A stretch of 64,000 bases of DNA from positions 12,028,001-12,092,000 of the forward strand of contig OZ281500.1 of the NCBI GenBank assembly GCA_965637545.1, in the 5' to 3' direction. Shown here piece after piece: positions 1-64,000 of this stretch. The notes below the pieces were generated by a model. That model had not been told where the DNA came from. It did no database searches and saw only the letters and a program-made list of their open reading frames with translations. The DNA is from Phallusia mammillata. Taxonomy: Eukaryota. A program made the position numbers and the translations under genes. Numbering within the stretch: position 1 is the stretch's first letter; each line of letters opens with the position of its first letter.

Positions 1-47
1 AGGGTTCTTGTTTTCCTGTGCTTATACTTATTAGCCGCTGCTTTTAG

Positions 48-1529
48 CGATTGAAGACCCTGATCGTGTGGAATATTGCTACGTCAACGGAGAACTAAAA
101 GAACAAACACACACGGCATCTTTCAAATTTGTACCAAGACACGCGGACGAAATACTTTTGGAGGTAGAGCTTAATACTCGTTGCAAATATTAAAATTATT
201 GTTTTTCTATGACATATTAATGTGTGGTTTGTTTAGATCAACGATCCTCTTCATATTATTAACCAAGCAGACGATTTTTGGTACGAAGGAATTAATATGA
301 GGACTGGCCAGCAAGGGATATTTCCCGCGTATTATGCTCAGTCATTATTTGAAGACCTAGATGATGTGTCAGGTATGTTCTAAAAATATATCACAATCGC
401 TGCTGAAGCTTTACCCTTGCTTGCCATTTAAACATAATTTTGCCGTTGTCCATTTTTCGAATTTGTTGTCACGAAGATGCAGGAAGCTAATGATAACTTT
501 GTACCTGCAGTGTTTAGTCTTAAAGACGAAAACTGCGAACGATTTAATCTGTACTTTCTCGGGTCAGTCGAAGTGGCATACCATAAAGGAAATGATATAC
601 TTTGTGAGGCTATGCGAAAGGTATGTCGACCTCTTTGTTTGAGATGTGTAAGTAGAAACCTTACACACTTGTTTATGTCAAGGTGGCGCTAACGAGACGA
701 AATTCTCTGCACAAATCGCCACCAGCCTATGTTTGTTTGCTGGTGAACGCTCACGGTTTAAAAATGATGGATCAATCCCAAATGAAGCAAGTTTCACAAA
801 AGCCATTCAGTTCAAGTGCCCAGGTAGACTACTGTGAAAATTTTAATACTTTGAAATGCTAATTGTTTGTCCTAAATGAGAACAAATAGAAAAGATGTAA
901 GAGGTAAGGATCAAAACAAAGTCCACGTAATAAAGCACTTATTCGGAGGACTACGTCAATGTTTGGTCATCCGAGCACAACCCAATTGTGGGTCAATAAA
1001 TTATTCAACTGTCATCTTTGTGCTTTGGTAGGCTACTATAACGCTCCGTTCCTCCGTAGGACATAGCTTGGCGGTAATGCACACACAGCTGTGTGCTACT
1101 TGATCTTTAATCTACTTTTATTCACATAATATAATTAAGCTTACAATTTATCATCGCCATGTTATTTAATTTTTATGTGTCTAACACAAAAAAGTAATTT
1201 ACAGAGAATTGTTTAAACTAAAGATGACTCTTTTGAATAGTTTTGATTTATAAAATAAGAAATAACATGTGTTTTTTTTTCAGGTAAAGGAACGTACACA
1301 TTTCTTTCAATTGCGAAACGTTTCGTTTTGTGGTCAGCATCCAAGAAATGACAAATACTTTGCATTTATTACCCGTCACCCAGATTTCTTTTCTCGTTTC
1401 GCTTGTCACGTTTTCGTCTCGGAAACCTCGACACGCCCGCTGGCCGAAAGTGTCGGACGCGCATTTGCTTCGTTTTATCGTGAATATATAGAAAGTGCAC
1501 ACCCAGCTGAAGACATTTACATTGAATAG
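48..1529 (+). CDS. MAPK8IP1: JNK-interacting protein 1/2 (MAPK8IP1-like), 3' part: SH3 + PTB/PID domains
   Basis: Exons 48-163, 237-372, 511-620, 683-823, 1284-1529, all GT-AG and phase-consistent. Translation [26 protein letters not shown]...[20 protein letters not shown] (SH3) and [22 protein letters not shown]...FAFITRHP...RFACHVFVS (PID), ending EDIYIE*, which matches the JIP1 C-terminal kinesin-light-chain-binding DIYLE motif. The 5' part lies before the window. Confidence 0.95.
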
Positions 1530-2264
1530 TCGATTGCCTAATTGAACATTATCTTATTTGGTTACATATAATAATGTTTCTTCGCAATAAAAATGATTGG
1601 CATCTGGCATGAGTGTTGTGCATCGCTGTACAAAGGGGGTAGAGCCACTAACACTCACGACAGACCTACATTTAGGTATTTTTTGATAGGTGGCGGATAG
1701 AGCTGAATTATTTATTTAGCAGCTGAAGAGGGGGCTAGAATGTAAGTTTTTGAAAACATTACTACAGAAATTGCAAGTTTCATTGAATTTTGTATGCTAA
1801 TACCTTGCCCCGCCCTACTAGCCCTAACCGTATACATTTTCAGAGGTATCCTTTTAGTAGCTAAAATGCTCTTTACGACACCTTTTGCAAATTAGTTAAA
1901 TGTGAGTCTGCCATGGGGTACGGAGCATAGGCGTTTACAATGGCAGTAGTTGCTGAGTCAGCGCCAACTACCGGAAATTTCCAAACCGGCGTGTTGTGAG
2001 TTCCTGTGTTAGAAGCTCTACCGTGAGTTATGGCGTCAGTAAATTTTCCTTTAAAGGGAGACACAGCAGACACCTGAGCAATGTCTAGTTTCCTACAATT
2101 TAAAAACCAACTGATGCAGTCTGTCAAAAAAAATGTAATGACTGAATTACAAAACTGTTTGTGTCTTGTGGCAACTTTTAAGTTCAAAGTTAGGATAGGT
2201 ACTTTATGGGTAAGCTGCGGGAATAATAAATGTACTGCATGTGCCGCTTCATTGTACGTGACTT

Positions 2265-2276
2265 TTTCGCGCGAAA
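2265..2276. promoter_or_regulatory. Palindromic double E2F-type site TTTCGCGCGAAA upstream of ESCO2
   Basis: Perfect 12-bp palindrome containing the E2F consensus TTTSGCGC on both strands, about 1.7 kb upstream of the first recognisable ESCO2 exon. Function is inferred. Confidence 0.45.
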
Positions 2277-3032
2277 CATAAATGACTTTATTAATTTACC
2301 GGCAAAAATGCGTTTTTTTTTACTTTTGGCAGATGGCACTAAAGTTCTTCAATTTGGCTATTTGTAGCTCAGTGGCTCTTCAGAATTTGGTTTGACTTTT
2401 TTTGTTTTTTAAACTTCACGTAAGAAAGGACACAAAATTAAATAGAAAGTAGAAACCATTTTCTATTTGCAAAGGGATTTTTCGGGCTTCAACTCATGCC
2501 AAAGGTTTGTTAAGGAGGTAACTTGCAGTCACATGCAGTGTAACGATAAACTTTCTCCACTTATGCTAACTAAGCCAGCTAGTGTAGTGATGATATGCAA
2601 ATGCCTAACACTCTTCAATAGTTATAACTATAGTTGTTAGTAACTATAGTTGTTACTAACATTTGCAGCAAAAAATATTGCATTATAGGGTTCTTTTTTG
2701 TTTGATGGTGTTGCATGATTTAAAATACATGGCTTTTGAACAGTTATTTAACGTTTGATGTTGTTAAAGTATAAAAATTATCACCACAAGTAAACTTTGC
2801 ACGACTTTCCTGTCTAATAGGTGTGTGCACTGTGCATGTTAATCTGTGGTCAGACAAATCATAAAATATTGTGATAGACTTTATAAGTTTGATCTTCCCT
2901 CTTGCGAATTTATATATCATTATTGCTTTATATGTTAATGCTATTGTGTGCATGGATTATTCATTGATCAAACATCCAGTGGTGCTGTTTTGCACAAAAT
3001 AGACATAAAAATGGTCACAATTGGCTTTAAGC

Positions 3033-3608
3033 CAGTGGTTGTCAATTGTAGCATGTGGCACATTAGAAAACTAAATTTTTATTTTGTGGCACTCTTTACA
3101 AGCTGACCACACAAAAGTTGTCAAATGAAAGTTAATTTGCAACTTTGCTTTGGTGAGTCAGAATGCTTGGTAGGTGACAAGCATAAAAATTGAGCTTTAA
3201 ACATTGTTATGTCCCAGTCTGCAGAACATGGCAGTTCCCGACGAGATATCATGCGTGCAGGACTGACATGTCCCGCATGCGCACATGCAAGACCCGTAAG
3301 TTCATGTGCAAGATCTATTTCAGCAGGTGCAAACAAGTCATATAGGTCAAGACAGGACAATTGAATGCCTTTGGTGCAAAATTTCTGCATGCAACCACGA
3401 AAAATTGGCGTGCAAAATTTTTTTTTGTCAAACAAAGATCACACATGCAGCTGCCATGCTCTGCAGACTGGGTTATGTCTGTATTTTGTCATCAGGTATT
3501 AAAACGCTAGACAATTTTTGCACTTTAAAATCATAAATCATTTACGACACATTTGGAAATTGCTCGTGGTGCACAAGTGTGCTGCGGCACACAGTTTGAG
3601 AATCACTG
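3033..3608. mobile_element. Non-autonomous hAT-type MITE
   Basis: Ends CAGTGGTTGTCAA / TTGAGAATCACTG (imperfect TIR). 8-bp TSD ctttaagc (3025-3032) / ttttaagc (3609-3616), 7/8 identical. Confidence 0.75.
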
Positions 3609-3998
3609 TTTTAAGCTGTTTTATTTTATCCGTAAACCCATTAGTAAGCTTTAGTGTTGTGTTTGACTAAAATGTAAGATATAATGTGCCCTTATAACAA
3701 ACAGTAGTATACAGGTTTAATAGAGAGGAATACGTACAAACCGACCTACCTCTATTCTACACAGCGGAATTTGTTAGTTCTACATTTACAGCTTGAACAC
3801 TGGTATCACTGGCAATGTACCAAGGAAAGCAAACTATATTATTCTTTACCAAGTTTCAGCTATATTGCCTGATTGAAAAATAAAAACAAAGTTCTCAAAA
3901 CTGTTGAAATGATAAATTGCTATCAGTTTTATACATGTGTTTGTGAAATCTTTTTCATGGTTTGGTTGATTCTAATTTAAACTTTTTTGTCTATAAAG

Positions 3999-6900
3999 GT
4001 TACAAGTGTACGTAATCTGTTTGCACCAATAATGGTGAATTTACAAAACTCAAACATTGAACTTAACACTAGTTCCTTCTACGGGTGTTTATCAAAAAGT
4101 CAATTATCGAAGGGTAATGATGTCTATCTGACTCCATTGGAAAGAAAATCCATAAGGGAACAAAATTTTAAAAGTCAAAACACATCAAGGTAATTCTATT
4201 GTGTACTGATATGAAACATGTAATGTTGGTTACACGTAAAAAATTCCACTTGCAGATGCAATTAATAATTTTTTGTTGTTATTAACTGGAATTGATAAAA
4301 AAAGTTTATGGAAAATATCTTGTTGTGTGAGTAACTGTTCTGGTACCTTGGTTAACATGGCACCATTGGTATTTTGCTTTTAGGCATGATCCTATCATCA
4401 ATGTTGTGAGCAAAAAGAAGAGGCGAAATTCTAATAATCAAAAAGAAAATCATCCCCAGAAGATAAAATTAAAAACTGGAGCCTTAGTTTGGAAAGAAGA
4501 TGTAAGTTGTATCTGCCGGGGTCTACTTGCAATCGAACCACAGACTAACAGCAAAGGTTCTTTTTAGGTTGATTTTGAAGTAGATGAGAAATCAATTTCT
4601 TCCAAACCTCTTCAAAACAGAAGATCTTCACCAACCATAAACTGGAAGCCAAGTTCACTAAACAAGAAAAGCCTTAAATCACCTAGGCTAAAATATGCAA
4701 ACATGAAACTTAAAAATACTACTCCTCTTTCTGATAAAATAGTCAAAAAAGCTACTTCTCAACCAGTGATATCCAGCAAATCCAGTGCTTGCAAGGAAAT
4801 TCATGATCCTGATGAGCATTATCAGTTTTCCCTACAATCACCAAAGGTTCCTATGCAGGAACCACCACAAAACTTAAACGATACTGCATCCAGCCCTGTT
4901 AAGGAATTGAAATACAGTCAGGTTTGTATAAAAGAAACAACAACAGCATCACTTTATCAAGCGTATTAAAAGTCAATGATAAGTTTATGGTGTCAACCTT
5001 CCGTACATATTCAAGAACAAAGTTGATATTTATTTGTACCTGTTTTTGTATGATGTTTATCCTTAGTATTGTATATAACCTTGCCAAACCGTAAACAGAA
5101 TACTTTATGCATATCAACTAAATATTAAATTCCAGGAATCATTGAACAGTACTGATAGTGGGGTCAGATCAGAAGATCTTACTCCTAATAAGACACAAGT
5201 TCAACTAACACCCAAAAACAAAGGGCGGAGTGAGCGCAAACTTTTTCCAATTTTCGAGTCTGCGAAAAATTCATCACCCAGGCGCATATCAGCTCGACTT
5301 CAGGACAAGAATGCCACACTTAAAGGTGCCGTAGATATTCAATTGTTTTTGAAGTGTAATACATAAAGTAACAATAAGCTGTTGGTTTGCAGATGCAACA
5401 CTATCTTCACCCAACCCTAAAACAATTGCTCTTCCTGGTACGACGAAATCAAGAAAATGCGCATCACCAACCTCTCGAAGTCCAGCGTCCAAACAACTTA
5501 TTATTGATGCTGGTTAGTCATTACCATCAAAGCATGCTTTTTACCACCATTTATATTAACACTGATATACTCCTTGTTGGTGCAGGTCAAAAAGCCTTTG
5601 GAGCCAGTCAGTGCAATGTGTGTGGAATGGTTTACACTGTCAACCACCCAGAGGATCAGCAGATGCATAAACTCCACCATAATCGATTTGTCTCCTGCAT
5701 TAAGTATGACAAAATGTTTTATATCTGGTCTACACCAACTTTAACATATTTATGGAATACAACTAAATTTGCTTTTCTGTTTTTAGATTTCCTGGGTGGA
5801 AGAAAGAAAGAATAGTTTCGAATTTCATGGATGGTCGAATATTGAAAGTTTTGTCAAATGATCCAAAGTTTGCTGTAAAAAAGGTATTGAATTAAACCAT
5901 ATTTCATTGACATATAATCATTAAGTTAATACATCATAAGTAAGCTGCAGATAGTGCACACTGCTTCGGCCCATGTCTTTTCACCAGCTGCATTGATAAT
6001 GTCTTATATATGTCAAAACAGTGTGCAATTTAGATAAAATGAACAAATATGTATTAATGGAATCATCAATCAGCCCTAAAGTGTTTGTGGAGACCATGGT
6101 TGAATTTATTGATAAAACTCTTTTTATTATCATAGGTGGAAGAAATATGTTCCCTTATTGATTTGGAATTGGGTTTTAACAGTAATCGCGGAAGCATATC
6201 CAGCAGCTTCAGACCTCTGGTCACTTACCTCTATGTTTCTGATGACAACCAGGTATGTGATGTAATATAAGTAAGTTTGTATTCAAAGATAACTTTTTCA
6301 GCCACAACTTGTTCCAAATAGTTGTCTAAACATACAACATGAATGAGTTTTTTACTTCATATTGGCAAAATTAAATGAGGGTCTGTTTTATTTTGCAAAT
6401 TTTACCCCGCTCTCTTCAAAAACTGCTCGTTTGTATATATTGCAGATTGTTGGGTGTTTAATCTGTGAACCAATCACAGAAGCTTACAGGCTGTTGCCAA
6501 GTGATACTGAGCCTGCAGCACTACTATGTGAAGTCACACCACAACCTGCTACTTGTGGAGTATCCAGGATCTGGACGTGGTCCTGTTTTCGGCGACAGGG
6601 AATAGCCAGAAAGTTGTGTGACGCAGTAAGAAGGTCATTTGTCATTGGTTCACAACTGGAACTCAACCAGGTAAAATATTTGCTAAAATTGCCGTGGCAC
6701 TGATTAGCACTGGGTTCTTGCGTTTGCCCGAGAAAGAAGTACGACATCATTTATAACCAGAGAGTGATACCGGAACTGAACCCGAACCCGCGAACCGGTT
6801 TGAGCGGTTAATTTCATTAAACCCGAACCGAACCCGAATCGCTAATTACGGTTTTCTAAAAACCCGAATCGGAGTTGAACCCCATATTTTGTTTGGCGTT

Positions 6901-7968
6901 GGACCCGAACCGGAACCGAACCAGTAAAAAATGCAGTCTGTTTTATGTTTTGTGATTTTTTTTAAAACAGCGCAATAAAGAATACGCGAGATGACACTTA
7001 TAGGGCGTGTGCATACGATAACGGTAGTAAGAGAGACCGCTACACACGGGCAGATTTTTTGGGAGTTTGATAAGGCCAGGTAGATGATGGGTAGAATTAA
7101 ATTAAAACGAATAAAAATTTGAACCGGTTTAATAACCGCAAACCGGTTCGGACCGGATAATTTGCCCAAACCGGAACAAGCCCGAACCCGAAAATATAAA
7201 TTTTCAAAAACCGAACCGAACCTGAACCCATAAGACAAGCGGTTCGACTCCCTGTTTATAACAGTATGCTGTCCTAAAGTAAGACCATTAAATTTCAGAA
7301 ATCTCCACTAACATTTGCTGTTCTTGCATATACCTTGTTGTCAAACTAAAAAGTTTTAATAAAACATTGTTATACCCCGTTTTATCAATGTAATCAAAGC
7401 CTTGTATGAAGTATTATAAGTTTTTTATTCAATGTTTTTTCTCTTTTATGGCACCGTTCTTGTGCAAAGCAAAAAATCTATTAATTTGCTGATACACGGT
7501 CAAACGTCGGACATCACAAATCACGTAGTATGTCACTTTGCTTTAACATGTAGCTTAATTACGCTTTATGTTTTAAGGCAAACCTATCTTCACATCAATA
7601 TTTAGTTTTTATAAGACCTTTGATTGATACATTTCTGCAAAGGCCAAAAGATTTTCGCAAGTGTTCGGATTTCTAAAATACAATGGGGCAATCGTTGTGG
7701 ATACCAATACTGGGCCAATTGTGTAGTTACTGGGTACAAACTGAATTCAAAAGAATCAAACCCGCGAAGTATTTTTTTTAATAAACCGGAAAAAAACTTT
7801 TTGGTTGCATCCGAGTGATATCTTTTTGGTTAAACTCGTTAAAGGCCGCTTTTTAACTTCATTAGTTTATTGCAGATTGCGTTTTCTCATCCTTCTCCTG
7901 CTGGTCGCAGTTTTGCTGCCAAATACTGCGGAACTCAACAATTCCTTACCTACAACTTTTCGCACTAG
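3999..7968 (+). CDS. ESCO2: Cohesin N-acetyltransferase ESCO2/Eco1
   Basis: Exons 3999-4189, 4384-4501, 4568-4921, 5136-5325, 5393-5512, 5586-5703, 5787-5883, 6136-6252, 6446-6670, 7876-7968, summing to 1623 nt in frame. First in-frame ATG is at 4032, and upstream exons are possible. Motifs: YLTPLERK and LFPIF (ESCO2-type N-terminal boxes), PIP-like KQLIIDAGQK, C2H2 finger CNVCGMVY...HKLHH, GNAT core GVSRIW...RRQGIARKLCD, C-terminus IAFSHPSPAGRSFAAKYCGTQQFLTYNFSH*. Confidence 0.93.
6758..7254. mobile_element. hAT-type MITE with GAACC(C) subterminal repeats in the last ESCO2 intron
   Basis: Perfect 8-bp TSD tttataac (6750-6757, 7255-7262). Degenerate TIR CAGAGAGTGATACC / GGTTCGACTCCCTG. Many GAACCG/GAACCC repeats near both ends. 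Confidence 0.85.
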
Positions 7969-10900
7969 GGTAACTTTTAAACTATTTCTTCACGTAAAAG
8001 TCTTTGTCATGTTTTGAGTTTTTAATCTTGCCAGTGTTTCCATTTTACTGCCGAGTTGTTGTTTATTTCTTGTGTTTTATTGTCGTTGTTAATTGCGAGT
8101 AAACACTTTCGTTTTCGTTTACGAATTGGGTACAATTACTCGGCACTGGATAAACGATATCCCGTTTAAAAAGTATCGTTTTGTTAAGGCGCACTCAGTA
8201 TTGTAAAAACAACACACGGTGTCGACAAAGAGCAGTCTCGCGATTTCTCGTTCAGTGGCCTTCATTCTCTCGTCCATTTCCACGTGTTAGTTTGTTTCAT
8301 TTTTATCCAGCACAGTAGGCGGGCAACGAGTCCGCGGTCGAGCTGTCTGTTGTTTTGCAAGTCCATTGAATTTTTTACCCAATCTTCAGAAAGGTAATAA
8401 TTCAAACAGGTTCAACCTATGTGAAAGAAGTATTAGGGGTTGGTGACTTCAAATAGAGTTTTTCTTCACCGACATATTATCACATATTAACCAGAAGTTC
8501 CACATGACAAAAGTCTGGTAATAAGTTAGTGGCCGTTGTTGTCTTAACGTGGACATAAAACCCTGATCCTTCCTTGTCTAATGAAGGTTGTAGCAGTTGA
8601 TCTACAACATGATTGAAATAAACGAAATGAAACTTTTGCTACTAGAGGAAAGCTAGAATAAACGACTAAATAATTGTTTCAACTCGAAAACACTCTTCGG
8701 AAACTGTCATGTTTTTACCGAAATTTTAAAAGTTTTTCTAAAAAAATAACCCAAATAAATCTGGGTCAATTGGGGTTTAAAACAATAAACAAACTTTTAT
8801 GAAAATTTTGTAAAACAGAATGTGCACATTCATTCTAAAAAAATAACACAAATTACATACATAAGTCAAAATTGTATTGGCCAACCCGATGATGCCTGTT
8901 TTGTACGACGAAATTCTTTTATTTTCAAGAAATAATTAATGCTTTTTATTAAACAGGCTAAATATTCAACTGAATCGAAGCCAGAAACTTTCTTTTACAT
9001 TCTATTGTCTACGGGAGATTTCCTTGCATACGAAGCTAATTGACCTATGTGGAAAAATAATTAAGGCAGAGCAATGCATCGTTAAGGTTATTTTCCAGTT
9101 ATTTGCAGATTAAAAAAATGTTCGCCATCCCCAAAACTTTAGAACAAAAGGTCACCCCAATTTGTTTTGTACACTGCACTTCAAAAATAAAATGCAAACC
9201 TGTTTGTCCGAGCATTAAAAAAGCAGAAAAACAACTGTCACTATACTATATAAAATAATCACATCAAGGTATTTTTCCGCAAGTATGTAAGTGCGTGCAA
9301 TTTTAAGTGTTTAAGCAAAATGGCGAATCCTATGTGCGACTCACTCCATTAGGGACAACGAACGCGAGCTGAATGAGTTATCTTGCGGTGAGAAAGACGC
9401 CCTTAGCCATGTTGCAAGCAAAGATAAGAAGGCGCAGTGCTGAAGCGCAGTTGGCTCAAAGCTTGTGGCTCGCAAGGATGCGCAATACGCACGTCTGTCG
9501 CGTGCGCGTCGTTCCTGCGATAACATCAGCTTCGTTCACCGCGCCTTCTCAGCCAAATCCATGCTCAGCTCCATTCGCGTGTCACCTTCCACGTCGACGA
9601 GCGGCAATTTCGCACTTGGCAATTTATGTGGCTTAGCAGAGAAATGTATCTGTCGATTTGCGACGGGTGTAGTAAAACATTAGGGCACAGTGACGAGGTT
9701 GAGAGCAAAAAACATAAGTGTTGGGTTCTGGTGATTTCGGCGTGCGGTGGCCCGGGACGATTTTATCAATCCGGAATAACGTAAACTTTTAAACCCAAGG
9801 CTCGATCTTTTGGGAAGATTAAATGCCAGGCCCTTTTCACTCGCGATGGTCAAAACCATGGCGTACTGACTCGTGCTTGTCACGTAATCTTTCTTTTCAA
9901 ATCTTCCGTTCGTTTTGATGCAGTTTCTACAAATGTTTAATCATTACCACACAACATTGTTTTACATGAAACCAAGTTTCAACAACGGTAAGTAATGACA
10001 ATTTCACAAAAAACAGCTTTTTAACAACTGTTTGGGGGAATATCTAACACACTGTTCTGTTGATTTTTGTCGACAACAAAATGTTGTTGTTGCCTTCCGA
10101 CGGACATGCACCTTTAATACGACCAAAACTGCAGTTAAAGTTGTCATCGGACTTTACTTTAATAACACAGATCGCGTAGGTCTGGTATGGACACATTACC
10201 AGCTTGGAGTAAATAACTTTCATCTCGTGACATTTCGGCATAAAGAGCCAAACGACTTTCAAGGACAAAAAAGCTGAGTGGTTGAACAAATGTGCCAACA
10301 AGCGTTGCGAATTGGCTAGACTGGCATACATATGTGTATACACCAGTTATCAGATAAGCCACGTACCGGCAAGCCTCTAATAAATTGAATCGTGTTTGTG
10401 TGATTCAGCCGATAAAAAAGGTTATGCATGCATGGTAAAGTTGACCATGCTCAGCCCACGCGTTTTATGATTTGGCAACTGCGCAAAACAAGTGCTGATG
10501 AAATGACGCAGTTTGTATAAAAAGCCTTCTAACCGTGAAGAGCGGAAACAGGTTCCCCACAGCACACAATTTATTTTAAATTTGGGGTTACAATTACCAT
10601 GGTAACTGTAACATCGAACATTATGTGACAGACGATATGAAATCAGTGCGATGCGCAATACCCGAAAGCTTGGGCAACCACTTTGATGTCGGAAAATGAT
10701 GGTGAATAATGAGTAACTTGTAGAACGGCTTGGGCACAACGGACGTAGCCTGTTTGCAATGATAACAAGGCGAAGTGAAAATAGGGACAAACATCTATGT
10801 AAATTAAAAACATACCCATCGACCTAATATAAGCGATATTAATTTGTACTGACTCAAAAGATACTATAACTGACACTTTCCAGAAATTAAAAAAAGTTTA

Positions 10901-13900
10901 TGTACACTGTTACAAAAACGCTATGATCTCTCAGGAAAAAAAATATAATATGTTTAATTTTTAAAAGATTCGTGGAGTCACAGTTGTTAAAAAAAAGGCT
11001 GCATCAAAAAGCAGACCCGGCGAAAACACATCAATAAAAATGGCGGCCGTTTGTATGCAGTATTTTCGGGCAAGTTAGTTACGGTGAGTCCGATCGTTAG
11101 TCGTGAAAACCACCTTCCAATTACAGTAAATAATTTGGACCTTCTTTTCACCATTCGAACTGTATGGACAAATTGGAGCCGGTTATTAAAAAGTCGCATA
11201 GAATCGAACAAACAACACTTGATGAAAGCTCAGTTTCCCACGGAAATTAATGTGTGTTTAACATTATATCAATGTCGAATTTGATCAACCACAGTCAATT
11301 CGTGGCAACTAATTACGACACACGGTAGCCGCAATCCGACTGTCCGTTATTTGGCTACTTCGTCAAGTCATTATATACAGTGCGTGAAGCAATAAGCACG
11401 TGTCCCTTAACACGAAATCAAACACCAACTCAAGTGCAGTTGTCTGTCTGCTGATGTTTCCCTGCTCAGGTGGCTTTGTTTGCGAAGGTGCGCTAGTAGC
11501 TGGGCTGTTTGCTAGGACCGAGGACGACGCCCTGTCCTTTCTACGCGTTCGCTTGGGGCTCCTGGCCGTGGATGCGACGTGCATCGGTCGTGCGACTTGC
11601 GCGCGCTAGGAGGCAGATGGGAGACGGGCGTCGTAAGGACAGGTGATAGATAAAACTGCTTTGTACCAACGCGGCGAGAGTATTTATGAGTGAACTCTGT
11701 GTACTTTTAATCCCACCCCCTACGTCCTCATGGCAGCCCCAACGTTTTCGAATTGTTGAACTCTCATCGGGCGAGCTTTCGCGCTTAAGGGTAGTTATAG
11801 TTTAACTAAGAATTCTCCCGACTGTGCACATTACAATTAATCATTAACGGCGCCGTTTTTCAAAAAATACGCCTTGAAGGTTAACTGTGGTTAAATATCG
11901 AGTGTCACACAATAGGTCTATTCGGCAAACGAAACCTAGATTCCTGAGTGTTAGGGTTGTGGATTTGGTTCGATTTATCACTGTTTTGGTTGGCCTGTGT
12001 GTTTTGTTTCAATAAACCGAGCACAATTCCGACCCTAACAGTCAAAAGTTACCTTAGGTTGCAAAGGATAAAACATGCCGCAAAAGGTTGGCAACTGCTG
12101 CCTTATACGATGTCGAAATTGTTTTTATTTGGACTTTAACCGTTTTGCACTATTTCCAAAATTATATGACCTGTTTCTGCAAGCGTTTCACTAGAAAAGT
12201 ATGTAGTAAAAAGTTGTGGAATATATTGGGCTGTTGTGACATCTAACGAACTGCCGGGCCATTTGTCAAAGCCTTTAATTCGTGGAGTGGCCAAGGGGCA
12301 ATCACAACGCGCGTAATGTGCCAAGATGGATCAGGGTCGCGACACGGAACACGCAGTTCAGCGCTAAGCCATCCTGTAAGGCATCGGACAGTTTTGTTGA
12401 CTGTGGGATTAGGGGACACGCGTAGGCTCGTGCCGGGAAAAGGAGGCCACCCAACGCGCTCTAAAATCTACCAAATAAATAAACATACGCCGAAAACTAT
12501 AGGGGATAACGCTCGAACCGGCGTAACGCGCAACCGTTTAGCAATTGAATAATGCGTGAAGCTGTAGGGATTATGTTCCCATTTCTGAGCAATTTTCGGA
12601 TACAAAAGCGACAGGTACATCTGTTTCTTGCTACCGATCTTACACCGGGCACTGGCGGGGCCTAATATGCAGGATATTGATAACAGGTGCTCCATCTTAT
12701 TGCAGAAATACAATAACCAACACAGGTGGTGCTGCAAAACGTTTTACTGTACAACATGAATGGCAAACAGTAAGCAACACGAAAATTGTTGATGCATACG
12801 CATGCGAATACACAAACAAACACATTTCCGATGCACCACGAAACTGGCACTTATTTGAAAAAAATCGCGCAGATTTTTTATACTCAATGACACCAAACCA
12901 GAGCCGTGAAAAAGGGAACATTAATGTCGTCGCGTGGCCGGTCGATTAAATAAGCAAGAGCGGTTGGGCTGGGCAAACAAGGTTGTCGGCGAATTCGGCT
13001 GCCCGATGAAAAACACAAGACCTTGTAGAGGCCGTCTGCTTCTGATTGTGTAAACGATAACAATAGTGCAATGAGGCTACATTGCTTCCACAGGTCAAAG
13101 TGAATGATTAACAAACGAAGGGAGTGTTTTCAGAATCAACTAAGATTACGTTCAAACAAATTCAAGATAATGAGCTTTGAGTCAAAAGCGTGACTGAAAA
13201 GTTAAAAACGTACAACTCACATTATTTGGGTTAATTCCTGGTTCTTTTAATTTTTTATAGGGTGCGCGGACAATGAAATTGTTTGGCTGGCGCCGCGCGA
13301 CCCTCTCTCGAATCACCATTATTATACCTGTCGCCTTGCAGCATCATCTATCACAAGATTAAAGCGGTGTTGATGAATGCCGCCGATCTACGTAGCCATT
13401 GTGGCCAGTTGAGCAGCAATCAAGGTACTGACCCTTCAATCGCCGTTGTGGACAGTGGCGCGTTATCTCAAATGCGATAAACAGTGACGCTTCGGTTTTA
13501 CAGTGATTTGACAGGAACAAATGACGAGGCCACACCCAGCGAGTAAACGCGATCGGCTCTGATTTATTACGCACAACACCAAATTGCACTGCGGTGGATG
13601 CTTACAGGCTGCTGCTTCGCCAAACGATTTGAACAAATTTAAAAAAATGTGCACACTCCGGGCACGATAAATCAAGGCTTGTGTCAACACAGCTATCAAA
13701 TATATATGAAAACCCATCTGTTCCTTTGGCTGATAATATTTAATTTGCCATTCGGTACGTTTGTTATCCTAAACCCAAAGTGCCGTAGCCATAGGCCAGT
13801 TAAAGATGGACAGTAAGTTTTTCACTGACCCGAGGTGTAATGTCGCTAATTTGGACCATTACTTTTGATGACCGCGGAGCCCAAATGTGTTGCGTTTCGG

Positions 13901-16900
13901 AAAATGATTGTCAATTGACCCTTTAATGCGTACGTGACGTCACCGCGACGCCATACATGTTATTAATAAACTCTATCATATACAGTTCGGCGACGAAACT
14001 TTATCGCAACGTAATTTTTCGGGTTTATCGGCGTCGTGTCAACACTCCAGCGCCAGGAGACGTGAGCATTGTGTTTGCATTCCACTGCGGCTTTCCAATG
14101 TAAGTGACCTCGTGGCGTCAGATGCACATGCCGACAAACACGGTGTAACAGCACGATACTTTTCTTATCTAAACTTTGATTAAGGCACACACTAAGGCAG
14201 ACAATGGAACTTTGTAAACTGCTTGTTTCGTCCATTTTTGTTGGCGGCAATTGTTTGTGCACTAAAACGCAGCAAGTACTTTATCGCAGGATTGTATCTA
14301 TTTTTAAACTAGCACCCCCCAAGCAAGCTTAAAAAATTGTCTAATTACGAAGCATTTTGTTTTACGATCCACATGAATGAGAATCTAACACCTACAGGCA
14401 ATGAATTTTGCTTAGAATTCTACATAAATAAGCATAACGACTAACTTGACAAATATTTTAAAGCATTTCAATAACAAACAAAATGTTAGACTTGTATTTT
14501 TTGATAACTGGAAGCTTGTTGCTGCTCCAAACTTTCTTCGAGAAAAACAATAAAATTTGTACCAGGATTTTTGTTCAAAAAAGCGTAAAATGCATGGGCG
14601 ATGATATCTTTGGACGCTACAGCTCGAAATTTAATCCACGGCCATAAGGCGATGCAGTCAATTGACTTCGTAGATCATATCGCTCAAATTCGGCGCGCGT
14701 CGTTAAGTATGAAAGTGATGCAGTTAACTGACCAGCGCGTTGATAATTACCGATCGTAAACTGGTAACAAAGAACTGAATAGAGCGAACGATGACATAAT
14801 ATGTCAGGCCGATAAGTTAATGCGAAGTGATAAATTATTTGATAAATATCTATAACCCAGGTGTCATATTGCAGTACAAGTGGGATTTGCAAGCAACTGC
14901 GCAGAAAAAATTCAGATGCACTTAAAATTTAAGTGATTAGATCTATAGCGGAAGGGGTCAAACTATTTCCAGGTCAAACAATTGTTCGAGATAAGTTGCA
15001 AAAGGAAGTGTTGTACACCAAAACTAAAACGGTTCACATAAATGTACTTAATGCAAACCATCTACCTTATCTCAATATTTAACCGAAACTTTAGTGCGAT
15101 AACGACGTAAAGATGAAACCAATAAAGTCAATACATTTTCAGTAGGTATGGAAATTGAGGTAAAAACTTATTTTCCTTGTCAAAATAAAAAACAACAACT
15201 CTATAGACGTAATAATTTTTACCTGTTTTAATTCTACTTGCAATTTATGTAGCCGATGGAGCTGTATTAACAAAATATCAACAAACAATTGTGGGCGAAT
15301 TACCAGTCGATCCCATTCGTGTATGCACAATCTGATTACCGTCATAATCTCAAGGGTTTTACTTCGTCGTAATCTCCGAAATCCATTATTTGTGTAAGAA
15401 AACGAAGTGTGCGTCGGATTTAAACGTGCACGCGAGGCTAGTAGCAACTTTCTAAGTGGCAAGTTGTTTTGTTAAAAAATGCAATCCCTAAATACTGTCT
15501 GATTACGCAGTTCTCGTTTTGTATGATCAAGTGGCGATCACAAATTGGATTATAGCGGTGCCAATTTTTTTCTTGCAATTGCACAGAACTTGTCACGTGA
15601 CCAATTTCGAATGTTTAACCTTTAACCTGTGCGCGCGTCATGGGAAATTTAAAGTTGCGTTTGGTAGGTCACGCCCATGAAAATTGTCTTACGTTATGAT
15701 TCGTGGTAAAGGGACGGTGATCAGTAATACCCCCCAAGTCGGTCCATGGAAATTTTCAAAATAGAATAATTTGAAGCATGTAAGTTTGATTTCTGGTAAA
15801 CATCGGGATATTTGTGTGTGTGTTTAATTTCAATTATGCTTGACCATTTTTTTACCATGTCTTTTGAACGACTGATATCATCAGCTTGAAGAAACCGCAA
15901 CAATTTAAGAATAATATTTGGATTGACAACAAAACACTAGCTAATAACACTTTGCTTTAACAGGGAATTTGTAAAGTAAAAATATGATTCGGTAATAGAA
16001 GATTTGCACCTGGCGAAAATAGGCGTCCAATACATGTAAATATAACACGTGACTTGCAAAAGTTGATCAATTATTCATGTTTATTAGGTTTCGACAAACT
16101 TGTAGCGTCAAAGTCGCTGGGCGGACATCCGACTTAACTCGCATCAAAATAAGTGATCCTAAAATGTTATTTGCTGCACAAACAAGTCATCCGGTTTCAG
16201 AGCCGTAATGCGTTGCGTTTTAGGCGATTATAACCAACCACTTTGCAAAATTGTTTTGCTATCAGGATTTGTGGTTGTACAAGACCTATTACACATTCCA
16301 AAGACGGATGGTTGCATGTGTGTACATCATTATTCGAGCAAAAACATGAGTTTTAAATCTTCGCTTTCGAATGAGTCTGCGTCCTTTTTCTTCGGTAACC
16401 GTTTTTGAACTTTGTTGTCTTTGAACAACTAACCTTACCAGATGAAAGAGTTAATTTAACATTAATTGCTATCCAAAACAGAATCAAACACAGTTATGGT
16501 TGACAATAAATGAGTGATAAACGAGACCGGCGACGGTTGGAGACAAACTGCTTCTCGCTAAGTATTGTGTTGCCGTTTTACTGCATCAGTTGTGTAAGTT
16601 TAGAAGTCCATCACGATCGTAAAGCTGATTTTCGTCCACGCACACTGACTTGGTTAGGATCCACCAAATTACACAACAAAATATAACAACTGCCTTCAAT
16701 ATTTTGCAGACAATAAGTTAAAAAAAAACAATATTGTAGGAATAACCTAATCACATTCCGAACTATAGAAACTATGGAAAGCGCAAACCTATGGTCGTAT
16801 CCAAACATTTCTGTAAATAGATAATGGCCGCATTTACAAACACCATAAATCTTAGGCCACCCACAAACCTGAAAGCAATTGAGAAAGCAATTGAGGTCAT

Positions 16901-17191
16901 AAACAAATGTTATTTTGGGTTCAATAAACGTTTCCGCCTGAATTTTCTTACACAAAATCGTCTAAAATAACACGCGTTCAAGGTAAGAGCCCGCCCTATT
17001 GATCATCATTTTAGCGGTCAGCAGCGAACACGCTAGAGTTCTCTCGTGCAAAAACGGGTTTACCCAATATCTTTAATGTAAACTTTGCAAATATTTGATG
17101 CAACGTCAGATTGCTGTTCAAAAACTGCACAAGAAGCGCGGGAGTGACGACGAAAGAGAAGAAACGATTTCTTGCAAAAATGTTCACCCGA

Positions 17192-17270
17192 GGCACGTGT
17201 CAGGCGCAAGATTCCCGTCATAACCAATCAGAAGCGAGCGGTCCGATGGTATAAAAGGGAGGCACGCGAC
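17192..17270 (+). promoter_or_regulatory. Core promoter of the achaete-scute gene: CCAAT box, TATA box and two Hes/E(spl)-type sites
   Basis: GGCACGTGTC at 17192-17201, CCAAT at 17224-17228, TATAAAA at 17250-17256 and GGCACGCGAC at 17261-17270, about 330 bp upstream of the likely ATG. Confidence 0.7.
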
Positions 17271-17598
17271 TGGCATGTGACTCGCTCGCGACAAGTGCCA
17301 CAGTTGCAGGATCGAATTCGACGAGCGAGCTCCCTACCATTTCGCAGGTTAAAAGTCGATTTAGACAAAAAGTTTGCGCGTAGAAAAAGTTTTTATAAAA
17401 GCAATAAACGTTGTAAGAGTTTTAACGTGTAAAATGTGTAGCAAACTAACTGTGTTTCTGGGATGATGTTCAGGAATTGCGAGGTGATTGGCGTATGTGT
17501 GTACTAACAGTGAACGAAATTGACTTTCAGTCTGTTATCAGCGATATGTTTTGTTGATCATTTGTATGTGTATATTACAGATTTTGAATTTTTTTTTG

Positions 17599-19365
17599 AT
17601 GGTGGTTGCGGCTGTAAAGTGCAAAAGTAAAATTTTAAACCCACGACAAATGACGAAGGATAGCAATATGGCGTCACTCCACGCATCTGCCAGTGAACAG
17701 AACATGTTTCAAGTTGCCTACGATAAAACATGGAAGGCTCAAGAGTGCACAAACAAACAGCAAAGCAACGGTGCGCTGACCACCTACACTCTGCACATTA
17801 AGAACGATTCGATCACAGCCACCCCGGAACCACTGACAGAGGTCCGCCGAGGGGGCGGTGTCGCAGGGAAAAATCCTTCCAGCGTTGCCAGACGGAATGC
17901 CCGCGAACGCCGGCGAATTCGAAACGTGAACAGCGCCTTCGATGAACTTCGGCAACATGTGCCGAACGGCGAACGGAACCGCAAAAAGATTAGCAAGGTA
18001 TTTTCGAGAGACCTAACCCAAAAATCTAAGGCGTTTGTACATGTATCTCATTTTTTAGGCTACTTTATACAAGTGGCCTACGTTTTGTTACAAAGCTTTT
18101 TAAAACTAGTCGTACTGTAATCGACTGTCTTAGCACATCGCTTTGACACGAAATTAATCAAACACTAATATACGAACATTTCTTTGTTTACACAGGTAGA
18201 CACGTTGCAGTCCGCGATTGAATACATCAAAGCGCTGGAAGAACTTGTCCAAAACCGACGCTCAAAAACAACAGCCGCAGCTGAAGCCGAAGCCAGCAAG
18301 GAAAACGCGCCAAAGCTGAACAAATGCACCAAGCGAAACGAACAATCGCCATCGCCCCCTGACACACCTGAACACCGGAATAATGGCTCCGATTGCGATG
18401 ACGTTATTTTTGTAAAAGAACTCAGCAATTTTGCCGAATCCCCAGCGCCAAACAATGAGCAAAAATCGGCAATGGAAAGCAGTGGTAAAAAGGTTCAACG
18501 CCCAGCAGCACTCACCGAATCCATGCTTAAAGCTTTCGACGTTATGCTTCAAAAGTGTGCTTCCGAGAGAAAGGCGTCTGCTTCGCGTCCCGAGTCGGTT
18601 CAGACTCTTGACAATGCTGAAGAACAAACAAAAAATCCGTGCCAAGACACTAGCGCTACGAGCAACTTCCATACGGACAACTGTCACCCCGATATCCAGC
18701 CAAAACGAAGCGACAGCGGTTTTTCCGAGCTTTTCGAAGACCAGGGCGATACCAGCAGCGAAAGCTCTTTTCGGCCTCGCCAGTCTTCCTTAGAACTAGA
18801 TCAAAGCCCACCTAGCATGGATTTTGTTGCGTCACCAATTCACAGTGAAACTTTACAAGCAACCGTTGCTGAAACATCAGTTGGAGGGTTCTTGCAGCAA
18901 CTTGAAGATTTCACGCCGTCGTTTGAACAAATCAACACACCAAACAGCCAAGTATCAACATTTGAGGACGCTCAGTTACCCGACGAATGGCAAAAGCCTT
19001 TAGGCCGATTTCAGCAGTTTTATCCTGAAGCCATTGCTGAAAATTGCCCAGCACCACAGATAAACTACTTACCGTTGCCCGCAAGCAATGCTAACTGGCC
19101 AAACGGCGTACAGGAAATGGAACATCAAAATTTTCATGAACCCTTTGATGTTCAAACCGTATCCGTGCCGAGTGGCCTTGACCAAATCAATCCAACTCTG
19201 GACTTTTTTCCCGGTCCTGACAGCAACAACAACTATTCCTTTGTTGAGACTACACCAACATTTATGAACATGAACGCCAACCAAGGCTGCGAACAACCGA
19301 CATTCAGCCAATCGCTTTTCTCCGCTCGAGGAGTGGATGAGAGTTTTGCTGTCGCGCAGTGGTAA
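17599..19365 (+). CDS. ASCL: Achaete-scute family proneural bHLH transcription factor (about 522 aa)
   Basis: Exons 17599-17997 and 18196-19365. The spliced bHLH reads SVARRNARERRRIRNVNSAFDELRQHVPNGERNRKKISK|VDTLQSAIEYIKALEEL, matching ASCL1 AVARRNERERNRVK...HVPNG...KKMSKVETLRSAVEYI. It ends in an acidic/aromatic tail with a terminal Trp. The start could be 17599 or 17650. The paralogue is not assignable. Confidence 0.92.
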
Positions 19366-19518
19366 TGCCTAAACCACGCTTTTTTACGCTTTTACCATTT
19401 TCCTTTGTTATACCACACAATCATAAAAGCTTGATAATCCAACAATCATTTGTAGTTTAGTTTACCAAGTGCCTATCTGCCATCCATGCGCAACAACTTC
19501 CAAATATACAAGTTGACA

Positions 19519-19655
19519 CACTGCCTTAACCATGCTGCCGTACTGCTGTCCTAAAGTTTCTAATATTATCACTGCCAACCTTGTGCGTACTAACTTTTTT
19601 CTTTGCTCTAGTGCCTAAATCGTTAAGTCGTCTCATGAGACAAACGTCACTGCCA
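19519..19655 (+). promoter_or_regulatory. Cluster of miR-34/449 seed matches in the Ascl 3' UTR
   Basis: CACTGCC 19519-19525, CACTGCCA 19570-19577 and CACTGCCA 19648-19655, with an overlapping miR-124 7mer-A1 match TGCCTTA at 19522-19528. Confidence 0.55.
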
Positions 19656-22045
19656 ACAAAACGTACATGTTTGAGATCGTTTTAATTTATCGCGTGCGTA
19701 CTGTCCATTTATGTCAGCAATGAAATCAAATAAGAATTTATTTTGTCTATTGCAAGGAAATTTACAACCAGAAGCCTGCATGGACGTGTTGTTTTAGGTT
19801 TATGCTATTGAAACATATAGCTATAATTTCCATTTACCGCCGTTCGTTTTCTTTGATTCTAAGTTTTGTGTCCGGGCGTTTACTTGCTTTGCGCTAAATA
19901 AATTCACAAATAAATCGATAAAAAAGTTTTATGGGTTTAAACGGTGTTTTAATCAAAAGTACAGATGAACATTTTGCGCTAATGGTATATGTTTGTCGTT
20001 CAGCAAATTATCCAATTGCGACGAACTGTTTATTTGTGGGATAGTTCACCTAGGCGCGAAACATCACAACACGTTCACGGTACAAAAGAGTGAACGCTGT
20101 TTATTTAGTCCTTTGCCATTCAGCAGCTCAAAACAAGTGTCGCGTGCGCTTGGGCACACATCGTTCGAAATCTTTTCGGGGCAATGATGTGCCCTTAAAC
20201 CGGTCAAATAATCGACTGGAATTTCGTACAACAATACGTCAAACCACTAATTCAATAACTAGCGAAAACATATCTCACATTAGGCTTTTGTGCGTGTCCA
20301 ATCTACGTTTTTGTGAAGACCAACAAAACGCTTCCGAATCTGTAGATCGGCTATTATTTTTGTGGTTTACTTTTCGTGCAGATACCGTTAGCAAATATAT
20401 TAGTCACGTTTTGTTTAACAGCGATGAATCGTTGTGTGGAAATCTTTTAGCCTGGCATTGTACTGCCGCGGTGAGGTTTGTCGTGAAAAGTGATTTCAGG
20501 GTTAGCAAGCCATTCCGGCCTTGCGCGTGCAAATATTGAAGTTTCACTTCTCGATATCATCGATTGGCGATGGGCCGATCTTGGACAAATTGCAGCTAGA
20601 AGTAAGTCGTGACTAAAATCGACAGCCTGTCCAGTATCGAGTTAACAAAAGATGGGGGATAATTTCCGTATGAGGCGAACTAATGCTTTTGTGAACCCCA
20701 AAAGAAGTTTATGGGCCACGATAAGTTTTTGAGTATAGCGGGGACGTAAAAGTTAAAAGGCAAAAAATGTATGTTTTTTGTTGTAATTAGTATGTATGTA
20801 AATATGTATGCTACTATAAGAGAAATTCGGCATCCAATTCTACAGTTTGGAACTGGTTGTAGGATAATTTGAGTCAACACTCCAATTTACCATACATTAA
20901 CGTAGCAGAAATGATGACAGGGAGCAGAAAAAAGAAAATCTTACGTAGGTCTGACGGTAGGACAGGTGGACGGCGGGCTTCGCGAAATCGATAGAAAATA
21001 GATTAATGTTCGCGATATTGATGGTCAAACAACGCGGGGTGTTCGAGTAAAAACGCAAGTGGGTTAAGTTGTCGAAAGCAACGTATGGTAACGAAACAAA
21101 TGGTTTAATATTTCAAAGCATCAGAGCAAAAATTGAATAATGTGTAAATCAAAGCCAATTGGTATGGAAAGATTTTTTTTGTTTTCGCAAAACCAACCAA
21201 GTTTTATTTTTCCGAGAATGTTTATAATTTTTTTTTAATGTTTCGTGTCACGTTCGCTGTTTTATGAAATAGTGTGAAATGGCGTGTGTTTTCAATGTAA
21301 ACAATCAATTTATGTAAAAAACGAAACGATGTTTCAATGTACTTTGTTTGTGTATATCGACGTAAAATTTGTTTACGTCAACGTATTGTTACTTCATCGA
21401 ACATGTAAAGAGTTATAACCTAGAAGAGATCACGTCGTAAACACTCGACTTCATTAAAATGCGGATTTCGATTGCTTGGCGATATTTCAAGAATCATCAA
21501 GAATCCCGGTATTCAAATATTCACACGCCTTCTATTTCTTGCTCCTGTCTGTTTGCAAAACTTTACATCGGCCCCATACGACGCTACCGTTTATTTGTTT
21601 TCGTTGTACGCGGCGCGCACTGGGAAATTTAATGCGCTATTGTCTGCTATGTTACACTAATCTGCTGATTGGGGGTAGATTCATCTCGTCCAAGATGTTT
21701 ACTTAATCCAAAAGCAACGTTGTTCGCATCAAGCGTTTTGTTTTTGCAAACAAGATTCGGTGTTACGAGCAGATGTTTCGTTTGGTAATTAAAAGTTCAT
21801 GATTCTAAATGTCTATGAGAGAAGTACTGATTTGTTTAGTTAATATGTTTCAAAACGTTCCAAACAACTAAGTTAAATTGGCGATTTTAAAAGAGACATG
21901 TACTTCTTGTACCCATTGGCCAACATATTTGGCCTCTCTGTTAGTTCATATAAGCTAGCCCATCCCAAAGTGGGGTCCGCGAAACGATTTCTGATGAACC
22001 CGATGAGCTTAAGTTTTTCTAGAATCTAACTGTGTATTTTCATTA

Positions 22046-22284
22046 CACTGGTTCTCAACCTTTTTTTACTTTGCGGCCCCATTTAGAGTCTATTCAGAAT
22101 AGCGTGACCCTCGTTCGTACTACATGCAGTATCGCAAGAAACAATCATATGCGTATATGTGCGACCAGACGTCAATGCGACAGTCAGCCTTTTTGCTTTG
22201 AAGACAACTGTTTAACTCGCAGTTATGTGTGGATTTACTTCTGGTATAATTAAATTATCTTCGACACCAGGTTGAGAAACTTTG
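22046..22284. mobile_element. Decayed hAT-type MITE
   Basis: Ends CACTGGTTCTCAACC / GGTTGAGAAACTTTG resemble the CAGTGGTTCTCAA family. No clean TSD. Confidence 0.4.
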
Positions 22285-22951
22285 TATTACCAGTTTGTGC
22301 TGCTGGATAAAGGTAAATTTGTACATGTAAATGACTTTCCTGTGATGAGATATGGTTCTAATTCCGTGAAAAGTGACAAAAGAAGGGAATTGTTTGCGCA
22401 CGGTTGTTATGGTTTTAGTCTTGATTGTGACGAAACAAACTTCCAATAATTTATTCGAGCCCCCCAAAAAACTAGATCATTGTTATGGTTATCCTCTCTT
22501 GTTTTTGTCAATTTTTTTTATCATGGATTAAATTATCCTTATTGTCGAATAAGGGTTGCGTTTCGCTAAGATATTTATTCAGCTTGGGATGTGAGTGCTA
22601 CCAAGAGGCCGATATAATTAAAAAGTTTGGAAACCCCCGAGTTAACCACTTTATTCAAGAAATCCCCAGAAAAGATATGAAATCACACCTGTTTGAAGAG
22701 ACAAGATCCAATGTGTAATATTTAACTTCAAAGTTAAAAAATTGACACCCTTTAAAATATTTTTCAACTACAGCTAGTGAACAAACTATTTTGAATTACA
22801 AAATAAAAGTTTGTTACTTTCAACAATTTTCAAAAACCTTTAGTAAATTGTCCAAGCGTTTGCAGATATTTATCGCGTTGATAAGGCAAAGCAATGGACG
22901 ATTCAAGTACAAGTTTGATTATGTTTCCTTTAAGTTATTTTTGCTTTTTTT

Positions 22952-23052
22952 CACGGGGTTCGAACCCAGGACACTCCCGGGGACGAATCCCGATCAAAGT
23001 TTTTTGTGTCTGTATATGGGTCAGGCGCGCCAGGCCATTCGGCCAAGTTCCT
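22952..23052 (-). pseudogene. tRNA-like sequence (pseudo-tRNA or SINE head) with intron-like insert
   Basis: On the minus strand: A box TGGCCGAATGG, anticodon stem CCTGA/TCGGG around CC-CAT-A plus a 20-nt insert plus A, a long variable arm, and B box GGTTCGAACCC. The 3' acceptor strand is replaced by an A-run, so it is not an intact tRNA. Confidence 0.5.
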
Positions 23053-24362
23053 GCTCTGCTATATTTTTGCGTCGTTTTCGGGAATGTAAATGTCCTAATC
23101 ACGACATCTAGCGGATTGTGATAATTCAAAAACTTTCTTTGAGCGATAACGCAATAGTCTAGCTGGTAGGCTAGCTACTGCTAGTTTGTACAACTTCTTA
23201 AACTGACAAATAAATTCTTACATTGGTATAAAGCTTTAAAACTTAGCAGATAACCTATCGTATAAATCGGATTTCAAGCTAAATTGTGACTATTCATAAA
23301 ATTGTCTTGTTTTGTGCAGAAAAAAATCATAAAAAAGTATTTTTAAAGAATTAAAACATCTTCTTTTACCGTTTTTGAGCTAGTTGTGAGATGCATTTAC
23401 ATAGTCTGCAATGGCTTTTACTCATATCCTAAAACACTAGATGCAAAACCATATCCAAAGTTTGCAATACCAGAAGATGAGCACTGTATTGGAGCAAGTG
23501 AAAACAAGAACAGTATACAATCATACTCACATACGGGAATATAAGAAACTGCAAAAAACAGTGTGCACGTACAGGTAAAGCAAACTACAGAAACAAATCG
23601 TTTTGCTCTAAACGTAAATCCTTTGCCTTATGCGTCAAAAAAGAAAGCAGTAATATTCAGTGCACCAACGATTGTAACCGTTCTACTGTGTACTGAAAAC
23701 AAATTATTTGAACGAAATTGGCCAAACCGAGAAAATACCCAAGTACTTGGTGTCGAACATCACCGTTTGATGCTCGTTCTACTAATTGCATCAGTTACCT
23801 AATATATCCTACCAAGTACAGAGCAGTAACAAAAGTTGTGAAGCGGTAATCAGAACGTTTTGACAGCCTTTACTCTGTGTAGTGCAAAGCTGCAAAAAAC
23901 CGCCACTCCCGACGCGAGCACACCAACTTATCATAAACAAACAACATGTAGACCTACATTTGTTCTAGTGTGAATTACAAGTAAAAAGCAATGCAATACA
24001 GGCATAGTGGCCAGTGGTATAGACAGAATAACTTTAGGAAGGGTGCAAAAATGTTTTGTTGGTATAAATACAAGTTGGTTAAAAACACCATATTTTTATT
24101 TCACGATGAAAAGTTTCATTGCATCATAAATGCTTGTGAGAGTAAGGTCATTAACTTTAATGCAGACTTTAAAATTTGGAGTTTATGAAGTCCTGATTTA
24201 GCAGAATACTTGCAATGTCATAACATGTGTATTATGTACATTACGCAGAAGAAAAATGGCAGCATCGTTGCTAAAAAAACAGCACAAAATAATAAAAGCA
24301 ATACACACAAACCATAAAAAGCAATTGCACAGTAAAAGAAATGTGAAAGCAAATAGGCAGCA

Positions 24363-26408
24363 TTACATATTGGAACCTGTTGTGGTTTCTTTTTTCTTAA
24401 GGGCAACATTTGCTCGATAACTCAAAAACATGTTCCAAAATATGGCAACCACTTGGACAAACAGCATTCTGAAACATGACAAATTTTGAACCTTAGTAAT
24501 GTAAAGTTCAACATCATATTTAAAAATATTACCACTACACAGCAACACATTTATTTCCCAAAAAAACCTTCCCACACACTTGGTGACTGTTGATTATTTG
24601 CCATTGGGTTGAGTTTTTTTAGAACATACAAATTAATGACTTTTTCTGACTCTTTTGGGTGACATTAATGAGCGTTTGGAAGAACTGCCAGTATTCAACT
24701 TTATATCTTGAATTGTATACATGATCACAAGGACTATTGAACTTTGGGCCCCAAATATACTGCACCCCATTTATCATCATTTTAAACCAATTGCATTAAA
24801 ATATTGGTAAATTGCTCGTGCGGTGCTGGATTTCAGCATTTTTTGTTTCTGAATTTTTTATGTGATGAATTAATCTAGATAAAATAGCACAGTTACAACA
24901 AAAAGGTTCCATACAAAATTTAAACAACCGTTTCCTGGCCAAAAGGAAGGAACATACTTAATATACAAAAAGTGCAGAGTCAAAAAACACATATGCCTTC
25001 ATTGATCCATCACCGAGGTTAGGGACAAAACTATATACAGTTTATTTTTAAGTCACTAACCTGTACTCAAATGGAACAAAACTGAAATTTATTGTCTGTG
25101 CCGGAATCCAAACCTAAATGTGAATGTACAAATAGTTGAAATGGCAAACTTCAAAAATTTAAATGTTGACACAGATTTTATAAAAAGTTTGAATTGGAAT
25201 TATTTTAAACACTTCTCTCGACCACATCCTTTCATACAACTCCCAAATGCATAGATGACTTTCAACCAGCTAAATATTAACATGCAAAAAAGTATTATCA
25301 ACCATATGATTCAGGGTACAAATGTATACAGATATATACTGTGGATTATAAAGGGATATAAATTAATGGAACAACCAGACCACTTGGATTAGTGGTGTGT
25401 AACAGACAACCTGCAGCTAAGCTTATCTGCATTTGACTTATTTCAACACATCTATCAAGTGTCACAAACTTACCACCCAATTGGCTTTTAGTATGTCAAA
25501 GAAACTGCTCTTAAAAGTTGATATTGCTCCAGTAATCCCTTGGTTTGAAAGAAGAGGGTGTAAAATAGAAAATCCACCTAGTATAAGTGGTGCTGCAAAG
25601 CTCTATTAACGAATAAAGTATAGTCAACAAATAATTCTGCAGTCACATTTCACAAATAAAAACAAATCAATTTTACCTGATCAAGGGCAACAGTAAACAT
25701 GACAGGCAAGTTCAACTTGTGCAATATGTTCAACCACACACTGACAACAGGTCCCTGAAGACAGAAATGTAGTTTAAGATGGCAGTTACAAAAGTTACCA
25801 GGATAAGCACCAATGAGTGAAAAATGAACAAACCAGCATACAAAGTAAAGAAAACCACATGCTGACATCACTGCAGTTCGGCGAAAGCTGTATCTTGTTT
25901 TTCTCTTTTCAGTATATTGTGCAACAACATCACCAGCTGTCGAAAGAATTCCTGAAATGCACCATAGTGATATTTATACAGGTGATATTCTGATGGCGCA
26001 ATATGTATGTCAGTGGTTCTCAACTAGTGGTCCATCATGACATTTTGGGTGGTCCACAAGACGTCCACTAAATTAAGTATTCAACTAGAGATGATTGCAT
26101 ATTACATGTTGAAAAGAGCATCAAAATGTGTTAATAATTGTATCTCACTTCTCGAAAATCGGTTTACAAGAATTATGTTTCAAGTTCAAATGGTTGTTTC
26201 GTATGCGTACTTCAAACTTGCTCAAAAATGAAATGGTCCACGATTTTATTTTAACTGGGCCGGTGGTCCATGGCCTAAAACGAGTTGAGAAGCACTGATG
26301 TATGTGAAATTATTTATGCATTGGTTACAAACCTGCAGTTACAGTTTGGGTCAAAAATGGCCGTCGTTTCACTAGATCGCCATACATTCGAAGGTATTTC
26401 AAAGCCAT
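24363..26408 (-). CDS. MPV17: Mitochondrial inner-membrane protein MPV17 (183 aa)
   Basis: Exons 26408-26333, 25951-25842, 25754-25677, 25602-25474, 25113-25061, 24468-24363 (552 nt, phase-consistent). Translation MALKYLRMYGDLVKRRPFLTQTVTAGILSTAGDVVAQ...GPVVSVWLNIL...VALDQSFAAP...VWIPAQTINFSFVPFEYRMLFVQVVAIFWNMFLSYRA aligns with human MPV17 (GPVVGGWYKVLD, LLDQ, WPAVQLANFYLVP, VQCVAVIWNSYLSWKA). Confidence 0.92.
26011..26297. mobile_element. hAT-type MITE in MPV17 intron 1
   Basis: TIR CAGTGGTTCTCAAC / GTTGAGAAGCACTG. Perfect 8-bp TSD atgtatgt (26003-26010, 26298-26305). Confidence 0.9.
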
Positions 26409-26838
26409 TTTCAGATGATAAGTAGAACAAATTTAAATACGTATTGAGCCTTAAAATGAAAATCAACACATATCTTGAAGATGCAATAAACTTTAAAGAA
26501 TGGCAGATTTAAAATAAATATTTTATTGCCTAACAGATATCAACAATAGCACTGACAGTTCTAAATGATGTAACAAGATAACGATACAACACAGTGACCA
26601 ATGACATTATTAAACGCATTGGGCGGTGATCACAACACATCAAACACGTAAAACTTTTTTGACCTCTTATGTTTAAATATTCAAATGATATCTCAAGTTT
26701 AAAAGGAATACAATATCCCACTCACTAAAATCAGTTAAATGCACCTGAATTTAATCACATAAACAGTATTGTGACATCTTGTCAAACAATTAAAGCAAGT
26801 AAAAATAGCTAAGTGCATAAACTTGCATAAAGACAACA

Positions 26839-27441
26839 CTAACAAACATCATCATTTATCACATTGTCAACTTTCTTTTGTTGTGCCATTGCTCTTGATT
26901 CAAATGATGTAACCATCTTTTTCACAACCTCATTGAAAAACATATTTGCCAACTTGGTATACATTAATGAGCGAAATTCAAAAATAATGTGAAAGTTTAC
27001 AATACATGTGTCAGGTTGAGGTCCAGGTGCAAACTTCCAAGTGCAGTCAAGCAAATTAAAGAGCTTTCCTTCAGTGCAAATAGATTTAACATAAGTTGGA
27101 TCATTCAGTACAAGAGTAGAGTTGTAGTGTTCCTGAACTGGGCCAAATCCAATAGAAAGTTTTGCTTTTGCAGTTTTGTTTGTTTTGGAAGTCACGACAC
27201 TCTTTGTGCAATATGGTATGAATTCGTAATATTTATCAACATCAGCAACAACATTGTACATCACACTTATTGGGGCCCGCACAACTTTGCGATCTGCATG
27301 CTGAAGTGTTCTTGAGAAAATGGGTAACGTTCTTTGTGTCCTGACAATCACAGCTCTGTTGTTGACTGCACCAATTAGGTTTGAGGTAGTTTTCCATGTA
27401 CCGCGAACTGCGGTGATTACACAATTCGTCAACAATACCAT
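26839..27441 (-). CDS. COQ10: Coenzyme Q-binding protein COQ10 (START domain), single coding exon, 200 aa
   Basis: Uninterrupted ORF with MYNVVADVDKYYEFIPYC, LSIGFGPVQEHYNS, GKLFNLLDCTWKF, FEFRSLMYTKLANMFFNEVVKKMVTSFESRA, plus a basic/hydroxylated N-terminal presequence-like region. Confidence 0.95.
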   Translation of the reverse strand: MVLLTNCVITAVRGTWKTTSNLIGAVNNRAVIVRTQRTLPIFSRTLQHADRKVVRAPISVMYNVVADVDKYYEFIPYCTKSVVTSKTNKTAKAKLSIGFGPVQEHYNSTLVLNDPTYVKSICTEGKLFNLLDCTWKFAPGPQPDTCIVNFHIIFEFRSLMYTKLANMFFNEVVKKMVTSFESRAMAQQKKVDNVINDDVC

Positions 27442-28304
27442 TTCCTACTCTATAGAGTCACTATAGTGACTGATTAACAGACAGACAAACAAAAACCTGT
27501 ACACTTGGAGACAAATATATCAACAAGTTTAAACATATTACTCAATCTCATGAAAGCAGTGTAGTGAGATTTTCAGAGAGGTGTTTTTTTAACTGCAACC
27601 AATTCGAACCGAACAAATCAAGTACAATCAATTTCAACATTTAAATTAATTCAATAATAGAATTAAAATACCAAAATTACAAAACAACGACAAGCAAAAA
27701 TACATTTGCAACTCACTTTAATGTCACAACTTAAAAAACTAAACTTATTAAAAAGTTGGGTCAAACTATAACTTATAACTATGCACAAAGAGCAAATGTT
27801 ATTACATTTACTTTTTACCGTTAACATAATAGATAACAAGACGTTAACACTTATGATAGTGGCTGATCACTTGTTATGAAACAGTCTACGAATAATAGCC
27901 AATCAATGTCCAAATGATATTCATCGCTCCGTCCACCATCATCATTTCGCCGAAATCCAAAAAGAAAAAAAAATTACGCATGACTGCGTGCTGTTTCAGA
28001 AACAATTTTATTTTATAGATATTTTTTTCAATTTCAAACGACTTGCTATTAAACATTCCGCGCATAATAATTTTCTATAAATTGGCACAGAGGTACTTTA
28101 GAGCAAGTAGTTTAAAGGTATAGCGCGATCTTTTTGGTTTCAATCACTATTTGCCAACGAAATGATTTTAACCGACACTAGTTTACAAACGGCAACCCAA
28201 ACATCAATGCGTATATGTACAGGATTGTGCGATGTTCAGATTCGATTAAAAATACATTCCGCGCATGATATTTTTCTATAAATTGGCACAGAGGTACCTT
28301 AGAG

Positions 28305-28835
28305 CAGTGCTTCCCAACCTTTTCCAGCTCACGGCCCACTTCCCAAAAAAAATTTTTTTGGCGGACCACCGTTTAATATTGCGACAAAACCACAATGAAA
28401 AAGAACAAACATTAAGAAAGAACAATAATAACCGCACAAGGAATACTTCTGAAGCCTGAGCTTGCTGATTTGATATGATGAGATCAAGTCGGAGTTTAAT
28501 TGGGAGACAAGTTCACACGCAATTCAGCATTTAGTGTATCAGTGTTAAGACTGTTTCGTGTCTTCGATTAAGTAGTGTTGTCATGCGACAATTGCAGTTT
28601 AAGTACTGTTATGACGTAACAATTGCAGTTTGTTTGTGTGATAAAGCTTTGTTTAACGTGAAATTTTATGCGACTTTCATAGTAACTAATATTATATTTT
28701 AGAGAAATATAGTAAAACTTGAAAGTACGTTCACACGAACTGTGTAACTTTTTGAAGTTTGACAAGCTTCGCGGCCCACGAAAAAGAACGTCGCGGACCA
28801 CCAGTGGGCCGCGGCCCACCGGTTGGGAAGCGCTG
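28305..28835. mobile_element. hAT-type MITE nested in the left arm of the foldback
   Basis: TIR CAGTGCTTCCCAACC / GGTTGGGAAGCGCTG. TSD ccttagag / cctcagag (7/8). Confidence 0.85.
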
Positions 28836-29046
28836 CCTCAGAGAAAGTAGTTTAAAGGTATAGCGCGATCTTTTTGGTTTCAATCACTCTTTGCCAACGA
28901 AATGACATTAACCGACACCAGTTTACAAACGGCTTGCTCTATAAGGTACCTCTGTGCCAATTTATAGAAAAATATCATGCGCGGAATGTATTTATTTTTT
29001 TGATCAAATCTGAACATCGAACAATTCTGTACATATACGCATTGAT

Positions 29047-29652
29047 CACTAGCGTATTTAGGGGGGGGGACAACGTTCCATGCCCCCCCCCCCCCTCAAG
29101 AAATTTTGACCGGCTGTTTTAGTATTGAATCTTGCAATTTCAGACAAAACTGTAAATAGCAATGTGCGTAACGCATGGATGCTCGTCACACATCTCAATA
29201 AACAATGCCAATCTAGGCCACTTGGCGTCCAACTGCACGTATGACGTCACAATGGATTTTATAATAGCTTTGTTATGTCACACTCATACAAGTGAAGATA
29301 ATTTACAATATGATTAAGAGGCAACCACTGTTAGAAAGAACTGTGTCGAGTGTTAAAAAGTGTTACATGTAGACGATCGAATCGTGACTATACGTTCGTT
29401 ACTTACAGCAAGAGTAAGGGCTTCACAGGGCCTTAGGCTAACCAGCATTTAGTTGATATTGCGAGTTTAGTAGGCACAACAGGTGCTAACAGAGAGGTCT
29501 ACACAGTCTACCGCCAAATGGCGCATTTTCTGCCACAAGTGGCGCATTTACCGCCGCAAGGTGGCGCATTTTCCGCCACAAGGCGGCGCAAAATATTTTG
29601 TATTATTGCCCCCCCCCCCCCAAAAAAAAAAACGATCCTAGATTCGCCACTG
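29047..29652. mobile_element. hAT-type MITE (CAGTGGCG family) nested in the foldback
   Basis: Perfect TSD gcattgat (29039-29046, 29653-29660). Ends CACTAGCGTATTTAG / CTAGATTCGCCACTG, subterminal G/C runs, and an internal about 21-bp repeat (GGCGCATTT) x4 at 29510-29590. Confidence 0.85.
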
Positions 29653-29745
29653 GCATTGATGTTTGGGTTGCCGTTTGTAAACTAGTGTCGGTTAAAATCA
29701 TTTCGTTGGCAAATAGTGATTGAAACCAAAAAGATCGCGCTAGAC

Positions 29746-30522
29746 CAGTGGTTCTCAAACTTTTTTTTGTTGCGACGCCTCTGGAAAAGTTTTCTGAACT
29801 TGCGACGCACCAGCAAATAAAAGTGAATGAGGAAACTTATCAATAAACAGTTAATTTAAATCCTTTAAACAGCACTTAGAGAACAAATTTACCCTAACTG
29901 TTTTTCGACAAAGTTACTCAACACTTTCAGTGCACCCGGCAATTACCTGCGGGATTTTGTTAATTGTTTTAATTATTGCGCACAATTGCATTGTCTTGTC
30001 TGCTGCAAGGCCTTAACAGCATCAATAACGAATTACAATGAAAGTAATGTTTCAACTTGCGCACAATATGACTGATGCACAAAAATTTACTGCTAAAACT
30101 CATGCACAATAATTACTTCAAACTTTTCTGACAATTATACGTTATAACTACCTCAAGCCTTTGCTAGAAAAGTCGCCTTTGTTACATTGTTAAGAAACAA
30201 GACTCCGTTCACGTAATCAAGTTTAATGCCCGCCAAGCGTCGCCCCAGACACGCGCCTATCACGCACTTGCTGCTTGTACTGTTTGGTCTCGACGTACAT
30301 TAACGGACAGCCGCATTTTTGATCAAAAAATTTTGAGGTAAATTTACGTCAATCCGCACTCTACGCAAAAAGTATTTGGACGTAGATATACGTCACCTGC
30401 ACTGAAACCTCATTTTTATGAAATAAACTGAGTTCAGCCACGATACGGAAATATTCTGCGACGCCCTTGGAAAATTGAAACGACGCACCAGGGCGTCGCG
30501 ACGCACAGTTTGAGAACCACTG
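29746..30522. mobile_element. hAT-type MITE nested in the right arm of the foldback
   Basis: Perfect TIR CAGTGGTTCTCAAAC / GTTTGAGAACCACTG. Perfect TSD cgctagac (29738-29745, 30523-30530). GCGACGC subterminal repeats; same family as 57682-57896. Confidence 0.92.
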
Positions 30523-32341
30523 CGCTAGACCTTTAAACTACTTGCTCTAAGGTACCTCTGTGCCAATTTATAGAAAATTATCATGCGCGGAATGTGTTTT
30601 TATTCGAATCCGAACATGGAACAATTTTGTACATACGCATTAATGTTTGGCTTGCCCATTGTAAACCTGTGTCGGTTAAAGTCATTTCGTTGGCAAATAG
30701 TGATTGACACCAAAAAGATCGCGCTAGACCTTTAAACTACTTGCTCTAAGGTACCTCTGTGCCAATTTATAGAAAATTATCCTGCGCGGAATGTGTTTTT
30801 ATTCGAATCCGAACATGGAACAATTTTGTACATACGCATTAATGTTTGGCTTGCCCATTGTAAACCTGTGTCGGTTAAAGTCATTTCGTTGGCAAATAGT
30901 GATTGAAACCAAAAAGATCGCGCTAGACCTTTAAACTACTTGCTCTAAGGTACCTCTGTGCCAATTTATAGAAAATTATCATGCGCGGAATGTGTTTTTA
31001 TTCGAATCCGAACATGGAACAATTTTGTACATACGCATTAATGTTTGGCTTGCCCATTGTAAACCTGTGTCGGTTAAAGTCATTTCGTTGGCAAATAGTG
31101 ATTGAAACCAAAAAAATCTCGCTAGACCTTTAAACTACTTGCTCTTAAGGTATCTCTGTGCCAATTTATAGAAAAATATTATGCGCGGAATGTACTTGAT
31201 TCGAAATTTTGAACATTGCAACAAGCTTGCATTAATTTCCACCCAACCATTATGTGCTACAGTCATGCTAATGACGTCACAATGATATTTGGCGCCGATA
31301 TATCAGGTGAACGTCTGTAATAGCGAGTCGTTCAAAATTGAATGAAGAAAAAAATATATACAAAGTAAAAAAAAAAGTTTCTGAAACTGCACGCAGTCAT
31401 GCGTAAAATTTCGTTTCGTTACATGTATACGATCGATGTATACTATACATGTAACGAAAATTCCATTTCATGTCAGTTGGGCGAAATTGATTCAATGAGA
31501 GGGGAATTTTTTTACACATGACTGCACAATGTTTCCAATAAGTAATTTTTTGACAAGGACGTCGGGAGTCCGGCGTTGTGTGATTAACGGCAGGGTCGTT
31601 GTTATCATTATGTCTTTTAATGCAAGAAAGAAAATTAGCTTTATTTTGGTTACTATTTGTGCATTCAGGTCAAAGGTTGAAGCTCAGGGGGAAAGAGTTG
31701 CAAATCGTTTTCTAAAATTCAAACCACTTGCATGTACACCCAAAAGCGATTTAAAAACATATTTTTTGCTAGAGTGGTGGTTCCCGAATCAGGGGGTTGG
31801 AATGTAAATATGTGGGATCACAATCGAGCCATGGGAACAATGAGGTCCCTGAGAAAACATCTGATATTTTTTATCAATTAAAAATCACCGTCTGCTTAGG
31901 ATTAGAAACAAGGTCTGTCGTTTAGTTTTGTAATATTTTATTTAAACTATACCCTCACTTTAATCCAAGCAGAGCCACTAGTGGCTCTGATCCAAGCAAG
32001 CCAAATTGTAAAATCTGTTTTTGCCTAATTGCAATATTTACATGTTAGGGGATTTTCCCAAACATTTTGCCTTTGCTTTATCAGAAGATGGTTTCAAGTT
32101 TCAACTGAAGTTTTTTGTACGTTAACCTCGGCTTAGGCATGTGGATGATGATACTAATACGTATAATATAATATTCAAAACCTATCGGCTTGTTAAATGT
32201 AATATTGCTACTTGCTTACGTGTAGAACTGCAGTTGCAGACGTTATTGACCTTAAGTAGTGGTAGTGAATTGATTTGAAGTTAATATAAAAAGTGTGTGT
32301 ATACTTAAACCTAAACGTATTGCAGCTGGTGCACCAGCAAC

Positions 32342-35300
32342 ATGGCAACTTCCCTTACGTGTGAAGATTATGACAAATTTAAACAAGCAAAAGAACTAAA
32401 CGAATGTGAAGATGAAGCACAAAATCCTTACAAATCAAAATATGAAGCAAGGAAGCTGTTTCTAGATGTTCGAAATTCTGTGCACAATTTAAGGGAGGAC
32501 AATCAGGATGATACTGTACTATTGTAAGTATATCTTACATAAAACATATGGAAAATGTTTATGTATACATGAAACAGTATACATATGTTTTTGAACATAC
32601 TGCCATTAAAACTTTACATGTACATGTGTTATAGTGGATGAAATTTTAAAAAATGCACCCACAAGGTAAAAGGTTTATGTCATCAATATTGGTGAACCAA
32701 AGTTGTTTAGGGCTTGTCGCAGCAGAAAACTTGGTTATTGCTTTTACAGTAAAAAAGTGGCTTAAAAACATATGGTAGTTTGGTTTAAAATGCAATTATT
32801 TTATGATGCTAACAAACACCTTCTATTTGTTTGCAGAGCAAAAGAAGCTGCAATTGAGTATATATTGGGAGTAAATTTTTACAACACTGAAGAAGTTCCA
32901 GATGGTGAAGAAAAGTTAAAAAAAGTTTTAGAAGTATTTTGCTTAATCTTTACATAGCAATAAAAGTATACCTAATGGCTGTCTGTACTTTTTTTGAAGA
33001 CTCTGACATCAAGAGAAAACATTATACTAAAGCCACATGTGATATCCATTTTGATTGCGACTTACAACCAGCTGTGTCTTTTATGGTCAAATCGTGCTGA
33101 GGGACTAGAGAAGTATGTGTACTTTTTTGTATTCAAAGAGGATTTTAGTCCCATGAATATTGACTTGTATTTGTTCCAATCCATAAAAGTATTTTGCAAA
33201 TCTGTCATTTGCTGACAAGCTAATAGAAACTTGTTATGAAATCGAATATTCTGTATTTGTTCCAAAACTATAATATGCATACAAATGCGGGATGTTCGAT
33301 TACAGTCCCATTTAGGATTGGCCCGATACCCTTTTTTAATTCGATACTGCTTAACTATATTTTACACAAAAAGGCAATTAAATATGATACCCTTTTATTT
33401 GGGTACATATCAGAAGAAATTGTTTCCGATGCAGTATCAAGCCATCCCTGGCTGCAATCAACACAGTCTTCCTTTAATTATTAAAAAAATGTTTTTTGAT
33501 AACATGTGTTGTCACCAACAGAACCTTCGAACATTTGGTAAAGGCAAAAGAACTTTACTTGTCATTTCAAAATGAATGTGATGATGCCCCTTGGACTGTT
33601 GAGGAGCATTTTTCAAATGAGCCACGCACCAATGTGGAGAGAAAACATGCATTTGAAAGCTTACATACATACACACTTTACTATCTTGCACAAGTTTACA
33701 AGCATTTAGGTATGTTTTATGATTTAAAATTCTTTTTTTCACTATTTTGTTTTTGTCAATATAATGGTGGCCAGCAAAGAACAAGATAAATGAAGCCTTG
33801 TTTTGACCTACAAAAAATTTCCCCAAATATGTTTTTAGATAAACGCGATGAGTCAGCGGAATGCTGCATGCAGACCTTACACAGGCAATTAAAATTTAAT
33901 GAATACAAACCAGTTGACTGGGCTATAAATTGTGCATCACTTTCCCAGTACTATGTGGTGAGAAACAAATTCAAAGAAGCCAAACACTGTCTATCATGTG
34001 CCAACTACCTTCTTGCGGAAGAGAAGATTAAAGCTGAGGGTAAGAAAAAAAATCTCTTGCCTTGAACTACCCTAAATGGAGTTTACAATTCACGTTTCTC
34101 TAATTTTTGCACTTCGAGCAAAAGTACCTTCTTAAATACTAACATTTGCAAGTAGATTGCTTTAAGAATTTAAACACGATTGCTTGCAGATAATGATATT
34201 GACAGAATTGAACAGGCTGAGTCTGATGTTGCTAGATGCTGGGTGAAATATTTTGTCAACCTACTTGATGAATCAAAAGAAAAGCTGTCTGATGAATATG
34301 GTATGTTCCAGACACTTTGTTTTGTAATACTGTTGAATGAGGGCAAGTTTTTTGGCACTCTTATTAACTGTTATGTAGCATTTTTAAGCATCCTGATTTT
34401 TTGCCCTTTGCCATGCTTGCACAAAGTAAAAATTTACCATGACATTTTCTTTGTTGATCTATTTCCGATCAGGTGAGTTAGACATAAATCTCCAAATCCA
34501 AGCAGTTCAGAATGAACAAAGTGGCACTGGAGAAGATGATGACAAATCTTTTGAAAGATTCGGTTTGGAAGTAACATCAATTGAAGAGTCCATTCCTCAT
34601 AACTATGCCCACAATATAAAATTGGTAATTAGAAAAAATCCAGTATTTTCTATGTCAAACTTATTAGTTGAATCATGCTATAAATCGCCTTTAAGCTGTG
34701 GATAATGTGTTGTAACATTTACAAGAAACTTAACTATCCTTTTTTTGTTCAAGGCAATAAATTATGTCATTGTTTGTTTTGTGGTAGGCAAGAGCTATAT
34801 TTTTGAAAGGAAAGCAGTATGCTGAGGATGCCCTTAAATTTTTTGTCATGGATGGTTTTGTTACTGATCATGTGGAACTGATACAGGTGAAAATGCATGA
34901 CCAAGAACATTTCTGTTGTGTGTTTAAGCCAGAGTTGAGGAGTTGCAGTTTCAAATGTGGGGTTGGAGTTAATAGGGGTCAGCATCAAAAAATATGTGAT
35001 TGAATTAACCTTGGTTTAATTTTATTTTGTGTTCTTTTATCTGGCATGTTTTGTGTTCTTTTTTTCTTGGGATTTGACAGGTGAGATTTACTAGTAATTA
35101 ACACCTATATGCATGCATATAGGATTTAAGTCACCTTTACCAGTACATGGCATTCTTTGAACCAAGCAAAGAGGTTCAGTGTAAGATGCACAAACGGAGG
35201 ATTGATTTGTTGTCTGTTGTGTTGAAGGAACTTAACATACAGTATTACCTTGCAATATGCAGGTGAGAATCAGTATTTGCATCATTACTTTGTACGTTTT

Positions 35301-36218
35301 TTGTTAGATGTACTATAAAACAGGTTTTCATCTATAGCAGTAACAAGGTTTTTTTTGGATTTATTAGGCAACTTCAATATGAGATTGGAAAGACCTACAA
35401 TGAAATGTTTTCACTAAAGTTGTTGTTAGCTGAGGGAAGTGGAAATTCACCCACCACTCATATGATAAAGAAAATGACAACACTTTGCAATTCTGGGTAT
35501 GTAATTATTGAATTGATAAGGGCATTCTATTTTGAAATTGATGAGGACATTTTATTTTGACCAGTTGCTCAGGCATTAGCACTTTTTATATTTCTTATTC
35601 AAAATACAAGTTTAAGTATTTAGGGTTGTGGGATCTATAAGCATCAAAGTTACCCTTGTATTAGATGAAGCATTGTGTAAAATGTGTTTTCTTCAATTTA
35701 AAATTTTCTAACATTTATGGGCTAGAATTGGATACTTTCGAATGTTTTTAAACACACACAAGCTGCCAGATGGTAACTTTCCAGACAGATTCGAGCCAGA
35801 GATGGAAAGATCCACACTCTTGGCTCATTTCTACATTGGAAGGTATATACTACATATATGTTCCATCAACCAGCTGTATTCACTTAAGTAATGCATTTTA
35901 AAACAGGTCTTTACTAGACGAGCAAAGAATTTTCTTAAATCTTTCGAATTTTTGGGTCAAAACCACAATTTAGGCATTAAAACAAATTGTATTTAATTTG
36001 GTATAAATTTTTTGAAAAGATTATACTCGAAAAAACCTGCTGCTTCAGTTGAAAGCAATCTTCAAAACAAGAGACTGGCACTTGAAAATTACAAGTTTAT
36101 AACCAACTATGTGGACACACACCAAGAAGCAGAGGCTGCTGTCAAAGCTGAAATTGGAGTTTGCAGAGAGATGGTTGATCTTTTGCCACGCACTTTAGAA
36201 CAATTTGATTCTTTGTAA
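32342..36218 (+). CDS. KIFBP: KIF-binding protein (KBP/KIAA1279), 575 aa
   Basis: 12 exons: 32342-32523, 32837-32933, 33000-33112, 33522-33709, 33839-34039, 34190-34300, 34473-34624, 34788-34886, 35123-35262, 35368-35496, 35726-35842, 36020-36218 (1728 nt). Motifs PYKSKYEARKL, TYTLYYLAQVYKHL, DWAINCASLSQYY, DGFVTDHVELIQD, CKMHKRRI, CREMVDLLP. Confidence 0.95.
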
Positions 36219-37029
36219 TTAATATTTCACTGTGTTTACTTGCACCGCTGCAAAGGGATAGAGTTTGATCCTCATGCTTCAAGTTTTAGTGGAAGGACCA
36301 TATTTAAATAAGGCTGGTACAGTTGCACTGTTTTGTAATGCTCAGGCATGTTCTTGTTGATGTTGTAGAGGTATTATAAGTAGCGATACACTGTACTATA
36401 GTTTGCTTAAATGTTTTAACATTGTCTTTACAAAACACAGGCACTGTTGTTATTTTTGTGTGCATCTAATACATTATGAAAGATGTTTTGGAGTGTTATG
36501 AACAAGTTTAACTGCATTATTTACATAGCATACCTTCCAAATATTTAGTAGGTTGGATCTTTATGGTTAGTGTTTCAATCGTTGCATCACAAATAACAAA
36601 CTGCACTTTGTCTCTTTTTTGTTCTTGTTGTACCACTTACACTGATAAATGTATCCAAACATGTTTGTTTGAATTAATTTTATTTAGGTTTTTATGTGTC
36701 ATTAAGTGTCATCCAAGCAATAAATGGTGCTTCTGTCTGAAATCACTTTTGGGTTACTGATAACAGGCAATTTTCAATAAATATGGAAACCAGCAATCAG
36801 TGACTTTGTCAAAATTCATTTACCAGAATCGGTTGTATCAAGTTTATTGTTTCAAACAGCACAAAGCTCTTGTAGCTTGGACCTACAAATATGACTTGAA
36901 AAACAGATTGCAGCAAAAAATGCCAAACTTAGTGTAAATCAATTGTTTTATGTTTGTCAAAGTAGTTCACTTCAAGTTGAACTTTTTTATGCACAAACAA
37001 ACACATGTGTGAAGCAAAAGACAATAATG

Positions 37030-40000
37030 TTATAAATTAATAACTCTGGACAGTTTCTGGATCCTGTTTAGCAGCAGATCTCCTTTTTTGATAGTTTCCT
37101 GGTATTGCCAATTTTTGCTGTCGGGGCGATTGGTTTCTACCACTCCACCAACTTTGTCAATCTTGCAATGCAGTCGTCCAACAGCAATAAATCGTGACAA
37201 TTCACTACAAATAATACAAGGAACTGTAATACCCAAGACACAACAGTTATAAGTGTTGCAGAACTTGATTTTAAAATTGATTGGCATAGTGCATTTGTAT
37301 AACATTTCTTTAAAATTTAATAATTTGAATGTGGTCATAGAAATCTTATTTTTGCAAAACTTGAATACAGCAAATGTTTGTTGTACAGTATTTTGTTTAT
37401 CACAATTCAGTACAAGAATTTGGGAAAATTAAAAATGTTTTTCAAAACAACTTAAAAGGATACACTGTGGCCTGTTTTGAAGCATTTGTTTATACCTATA
37501 CTTATTGGGTCCCATATTCGCCAATGTTTTATGTAACCTTTAATTGTTTCTGCAGAAACTCAGGGGCCCCACACATGTAATTTGTTTGCTTTATAATCAT
37601 GCAATATGCGGTACAAACTATCCAAATCCCATTCGATTCAGACATTGTTTAAAGTTTGATGTGAAACACAACAATTGACACTTTAAATTGGCATATCCTT
37701 TCAACTGTGCAAATTGTAATGAATTAGGACATTGTTCAAAAACATTACCAATTTAGAGGGCTAATGGGGTAAGAAACACAATAGCTGACACCGTAAATTG
37801 GCATATTCCAAAAACACGTTAAAATTAATCTAGTTCTGCCCTTGTTTACAAATTTCACCCAGTTTAGGGGGTTAGTGGGGTAAATGTAGGGACTATAAGG
37901 TGAAACACAACAATCAATGCATACACATCTATATTACTATATCTACTCTCTAGGAAAGTTTCATCCAAATTCATCAGACATTTCATGCAAAAAGTGCATG
38001 AACAAACTTCACTGTGGGAAAAAGAAAAAAACAGTGAAATCAAAGACATGTCTGCTTCAGGGAAGGGGACCCATAATAATAAAACAATTTTAGGGGGCTA
38101 AGATTCCACACCCAAACTATAGTCTAATACGTTTGACAAAATATGCCAATTTTGAATCAAAGTATATCACAACCACAATTAAAACATGTTTGATGCTTTT
38201 GGTTTGTGATCTTCAACCAGCATGCAAAACATATGAAACACTTTTACATATTGGGGGCTAATAGGGTAACCAGTGCAGCTATCAAGCCAAAAACAAGTGG
38301 CACATGTAAATCTACCACCTGTGCAAGTTTCATCAAAAACGGGTCATACAAAAAGTTCATGTAAAATGTCCACCGAATAAAACAAAGTGAAATTTAACGG
38401 AACTCATAAAAATGTACAAAACAAAACCTTTAACAGTAGTACTATCTAGGGATGGGCCAAAACTGCAAATGTTCTGTTTGGTCGAGCACCAAGCATCTTC
38501 TGTTAATTCTTGGTGCTCGGCCGAGCATGCTCAGTGCATTGTGATGTCACAAACATTCTCAATTCCACGCTAGTTTTAGCTTTATGAGGTCCCTTACGTA
38601 ACCAGCGGTGTATTAAGCTGTACAAACCCAGGATGCATGCACATTTCCACCATGTAATGAATTTAAATAACAGTCAGTTTTATTCTTGAGTTTGAACACT
38701 AGTTTCGTATGTTAGCAGGGCATGAATTTGCAAATTTAATGCTTGGGTCAATTGTTGCATCTGCTCAGCCGAGTACCAAGCATCAAAAACAGCGATGCTC
38801 GGTACCGAGTACTTGGGTTCTGGCTCGACTCTGCCCATCCCTAGTGCTATCTGTACTATGACAATATTTTGCCATAAGTTTTACAGATTTTACATGATTA
38901 CAACCACTAAACCAAATCAGGTTAAAAAACTTATTATGTATACTTACTGGTCAATAAATTCTACAGTGACACCAAAGGCTTGTGCCATGTACTCAAGTGT
39001 TAAACTTCTGTACGACTCAAGAAGCTGGGTGTATGCCAAAACTCTCATTTCTCTGATGTAGAAACGATAATGTGGGTTAAAATAACGATCTCTCTTCATT
39101 ACTGTTTCCACTTCAGCTAAAATGGACAAAATAGTTTATGTGGTTAAAATCGACATTATTGTATAAAAGTATCTTACCAAGTCTGAGAAAAAACTGAGCA
39201 TAATGGCAATCATACAGGGAAAACAGATATTGTTTTGTGCTTGTCTGATCATAAAGAATCTCAAGAATTTCAGAACCCTTTACAACCTATAATGGAATGT
39301 TAAAATATTGAGATACAGAGAAGTTAGACATATTCCCACCAAATCCAAATAAGTAACAACTTGTTTACTTTATCTCTTAATTGTGGTCGATCCAGAGCCA
39401 TCATTGAAACATAAACTGTGTATGTGACAAAAGTCTCATAGTCCATTAATTCATAAGAAGTAAAAGTGGAAACCGTTTCAAGAAACAAGGTAGCTGCAGA
39501 TTTAAAATCTCTGATAGCAATTGAGTATAAGCCCTGATAGACTTTTAATCTGTTTCTTCTGTCCCAGTCACCACCTTCTTCAATTAACCTGTTTAGAGAA
39601 ACACAATGTTTGATTGATTTACTTAAACTATCCAAAGTCATATCTTACTGTTTTGCTTTGTCTACATTTCTTGTGATTAAGTCATGGTCCATATAAAACA
39701 AACCAATTCGTATAAGGTTGAAAATGATGTCCAATCTATGACCAAGCGCAATTGTTTTGTCATAGGCTTTTCGAAAAACAGCCAGACTTTCATCCTGTGA
39801 ACAAACAAAGCTTAAACAATTTTTGAAAAAACAAAAATGTTTTTCCCTTTTATCAAAATTTGCTAGTGAAGTAAATGCTTGGAAATAAATCAACTTAAAC
39901 TAAACATTTTTTTGGATGATGCAGATAATGCATTATTGTTTGTATTCTGGATGATGATGCTAGTTTAAATCCATGCAACAAACACTTACCTTAGCACCAA

Positions 40001-40398
40001 TCTTACAGAGATATTCTGCCTTGGAAAGAAGTGCATCTTTTTCGTCAGATTCATAATCAACTTCCTCCGAAATTTTCTCATCTAGTTTTTTAATTTCTTT
40101 CTCATTTTCCTCCTTCATTTTTTGAAGCAGTTTTTCATCAAGAGGCTTGTTTAAATCCGCACAAATTTTCTCATAATAAGGGGCCATGTCTAAGTTTGGG
40201 TAAACAATAAATTAGAAATACATATCAATGCTGTTTAAACTTATGTTTTTAATAATACTCACTGTCTTTCTTTACAAATCCCAATAATTCAACCCATGTT
40301 GCTTCGGTGGGCTCCAAAGTATAAAGAAACGCAAGGTTTGCAATGTTTAAATTAGGAATCTTAGGAAGACCTTCCTCTTCCAAGTTTTCTATCGGCAT
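37030..40398 (-). CDS. PSMD6: 26S proteasome regulatory subunit RPN7, 384 aa
   Basis: Exons 40398-40263, 40189-39990, 39794-39649, 39588-39369, 39286-39178, 39116-38948, 37204-37030 (1155 nt). [34 protein letters not shown] and [18 protein letters not shown]...QKLSRVINL* are near-identical to human PSMD6. Confidence 0.97.
38447..38843. mobile_element. hAT-type MITE (TAGGGATG family) in the last PSMD6 intron
   Basis: 11-bp perfect TIR TAGGGATGGGC / GCCCATCCCTA. TSD gtactatc / gtgctatc (7/8). CGAGCA/CGAGTA subterminal repeats. Confidence 0.85.
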
Positions 40399-41167
40399 TG
40401 TTAGCCAGTTATTACAAAACGACTTTTTAGAAAAAGCTACACCGGTGTGAGTATGAGAACAAAAACGGAATCTCGGTTACTCTCGTCACTCGGAGTCGGA
40501 TCGCATTGAAATTGAAAAAAGGGGAATGACCAACAAAATTGTGATTAACGAAGCGTGAAACTTTTTTTTGGTATTTATCGCACCAAAAAGTTTGTTTTAA
40601 TCATTTTCCCGAAATGGTTTACCACAACAACATGAAAGAACAAAATTGATGCAATAAAATTTTTGAGTCAAAATGTGCCTCAACAAAACATTGGTGCTTC
40701 TCTTTTCTACGTGAATAAATCTACAAATATACCTATGTGTACAAACGTTAATTGTGTCAGCGTTTTATTTTAGATTTTCTTTTTTGAGTTGCCTAATATT
40801 CTTTTTACGGTTCGTTCCAAATTTATTCAACCGTAACGTAAAAGGCGGAAGGAAGACCGATTGAGCTGAACGAATGACTGCGCCTACGTTTTGTATTGCT
40901 TTGACAGTTGAGCACGGAGCGTCGAAGTTTTTATTTGTAGCTGTAAAAATAATTGTTTTTCTAGGTATTTTTGTTTGTGCTAATATACACGCATTGTTCG
41001 CGTTGACTGACCAGAGTCCGCGAATCAACAACAAGGAACGCAGGTGATCTTATTTTGAGCACCGCCTCTAAAACTGACATAATTTTGTTGGACTGTAAAA
41101 TATCTTTTTACGTAATTGGAATAGCTGTCAACATTGTCAGCATTTTAAATTGTCTTATTTTGCAGAC

Positions 41168-42679
41168 ATGGCTGATGTTTCCAATTTTGGTGTGAAGCCT
41201 ATTTCCTGCCATGCCTTCAACCATGACCGCTCACAACTTGCACTCAGTCTGAATGACAATGATGTGCAAATATACAAAAAATCAGGAAAGAAATGGGACC
41301 TCATTCATACTTTGAGTGAACACACCCTAAAAGTAACAGGTAAACATATGTCATTATAGACACAACTTCAGTTTTCTACTTCTTTCATGCTTATTAGGGA
41401 TTGACTGGGCACCCAAAACAAACCGCATAGTGACATGTGGGGCCGACCGGAATGCATATGTGTGGCAGTTGACTGATGGAGTTTGGGTTCAGGAGTTGGT
41501 GAGCTGTTTGATAAACTGTAACTCTGAAATATAAAGTGAAACTATAAAGTATATTTGTTGCTTTCAAGGTTATTTTGAGGATCAACCGTGCTGCTACATG
41601 TGTGAAGTGGTCGCCCGAGGAAGACAAGTTTGCTGTAGGAAGTTCTTCCAGAATGATTTCTATTTGCTACTTCGAAAGTGACAACAATTGGTGGGTTAGC
41701 AAACACATCAAAAAACCAATCAGGTGAGCACCAATTTGAGTATACCTTTATTTTTTGTAGTATTGAAACAATAAAATAGGCAAATGTCAATGTCATCCTT
41801 AACTTTGCAGGTCTACTATTGTCACCCTTGACTGGCATCCCAACAACATACTGCTAGCTGCTGGCTGTTGTGATTACAAGGCATATGTGTTTTCAGCATA
41901 TATAAAAGAGATTAATGCCAAGCCTGGGGCAACTGTTTGGGGAAAGAAAATGAATTTTGGAAACATTATGCAAGAAGTTGTGATGCCTTGTACTGGATGG
42001 GTATGTTTTCAGCAGTGTAGTGCAGTTTTCAAATTTTGTTCAAATTTTGTCATTTTTAAATCTAGGTGCATGGGGTATCATTTTCCCCCAGTGGCAATCG
42101 CCTTGCTATGGTTTCTCATGGGAGCATTGTGTCAGTTGTGACTGGTGGTGCAGAATTGGTGGGTTTACGCACTGAGCATCTGCCATTCAATGACTGTATT
42201 TGGATAACTGAAAACAGCTTTGTGGCCGCTGTAAGTTGAGTTACAGGTTGTAAGTCCCACGAACCTTGTTTGTTAAATCTGATTTTATTTTAAGGGACAT
42301 GATTGCAACCCTATGTTGTTTACTGTTGACGGTGGATGCACAAAGGTAGATTTTTCATGCAAGCTTGATCAACCACCAAAAGCTGGTGGTGGGGGACGTG
42401 CAGTTTCTGCCATGAATATGTTCAAAATGATGGATAAAAAAGGAGCTGTTGAAACGGGAGGCAAGGAAATTGATACAAAACATAAAAATGCTATTACACA
42501 GGTAAGCAATGTCATAAACTCTTAATTGCTTAAAAAAATACACTTTTGACCAGCGAGTTTTGTTTTAGTTGTATGCATATGGACCAAATAAATTTTCAAG
42601 TGCTGGAAAAGATGGAAATGTGATAGTTTGGGATGCAAAGTCCCTGGAATCCTCCATTGCTGGTCTACGCATTGCTTAA
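41168..42679 (+). CDS. ARPC1: Arp2/3 complex subunit 1 (p41, WD40), 366 aa
   Basis: Exons 41168-41339, 41398-41498, 41569-41723, 41811-42000, 42066-42230, 42295-42501, 42569-42679 (1101 nt). Motifs [66 protein letters not shown]. Confidence 0.96.
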
Positions 42680-42878
42680 CTGAAGATCTAACGCAGTATA
42701 TTTCATATAGTCAAGTGTAAAAGTAATTCCTGCTCCTATTATCATGTATCGTGTGATTTTCTTGCACTATTCGGCAAAATAAATTTGGTTAGAGCATAAC
42801 CACAGAAACCTTTCAGTTCAAGTTTTTATATTTAAAGAATGATTGCACCATCGCGATAGAAACATTTAACAACAGTCC

Positions 42879-44651
<1,773 letters not shown>

Positions 44652-44997
44652 AGTTTACGCCCGTACAGACAACAGCGTTTTGTCGAAACTGTAAAATAAA
44701 CCATGCAAAATCATCAATATTTAGTGACAGCAGTGACTGACGTGGCAAACAGCAATCGGATTCCTTGTAATCTTTTAGGTTTATCTTACGATTCCTAAAT
44801 ATTCAGGAACTTTTTTAATTAACTATTTTACAATGTCGCTTTAAAGTGCGTAACTTGCATACCTACTTAAACAGAACAAGAAATCACCAGCAACACGAAT
44901 CAAGAATCAGCTGATCAGCTGCATAAAAGCACAACAAAATAGGAAAATCATGTACACAACAAAAAGTGACATGCTTTTGACATTGGTTCGTGTAAAG

Positions 44998-46035
44998 CAG
45001 TGGTTCTCAAAGTATGGGTCGCGACCCAAACATGGGTCGCGCAGGGTCAAAAAATGGGTCGCGCTATAGTGATTGAACGAACTATTACTGCATTAAGCAA
45101 ACACAAACAAACTTACTTAATGCAGTAGCAAAGTCAACTCACTCGACCACGTTGTACAGTAAAATGAACCAATCATTACCATATACAGACGACAATAGGC
45201 TTCCAACTTTACTGTGACGCACATGGCGATTGTAACGTCGTAACACGGGGAATAGTAGGACAAGTATTCGTACAAGGAAACATGTTTAGATTTGGGATTC
45301 ACTTCTATCAACGATCATGCTGCAAAGCCACTATGTGTGTTGTGTTATGTAGTGTTGTCGAACGAATAGGCCTCGTTAAGCCTGCAGCCATTTTGGCATG
45401 CTATGCGGCGACGACGTGGCCTCGAAATTGCAGTCCGTTTCGTTGTCGAACAGGACAGTTAAAAGTCGAATCACAGAATCACAGACTTTTACTGAATATA
45501 AATATCAAGTGGTCTCTTGAATGAAAAATAGAGGCGTGCATTGAAGAATTATGAAGGACAAATTTCAATTTAAGAAACACGCTACGATAAATCAATCATT
45601 GTTTCATAGTACTGTGTACTACAACTGGCTGTCTGCGTCTTTTTTCATGCATATCAGAAGAAAATAAATTTTTTGATCACAGTACGCCAGGCCCATTGAA
45701 GGCGCTATACCGAATCAGCCGGTCACCAAGCATTCACCACCATATGGCAAGGCATAGGCTAGAAAAATCCAGCCTGCGGTGGGATTCGAACCCACGACAG
45801 GAGTCTTTCCGGGACTCGCGCTCTACCAACTGAGCTACAACAGGCCCAGTGTAGAATCCGCCGAAAGTCGAATCACAAGCACCGTTGCCTGCCTCGTATG
45901 CTGCACATATCAGCTTCGTAGTAGGGGATCGCCAGATATGTTCATCTTAACATTTTTTGATGTTTGAAGCTTGGGTCGTGAGATGTTCATATAACTCAGA
46001 TTTGGGTCGCGGTCAAAAACGTTTGAGAACCACTG
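44998..46035. mobile_element. hAT-type MITE carrying a nested SINE
   Basis: TIR CAGTGGTTCTCAAA / TTTGAGAACCACTG. Perfect TSD gtgtaaag (44990-44997, 46036-46043). GGGTCGCG subterminal repeats. Confidence 0.9.
45476..45863 (-). mobile_element. tRNA-derived SINE
   Basis: tRNA-like head at 45845-45772 (TAGCTCAGTTGGTAGAGC A box, GAGTC/GACTC stem, GTGGG-TTCGAAT-CCCAC T arm, imperfect acceptor stem) followed by a non-tRNA body. A 14-bp direct repeat aaagtcgaatcaca (45462-45475, 45864-45877) is a candidate TSD. The boundaries are inferred. Confidence 0.7.
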
Positions 46036-46648
46036 GTGTAAAGTGTAAGCAAAAGTATATCGGTATTCGTTTGAAGTAAAACGAATGTGAAAAATGCATA
46101 AAAAAATTGTGTCATAAATGTTCGACAAATACGCATATGTCAATACAACATACACAAGTTTGCCAATAGAAATACAACTGCAGAAAGGGGGACTAAATAT
46201 TTTTGATGGAACTAATACGTTGAAAAGTACATTTTAAGGATGTCTGAAAAAGGCAAATCACTTTGCGATATGCATCCAGACATCATTCGTATTCGAATGC
46301 ATTCGAATACAGGTTTTGCCACCTTCATGCTGTATTCGAATGATTTTGGTTTTCGTTCGATAGTGCATGAATACAATTCGAATAGTTGTTGTTATCTTTT
46401 GAACCAACAATTCATGAATCCAAAAGCTTGAGGAAAGTTATTCGAATACAATTCGAATTGTTGTAGGTTTTTGCCAACCTAAGAATTTGCAAATTCGAAT
46501 ACACGATATTTTTTACAAATACAATTCGAATTGTTGTCGGCCTTTGTCAAGGTAACAAATCGTAAAATCGAATACATGACTACATTTTTACGAATACAAT
46601 TCGAATCGTTGTCAGCCTTTGGGAACGTAAGATACGTAAAATCGAATA

Positions 46649-47044
46649 CCGTATTTGCTCGATTGTAAGCCGCCCTCGTTTATAAGCCGCCCTCGATTGT
46701 AAGCCGCATGTTGAGGTGTTAATAAAATAATGTAAGCCGCACGCTGGAATTTTAGATACGATTGTTTCTTAATACATCTTTCTGTAGTTATATGGTACGA
46801 CTATTTGCCCATATCTGTTAGTTACGTTGATAACTGTACCCAACAGAACGTATATCGACGTATAATCTGTACACGCATACATGTTTTGAACCCCAAACAA
46901 TTTAAAATGTTGGAGTGTAGAAATGATTTCGGTATAAAATTAAAATATAAGCCGCCCTCGATTGTAAGCCGCCCTCGATTATAAGCCGCACAAACGGCAG
47001 CTAAAAAACAATATAAGCCGCGGCTTACAATCGAGCAAATACGG
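46649..47044. mobile_element. Tc1/mariner-type MITE
   Basis: 25-bp perfect TIR CCGTATTTGCTCGATTGTAAGCCGC. TA duplication (46647-48, 47045-46); removing it restores the repeat unit AATCGAATACATGACT. Internal TAAGCCGCCCTCGATT repeats. Confidence 0.92.
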
Positions 47045-47337
47045 TACATGACTTCACTTTTACGAATACAATTCGAATTGTCGACTACCTCCAGACTAGG
47101 AGTAGTCGCGAATATTTTGCTGCATATTTTTGCCGAATAGATTCGAATACAATTCAAATGAGCAGTGAATGTGACCTGATTTGACAATTTTTGTTTATGT
47201 TACGAAACAATGACACATAGAAGTTCAATTGTGACGTTACATAAATGGAATTGTGTTACAAAGCTTGCAACATTGGGCATGACAGGTGAAGCATGTTTTG
47301 GAAGCAAACATCTAACGGAGATTTAAATCAGTTATGC

Positions 47338-47877
47338 CAGTGGTTCTTAACCTTTTTGGTGAGGTTTCCCACTAAAGTCAACCACCAACTTCGAATTTCC
47401 CCCTTTGTTATTTTTATAATGATGTTTTGTGCCCTACGTTAACTAAACAAATTATTCTTCAATGAAATAATTTTGTGAAGCGATTTGGTCTGGAACTCCA
47501 AAGGTATACTGCAATCTTATTTAGTTTAAATAGTGCTTCTGTGAGAGATTAAGTTTTTGGAATTTTGAAGAGTCTCCTCTACTTGCAATAGTAATTTATT
47601 GCATCATAATCAACAAAGGAAAGGCTTTTATTCGCGCACAATAGCAAAGTCATTGATACTTTTAGTCTTGTCTGTGATGTAACAAACGGCCTTTCGATTA
47701 ATATGTGTCTTGTAAGCCTTGCTGAAATCTTACATCTTTTTACGGAAAAAATATTAGTAAAGTAACTTTCAACGATTAATTCAAAGCCTTGTTCGACCCT
47801 CGGGCCCGAGTTTGGTTACCTGACTTAGATAGTTTCCCTCTGAAAACATTAAATTTCCCACCGGTTAAGAACCACTG
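47338..47877. mobile_element. hAT-type MITE
   Basis: TIR CAGTGGTTCTTAACC / GGTTAAGAACCACTG. Perfect TSD agttatgc. An inverted sister copy lies at 58852-59596. Confidence 0.92.
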
Positions 47878-49605
47878 AGTTATGCTAATGTGGCAAAAAA
47901 GCTCGTTGGTTTACATTTTTACCAACAAATTTGCAAATCATAAACCCATGTTACTTTTTGATCGAATACGTTCCAACTTCGGGGCTCTTTTATTTCTTTT
48001 ATTTTCCGCAACTACAAGTATCCGAATCGGTGCATTCGAATACTATTCGAATTGTTTGCTTCTTACAACAACTGAACAATTCTTGAATATAAATTACTAG
48101 AACTATTAATACGAATACAATTCGAAGCCACACAAACGGCAGCTAAAAAACAATGTAGCCTAAGCCGTGGCTTACAATCGAGTAACGGTATTTGCTGTTG
48201 ATACAGCACAGGACGCAGGTGTATTACTTTTGTTTGAACCAAACGGTATCGCTGAAACAAGACTTTTGAACTGGATTTTATTTTTTCTTTGTTATAGGCC
48301 TACGTTTTGGGATGTTGCATTGTCACATTTCTCCCCCAATGATACATCTTATGTTTGTTACGTGCTATAGGCCTACAGTTTACCTGCAAATGGTCTACCC
48401 CTTTGCGCAACTCGACAATCGTTAACTGCAGTTACTGTGCTACTGTGGGTGGCGTTCTAGTCTAGTCTGACATCGATTAGCGGGATGAACTGCTTCCTTT
48501 CGCGAACTCAGGGAAACATGAAGATTTTATGTTAAGTTAGTATCACTTGATTTAATACGATACTTTGCCGCCAATTGCTGAGATATTCCATGTGCTTTCA
48601 ATGTTTTTCCTGTTAAAATCACTTAATCTTATTCTATAGGCGGTAATGGGCTAATTATCATTATGGTGCATCACGAACAGTCGCAGTCAAGACTCTAAGA
48701 CTGCAAGCCTTTGGTGCTCCCTTCGAATTCGCTTCGAGGATCTCACATCGGGAATAGCTCCGTTATGGCTGGTAAAGCTATGTGGCCGTCGCGCGTCATT
48801 CCGAAAGTTAACCGGCCCATTGCAAAAAAAAGCTGGTGTCCCATGGAACCTGTAATTCGCGACCCACGTGGGGTCGTTTGTCCTTTTACGGGGGTTCGCA
48901 GAGGCTTTTTGATAAACAATAAAAAAGTTAATAGCCTACCAGTACATAAAGTAAAACATACATAAGCAATCCAAGGCAAATATCGTTCTAAGTTATATCT
49001 ATTGAATGTGAAAAAATGTGGAATTGTTTTTAAATGGGGCCGCGAGTTAGCCTACATTTGATTGTTAAAGGGAGCCGGAAGATAAAACAGGTTGAAAAAC
49101 ACTGCTGTGAATAGTAGTAATTATCATGATTCCAAGAAGATATTATTGAACATTTATAATAGTTTCCACCCAGAAATGTTTCCCAAGTCATTAGTTGATA
49201 GTTTGTATTGCCAATGTTGTGTAGTGGCGTGCCGCAGCCGTTTTTAAATTTTAGTTCAAAAAAGCAACCCATGTTTAATAATTACATGCTCGATGTAAAG
49301 TCATCTACACCAAATTACGTTTAGAAAAACAAAGCCCCGAAACTTGCGGCTCTAATGACAATTGATATTTCATTAAGGTGGCGGTAACGAGTTTTGTACC
49401 TTTTTCAACGGACATTTGTAAACAGCCAACACGCAATATCATACCACCTGTCCAAAGTACATTTACGCCAGACAAAGATAATACGCTGTTGCAGATTAGC
49501 CCAAGCAGTTTTACCGAGGTTCAGGTTGCTTTTATCTGTGTGGCATTTTTTATTTTTTATTTTGTAATAAATCAGTTTGCTTGTATCACCAGATCTTGCA
49601 GAAAA

Positions 49606-50049
49606 ATGAAGTACTGTATACTAATAACATTGCTGCTGGTGGCCGCGGTCAACGCTGCTATTGAATACAAAGACTGTGGATCGCAGGTTGGGAAGATTAA
49701 AAGCATCCAGATATCAAAATGCAATGCTAGCCCCTGCCAACTGCAAAAAAGCAGCAACTACTCTGTCAACATCACTTTTGAAATAATGGAACCCACCGAC
49801 TCAGTCAAGGCCGAAGTGATTGGTGTTTTAGATGGCGTATCAGTGCCCTTTCCTCTGGCGAATAGCGATGGCTGCAAGAACAGCGGCCTCAAGTGTCCTT
49901 TGCAAAAGGGAATGACGTACAGCTATGTATCTACTCTTAGTGTATTAAAGAGTTACCCAAATGTAAAGGTGATTGTGGAATGGAAACTCTTGGATACGGG
50001 CGGAAAAGTAATAGTTTGCTTTGCAACACCAGTGGAAATTGTCGGATAA
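49606..50049 (+). CDS. NPC2: NPC2 / MD-2-related lipid-recognition (ML) protein, 147 aa, single coding exon
   Basis: Signal peptide MKYCILITLLLVAAVNA, then YKDCGS, SPCQL, GVSVPFP..DGCKNSGLKCPL, YPNVKVIVEWKL, VCF, with six mature Cys in the NPC2 pattern. A splice acceptor TTGCAG lies 5 nt before the ATG. Confidence 0.93.
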   Translation: MKYCILITLLLVAAVNAAIEYKDCGSQVGKIKSIQISKCNASPCQLQKSSNYSVNITFEIMEPTDSVKAEVIGVLDGVSVPFPLANSDGCKNSGLKCPLQKGMTYSYVSTLSVLKSYPNVKVIVEWKLLDTGGKVIVCFATPVEIVG

Positions 50050-50445
50050 TTTTTTTTCAATTTAACACCAATAATTTGTAATTTACTGTGACTTTATGTG
50101 AGTACAAAACGTGAATCTACGAATGCAATACAATTGTTAAAAAGTAAAAAATTCGTTTATGCAATAAAATTCTTGAAAAAAAGGCCGAAATGCAGTGGTG
50201 TATTTGCATTGGCCATCAGAGTCTTCGTGCAAAATTAAACATTAGCTTACCAAAAGGGCAACCTATCGAATGGTGTAAATACAGTGGTTCGAAGACAATG
50301 TTTACAAAAGGTTTGAAGGTTAACCAAGTTAACAAGGAGTTACACGAATGTTACTTTATGTGAAAAAAATGTTATGTCGGTAACACATCACTTTGCAGTT
50401 TATGCAATATTTGAATCATGTCATATATTTTTGTGACGGTCTAAA

Positions 50446-53400
50446 CTAATCATATAAATTGCTTTGTGCACGAGACAACATCTTTACTCGAGTTGGAAAG
50501 CCGAGTTTTCTTCGGTAGAAAAGTCGAACATCGGTGTTCATCCAAGTTTCATTGAACAAATCGTAGACTACTTCCAACACAGAAAACACAGAAAATATTA
50601 CCTGGAATAATTACAAAAATCGTAAGCACCTTAAAACATGTTCTGTATTGAGCTGAAAAGCATCAAGTCCTGTCATTTTTCTAACCTGCATTGGGTAATC
50701 AGGGGCAGGGTATGTTGTCACTAAAATGGGAATGGATGAAGCGACAGATAAGGCAATGAACAAAGTAGAAAACCCATGTAGCCAAATCTGCTTCTCGAAT
50801 CTGTTAAAAACAAGGTCAAAGACGTTACTCATATTTATAAAAGTTTAGAACAGTACAAGGTTTAGAAGATGCTTTTGTTAGGCGATGTATTATGTGTCAT
50901 TCACATCATTAGCTACAAGCTAGTTATTTACAATTTAAAGTTAATAATTTAAAATAGGTTTGAACTGTTTTCATATTGGGAATCCAGTAATCAACTGTTT
51001 TCATATTGGGAATCCAGTAATATCGCTCCAATTTTAATGTCGTCTTCCATCAAAAAATACGTTGTAAGAAAGTAAATGTTCTGAAACGAAAGGTTTACCG
51101 TATAGCATCTTTAGGATTGATATAGATCTCCTCTTTGTAGAAAGCCCGACAAGTTGCCACAATCATAACTAGATTAAAAAGCGACACAACAAAATATCCC
51201 AACATTGACACAGATAGGAGCTGGATACCAAAAAGTTGTTCGCAGGTGAGAAGAAACCGGTTACTGAAGTCAAATTCGCCGTCATACAAGACGTAAAGTA
51301 GTGCGACGTTGATGGGGGCCAGTAAAGAATGACCCCAACATACAACGCTGAAGTTTGGACGTTTACTGAAAAAAACAATGCTTATGCCTAGTTAGTTTTT
51401 CCTAAAGTACACACGTACAAGTCCTATAATGCCAATGAACATCAAATCACAGTTTTTGCTATAAAGCAAACTTTGGCCAGATAAGGTCACGGTTTTTAAA
51501 ACACTTGTTGATTCGGTTCTCTTCCACAACAAAAGTACGACTTTTTGAAGGACAAACACGTACCCGTCGTCTTGGGAACTTTTGACCTTTATGTAGATAT
51601 CCAGGAATCGCATGGTAGAGGTTGTCACACAAACTGTGCTGAAGTATGAATAAAGGCAAAGTGTACTCAAGCAGATTATCCCACTTGGTGTCAACTTAAG
51701 GATCAGTAGAATAGTAACAAATCTGCACATGGCTGAAAAACATACGAGACTTTATCATATACGCAAAACAAATATTTTTGTTACATGTGGACACGTTTGG
51801 TTAAAAACAGTTTAATATTATTGTAAAAATATTACAATACTTGTGATGTAGGTCGACATTAAATGCACACAAGATGTTGAACCAAATGAATTTGTAAACC
51901 TATATAGAACACATTAGGTGAGAACGTACCAGCCAAAAGGTTATTTAATGAGATAAAAGTCTTAGCAAATGGAATGTTTTTCGGGTAGAACAGCAGTACG
52001 ATGCAGAGAAACAACATCGCAATGCAAAAGTACACAATCGTGGCTAAAAGCGACCTGAAAAACAAACATGCAGCGTTTGGCACAAATACTCGATTGCATT
52101 ACAATTATTAATGATTAAGTTAGCGACCATGTCATCAGCACGTATTCAAAATGCATGTTCAGCAACATGACAAGTTTCATTATAACTTGTATTGGGAATA
52201 AAAATTACTCAACATTGCCAAAACATACCACATTTCTAAATCCGTTATGTGTTAAAGGTACCTATACAAGGCTTTTACGTTGAACTGATTTACTGACTTG
52301 AATTTCTGTGTTTCATTCTTGGCAATTAAGTCGTCATCGACGTAATCATGACTCAGCAAAGCAAATGTGGTGAGATGATTACATCGGCAAATTATCTTGT
52401 CGTCCCGGATGCGCCAGATCTCGCAACCATCGTCATTGAATATCCCAGCGCTTGATTTTAAATCAATAAACACACACAGGGGATCCTCAAGTTTTCTAGC
52501 AAAGTTAGATAAAAGTTTGTATGTAGTTTAATCACAAACATTACTGCCAAGGTAGTGGTGTATATAGAAAACATCGTTCAGACGTTTCGACAATCTCTGT
52601 TGTCATCATCAGTGCATGTTTTTGCATTAAACTACTTTTCAAGTCCGTGTATAGTGTTCCTGAGTTTGTATGTAGTCTTTTGTAACACGATTTTAAATCA
52701 TACTGTTGTAAAAAAACGTTTTATCGTCATTAGTTTGAATGTAAACGTGAAAAAAGGTTGAAATTAAACACTTGTGTTACTCAACTTACAGACAAGGCTG
52801 TTGTCAATCTATAAAACCCGCGCCTTTTTAAAAGACGAAGTAATAATAGTGTGTGTGTGTACAGTTAGCAGTTTAATGGTTACCTCTTTTGGTAAAACGT
52901 CATGTAGACGTATCCTTTTAGCCGATGTACATTTGTCAATTCGTCATTGACATATAGTTGAGCTCCGACCAAGGCACTGTTTAACTTTCTGCCATTAAAA
53001 CTAAGGTGACCTTCGTTGCCGGTCAAGCTGTTTATTGGCAGAGAACTAAACAATTCGTCGGGATCGTCGTATTTCACCATGGAAACATACATGGTTGTGT
53101 TGACGTCATCATGTGCGGACAGCACGTCAGTGGGTATTTCTATGTAACTTTTGTCAAAACTAAGAAAAAGTTAAACAAAAAATGTCATTAGTCGTTCAAC
53201 CAAAAACCAATCAACCAATATTTTGTAATCATTGACAAAATTTCGCAAAGATTGATGAGAAGTAAGATAGTTATCAAACTACATTAACTTTTTTTTTCTG
53301 AAATAACAAATCTGAAATAGCTATAACCTGAGGTGGGAACTGTCGACATCAGGATATCGCAGTGCATTGTGGGCTTTCTGTACCACCTTCAATGTTAAAT

Positions 53401-56400
53401 GTACTTCTGACGTAAAACTTGTCTGATATACGTCATAGGATTGTGGATTTAGGTTTGACAAACCGTCAGTTGCAGCTTCATCTATGATTGCAAAGTAATC
53501 CTGTGGCCACAAAAATACAGTTACTTCTTTAACAAAAATGTTTTGCCTGGTAATTTCCCCTCGTGTTTGTATTTGTACCTGAATGCCAGTCAGGAGAGAA
53601 GTTACATCAAAGTCGTTCCACAAACGTGCGTATTTGTATTGAAACAAACGTTGTGTAATTGACGTGATTTGGCTGAGATGGTCAAGTTTCTCGTTCCGTA
53701 GAACGTTTTCAAATTGATTGGGTCTCCATGACAACAGTCTGCGCAACATTCCTGCAAAGTTTACACACAAAGTTAGCACTTGAGACAGAAACCGGTACGG
53801 TATTATTTTTTTAATGTGAAGAAAACAAATTGATATTAAAAATAAAAATAATTTTGTTTTAAGGCTAGATATCATTTTACGTCGTCGTATGTTGATATAT
53901 TGTTAACTAAGGTAACAAATGAAATAAAAAAAACATACTCTGAATAATTGCGATGTCGCCGCTCGTCTGAAGAGTTTTTCCATCAGCATCTTCCGACAAC
54001 ATACGGAGAATTCGGTCCGTAACTTCCGTAAATGTTATTTGATTCGGTGATCGCGAACCGATGATCTCCCAAATGTCCTGTCGCAAAACGAATGTTTTTG
54101 CATACATCAATTTGTACAAATCACATACTTAATTTGTGTCACTCTGGTTTCTTGTTTAACGTTTACGCAAGTGTCAGCGTGAATTGGTACAGAAAAATTT
54201 TACATTGCGAAAAAAACACAAAATAAGCTTATAAAACCTACGCGCAAAGCCGGTAAAACACAGCCTGAGAGATCCTCTTTCATCCACAGCTGATTTTGCG
54301 AACATTTTCTCCACACTGTGCCAACGGTGGGAAAAGGACAACTCTGATTCTGTGACCTTCCAGCGTGTTCGACCTCCCACCATAACTTGCTTCGTCCACT
54401 TCGTTCTCTCGGGCAATGTGGCGCCGACCAGGATGCAGAACGATATCTGATAACGAAAATGCGCTTGCGTAAAGAAGTGGTCCTGAGGTGGATCAGATTT
54501 GTAAGACGAGCCGGGTTTTTCGGGTGGGGTTCGGTTTAGGACTTGTATTTTTAACAAACGGACTTGATTCGGGCCTTACTTCACATTCTGTGTCAGTATT
54601 TTTTTAAATATAGATTACCTAGCTAAGTAGCTAGTTGCCGGATATTACCTAATACCCAATCGCTCTAAACGTCTGGCTTTGGCTGTTGCCCGTTATGCAT
54701 GTCTTCTTTAGTATAGGCCTGTCAATCAAACTTTTGGGCCTAAACGGGCTTCCCAAAAATGATTCGGGTTCGGGATTCGGGCTTGCACTTTTTGGTTCAG
54801 GCCTGGTTCGGGTTCGAATTTCAGGCCCGCGAATTTTTCAGGAACTCTGAGGTAGATATCCGAAAACCTTTATGCTGTCAATAGAGATAAAAAAATAGAC
54901 CTACAAAAAGCGTAACTTTCTAGAAAACGGCTTTTGGTGTAGCGATTGTCGATTTATTTGCTTTATGCAAAAAAGTCCACCGTTGCCCTTGAAAACCTAC
55001 CGGTCTGGTGGACAATTTCTTGCTTTGCACAGTTCTTCGACTGATTGTGAATCTTTCCCAGTTCCAGGACATAACAAACCACTTGCACGTGGTGCAGGAT
55101 CATCGCAAAAACGAATTTTATACCGAACTCCTGAACCACAACTGACTGAGCATGGTGACCAGGGCTGCCAAGTACCCCACTTGCCTGTAGAAAATGCAAA
55201 AAATGAAAAGCAACACACGAATGCAACAAATAATAGAGAAACGAACAACAAATAATGAAGAAACTAAGGCTCTCTGCATAATGTTTTAACAATACGCATG
55301 TTTTACAGACTAAAGATAAAAGAGCAGTAGAGTGTGTTGTTCATAGCTGCCAAATTACAGTTTAAGCAACACTTATCAACTTGTACGTTAATGATCATGC
55401 GAATCATGAATCTTTCAATAAAAATTGTGTTTAGAAACGGAAATCACAGTACCATCAAGTGGACAGGGCGTATCCGGACAGTAAACAACTTGCTCCTCGG
55501 ATTCTTCGCAAACAAATTGTTCCCGGAATTCCTGATCTTTCCAAACACACTGGCGAGTTCGAGTTCTAGTACCACGGTTTTCGCCACAAGTGACAGAACA
55601 AGGTGTAAATAAATTCCATTCGCCCCAGTGCCAGTCTGATTTGCACGGAGATAGCCCCAACAATCTTCTCCATTCAGTCTGTTGTTATAGAAAAGAACTA
55701 CTTTGTTTTGAGTTTGGCAAAAATGCGCGAATGCAAATGTGACTAGTTATTAACGGCCGCCCAAAATTTTCCACGGTAATTAGTAATTACTGAGACTCAT
55801 ATTTTTAAACTGAGACTCATATTTGTTACTAACTGTTTTGATATTTTATAATATTCTACCTCTGTACTTTTGTTTTCGCCACACAGTTTGCCCCCGTTGC
55901 TTGGTGCCGGGTTGTTGCACAATCTTATTCTGCTCGAGTTCCTCGCACCGCAAGGAATCACAGCTGGAATCCAGGACATCCAGTTTGACCACTGACCATC
56001 AATTGGACACTGCTCAGTGCAACATTAGTTTAGGATCTAATATACAAATACTATGTCTTAACCAAATTATTGGCAAATCGGTTTGATAACCACCAAAGCA
56101 AATGTACGCGCTCCACTTATGCCACATAAATATTTTTTCGCGAGTTACTATAATGTAGATTGAATTACTTTTTTGTATCTCAAAGTCCACACTTTGCACA
56201 ACCAACCATCCTACTACAATAACCCGGTGCAATTAATGAGGTCTGCTTACTTCTCGTTCATTACATACAACTTCTTCATGTGACAATCCCGGGCAAGTCG
56301 GTATTTCGCTTGTGTCATTTTGAACATTTTCGCAACGCCTTGTTCTGACCAGTGTTCCATTTCCGCATGATTTACTACAGGCGTATGGCGTCATCCAGGA

Positions 56401-59400
56401 AGACCAGGATCCCATGAGCGGACAGGGTACGTTTGGACATGATCTGACGTCAATCTGTCGTGGGAATATAAAAAAAATAGTGAAAACAAGTAATTTACTT
56501 TGAGTTTGAAACAAATGGAAACACTTCAAGTTCCGTTTGCTAGGAAAGATTTAAATATGTTTATGGAAACGGACAAATCTCCGTACAATCAAACACTCTG
56601 GGACAAAACCGAATATCCATATAAAACGTTGTCTATATAGTATTTGGATAAAAAAACAGGTTTACGATAGAAAACCGAAAGAGTGTGGTTTTAGTAATCT
56701 GGGATTCTTAACTCCCAGCAAGACTATAAAACCCACTTACGTCAAATGTTTTGTTTTCTGCACAAGGAAATCCTCCCTCTGACGGAGTGGGACTGTTGCA
56801 GCTTCTGTTCCTCGTAATAACTTCACTGTAACCACAGGTCGCACCACACTGGAAATGAAAAATAATCTTTAACATATCCTATTTAGTATGCAGTGTACAA
56901 ACTGACCTGTGTAAAATCACTCCATTGGGACCAGCCGCCGTGTATAGGACATGCTGAAAGGTTTGAACAAATGACTGTTTCGTCCTCCAAAGACTTTCCG
57001 TCGCATTGGTTAGGGACCAACAATCCCGACGGATCCTCACAGATACGTCTACGTACCATCGTTGAGTTACCACATGACGTTGCACACTAAACACAAGAAT
57101 TTGATCGTACATATAAATGCGGTTAACCGCTTAACCAATTGGTAAAGTTTTTTATGCGATTAACTGGATTTTCCGATAATCCGGAAGCTGTAGTGCAGTT
57201 GTTAACACGGCGCTTATCTGCACTTCCCTTTTAGCTAAAGTGTAGGTATTATTGCGCTGATTTTTGGCAATACATATTCCTTTCTCTCTTTTTTGTAGCC
57301 TTGAACACACAAACAAAACCGCTCAATCAGGACAGCAGATCAACGCTCACACCACAGCGCACAATGAGCCGGCACATATCTTAATCACGTTCGTTTCAAG
57401 AAGGATCAGCAACGCGCACACACTCCACGACATGGCATACACGTCGCGCAAACATTTAAATCACCATTTTTAAAGTCATGACAACGTCTCGTCACATTTT
57501 GGGCGAAAATGCGACTTTAACATAGAAATCATTATTTCAGGTTCTCACACTTCATTCAGTTGTATTTTGTGCGCAATATTGGTACGGAATTACAGTTTTA
57601 CGTGACAAGTGTTTTTTGATGAAGGAAATTATAGAACTTGCGAATAAGTTAGTTTGAACATATAGGTTATATCCATTATATCAGTGGTTCTCAAACTTTT
57701 TTTGTTGCGACGCGTCTGGAAAAGTTTTGTGGACTTGCGACGCACCAGCAAATAAAAGTTAATGAGAAAACTTATTATTAAAGCTGTGTTTATTGATACA
57801 ACAACAAATAACCACGAAACGGAACTATTCTGCGACGCCCTTGGAAAATTGAAACGACGCACCAGGGCGTCGCGACGCACAGTTTGAGAACTACTGCATT
57901 ATATCCATTCAATATGTTGAAATTCAATGGTTTGGTGTCAAATGATGATTTGCATTTTGTTGTTCTATTTAATTGTAACTAAAAGCTTATATAGGTTTAA
58001 CATTTAACAATTTTTTTATCAATACACACAGGTTGGTAGGTTGTCCACTTCGACCACTCATAGATTGATTCCGATCCGAAATTTCTTGTCCAGGCGTTTT
58101 TCCAAATTTCGGGACTTTCTTCTGCACCACGAATTGAAAAAACTTTGACGTAATACAGGCGACCCGCTTCCAAACTAGCGATATTTATAGAAGGTTGTAA
58201 AATAAACCTCTCCTTAACTGGAGGAAGGTCTCGTCTCGTGAAAACCGACACCTGGAAAAACATTAGCTTTTAATAATGCTATAGTAAATAATCAAATAAA
58301 ACTAAATTAAACAAATTGGCTTAGTATAATAATATTTAAAGGATTAACCAGAATTAAAAATTACAATTATTGCTCATTTGCTTACAAAAACCCGAATGAT
58401 TTGATAAGTTAGCGTTTTTCAAGGATACAATTTAAGAACGGGACGAACAAACATATGAGCCGTTTTTACCAGCAAGACAAGCAATTAGTAAAGTATTACC
58501 TTATATCTGTCAACCAGCTCTGCCGGATCAGACGCAGACCATGAGATTTCCAGATTTTGTTCTGCACCAGTAATCGTCAAATCCTTTACTCCAGTCAACA
58601 CTGAAGGGACAGTGAATTGGGAAACAACTTCTGAAGCGACCACATCCGGCTGTGAAGTGTGATAAACACGAAGCAAGGCCTGGTACACACAACCTGAAGA
58701 TAAATTGGTATTTCATCGTCTCTCTGGTCTGTGCTCAGTTCAAAACTATTCAAAAGTTTTCCACATTAACGTGTTTTTGTCATGTGTGTAACTGATATGT
58801 AGATTCGATGTTTTAGTGGTGACGAGGTGGCGAATTTCTGTCCCCATAGGACAGTGGTTCTTAACCGGTGGGAAATTTAACGTATTTAGAGGGGAATCAT
58901 GTAAGTCAGGAGTAACCAAACTCGGTCATGTGGATCGAATCCGGCTTTGAATTAAACGTTGAAAGGTAATTTACTGCATTTTTTTTCGTAACAACATAGA
59001 TTAATTTCACCTAGTTTTACCAGACGGATAAAAATCCAAAGGCCGTTTGTTACATCACAGACATGTCTGAAAGTATTAATGACTTTGCTATTGTTCGCTA
59101 ATAAATGCCTGTCTATGTTGATTGTGATGCAATATTTGAGTTTTGCAAGCAGAGAAGATTCTTCAATATTCCACATTATTTTACTCTCTCACTGAAGCAC
59201 TATTCAAACTAAATAGGATTGCAGTAAGCCTTTAAGGTCCCAACCAAGCCGCTTTACAAAATAGTTTCAATCATTTAATAATTTTTTTGTTAATGTAGGG
59301 CACAAAATTCATCATAAAAATAACAGAGTGGGAAATTCGAACTTGGTGATTCACTTTAGTGCAGTGGTTCTTAACCTTTTTTCCTTGCTGCACCCCTTTC

Positions 59401-62400
59401 AAATCAGTAACCAATTTTCGCACCCCCTTTCAAATCACTAACCAATTTTCGCTCCCCCTTCTGTAATTGCTTAAATAGAATAGACCTAACCAACCTTAAT
59501 GATTCAGCATCCCCGCACCCCCTAGGAACAGTTCTCGCACCCCTTGGGAACCCCTGCTTTAGTGGGAAAACATCCCAAAAAGGTTAAGAAACACTGCCAT
59601 AGGACGTGGTCGCGGACTGCGCGTTACAAACGAGCGATTTAATTGCTTTAAAATTGAAAAAAAAAATTAATCGTTCAAGATTAACTCGACAATTATAGTT
59701 TATGTAGCCTATGCCACAGTTATCCCCAAGTTTGCTATTTGTTCACGACAACAAGAAACATTTACATTTTCGCAATACTAAGACTTCACAACCAAGCAGA
59801 ACAAATATGGGCAGGGCCCAACGATTTAAGCATACCTTTGTAATATAAAACTTTAAAGCAATGCTTATAGGAATGCTGGCTAAAGTACGATTGCTAAAAT
59901 AAAAATTTCCGATTTTAATTTATAGACATAAAGTGCCGCGAACGGGCTGCACCCCTGTCCTCCCTCTGATTTTTTTAAGGAAAAAAATCTGGGAATAGGT
60001 TTAAAAATCCCAGGATTTCCTAGGGTAAGCTACCAAGCCGCATCGCCTTTGCTTCTTGCAACCGTGTCTGTTAAATAAACGAAGCATTTTCACTTTGGGG
60101 TGATTTTCTGATTCGTGCCAACTGATTTTTCAGTCCAATACAATGGTTTACATCAAAAGCGATTTTCGTTTACCTGTTGCAGAAACAGTTAAATTAACAC
60201 TTTTCCATTTCATATACTGCCGAGTGTGCCGGTCGCAGTAAATTGTTGCTAATATCGGTTCACTGCGGGAAGCTTCGGTGCAACCAGCAATGTCGTAAGA
60301 TCCTTCAATTGATGTTAAAACTTCCACAAACATCTGATACATGTAACATTGATTGTCCACTTCCCACTCGACAAAAATAGTTGTGGTGCCAATTCTAAAC
60401 AGGAATCGTATAACGTAAGCTGTGTTACTGAAATCAACACATACTAAACCTAAGCTTTTAGTAAACTTAAATCAGTCTGTGTTTTTCGTTATGCGATGTA
60501 ATATGAATTATATCGATTTCGCCGCTTTAATGGCATCCTCATTTCTTATTCAAATAGAGTTGAGTAAATATTATCCGCAACTGGGATCGTTTGTAATCAG
60601 CGCGTGACGATTTCGGGCCGAAGCACATATCACATTCTTTTATTTCAAGATACTAATTATATAACTTTTCACCGTTTTATATTTAGTTGCAAGCCTTTTG
60701 CTAATCCCGTTTTGACGAGGACTGAGTTGGATGTTGCAATTTTGTCGCCCGCTACTGCAGCTATACGGAACCAGTAAAATGTTTTTGGACGTAGCTCGAT
60801 AAAGTTGTACTTTCGTTGATGTGAATCCACTATGTGGTACTCAGTTGATCCAGAATTTGAAACTGCACGTGAACAAAAATATTAGTTAATTTAGCTTCTG
60901 CACAAATTTTAGAAAGTAATATGAGAGTCAGATTGCAGAAGAATACAACACATAATTAATAGTTTTGGTAGTCAAATCCAACATCAATTTTATGGCAAGG
61001 GCCTCACCTGAAGCTGATATATTGTAGAAGTCGACGAATTCGTCACCTTCAATTGTCCAACTCATCAGAAGGGCAGTTTTTTCCTTCGACTGTGTTGTGA
61101 GATTATTAAAAGAAGTTATGTTGGCTGTGTATGGCTGCGTTCTTCCATACAAAGGAATTGCTGGACCCAGGGCGCTATGAAATTCAGTTGTGATATCGAC
61201 GCGATATCGCTGGCCCGGTAGCAGCACCAAAGTTTCTGCTTCTGTAGATAAATAGAATTGGTAAATTTGTGTTTAACTCGGAGAAACATTCTCTTAAGAC
61301 CACAATTACCAATATCAAAACATTTTAAGGAGCAACATGTGTTAACGTCTGTTGAAAATGTACTGTAAACTGAAAATAAATCCCCAATATATTTTTTAGC
61401 AATAAATCGTCCAATGCCATACCTATATAATAGGCGCGATGCATATCGGAACTTATTGACGTTTGGTTTAAAAATAGGTCATCCCCGTCCTCATCAACGG
61501 CGGACACTGCTATTTTGTAGTGCTCCACCCCGCCGCGTAGTGGCGGATCCCATGCAATGACGTCCATTCCGGGCAGCAAAATGTCATCGAGCGGCACTTC
61601 AGATCTTTCAAAAAAAAAACAGTTTTTAACATTAAAACTGCGAAACAAAAAATCATAGACTTTTGATCGCTCACCTGACATTTATGGCCGCATCTGGTGG
61701 GATTATTACAATGCTGCTTTCCTGCGCGGTAATTAATTTAGGCAGATGACTGGCAGAAGGTTCGGCAAAAACAATCACAGTGTACGAGGTACCAGGTTCA
61801 GCGTCATGTATCAACAATAAAATATCTTCAGGATTTTGAACTGGTGTAAGTGTGCGGCTTAAAAGGGCCTGGTTCTGATTCGATCTAAAATACAAGTGAC
61901 AAAATAAACATCGCAATTCTACGAACTTCAAAACAAACAAAGATAAAGGTTGCACAACAATATACAGGTCGTTACGTTTTAACCGACATGGTTGACTACT
62001 AATACGTGTCACATATACCCTTAAAATCAACCACATAACCAGACCAGAAAAAATGCAAAAAAGGAGAACAACTTGAAGACAATGCGAGACTCAAGTGAAC
62101 CAATTACAAATGACTTACCCTGTTTTTCCATAGCCTGCGAGGAAGCTTATAGAACTGACGTCAAACTGCGTGAAAGCAAAGTAGTCATAGGACAATGTGA
62201 CATTAGTTGTGATAATTCCACCTCTGTATTCCGAATTTACTTGCAAGGTAACAGAAAGTCGATCCATAGTGGTAAGACACGAATTCACGTCTTGCAATTT
62301 CCTTAAGTTACCGATGCCGTTCGCACTAACAGAGCTTGATAATAAATTAAGTGGAGGTTCATTGTTGTGAAAACAGGAGAACTGCAAATCTGTTATTTCC

Positions 62401-64000
62401 AACGTTGTAAGAGTCGAGTTGGTGGCATAAATGTCACTTATCATGCCAACTAGTTGCTTGCCGAAAACCCCAACATAATTGTCAACTGTAACTGCTTTCA
62501 GTCGAGCGACCACGTTGGTTCCGTTATTGTACTGAATTTGTGGTAACAGAGCATCGCTCGAACCTATGATCACGTGACCAGAAAAATTGTTATTCAATGT
62601 ACACGGCAATTGTCCACTTGTCTCAGCAACATCTTTGGCATCCACTAGCACTTTACACAACGAGTTTGCATCATTCTCTGATCCTGTAACCACACACAGG
62701 TAGTGCCAGTGACCATCAAGAAGAACACTGGAATCAAAAGGAACCACACTTCCGTCTGGTGCAACAAACACGCTGACGTTTACGGTGTTAGTTTCTGTGA
62801 TGGCCAAAACTGGAACCATACCGTCTTCAGCCATCCACAACAAAGTACCGATCTGAGTTGTCTTTAGCCACATGCAAATGTTATTGAACCGGTTGTTGGT
62901 GATGGAAATATATGATCTGGTGTCTGTGACAGGAAATTCAACAGCTCCAGTACTCATAATCCCATTTACACCTGATTGGTAGGCGAAGAGTGGACGAGTA
63001 TCAAGGCACACGGCTGATGTTAAAGCGTTCTCGGATCCTGGACTCACAAAGCAATTTTTCCACGAGCTGATAGCAGCACCGTAATCCGATCTATGAAATA
63101 ATATAGGTGGAAAGGGGCTAACTTATGAACTTGAGCAATAGCAAAATTATGAGATAATGTTGAAGACATTCGTGTTTAAACTACTAAATTGCTGACCCCA
63201 CATTTTAACGTTACAATGACTTTCCTTATCACACAGAACGGATCTTATGTTTTTTTTCGCAGAAAAAGATTGTTACTTTTCAAGAAACCTTTTTTTTTTA
63301 TCTAACTTAATCCTAAAAATCAAACATTGCAATTTAAATAACCTTTCAAACCAACCTACCGAACGGTGTCGCTTGATGGATCGACAGCAAAACAACCAAC
63401 CAATGAGAGCAGTGGTGGACATGTGATGTAATTTACCTCATTGTTAAATGTGATGATGGTTCTGGTGAAGATGTCTTGGGTAGTTTCGCGACAAAACAAT
63501 TTCCCTAAAGACACAGTATTTAGAATTAGTTTTTTCAACAGTAATGGACACGTTTTGTAATTTTAGACAGTTTACGTACCAATAAAGTTATTCCGTTTTA
63601 TAGAAAATATAATTGAAGCACACATGTAGTTTCAACATGCAACTTGTATTGGCTACGTTTGAATTTTGTTTCCGCGGTTGAATATCAATTTATATATCAA
63701 TTACAAAAACTAAATTATGGACGAAATATGTCGATTTAAGTTCACGTAAAGAAAACTTAAGGTTGTTCTTCACATATGAAGATACTAGCTTTATGAAGTA
63801 GCAAAAGTTTGAAGGTGGAAACACATCTATTTTACCTAAAGACACTATTACCTGATTTACTGTTTGTTTTTCCATATGCACACACAAGCATTTAACCATG
63901 GCAAGTTATTCGAAACAACTAACCTTTTGTTGCCACGGCATACTGGTTTAAATCATGGCGAAATCGGATCACGCAAGAGTTTTGCTCCGGGAAATCCAGA
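50446..64000 (-). CDS. Large adhesion GPCR: pentraxin/LamG - about 5 FN3 - 6 TSP1 - HormR - GAIN/GPS - 7TM (5' end beyond window)
   Basis: 27 phase-consistent exons: >64000-63924, 63504-63360, 63090-62119, 61884-61675, 61604-61423, 61241-61008, 60862-60673, 60394-60174, 58693-58500, 58251-58030, 57086-56907, 56848-56741, 56454-56251, 56009-55860, 55678-55453, 55184-55001, 54446-54242, 54077-53939, 53751-53579, 53500-53328, 53159-52884, 52495-52262, 52054-51930, 51732-51564, 51365-51099, 50800-50686, 50601-50446 (about 5.7 kb, about 1,900 aa). GPS reads CVF...DDGC...CRCNHLTTFALL. HormR reads CPRE...LWW...SCP...GTVWRKC...WMKEDLSGC. Seven hydrophobic segments end VIFSVFSVLEVVYDLF...DVRLFYRRKL. 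Confidence 0.9.
50963..51021. repeat. Perfect 30-bp tandem duplication in an aGPCR intron
   Basis: AACTGTTTTCATATTGGGAATCCAGTAAT occurs twice, period 30. Confidence 0.9.
54494..54849. mobile_element. hAT-type MITE with GGGTTCGG/TTCGGGC subterminal repeats
   Basis: TSD aggtggat / aggtagat (7/8). Ends CAGA.../...TCTG. Located in the intron between the TSP1-6 and HormR exons. Confidence 0.7.
57682..57896. mobile_element. Short hAT MITE, internally deleted relative of 29746-30522
   Basis: Same termini and GCGACGC repeats as 29746-30522. Perfect TSD cattatat (57674-57681, 57897-57904). Confidence 0.92.
58852..59596. mobile_element. hAT MITE (inverted sister of 47338-47877) containing a nested MITE
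   Basis: Perfect TSD ccatagga. The left end CAGTGGTTCTTAACCGGTGGGAAATTTAA is the reverse complement of the right end of 47338-47877. Confidence 0.9.
59362..59556. mobile_element. Nested 195-bp hAT MITE
   Basis: Ends CAGTGGTTCTTAACC / TTGGGAACCCCTG. Perfect TSD ctttagtg. GCACCCC repeats and an internal 30-bp tandem duplication. Confidence 0.88.

What the first reader, a model, noticed from the sequence alone, without database searches (positions are those of the whole stretch)
19519..19655. Three miR-34/449 seed sites (two 8mers) plus a miR-124 site within 137 bp of the Ascl 3' UTR
Seen: CACTGCC at 19519, CACTGCCA at 19570 and 19648, and TGCCTTA at 19522 overlapping the first, with further GTGCCT at 19469 and 19611. 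A given 7-mer is expected about once per 16 kb under uniform composition, so three in 137 bp is striking. Established: CACTGCC complements the miR-34 seed (GGCAGUG) and TGCCTTA is a miR-124 7mer-A1 site. Both miRNAs are linked to Notch and neuronal differentiation. Inference: post-transcriptional shut-off of a proneural gene that complements the Hes sites in its promoter. I am not aware of this link being described for an ascidian Ascl.
Basis: partly seen in the sequence, partly recalled or inferred. Interest (0 to 1): 0.7.

Follow-up and report, generated by a model that had tools for sequence, protein, structure and literature searches.

The report
miR-34 sites in sea-squirt Ascl.b UTR
Three binding sites for the microRNA miR-34 lie in the transcribed tail (3' UTR) of the sea squirt Phallusia's nerve-cell-specifying gene Ascl.b and recur in the same gene of three other sea squirts, so this is a credible but untested case of microRNA control of a proneural gene.

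Summary
CACTGCC occurs at 19519, 19570 and 19648, the last two as 8mers, and only once more in the 64 kb. The gene is Phallusia mammillata Achaete-Scute a-like2, taken here to be Ascl.b. Spliced RNA contigs from three studies run from about 17580 to 19911-19925. The 3' UTR is therefore 19366 to about 19920 and holds all three sites.

Three sites in one UTR would still turn up a few times genome-wide by chance. The stronger evidence is an independent test on other species. In the 600 nt after the stop codon of eight other ascidian Ascl.b genes, canonical miR-34 sites recur in three species at similar distances. That is 4 sites against 0.25 expected (P about 1e-4), and all are on the sense strand. 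Among 37 conserved microRNA seeds, miR-34 is the clear outlier. Ciona, Clavelina and one unnamed species have none.

A mir-34 hairpin lies in the same metagenome samples as one of these relatives. Its mature arm is identical to Halocynthia miR-34.

The miR-124 site is real but not beyond chance (P 0.125 here, 0.06 across species).

Mouse Ascl1 is already a predicted miR-34 target, so this is a new member of a known kind. An unexplained motif, CAATCAT, is even more enriched in these UTRs.

The parts
19519..19525 (+). miR-34 site 1, 7mer-m8 (CACTGCC). A contiguous 16-nt stretch, 19511-19526, can pair with miR-34 nt 1-9 and 11-17.
   Evidence: for the position; duplex with ascidian miR-34 is -24.0 kcal/mol, in the top 2% of shuffles of the upstream 18 nt.
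19570..19577 (+). miR-34 site 2, 8mer (CACTGCCA), within the 11-mer TCACTGCCAAC
19648..19655 (+). miR-34 site 3, 8mer (CACTGCCA), within the 11-mer TCACTGCCAAC. The 12-mer CACTGCCAACAA is identical to the Styela clava site.
19522..19528 (+). miR-124 7mer-A1 match (TGCCTTA) overlapping miR-34 site 1. Not beyond chance.
19366..19920 (+). 3' UTR of Ascl.b, about 555 nt. AATAAA lies at 19897-19902 and 19909-19914.
   Evidence: spliced RNA contigs end at 19911, 19918 and 19925. for the poly(A) signals.
18196..19365 (+). Last coding exon of Ascl.b (helix 2 of the bHLH and a long C-terminal region), ending in stop codon TAA
17581..17997 (+). Exon 2: 5' UTR remainder, ATG at 17599, and the basic-helix 1-loop part of the bHLH. 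Introns lie at 17484-17580 and 17998-18195.
17466..17483 (+). 3' end of the non-coding first exon. A TATA box lies at about 17251. The exon is joined to 17581 in one RNA contig.
19418..19449 (+). Two copies of CAATCAT (19418, 19443), the most enriched 7-mer in Ascl.b 3' UTRs across ascidians. Its trans-acting factor is unknown.
   Evidence: 11 copies against 0.68 expected, with none on the antisense strand.
19547..19553 (+). TGTCCTA, a 7-mer shared by 4 of 9 orthologous 3' flanks. Unexplained.

Best explanation
The three CACTGCC(A) elements are microRNA response elements for miR-34 in the 3' UTR of Phallusia mammillata Ascl.b. This proneural bHLH gene marks the tail-midline neurogenic epidermis that gives rise to ciliated epidermal sensory neurons. 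Argonaute loaded with miR-34 (seed GGCAGUG) would bind the three sites. Sites 2 and 3 would pair through the seed only, and site 1 through the seed plus nt 11-17. The effects would add up and speed deadenylation and decay or reduce translation, which would sharpen or shorten the Ascl.b pulse. Shown here: the seed matches, their place in the expressed UTR, their recurrence on the sense strand only in other ascidian Ascl.b UTRs, and a conserved miR-34 in ascidians. Inferred: that miR-34 is made in P. mammillata, that it meets Ascl.b mRNA in the same cells, and that it represses it. The overlapping miR-124 match may add feedback from differentiating neurons, but it has no statistical support.
For: The sites and the clustering are real. 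Spliced cDNA contigs from three studies cover 17579-19925 with the 198-nt GT..AG intron removed, so the sites lie in the mature mRNA. No alternative poly(A) signal lies upstream of the sites. In an independent cross-species test, canonical miR-34 sites sit at +219 (species A), +179 and +251 (species B) and +197 (Styela 8mer). The Phallusia sites are at +154, +205 and +283. Three of 8 species have a site (P 0.7-1.6e-3), and 4 sites are found against 0.20-0.27 expected (P 0.6-1.7e-4). With only the three secure orthologues (species A, species B, Ciona), 2 of 3 carry sites. All 7 sites are on the sense strand and none is antisense (binomial 0.016). In an unbiased ranking of all 16,384 7-mers over the nine flanks, CTGCCAA, CACTGCC and ACTGCCA rank 2nd to 4th. 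miR-34 is the outlier among 37 conserved seeds. No segmental duplication explains the repeats. Halocynthia has miR-34 (PMC5399378). A mir-34 hairpin with an identical 22-nt arm lies in the same JGI samples as species A (Rfam mir-34 E 2.8e-7, MFE z -2.9). Mouse Ascl1 is a predicted miR-34 target and responds to miR-34a gain and loss (PMC3372529).
Against: There are no sites in Ciona robusta, Clavelina or the L008 species, so the link is not universal. miR-34 was not shown in P. mammillata, and its expression domain in any ascidian embryo is unknown to me. UTR ends in the other species are not confirmed by RNA, and Styela has no AATAAA within 600 nt. Orthology of the Styela, Clavelina and Logan genes rests on the VDTLQSAI signature and an unresolved bHLH tree. 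The recurrent bases AAC after the seed match are not explained by miR-34 pairing. Site spacings of 51 and 78 nt are, from my general knowledge, wider than the range usually linked to cooperative action. Three-site clusters are expected a few times genome-wide by chance (plus my estimate of UTRs scanned).
Confidence: 0.58

Rival explanations
1. The conserved element is a longer or shifted motif, with core CTGCCAA(C), read by another trans-acting factor such as an RNA-binding protein, a tunicate-specific microRNA or a 5'-shifted isomiR. On this reading the match to the miR-34 seed is partial coincidence.
For: Sites 2 and 3 share the 11-mer TCACTGCCAAC, and Styela shares CACTGCCAACAA. CTGCCAA is the second most enriched 7-mer. 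It also occurs without the CA prefix in species A (+325) and Styela (+138). The same UTRs carry another strongly enriched motif with no known reader, CAATCAT, so unknown readers plausibly act on this UTR.
Against: Site 1 and the first species B site have CACTGCC followed by TT, not AA, so the shared core is the miR-34 seed match. From my own recall, I know of no conserved microRNA with seed UUGGCAG and no RNA-binding protein with this motif. miR-34 exists in ascidians with exactly the matching seed.
Confidence: 0.15
2. The cluster is a chance event with no function. A reader scanning thousands of UTRs against many seeds will meet such clusters, and the few sites in other species are coincidence.
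For: The probability of three or more 7mer-m8 sites, summed over 37 seeds, is about 1.2e-3 per UTR. By my estimate this gives several chance cases per genome. Three of the six orthologues with long flanks have no site. The UTRs cannot be aligned, so positional homology cannot be shown.
Against: The cross-species test was specified in advance by the Phallusia finding and gives P about 1e-3 to 1e-4. The sites are strictly on the sense strand. They sit at similar distances from the stop codon. The motif ranks among the top 7-mers in an unbiased scan.
Confidence: 0.17
3. The motifs act at the DNA level, as transcription-factor sites of a downstream enhancer that overlaps the last exon.
For: In Ciona the midline enhancers of Ascl.b lie downstream of the gene (regions do1-do5; PMC7710358).
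Against: All 7 sites in four species are on the transcribed strand, which is not expected for orientation-independent factor binding. They lie within the mature mRNA at a constant distance from the stop codon. No transcription-factor motif that I know matches. Ciona, the species with the mapped downstream enhancers, lacks the motif.
Confidence: 0.05
4. miR-124, made in differentiating neurons downstream of proneural factors, also represses Ascl.b through the TGCCTTA site at 19522. This would form a negative feedback loop.
For: The 7mer-A1 match is real. Species B has TGCCTTA at +328 and the same composite CACTGCCTT at +179. Styela has an 8mer, GTGCCTTA, at +352. [quoted passage not shown]
Against: One such site is expected in this UTR with P = 0.125, and recurrence in 2 of 8 species has P = 0.06. 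The site overlaps miR-34 site 1, so both microRNAs cannot bind at once. The GTGCCT matches at 19469 and 19611 are only offset 6-mers.
Confidence: 0.3

Closest known systems
miR-34/449 regulation of the Notch and proneural pathway in vertebrates (Notch1 and Dll1 in ciliated airway cells; Numbl, with Ascl1/Mash1 as a predicted target, in mouse neural progenitors)
   Same: Same microRNA family and seed, and the same pathway. Mouse Ascl1 is a TargetScan-predicted miR-34 target, and its mRNA and protein fall with miR-34a overexpression and rise with anti-miR (PMC3372529). Notch targeting by miR-34/449 in human airway epithelium is cited as verified (PMC4063677). As in the airway case, the cells concerned in ascidians are ciliated.
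   Different: In the mouse study the direct target validated was Numbl, not Ascl1. The ascidian gene is Ascl.b, a tunicate Ascl paralogue with a long C-terminal region. Here there are three sites in one UTR. Nothing has been tested functionally in ascidians.
miR-124 control of Notch signalling in Ciona epidermal sensory neurons (Chen, Pedro and Zeller 2011, as summarised in PMC4063677)
   Same: Same tissue and gene network, namely midline sensory-neuron specification by proneural bHLH, Delta/Notch and Hes. [quoted passage not shown]
   Different: The validated Ciona targets are Notch and the Hes genes, which are the anti-neural side. Here the target would be the proneural gene itself and the main microRNA would be miR-34. 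Ciona Ascl.b has neither miR-34 nor miR-124 sites.
Drosophila 3' UTR motif boxes in Notch-pathway and proneural genes (Brd box, GY box, K box, proneural box), later shown to be microRNA seed matches
   Same: Short, strand-specific motifs that recur in multiple copies in the UTRs of neurogenic-network genes and were found by sequence inspection. This comparison is from my general knowledge and was not tested here.
   Different: The motifs and microRNAs differ (miR-2, miR-4, miR-7, miR-11 and miR-79 families). No sequence relationship was tested or is expected.

Membership tests
Canonical animal microRNA target site (miR-34) | Perfect match to miRNA nt 2-8 (7mer-m8), or to nt 2-7 plus A at t1 (7mer-A1), or both (8mer) | tested here: met
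   One 7mer-m8 and two 8mers. The seed GGCAGUG is taken from Halocynthia miR-34 and the species A hairpin.
Canonical animal microRNA target site (miR-34) | Site lies in the 3' UTR of a mature, expressed mRNA, more than 15 nt after the stop codon | tested here: met
   Spliced RNA contigs from three studies span the sites and end at 19911-19925. The sites are 154-290 nt after the stop codon.
Canonical animal microRNA target site (miR-34) | The cognate microRNA is encoded and expressed in the same organism | tested here: inconclusive
   miR-34 is reported in Halocynthia. A mir-34 hairpin with an identical mature arm lies in the metagenome samples that hold species A. The P. mammillata genome outside this window could not be searched, and the window holds no microRNA gene.
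Canonical animal microRNA target site (miR-34) | Preferential conservation of the site in orthologous UTRs | tested here: met
   Sites occur in 3 of 8 other ascidian Ascl.b 3' flanks against about 0.25 sites expected (P 1e-3 to 1e-4). All are on the sense strand. They are absent from Ciona, Clavelina and L008, so conservation is partial.
Canonical animal microRNA target site (miR-34) | Co-expression of microRNA and target, and seed-dependent repression | not testable with these tools
   This needs small-RNA data or in situ hybridisation, and a UTR sensor assay.
Canonical animal microRNA target site (miR-124) | Seed match in an expressed 3' UTR, found more often than chance and conserved | tested here: inconclusive
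   A 7mer-A1 is present. Chance of occurrence is P 0.125, and recurrence in 2 of 8 species has P 0.06.
Achaete-scute (Ascl) bHLH family, tunicate Ascl.b group | bHLH domain of Ascl type, and orthology to Ciona Ascl.b | tested here: met
   Pfam HLH, E 7e-10. Exon 3 is 100% identical to the UniRef entry 'Achaete-Scute a-like2' of Phallusia mammillata. Conserved C-terminal motifs are shared with the Ciona proteins. The VDTLQSAI signature is absent from the a-like1 paralogue. The equation a-like2 = Ascl.b (formerly Ash2) rests on the literature and my own reading.

The most novel reading that the evidence does not exclude
miR-34 control of an Achaete-scute proneural gene is an ancestral feature of tunicates plus vertebrates. 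It would be retained in Phallusia, Styela and two other ascidians and in mammalian Ascl1, and lost in Ciona. On this reading the Ascl.b 3' UTR is a conserved post-transcriptional control hub. It would also carry a second, stronger and so far unassigned element, CAAUCAU, with 11 copies in 5 species, read by an unknown RNA-binding protein or tunicate microRNA.
Probability: 0.2. Interest if true: 0.65.

Novelty: new member of a known kind. Interest (0 to 1): 0.5.

Why it matters
Proneural bHLH factors must be expressed as short pulses, and how the pulse ends is less well understood than how it starts. Ascidian tail-midline sensory neurons are a simple, countable read-out of lateral inhibition. 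In them only miR-124 acting on Notch and Hes has been shown. A miR-34 to Ascl.b link would put a microRNA on the proneural side of the switch. It would connect the ciliated-cell microRNA family miR-34/449 with ciliated sensory-neuron specification in a non-vertebrate chordate. It would also suggest that the predicted mammalian miR-34 to Ascl1 link is ancient. It can be tested directly by electroporation in Phallusia. Ciona, which lacks the sites, offers a natural negative control.

Tried and rejected
1. Segmental duplication as the source of the three sites was rejected. The only repeat is the 11-mer itself.

2. A poly(A) site upstream of the sites was rejected.

3. A sequence footprint from extra contigs of species A gave nothing. 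L004, L010 and L011 are the same species with only 2 SNPs in 650 nt.

4. The Logan contigs L007 and L009 give only about 185 nt of 3' flank, so they carry little weight.

5. The 558-aa 'protein' P0002 is a gene-calling artefact that read TGA as W. The true stop codon is at L001:5285-5287.

6. 3' supplementary pairing is notable only at site 1 (top 2% of shuffles). With 7 sites tested this is not significant.

7. CAATCAT as a miR-219 site was rejected. Only 4 of 11 copies have the preceding A needed for a 7mer-A1. A literature search for the motif gave only incidental sequence matches.

8. The Rfam scan of the window found only a tRNA and no microRNA gene.

9. A search for 'cin-miR-34' found no papers. 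Of the 47 papers that mention miR-34 and Ciona, none of the 15 listed addresses Ascl.

10. The C. savignyi locus could not be fetched.

11. The bHLH tree does not resolve the tunicate Ascl paralogues.

Full report
**Observation.** CACTGCC occurs at 19519, 19570 and 19648 on the + strand, and only once more in the 64-kb window on either strand, at 59592.
- Sites 2 and 3 read CACTGCCA, which is an 8mer. Both sit in an identical 11-mer, TCACTGCCAAC.
- TGCCTTA at 19522 overlaps site 1. GTGCCT is at 19469 and 19611.

**The gene.** The sites follow a three-exon gene.
- A non-coding first exon ends at 17483, with a TATA box at about 17251.
- Exon 2 spans 17581-17997, with the ATG at 17599, and encodes the basic region, helix 1 and the loop. 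Pfam HLH matches at E 7e-10.
- Exon 3 spans 18196-19365 and ends in TAA.
- The exon 3 product is 100% identical to the UniRef protein 'Achaete-Scute a-like2' of the ascidian Phallusia mammillata.
- I equate this gene with Ascl.b, formerly Ash2. [quoted passage not shown]
- In P. mammillata it is expressed at early tailbud among the orthologues of the Ciona caudal peripheral-nervous-system genes (PMC7710358).

**Are the sites in the mRNA?** Yes.
- Assembled contigs from three public studies (X1, X2, X15) each cover 17579/82/89 to 19911/18/25 with the 198-nt GT..AG intron removed. A fourth, low-depth run shows the same joint. Genomic DNA cannot give that joint, so these are transcripts.
- One contig also carries 16 letters that match 17466-17481. 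This defines the upstream exon.
- The contigs stop 10-25 nt after the only poly(A) signals in the UTR, AATAAA at 19897 and 19909. No AATAAA or ATTAAA lies upstream of the sites.
- The 3' UTR is therefore 19366 to about 19920, and the sites lie 154, 205 and 283 nt after the stop codon.

**Is the cluster more than chance?**
- Within this UTR, three or more CACTGCC arose in 0 of 20,000 dinucleotide shuffles. A Markov/Poisson estimate gives 1e-5.
- The search space matters. Some 7-mer reaches three copies in 30% of shuffles, mostly AT-rich words.
- Summed over 37 conserved microRNA seeds, the chance of three or more sites is about 1.2e-3 per UTR.
- By my rough estimate of a few thousand UTRs scanned, a genome-wide reader would meet a few such clusters by chance. 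The cluster alone is suggestive but not decisive.
- No segmental duplication accounts for it.

**Independent test in other species.** I fetched the 3' flanks of eight other ascidian genes that share the Ascl.b signature VDTLQSAI and, for the closer ones, the C-terminal motifs.
- They are Ciona robusta, two unnamed species from ENA/JGI assemblies (A and B), Clavelina, Styela clava and three Logan contigs.
- One called protein had read TGA as W. The true stop codon was set by homology.
- In the 600 nt after the stop codon, canonical miR-34 sites occur as follows:

| Species | Site type | Distance after stop |
|---|---|---|
| P. mammillata | 7mer-m8, 8mer, 8mer | +154, +205, +283 |
| Species A | 7mer-A1 | +219 |
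| Species B | 7mer-m8 and 7mer-A1 | +179 and +251 |
| Styela clava | 8mer | +197 |

- The Styela 12-mer CACTGCCAACAA is identical to Phallusia site 3.
- Against dinucleotide shuffles, 3 of 8 species with a site has P 0.7-1.6e-3. Four sites against 0.20-0.27 expected has P 0.6-1.7e-4. Both hold for flanks of 400, 600 or 800 nt.
- With only the three secure orthologues (A, B and Ciona), 2 of 3 carry sites.
- All seven sites are on the sense strand and none is antisense within 600 nt (binomial P 0.016).
- In an unbiased ranking of all 16,384 7-mers by total count over the nine flanks, CTGCCAA, CACTGCC and ACTGCCA rank 2nd to 4th.
- Among 37 conserved microRNA families, miR-34 is the outlier, with 7 sites in 4 species. 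The next families have 4 sites.
- Ciona, Clavelina and the L008 species have none, so the feature is recurrent but not universal. The UTRs cannot be aligned, so positional homology is unproven.

**Does the microRNA exist in ascidians?**
- Halocynthia roretzi has a reported miR-34 with seed GGCAGUG (PMC5399378).
- A pattern scan of metagenome contigs found the same 22-mer in two contigs from the very JGI samples that hold the species A Ascl.b contigs.
- It sits in a hairpin with MFE -37.8 kcal/mol and z -2.9. It matches Rfam mir-34 at E 2.8e-7, 38.9 bits. That is below the gathering score of 53.4, and the alignment shows a 38-nt insert in the loop.
- That the hairpin belongs to species A is an inference from the shared samples.
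- I could not search the P. mammillata genome beyond this window. The window has no microRNA gene.
- With this miR-34, site 1 pairs over 16 contiguous target bases (19511-19526) with nt 1-9 and 11-17, at -24 kcal/mol. This is in the top 2% of shuffles but is one of seven sites tested. The other sites are seed-only.

**miR-124.**
- The 7mer-A1 match is real. Species B has a 7mer-A1 and repeats the composite CACTGCCTT. Styela has an 8mer.
- One such site in this UTR is expected with P 0.125, and 2 of 8 species has P 0.06.
- The idea is biologically attractive. In Ciona, miR-124 is switched on by proneural bHLH factors in these same neurons and targets Notch and the Hes genes (PMC4063677).
- Statistically it remains open.

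**Mechanism proposed.** Argonaute loaded with miR-34 binds the three sites and lowers the stability or translation of Ascl.b mRNA, which limits the height or duration of the proneural pulse.
- The seed matches, the UTR location, the recurrence across species and the existence of the microRNA in ascidians are shown here.
- Expression of miR-34 in P. mammillata, overlap with Ascl.b in the same cells, and repression are inferred.
- Rivals are listed separately: another reader of an extended CTGCCAA(C) motif, chance, or a DNA-level enhancer. The strict sense-strand bias argues against the enhancer reading.

**Comparison with what is known.**
- None of the 15 top-ranked of the 47 papers that mention miR-34 and Ciona addresses Ascl, judged by title and abstract. 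A search for 'cin-miR-34' found none.
- In mouse, Ascl1/Mash1 is listed as a TargetScan-predicted miR-34 target. Its mRNA and protein fall with miR-34a overexpression, and its mRNA rises with anti-miR. Only Numbl was validated there as a direct target (PMC3372529).
- This is therefore a new member of a known kind, with a possible deep chordate origin.

**Side observation.** CAATCAT is the most enriched 7-mer in these UTRs.
- There are 11 copies in 5 species against 0.68 expected (P 2e-10). None is antisense, and two are in Phallusia at 19418 and 19443.
- It is not generally enriched in the window, which has 10 copies on the + strand and 7 on the - strand.
- It is not explained by miR-219 or by any motif I could find.

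**Verdict.** The miR-34 reading is plausible, with cross-species statistical support, and I put it at about 0.58. The miR-124 reading is open. Function is untested.

Noticed in passing
window 19418-19424 and 19443-19449; L001 +50, +330, +391; L002 +23; L003 +199, +235; L006 +127, +301, +431 after the stop codon: CAATCAT is the most over-represented 7-mer in ascidian Ascl.b 3' UTRs. There are 11 copies in 5 species against 0.68 expected (P 2e-10), and none is antisense. It is present even in Ciona. No known microRNA seed or RNA-binding-protein motif could be assigned.
   Followed up: partly
window 19547-19553; L001 +171; L008 +455; L009 +12: TGTCCTA is shared by 4 of 9 orthologous 3' flanks and ranks top in the species-presence test (P 1.3e-5 uncorrected). 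It is unexplained.
   Followed up: no
window 17466-17483, joined to 17581: The Ascl.b transcript has a non-coding first exon downstream of a TATA box at about 17251, followed by a 97-nt intron (17484-17580). One RNA contig shows this through 16 letters that match 17466-17481.
   Followed up: partly
L021:4038-4139 (-) and L042:2393-2412 (-): A mir-34 precursor-like hairpin lies in JGI metagenome contigs from the same samples as the species A Ascl.b gene. Its mature arm is 22/22 identical to Halocynthia miR-34, and the loop is unusually long (a 38-nt insert relative to the Rfam model).
   Followed up: partly
L001:4001-5677 (protein P0002): The metagenome gene caller read the true TGA stop codon (L001:5285-5287) as tryptophan. 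This added 129 spurious residues translated from the 3' UTR.
   Followed up: yes
window 19583-19591 and 19694-19702: The 9-mer GTGCGTACT is repeated in the UTR. The first copy runs into TACTAAC, which resembles a branch-point or Quaking-type element. It was not examined further.
   Followed up: no
window 45772-45844 (-): A tRNA gene (Rfam tRNA, 39.1 bits) is the only Rfam family hit in the window.
   Followed up: no
L005 -231 and L007 -118 relative to the stop codon: CACTGCCA 8mers lie inside the annotated coding sequence near its 3' end in Clavelina and in the Logan P0007 transcript, where it encodes P-L-P. This could be chance or a coding-region site.
   Followed up: no

What the first reader, a model, noticed from the sequence alone, without database searches (positions are those of the whole stretch)
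50446..64000. Mosaic adhesion GPCR combining pentraxin/LamG, FN3 and BAI-like TSP1-HormR-GAIN modules
Seen: in order, a 972-nt exon with a pentraxin/LamG-like fold (VEFP...SYI, ICMWLKT, DGHWHYLC, IIG, GMISDI..., LTTLEI..L..C), about five FN3-like repeats (W..P...Y.I, L.PG..Y.V), six TSP1 repeats (W..W..CS.SCG...R.R.C), HormR, GAIN with HL/T, 7TM and a tail of only about 20 aa. Established: TSP1+HormR+GAIN defines ADGRB/BAI (4-5 TSP1, long tails), pentraxin occurs in ADGRG6/ADGRD-type receptors, and FN3 is not part of the standard vertebrate aGPCR ectodomains. Inference: a domain-shuffled receptor with an architecture I do not recognise, possibly an innate-immune or matrix sensor. Further N-terminal domains lie outside the window.
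Basis: partly seen in the sequence, partly recalled or inferred. Interest (0 to 1): 0.8.

Follow-up and report, generated by a model that had tools for sequence, protein, structure and literature searches.

The report
Sea-squirt mosaic adhesion GPCR gene
This is a real, transcribed, many-exon sea-squirt gene for a large adhesion-type receptor with an unusual string of outer domains (pentraxin/LamG-like, five FN3, six TSP1, HormR, GAIN) ahead of a very divergent seven-helix membrane part; the same outer-domain order is found in other sea squirts, so it is a lineage-specific variant of a known receptor class, not a new kind of system.

Summary
On the minus strand, 27 GT-AG exons with matching phases (64000 to 50446) give one open frame of 1909 aa ending at a TAG. 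In order they encode:
- a Cys-rich linker;
- a 972-nt exon whose predicted structure matches pentraxin/LamG jelly rolls;
- about five FN3 repeats;
- six TSP1 repeats;
- HormR;
- GAIN/GPS with the HL|T cleavage site and a TTFALL tethered-agonist motif;
- seven hydrophobic helices and a tail of about 30 aa.

One exon carries both the end of the last FN3 and the WSKW start of the first TSP1, so no gene break lies there. Spliced contigs from public runs confirm nine predicted junctions, from TSP1-3 to the GPS exon and one inside the 7TM.

The model aligns in the same domain order with an uncharacterized Styela clava protein (E 4e-174). That protein adds C-type lectins and a kringle upstream. Two further tunicate-like contigs share parts of the order.

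"BAI-like" is architectural only. The tail is short, the orthologue's HormR-GAIN matches latrophilin and CELSR better than BAI3, and the 7TM exons match no 7tm_2 model or solved receptor. Its function as an immune or matrix sensor is untested. I rate it a new variant of a known kind, of moderate interest. The scan has noted other adhesion GPCR genes in this genome.

The parts
63924..64000 (-). Exon Y, partial (runs off the window): Cys-rich linker region lying between kringle and LamG-like domain in the orthologue
   Evidence: Open frame and a strong GT donor after 63924; its phase fits exon Z. The similarity of this exon to Styela P0002 was read by eye; the BLAST alignment starts at its last two residues.
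63360..63504 (-). Exon Z: Cys-rich linker
   Evidence: tblastn hit to P0002 935-991; AG/GT flanks and phases fit exons Y and A.
62119..63090 (-). Exon A, 972 nt: pentraxin/LamG-like jelly-roll domain plus the start of the first Ig/FN3-like module
   Evidence: Invariant W74, G81, D125, W128, H129 shared with Laminin_G_3-type homologues. Best structural match NP1 pentraxin domain, Z 16.1, rmsd 2.9 A over 187 residues.
61675..61884 (-). Exon B: FN3-like repeat 1 (end)
   Evidence: GT-AG, phase match; same order as P0002.
61423..61604 (-). Exon C: FN3 repeat 2 (start)
   Evidence: homologous exon in contigs L001/L004.
61008..61241 (-). Exon D: FN3 repeat 2 (end) and repeat 3 (start)
60673..60862 (-). 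Exon E: FN3 repeat 3 (end)
   Evidence: Pfam fn3 E 0.002.
60174..60394 (-). Exon F: FN3 repeat 4 (start)
58500..58693 (-). Exon G: FN3 repeat 4 (end) and repeat 5 (start)
58030..58251 (-). Exon H: FN3 repeat 5 (end) plus the WSKW start of TSP1-1, in one exon
   Evidence: The orthologue's best fn3 hit maps to model residues 705-784.
56907..57086 (-). Exon I: TSP1-1 (rest) and the WSQW start of TSP1-2
   Evidence: Pfam TSP_1.
56741..56848 (-). Exon J: TSP1-2
   Evidence: Pfam TSP_1 E 1e-4.
56251..56454 (-). Exon K: TSP1-3
   Evidence: Pfam TSP_1 3e-5. The K/L junction is seen as a loose end at 56009 whose letters are the end of exon K.
55860..56009 (-). Exon L: TSP1-4 (lacks the CSxxCG motif, as does the Styela orthologue)
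   Evidence: Pfam TSP_1; L/M junction in runs X1 and X2.
55453..55678 (-). Exon M: TSP1-5
   Evidence: Pfam TSP_1 1e-6. The M/N junction is not covered by contigs.
55001..55184 (-). Exon N: TSP1-6
   Evidence: Pfam TSP_1 6e-11; N/O junction in X1.
54242..54446 (-). Exon O: HormR (HRM)
   Evidence: Pfam HRM E 0.003, below cut-off. The orthologue's HRM passes the cut-off. O/P junction in X1 and X2.
53939..54077 (-). Exon P: GAIN subdomain A (start)
   Evidence: P/Q junction in X1, X3, X4; aligned to P0002.
53579..53751 (-). Exon Q1: GAIN subdomain A
   Evidence: The 78-nt in-frame intron 53578-53501 is spliced out in X1 and X4.
53328..53500 (-). Exon Q2: GAIN
   Evidence: Q2/R junction in X1 and X4.
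52884..53159 (-). Exon R: GAIN subdomain B
   Evidence: R/S junction in X2.
52262..52495 (-). Exon S: GPS motif with HL|T, the TTFALLSHD tethered-agonist motif, and the stalk
   Evidence: Pfam GPS 9e-10; PDB GPS regions of ADGRD1, F1, G6, G3, E5, L3, B2.
51930..52054 (-). Exon T: TM1 and the start of TM2
   Evidence: Hydropathy; phase-matched GT-AG; no RNA junction seen.
51564..51732 (-). Exon U: TM2-TM3
   Evidence: Hydropathy; U/V junction in X2.
51099..51365 (-). Exon V: TM4, ECL2, TM5
   Evidence: Hydropathy; U/V junction.
50686..50800 (-). Exon W: TM6
   Evidence: Hydropathy and phase-matched GT-AG only.
50446..50601 (-). Exon X: TM7, a tail of about 30 aa, and the TAG stop at 50448-50446
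   Evidence: no RNA coverage.

Best explanation
Its ectodomain order is conserved among tunicates. Upstream of the window the orthologues carry C-type lectins and a kringle. Inside the window come a Cys-rich linker, a pentraxin/LamG-like jelly roll, about five FN3, six TSP1, HormR and GAIN/GPS.

Likely mechanism (inferred from the family, not shown here): the GAIN domain cuts itself at HL|T. The large sugar- and matrix-binding N-terminal fragment stays attached non-covalently. Ligand binding or mechanical pull exposes the TTFALL tethered agonist to the seven-helix domain. The short tail and the very divergent 7TM suggest reduced or altered intracellular signalling compared with BAI. By ancestry it is most likely a tunicate-specific adhesion-GPCR lineage built by exon shuffling, not a plain ADGRB orthologue.
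For: Shown here:
- 27 exons, all GT-AG with matching phases, give one 1909-aa frame that is open to the TAG.
- Exon H holds both the FN3 end and the TSP1 start.
- Nine predicted junctions (K/L, L/M, N/O, O/P, P/Q1, Q1/Q2, Q2/R, R/S, U/V) are reproduced exactly by spliced contigs from four runs of one study, and no conflicting splice junction appears.
- Pfam finds TSP_1 six times, GPS at 9e-10, and weak HRM and fn3.
- The fold of exon A matches pentraxins at Z 15-16, including the ADGRG4 PTX-like domain at Z 14.5.
- Hydrophobic segments lie only at model residues 1554-1805.
- There is a one-HSP alignment in the same domain order to Styela clava XP_039262711, residues 948-2415, E 4e-174. It includes the odd TSP1-4 that lacks CSxxCG.
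- Contig L002 follows the Styela order from lectins through kringle, LamG-like domain and FN3. L001 and L004 carry the LamG-like exon plus FN3 exons.

Inferred: self-cleavage, tethered-agonist activation and G-protein coupling, from established knowledge of GAIN-containing adhesion GPCRs.
Against: - No 7tm_2 hit, PDB hit or database homologue exists for any single 7TM exon. The spliced 7TM could not be submitted because it has no reference.
- The junctions M/N, S/T, T/U, V/W and W/X, and everything upstream of 56249, have no transcript evidence. The GPS-to-7TM link and the short tail therefore rest on frame and splice-site logic alone.
- Both Styela RefSeq isoforms end inside GAIN without GPS or 7TM.
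- The runs are only guessed to be RNA, and depth is low (3-5).
- The N-terminus and signal peptide are outside the window.
Confidence: 0.72

Rival explanations
1. There are two products. One is a secreted lectin/kringle/LamG/FN3/TSP1/HormR protein that ends inside GAIN, as the Styela RefSeq models do. The other is a separate, or only alternatively joined, GPS-7TM unit.
For: Styela isoforms X1 and X2 both stop within GAIN with a short non-homologous tail. The S/T and T/U junctions are not covered by contigs.
Against: In this window, contigs join P-Q1-Q2-R in one 666-nt record and R-S in another, so GAIN runs on into the GPS exon. Exon S continues in frame, with no stop before its donor, into the TM1 exon. 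A GAIN domain without its GPS strand would not fold according to established GAIN structures. The Styela ending looks like a truncated model or a retained intron.
Confidence: 0.1
2. It is one gene, but the seven-helix part has degenerated into a mere membrane anchor. The protein would then act as an adhesion or scavenger molecule without G-protein signalling.
For: No sequence match of any 7TM exon to 7tm_2 or to solved receptors. By eye, the usual TM6 Trp and the TM7 QG pair of class B (recalled from knowledge, not tested) are replaced. The tail is about 30 aa.
Against: Seven segments with class-B-like spacing are kept open across five exons. HL|T and the TTFALL motif are intact. Tunicate proteins in general evolve fast, and Ciona adhesion GPCRs are reported to lack clear homology to the human ones (PMC2396169).
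Confidence: 0.2
3. It is the tunicate orthologue of vertebrate ADGRB/BAI, which gained extra N-terminal modules.
For: The order TSP1 repeats, HormR, GAIN, 7TM is the ADGRB hallmark. A 7TM phylogeny reports at least one ADGRB-family member in Ciona (PMC8584163).
Against: The orthologue's HormR-GAIN matches latrophilin-1 (2e-4) and CELSR1 (5.5e-4) better than BAI3 (0.017). The tail is short and lacks the long BAI C-terminus. The 7TM is too divergent to hit anything. An earlier Ciona survey found no BAI orthologue (PMC2396169). Ciona and lancelet have radiated, unassigned families ADGRN and ADGRX (PMC8584163).
Confidence: 0.2

Closest known systems
Styela clava LOC120338817 (XP_039262710/711, 'uncharacterized protein')
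   Same: Alignment in the same domain order over about 1470 residues (28% identity, E 4e-174): Cys-rich linker, LamG-like domain, FN3 repeats, six TSP1 (including the aberrant fourth), HormR and GAIN-A.
   Different: The Styela model adds about five C-type lectins and a kringle at the N-terminus; the matching part of this gene lies outside the window. It stops inside GAIN with no GPS or 7TM. It has never been described as an adhesion GPCR.
Vertebrate ADGRB1-3 (BAI1-3)
   Same: TSP1 repeats followed by HormR, GAIN/GPS and 7TM.
   Different: - BAI has 4-5 TSP1 repeats, no LamG/pentraxin-like domain, FN3, lectin or kringle, and a long cytoplasmic tail.
- Here the tail is about 30 aa.
- The orthologue's HormR-GAIN is closer to latrophilin and CELSR.
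- The 7TM shows no detectable similarity.
Pentraxin-like domains of ADGRG4, ADGRG6 and ADGRD1
   Same: A jelly-roll domain in an adhesion-GPCR ectodomain. The human ADGRG4 PTX-like domain matches the model at Z 14.5, rmsd 2.9 A, over 176 residues.
   Different: At the sequence level the domain is nearer to Laminin_G_3 (PF13385) proteins, including bacterial repeats. There was no Pfam match of any kind to the exon at E up to 0.1, so no Pentaxin match. The rest of the architecture differs.
Amphioxus and Ciona lineage-specific adhesion-GPCR radiations (kringle, somatomedin B and C-type-lectin receptors; ADGRN/ADGRX)
   Same: Invertebrate-chordate adhesion GPCRs with shuffled ectodomains and 7TMs that cannot be assigned to vertebrate families (PMC2246102, PMC8584163, PMC2396169).
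   Different: None of those papers, as far as I read them, describes the combination lectin-kringle-LamG-FN3-TSP1-HormR-GAIN. Membership in ADGRN or ADGRX was not testable here.

Membership tests
Adhesion GPCR (class B2) | GPS motif at the end of a GAIN domain, directly before TM1 | tested here: met
   Pfam GPS E 9e-10 on exon S. PDB GPS regions of seven aGPCR subfamilies match. About 300 aa lie between HormR and GPS. The orthologue's HormR-GAIN matches 4dlq, 8vy2 and 4dlo.
Adhesion GPCR (class B2) | Autoproteolysis triad H-L-T/S and a hydrophobic tethered agonist (TxFAxL) | tested here: met
   CRCNHL|TTFALLSHD is read directly in exon S. Cleavage itself was not tested.
Adhesion GPCR (class B2) | Seven transmembrane helices | tested here: met
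   Kyte-Doolittle scan: six strong hydrophobic segments plus a weaker seventh at model residues 1554-1805, and none elsewhere.
Adhesion GPCR (class B2) | 7TM homologous to Pfam 7tm_2 / solved class-B receptors | tested here: inconclusive
   Single 7TM exons give no 7tm_2 hit, no PDB hit and no database homologue. The spliced 7TM has no reference, so it was not submitted.
ADGRB / BAI subfamily | TSP1 repeats N-terminal to HormR-GAIN | tested here: met
   Six TSP_1 repeats, then HRM, then GPS, in one frame.
ADGRB / BAI subfamily | 7TM clusters with ADGRB in phylogeny | not testable with these tools
   No reference aGPCR 7TM sequences could be obtained, and the spliced query cannot be referenced.
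ADGRB / BAI subfamily | Long cytoplasmic tail with BAI-type signalling motifs | tested here: not met
   About 29-35 residues follow TM7, then the TAG at 50446. A convergent ML-domain gene ends 400 bp away. That the BAI tail is long rests on established knowledge.
ADGRB / BAI subfamily | HormR-GAIN most similar to BAI | tested here: not met
   Styela orthologue piece: latrophilin-1 2e-4, CELSR1 5.5e-4, ADGRL3 1.4e-3, BAI3 0.017.
Pentraxin / LamG (concanavalin-A-like jelly roll) | Jelly-roll fold | tested here: met
   AF2 model with core pLDDT 62-83. Pentraxins Z 15-16, PAPP-A LamG-like domain Z 15.3, LG domains Z 12-13.
Pentraxin / LamG (concanavalin-A-like jelly roll) | Sequence-family match (Pfam Pentaxin or Laminin_G_3) | tested here: inconclusive
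   The window exon has no Pfam hit at E up to 0.1. Its homologues hit Laminin_G_3, P0003 above the cut-off. phmmer links it to bacterial LamG_3 repeats at 4e-13 to 7e-6.
FN3 | Pfam fn3 match | tested here: inconclusive
   Each FN3 is split between two exons. One exon gives E 0.002, below the cut-off. The orthologue, aligned in the same order, gives fn3 at 2.8e-20 in three stretches.

The most novel reading that the evidence does not exclude
A tunicate-specific adhesion-GPCR family. Its ectodomain would be a pattern-recognition array (C-type lectins, kringle, pentraxin-like jelly roll, FN3 stalk, six TSP1) tied through GAIN to a strongly remodelled seven-helix domain with almost no tail. It would act as a chordate innate-immune or apoptotic-cell sensor that works differently from BAI1 and has no vertebrate counterpart.
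Probability: 0.2. Interest if true: 0.55.

Novelty: new variant of a known kind. Interest (0 to 1): 0.36.

Why it matters
The finding gives a checked gene model, partly supported by transcripts, for a roughly 2500-aa class of tunicate receptor that public annotation lists only as a truncated 'uncharacterized protein'. It shows that the Styela model probably lacks its GPS-7TM end.

It is a clean example of exon shuffling. FN3 and TSP1 modules are split across symmetric-phase exons on an adhesion-GPCR chassis in the sister group of vertebrates.

It also warns against calling a receptor 'BAI-like' from domain order alone. The very divergent 7TM next to an intact HL|T and Stachel motif makes this a useful test case for whether tethered-agonist signalling survives extreme 7TM divergence.

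Tried and rejected
- **Pfam on the stop-to-stop pieces that hold the exons:** nothing for exon A or for any 7TM exon.
- **PDB sequence searches:** exons U, V and R gave nothing relevant. Exon O (HormR) gave only CELSR1 at E 0.13.
- **The search for homologous proteins:**
  - Styela region 1081-2442 returned only TSP1-rich proteins.
  - Styela region 2200-2442 returned only itself.
  - Exon V found no candidate.
- **Spliced protein:** As a result Pfam, structure prediction and phylogeny of the joined 7TM were left out. The spliced model was used only inside scripts.
- **Rejected idea, gene break between FN3 and TSP1:** one exon spans the boundary.
- **Rejected idea, exon Q as a single exon:** contigs remove a 78-nt in-frame intron.
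- **Reads:** Read laying was used once, on 6000 bases (50250-56249). The LamG-FN3-TSP1 half therefore has no transcript check.


Full report
**What is there.** The window has no N runs. I read the sequence base by base and derived 25 exons from 63090 to 50446. I later added two upstream exons (64000-63924, partial, and 63504-63360).

All 26 introns are GT-AG and every phase matches. The joined frame is open for 1909 residues up to the TAG at 50448-50446.

**Domains.**
- **TSP1, GPS, HRM, fn3.** Pfam on the stop-to-stop pieces that hold single exons finds TSP_1 in six successive exon groups, GPS (E 9e-10), a weak HRM (E 0.003) and one weak fn3 (E 0.002). The FN3 modules score poorly because each is split across two exons: every exon holds the end of one repeat and the start of the next.
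- **FN3/TSP1 boundary.** Exon H (58251-58030) holds the end of the last FN3 and the WSKW start of the first TSP1.
- **GPS exon.** It reads CRCNHL|TTFALLSHD, which is an intact cleavage triad and a Stachel-like motif. It matches the GPS regions of solved ADGRD1, F1, G6, G3, E5, L3 and B2.

**The 972-nt exon.**
- It has no Pfam hit.
- A full HMMER scan of 1.84 billion representative proteins finds only nine relatives. These are four short ORFs from metagenome or Logan contigs, one 2442-aa Styela clava protein, three bacterial proteins made of LamG-type repeats, and one weak match (E 1e-6) to a short stretch of an 861-aa repeat protein that I did not examine.
- The short homologues hit Pfam Laminin_G_3.
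- An AlphaFold model built from their alignment (A1) is of moderate quality: mean pLDDT 58.6, core 62-83.
- Foldseek and VIA-align put pentraxin domains first: NP1 at Z 16.1, rmsd 2.9 A, 187 residues; CRP, SAP and PTX3 at Z 15-16. Next come the PAPP-A LamG-like domain (15.3), the human ADGRG4 PTX-like domain (14.5) and classical LG domains (12-13).
- 'Pentraxin/LamG-like fold' is therefore right. At the sequence level the domain is a Laminin_G_3-type jelly roll.

**Seven-helix part.**
- Hydropathy shows six strong hydrophobic segments plus a weaker seventh, only at model residues 1554-1805. They follow the stalk and are spread over exons T to X.
- By eye, class-B-like landmarks are present: a TM3 Cys and an ECL2 Cys, a WG in TM4, an Asn in TM5, and an N-E pair after TM7. 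That comparison is from memory and is a lead, not a test.
- Objectively, no single 7TM exon matches 7tm_2, any solved structure or any database protein.
- The spliced 7TM has no reference, so I did not submit it. This is the main gap in the work.
- The tail after TM7 is 29-35 residues. A convergent ML-domain gene ends 400 bp further on, so a longer tail is unlikely.

**Transcripts.**
- Four runs of one study hold 6-15% of the sampled words.
- I laid them on 50250-56249. Their contigs show nine joints with CT..AC ends on the plus strand, which equals GT..AG on the minus strand, and they fall exactly at my predicted introns. The joints are L/M, N/O, O/P, P/Q1, the 78-nt in-frame intron Q1/Q2, Q2/R, R/S and U/V. 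A loose end at 56009 also carries letters that are the end of exon K.
- One 666-nt record spans P-Q1-Q2-R.
- No contig contradicts the model. The other joints in that table, and the high-depth pieces, lie on intronic repeats at 52527-52661 and 54568-54711.
- Depth is low (3-5).
- The junctions M/N, S/T, T/U, V/W and W/X are not covered.

**Relatives.**
- The model aligns in one HSP with Styela clava XP_039262711 ('uncharacterized protein LOC120338817') over residues 948-2415, at 28% identity and E 4e-174.
- The correspondence holds domain by domain, down to the aberrant fourth TSP1 and the HormR core.
- In Styela, Pfam finds about five Lectin_C domains, a kringle, fn3 (2.8e-20), TSP_1 and HRM above the cut-off.
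- Both Styela isoforms end inside GAIN with a short unrelated tail. Given the Phallusia contigs that run from GAIN into the GPS exon, I read that ending as a truncated model or a retained intron.
- A 12-kb Logan contig (L002) follows Styela residues 31-1852 in the same order: lectins, kringle, linker, LamG-like domain, FN3.
- Metagenome contigs L001 and L004-L007 carry a LamG-like exon about 30% identical to the window's; FN3 exons downstream of it were confirmed on L001 and L004.
- The ectodomain order is thus conserved in at least three or four tunicate-like genomes. The domains lying beyond this window are predicted to be a kringle and C-type lectins.

**Comparison with known families.**
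- It is an adhesion GPCR by its GAIN/GPS, its Stachel motif and its seven helices.
- It resembles ADGRB/BAI only in the order TSP1-HormR-GAIN-7TM.
- The orthologue's HormR-GAIN matches latrophilin-1 (2e-4), CELSR1 (5.5e-4) and ADGRL3 better than BAI3 (0.017).
- The BAI-type long tail is absent, and the 7TM cannot be placed.
- Literature context:
  - An early Ciona survey found 30 adhesion GPCRs, mostly with models holding only a GPS domain, and no BAI orthologue (PMC2396169).
  - A later 7TM phylogeny reports members of families A, B, C, D, G and L in Ciona, plus two radiated unassigned families, ADGRN and ADGRX (PMC8584163).
  - Amphioxus adhesion GPCRs carry kringle and C-type lectin domains (PMC2246102).
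  - FN3, kringle, TSP1, LamG and HRM are all listed among adhesion-GPCR ectodomains (PMC12716839, PMC4302439).
- I found no paper that describes this particular combination.

**Verdict.** The BAI affinity and the immune-sensor idea are not established. Domain-shuffled adhesion GPCRs in invertebrate chordates are well known, and an orthologue is already in RefSeq. I therefore rate this a new variant of a known kind, of moderate interest. The points worth following are the extreme 7TM divergence next to an intact cleavage and agonist motif, and the conserved lectin-kringle-pentraxin-FN3-TSP1 array. Earlier notes of this scan report other adhesion GPCR genes in the same genome; I did not test them.

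Noticed in passing
window 49606-50049 (+): A single-exon gene for a small secreted ML-domain (NPC2/Der p 2-like) protein, Pfam E1_DerP2_DerF2 E 1.4e-28. It is convergent with the receptor gene; the two stop codons lie about 400 bp apart.
   Followed up: partly
window 52527-52661 (intron between exons R and S): Short stretch covered at depth 50-260 by contigs carrying several mismatches and an opposite-strand joint, against depth 3-5 on the exons. It is probably a transcribed repeat or inverted-repeat element inside the intron.
   Followed up: no
window 54568-54711 (intron between exons N and O): Pieces of 3.9-kb contigs at depth about 60 touch only 40 bases here and then run on into unlike sequence. 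A TA..TA joint also skips 100 bases. This looks like a dispersed repeat copy, not part of the gene.
   Followed up: no
window 53501-53578: A 78-nt intron that is in frame and free of stops. If retained it would insert 26 residues into GAIN subdomain A. It is spliced out in both runs that cover it.
   Followed up: partly
P0002/P0023 (Styela clava XP_039262711/710) C-terminus; P0022: Both RefSeq isoforms end inside GAIN with a short unrelated tail. A newer Styela record (XP_077972506, 741 aa) holds only the N-terminal lectin part. The public models of this gene therefore seem to be fragmented.
   Followed up: partly
window 63360-64000 (-); P0002 860-1090: The roughly 200-aa Cys-rich region between the kringle and the LamG-like domain has no Pfam match, yet it is conserved between Styela and this window. 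It may be an undescribed module.
   Followed up: partly
window 58694-60173 (intron between exons F and G): A 1.5-kb intron with several open pieces that look like repeat-derived sequence. One example is two near-identical 40-nt units around 59400-59480.
   Followed up: no
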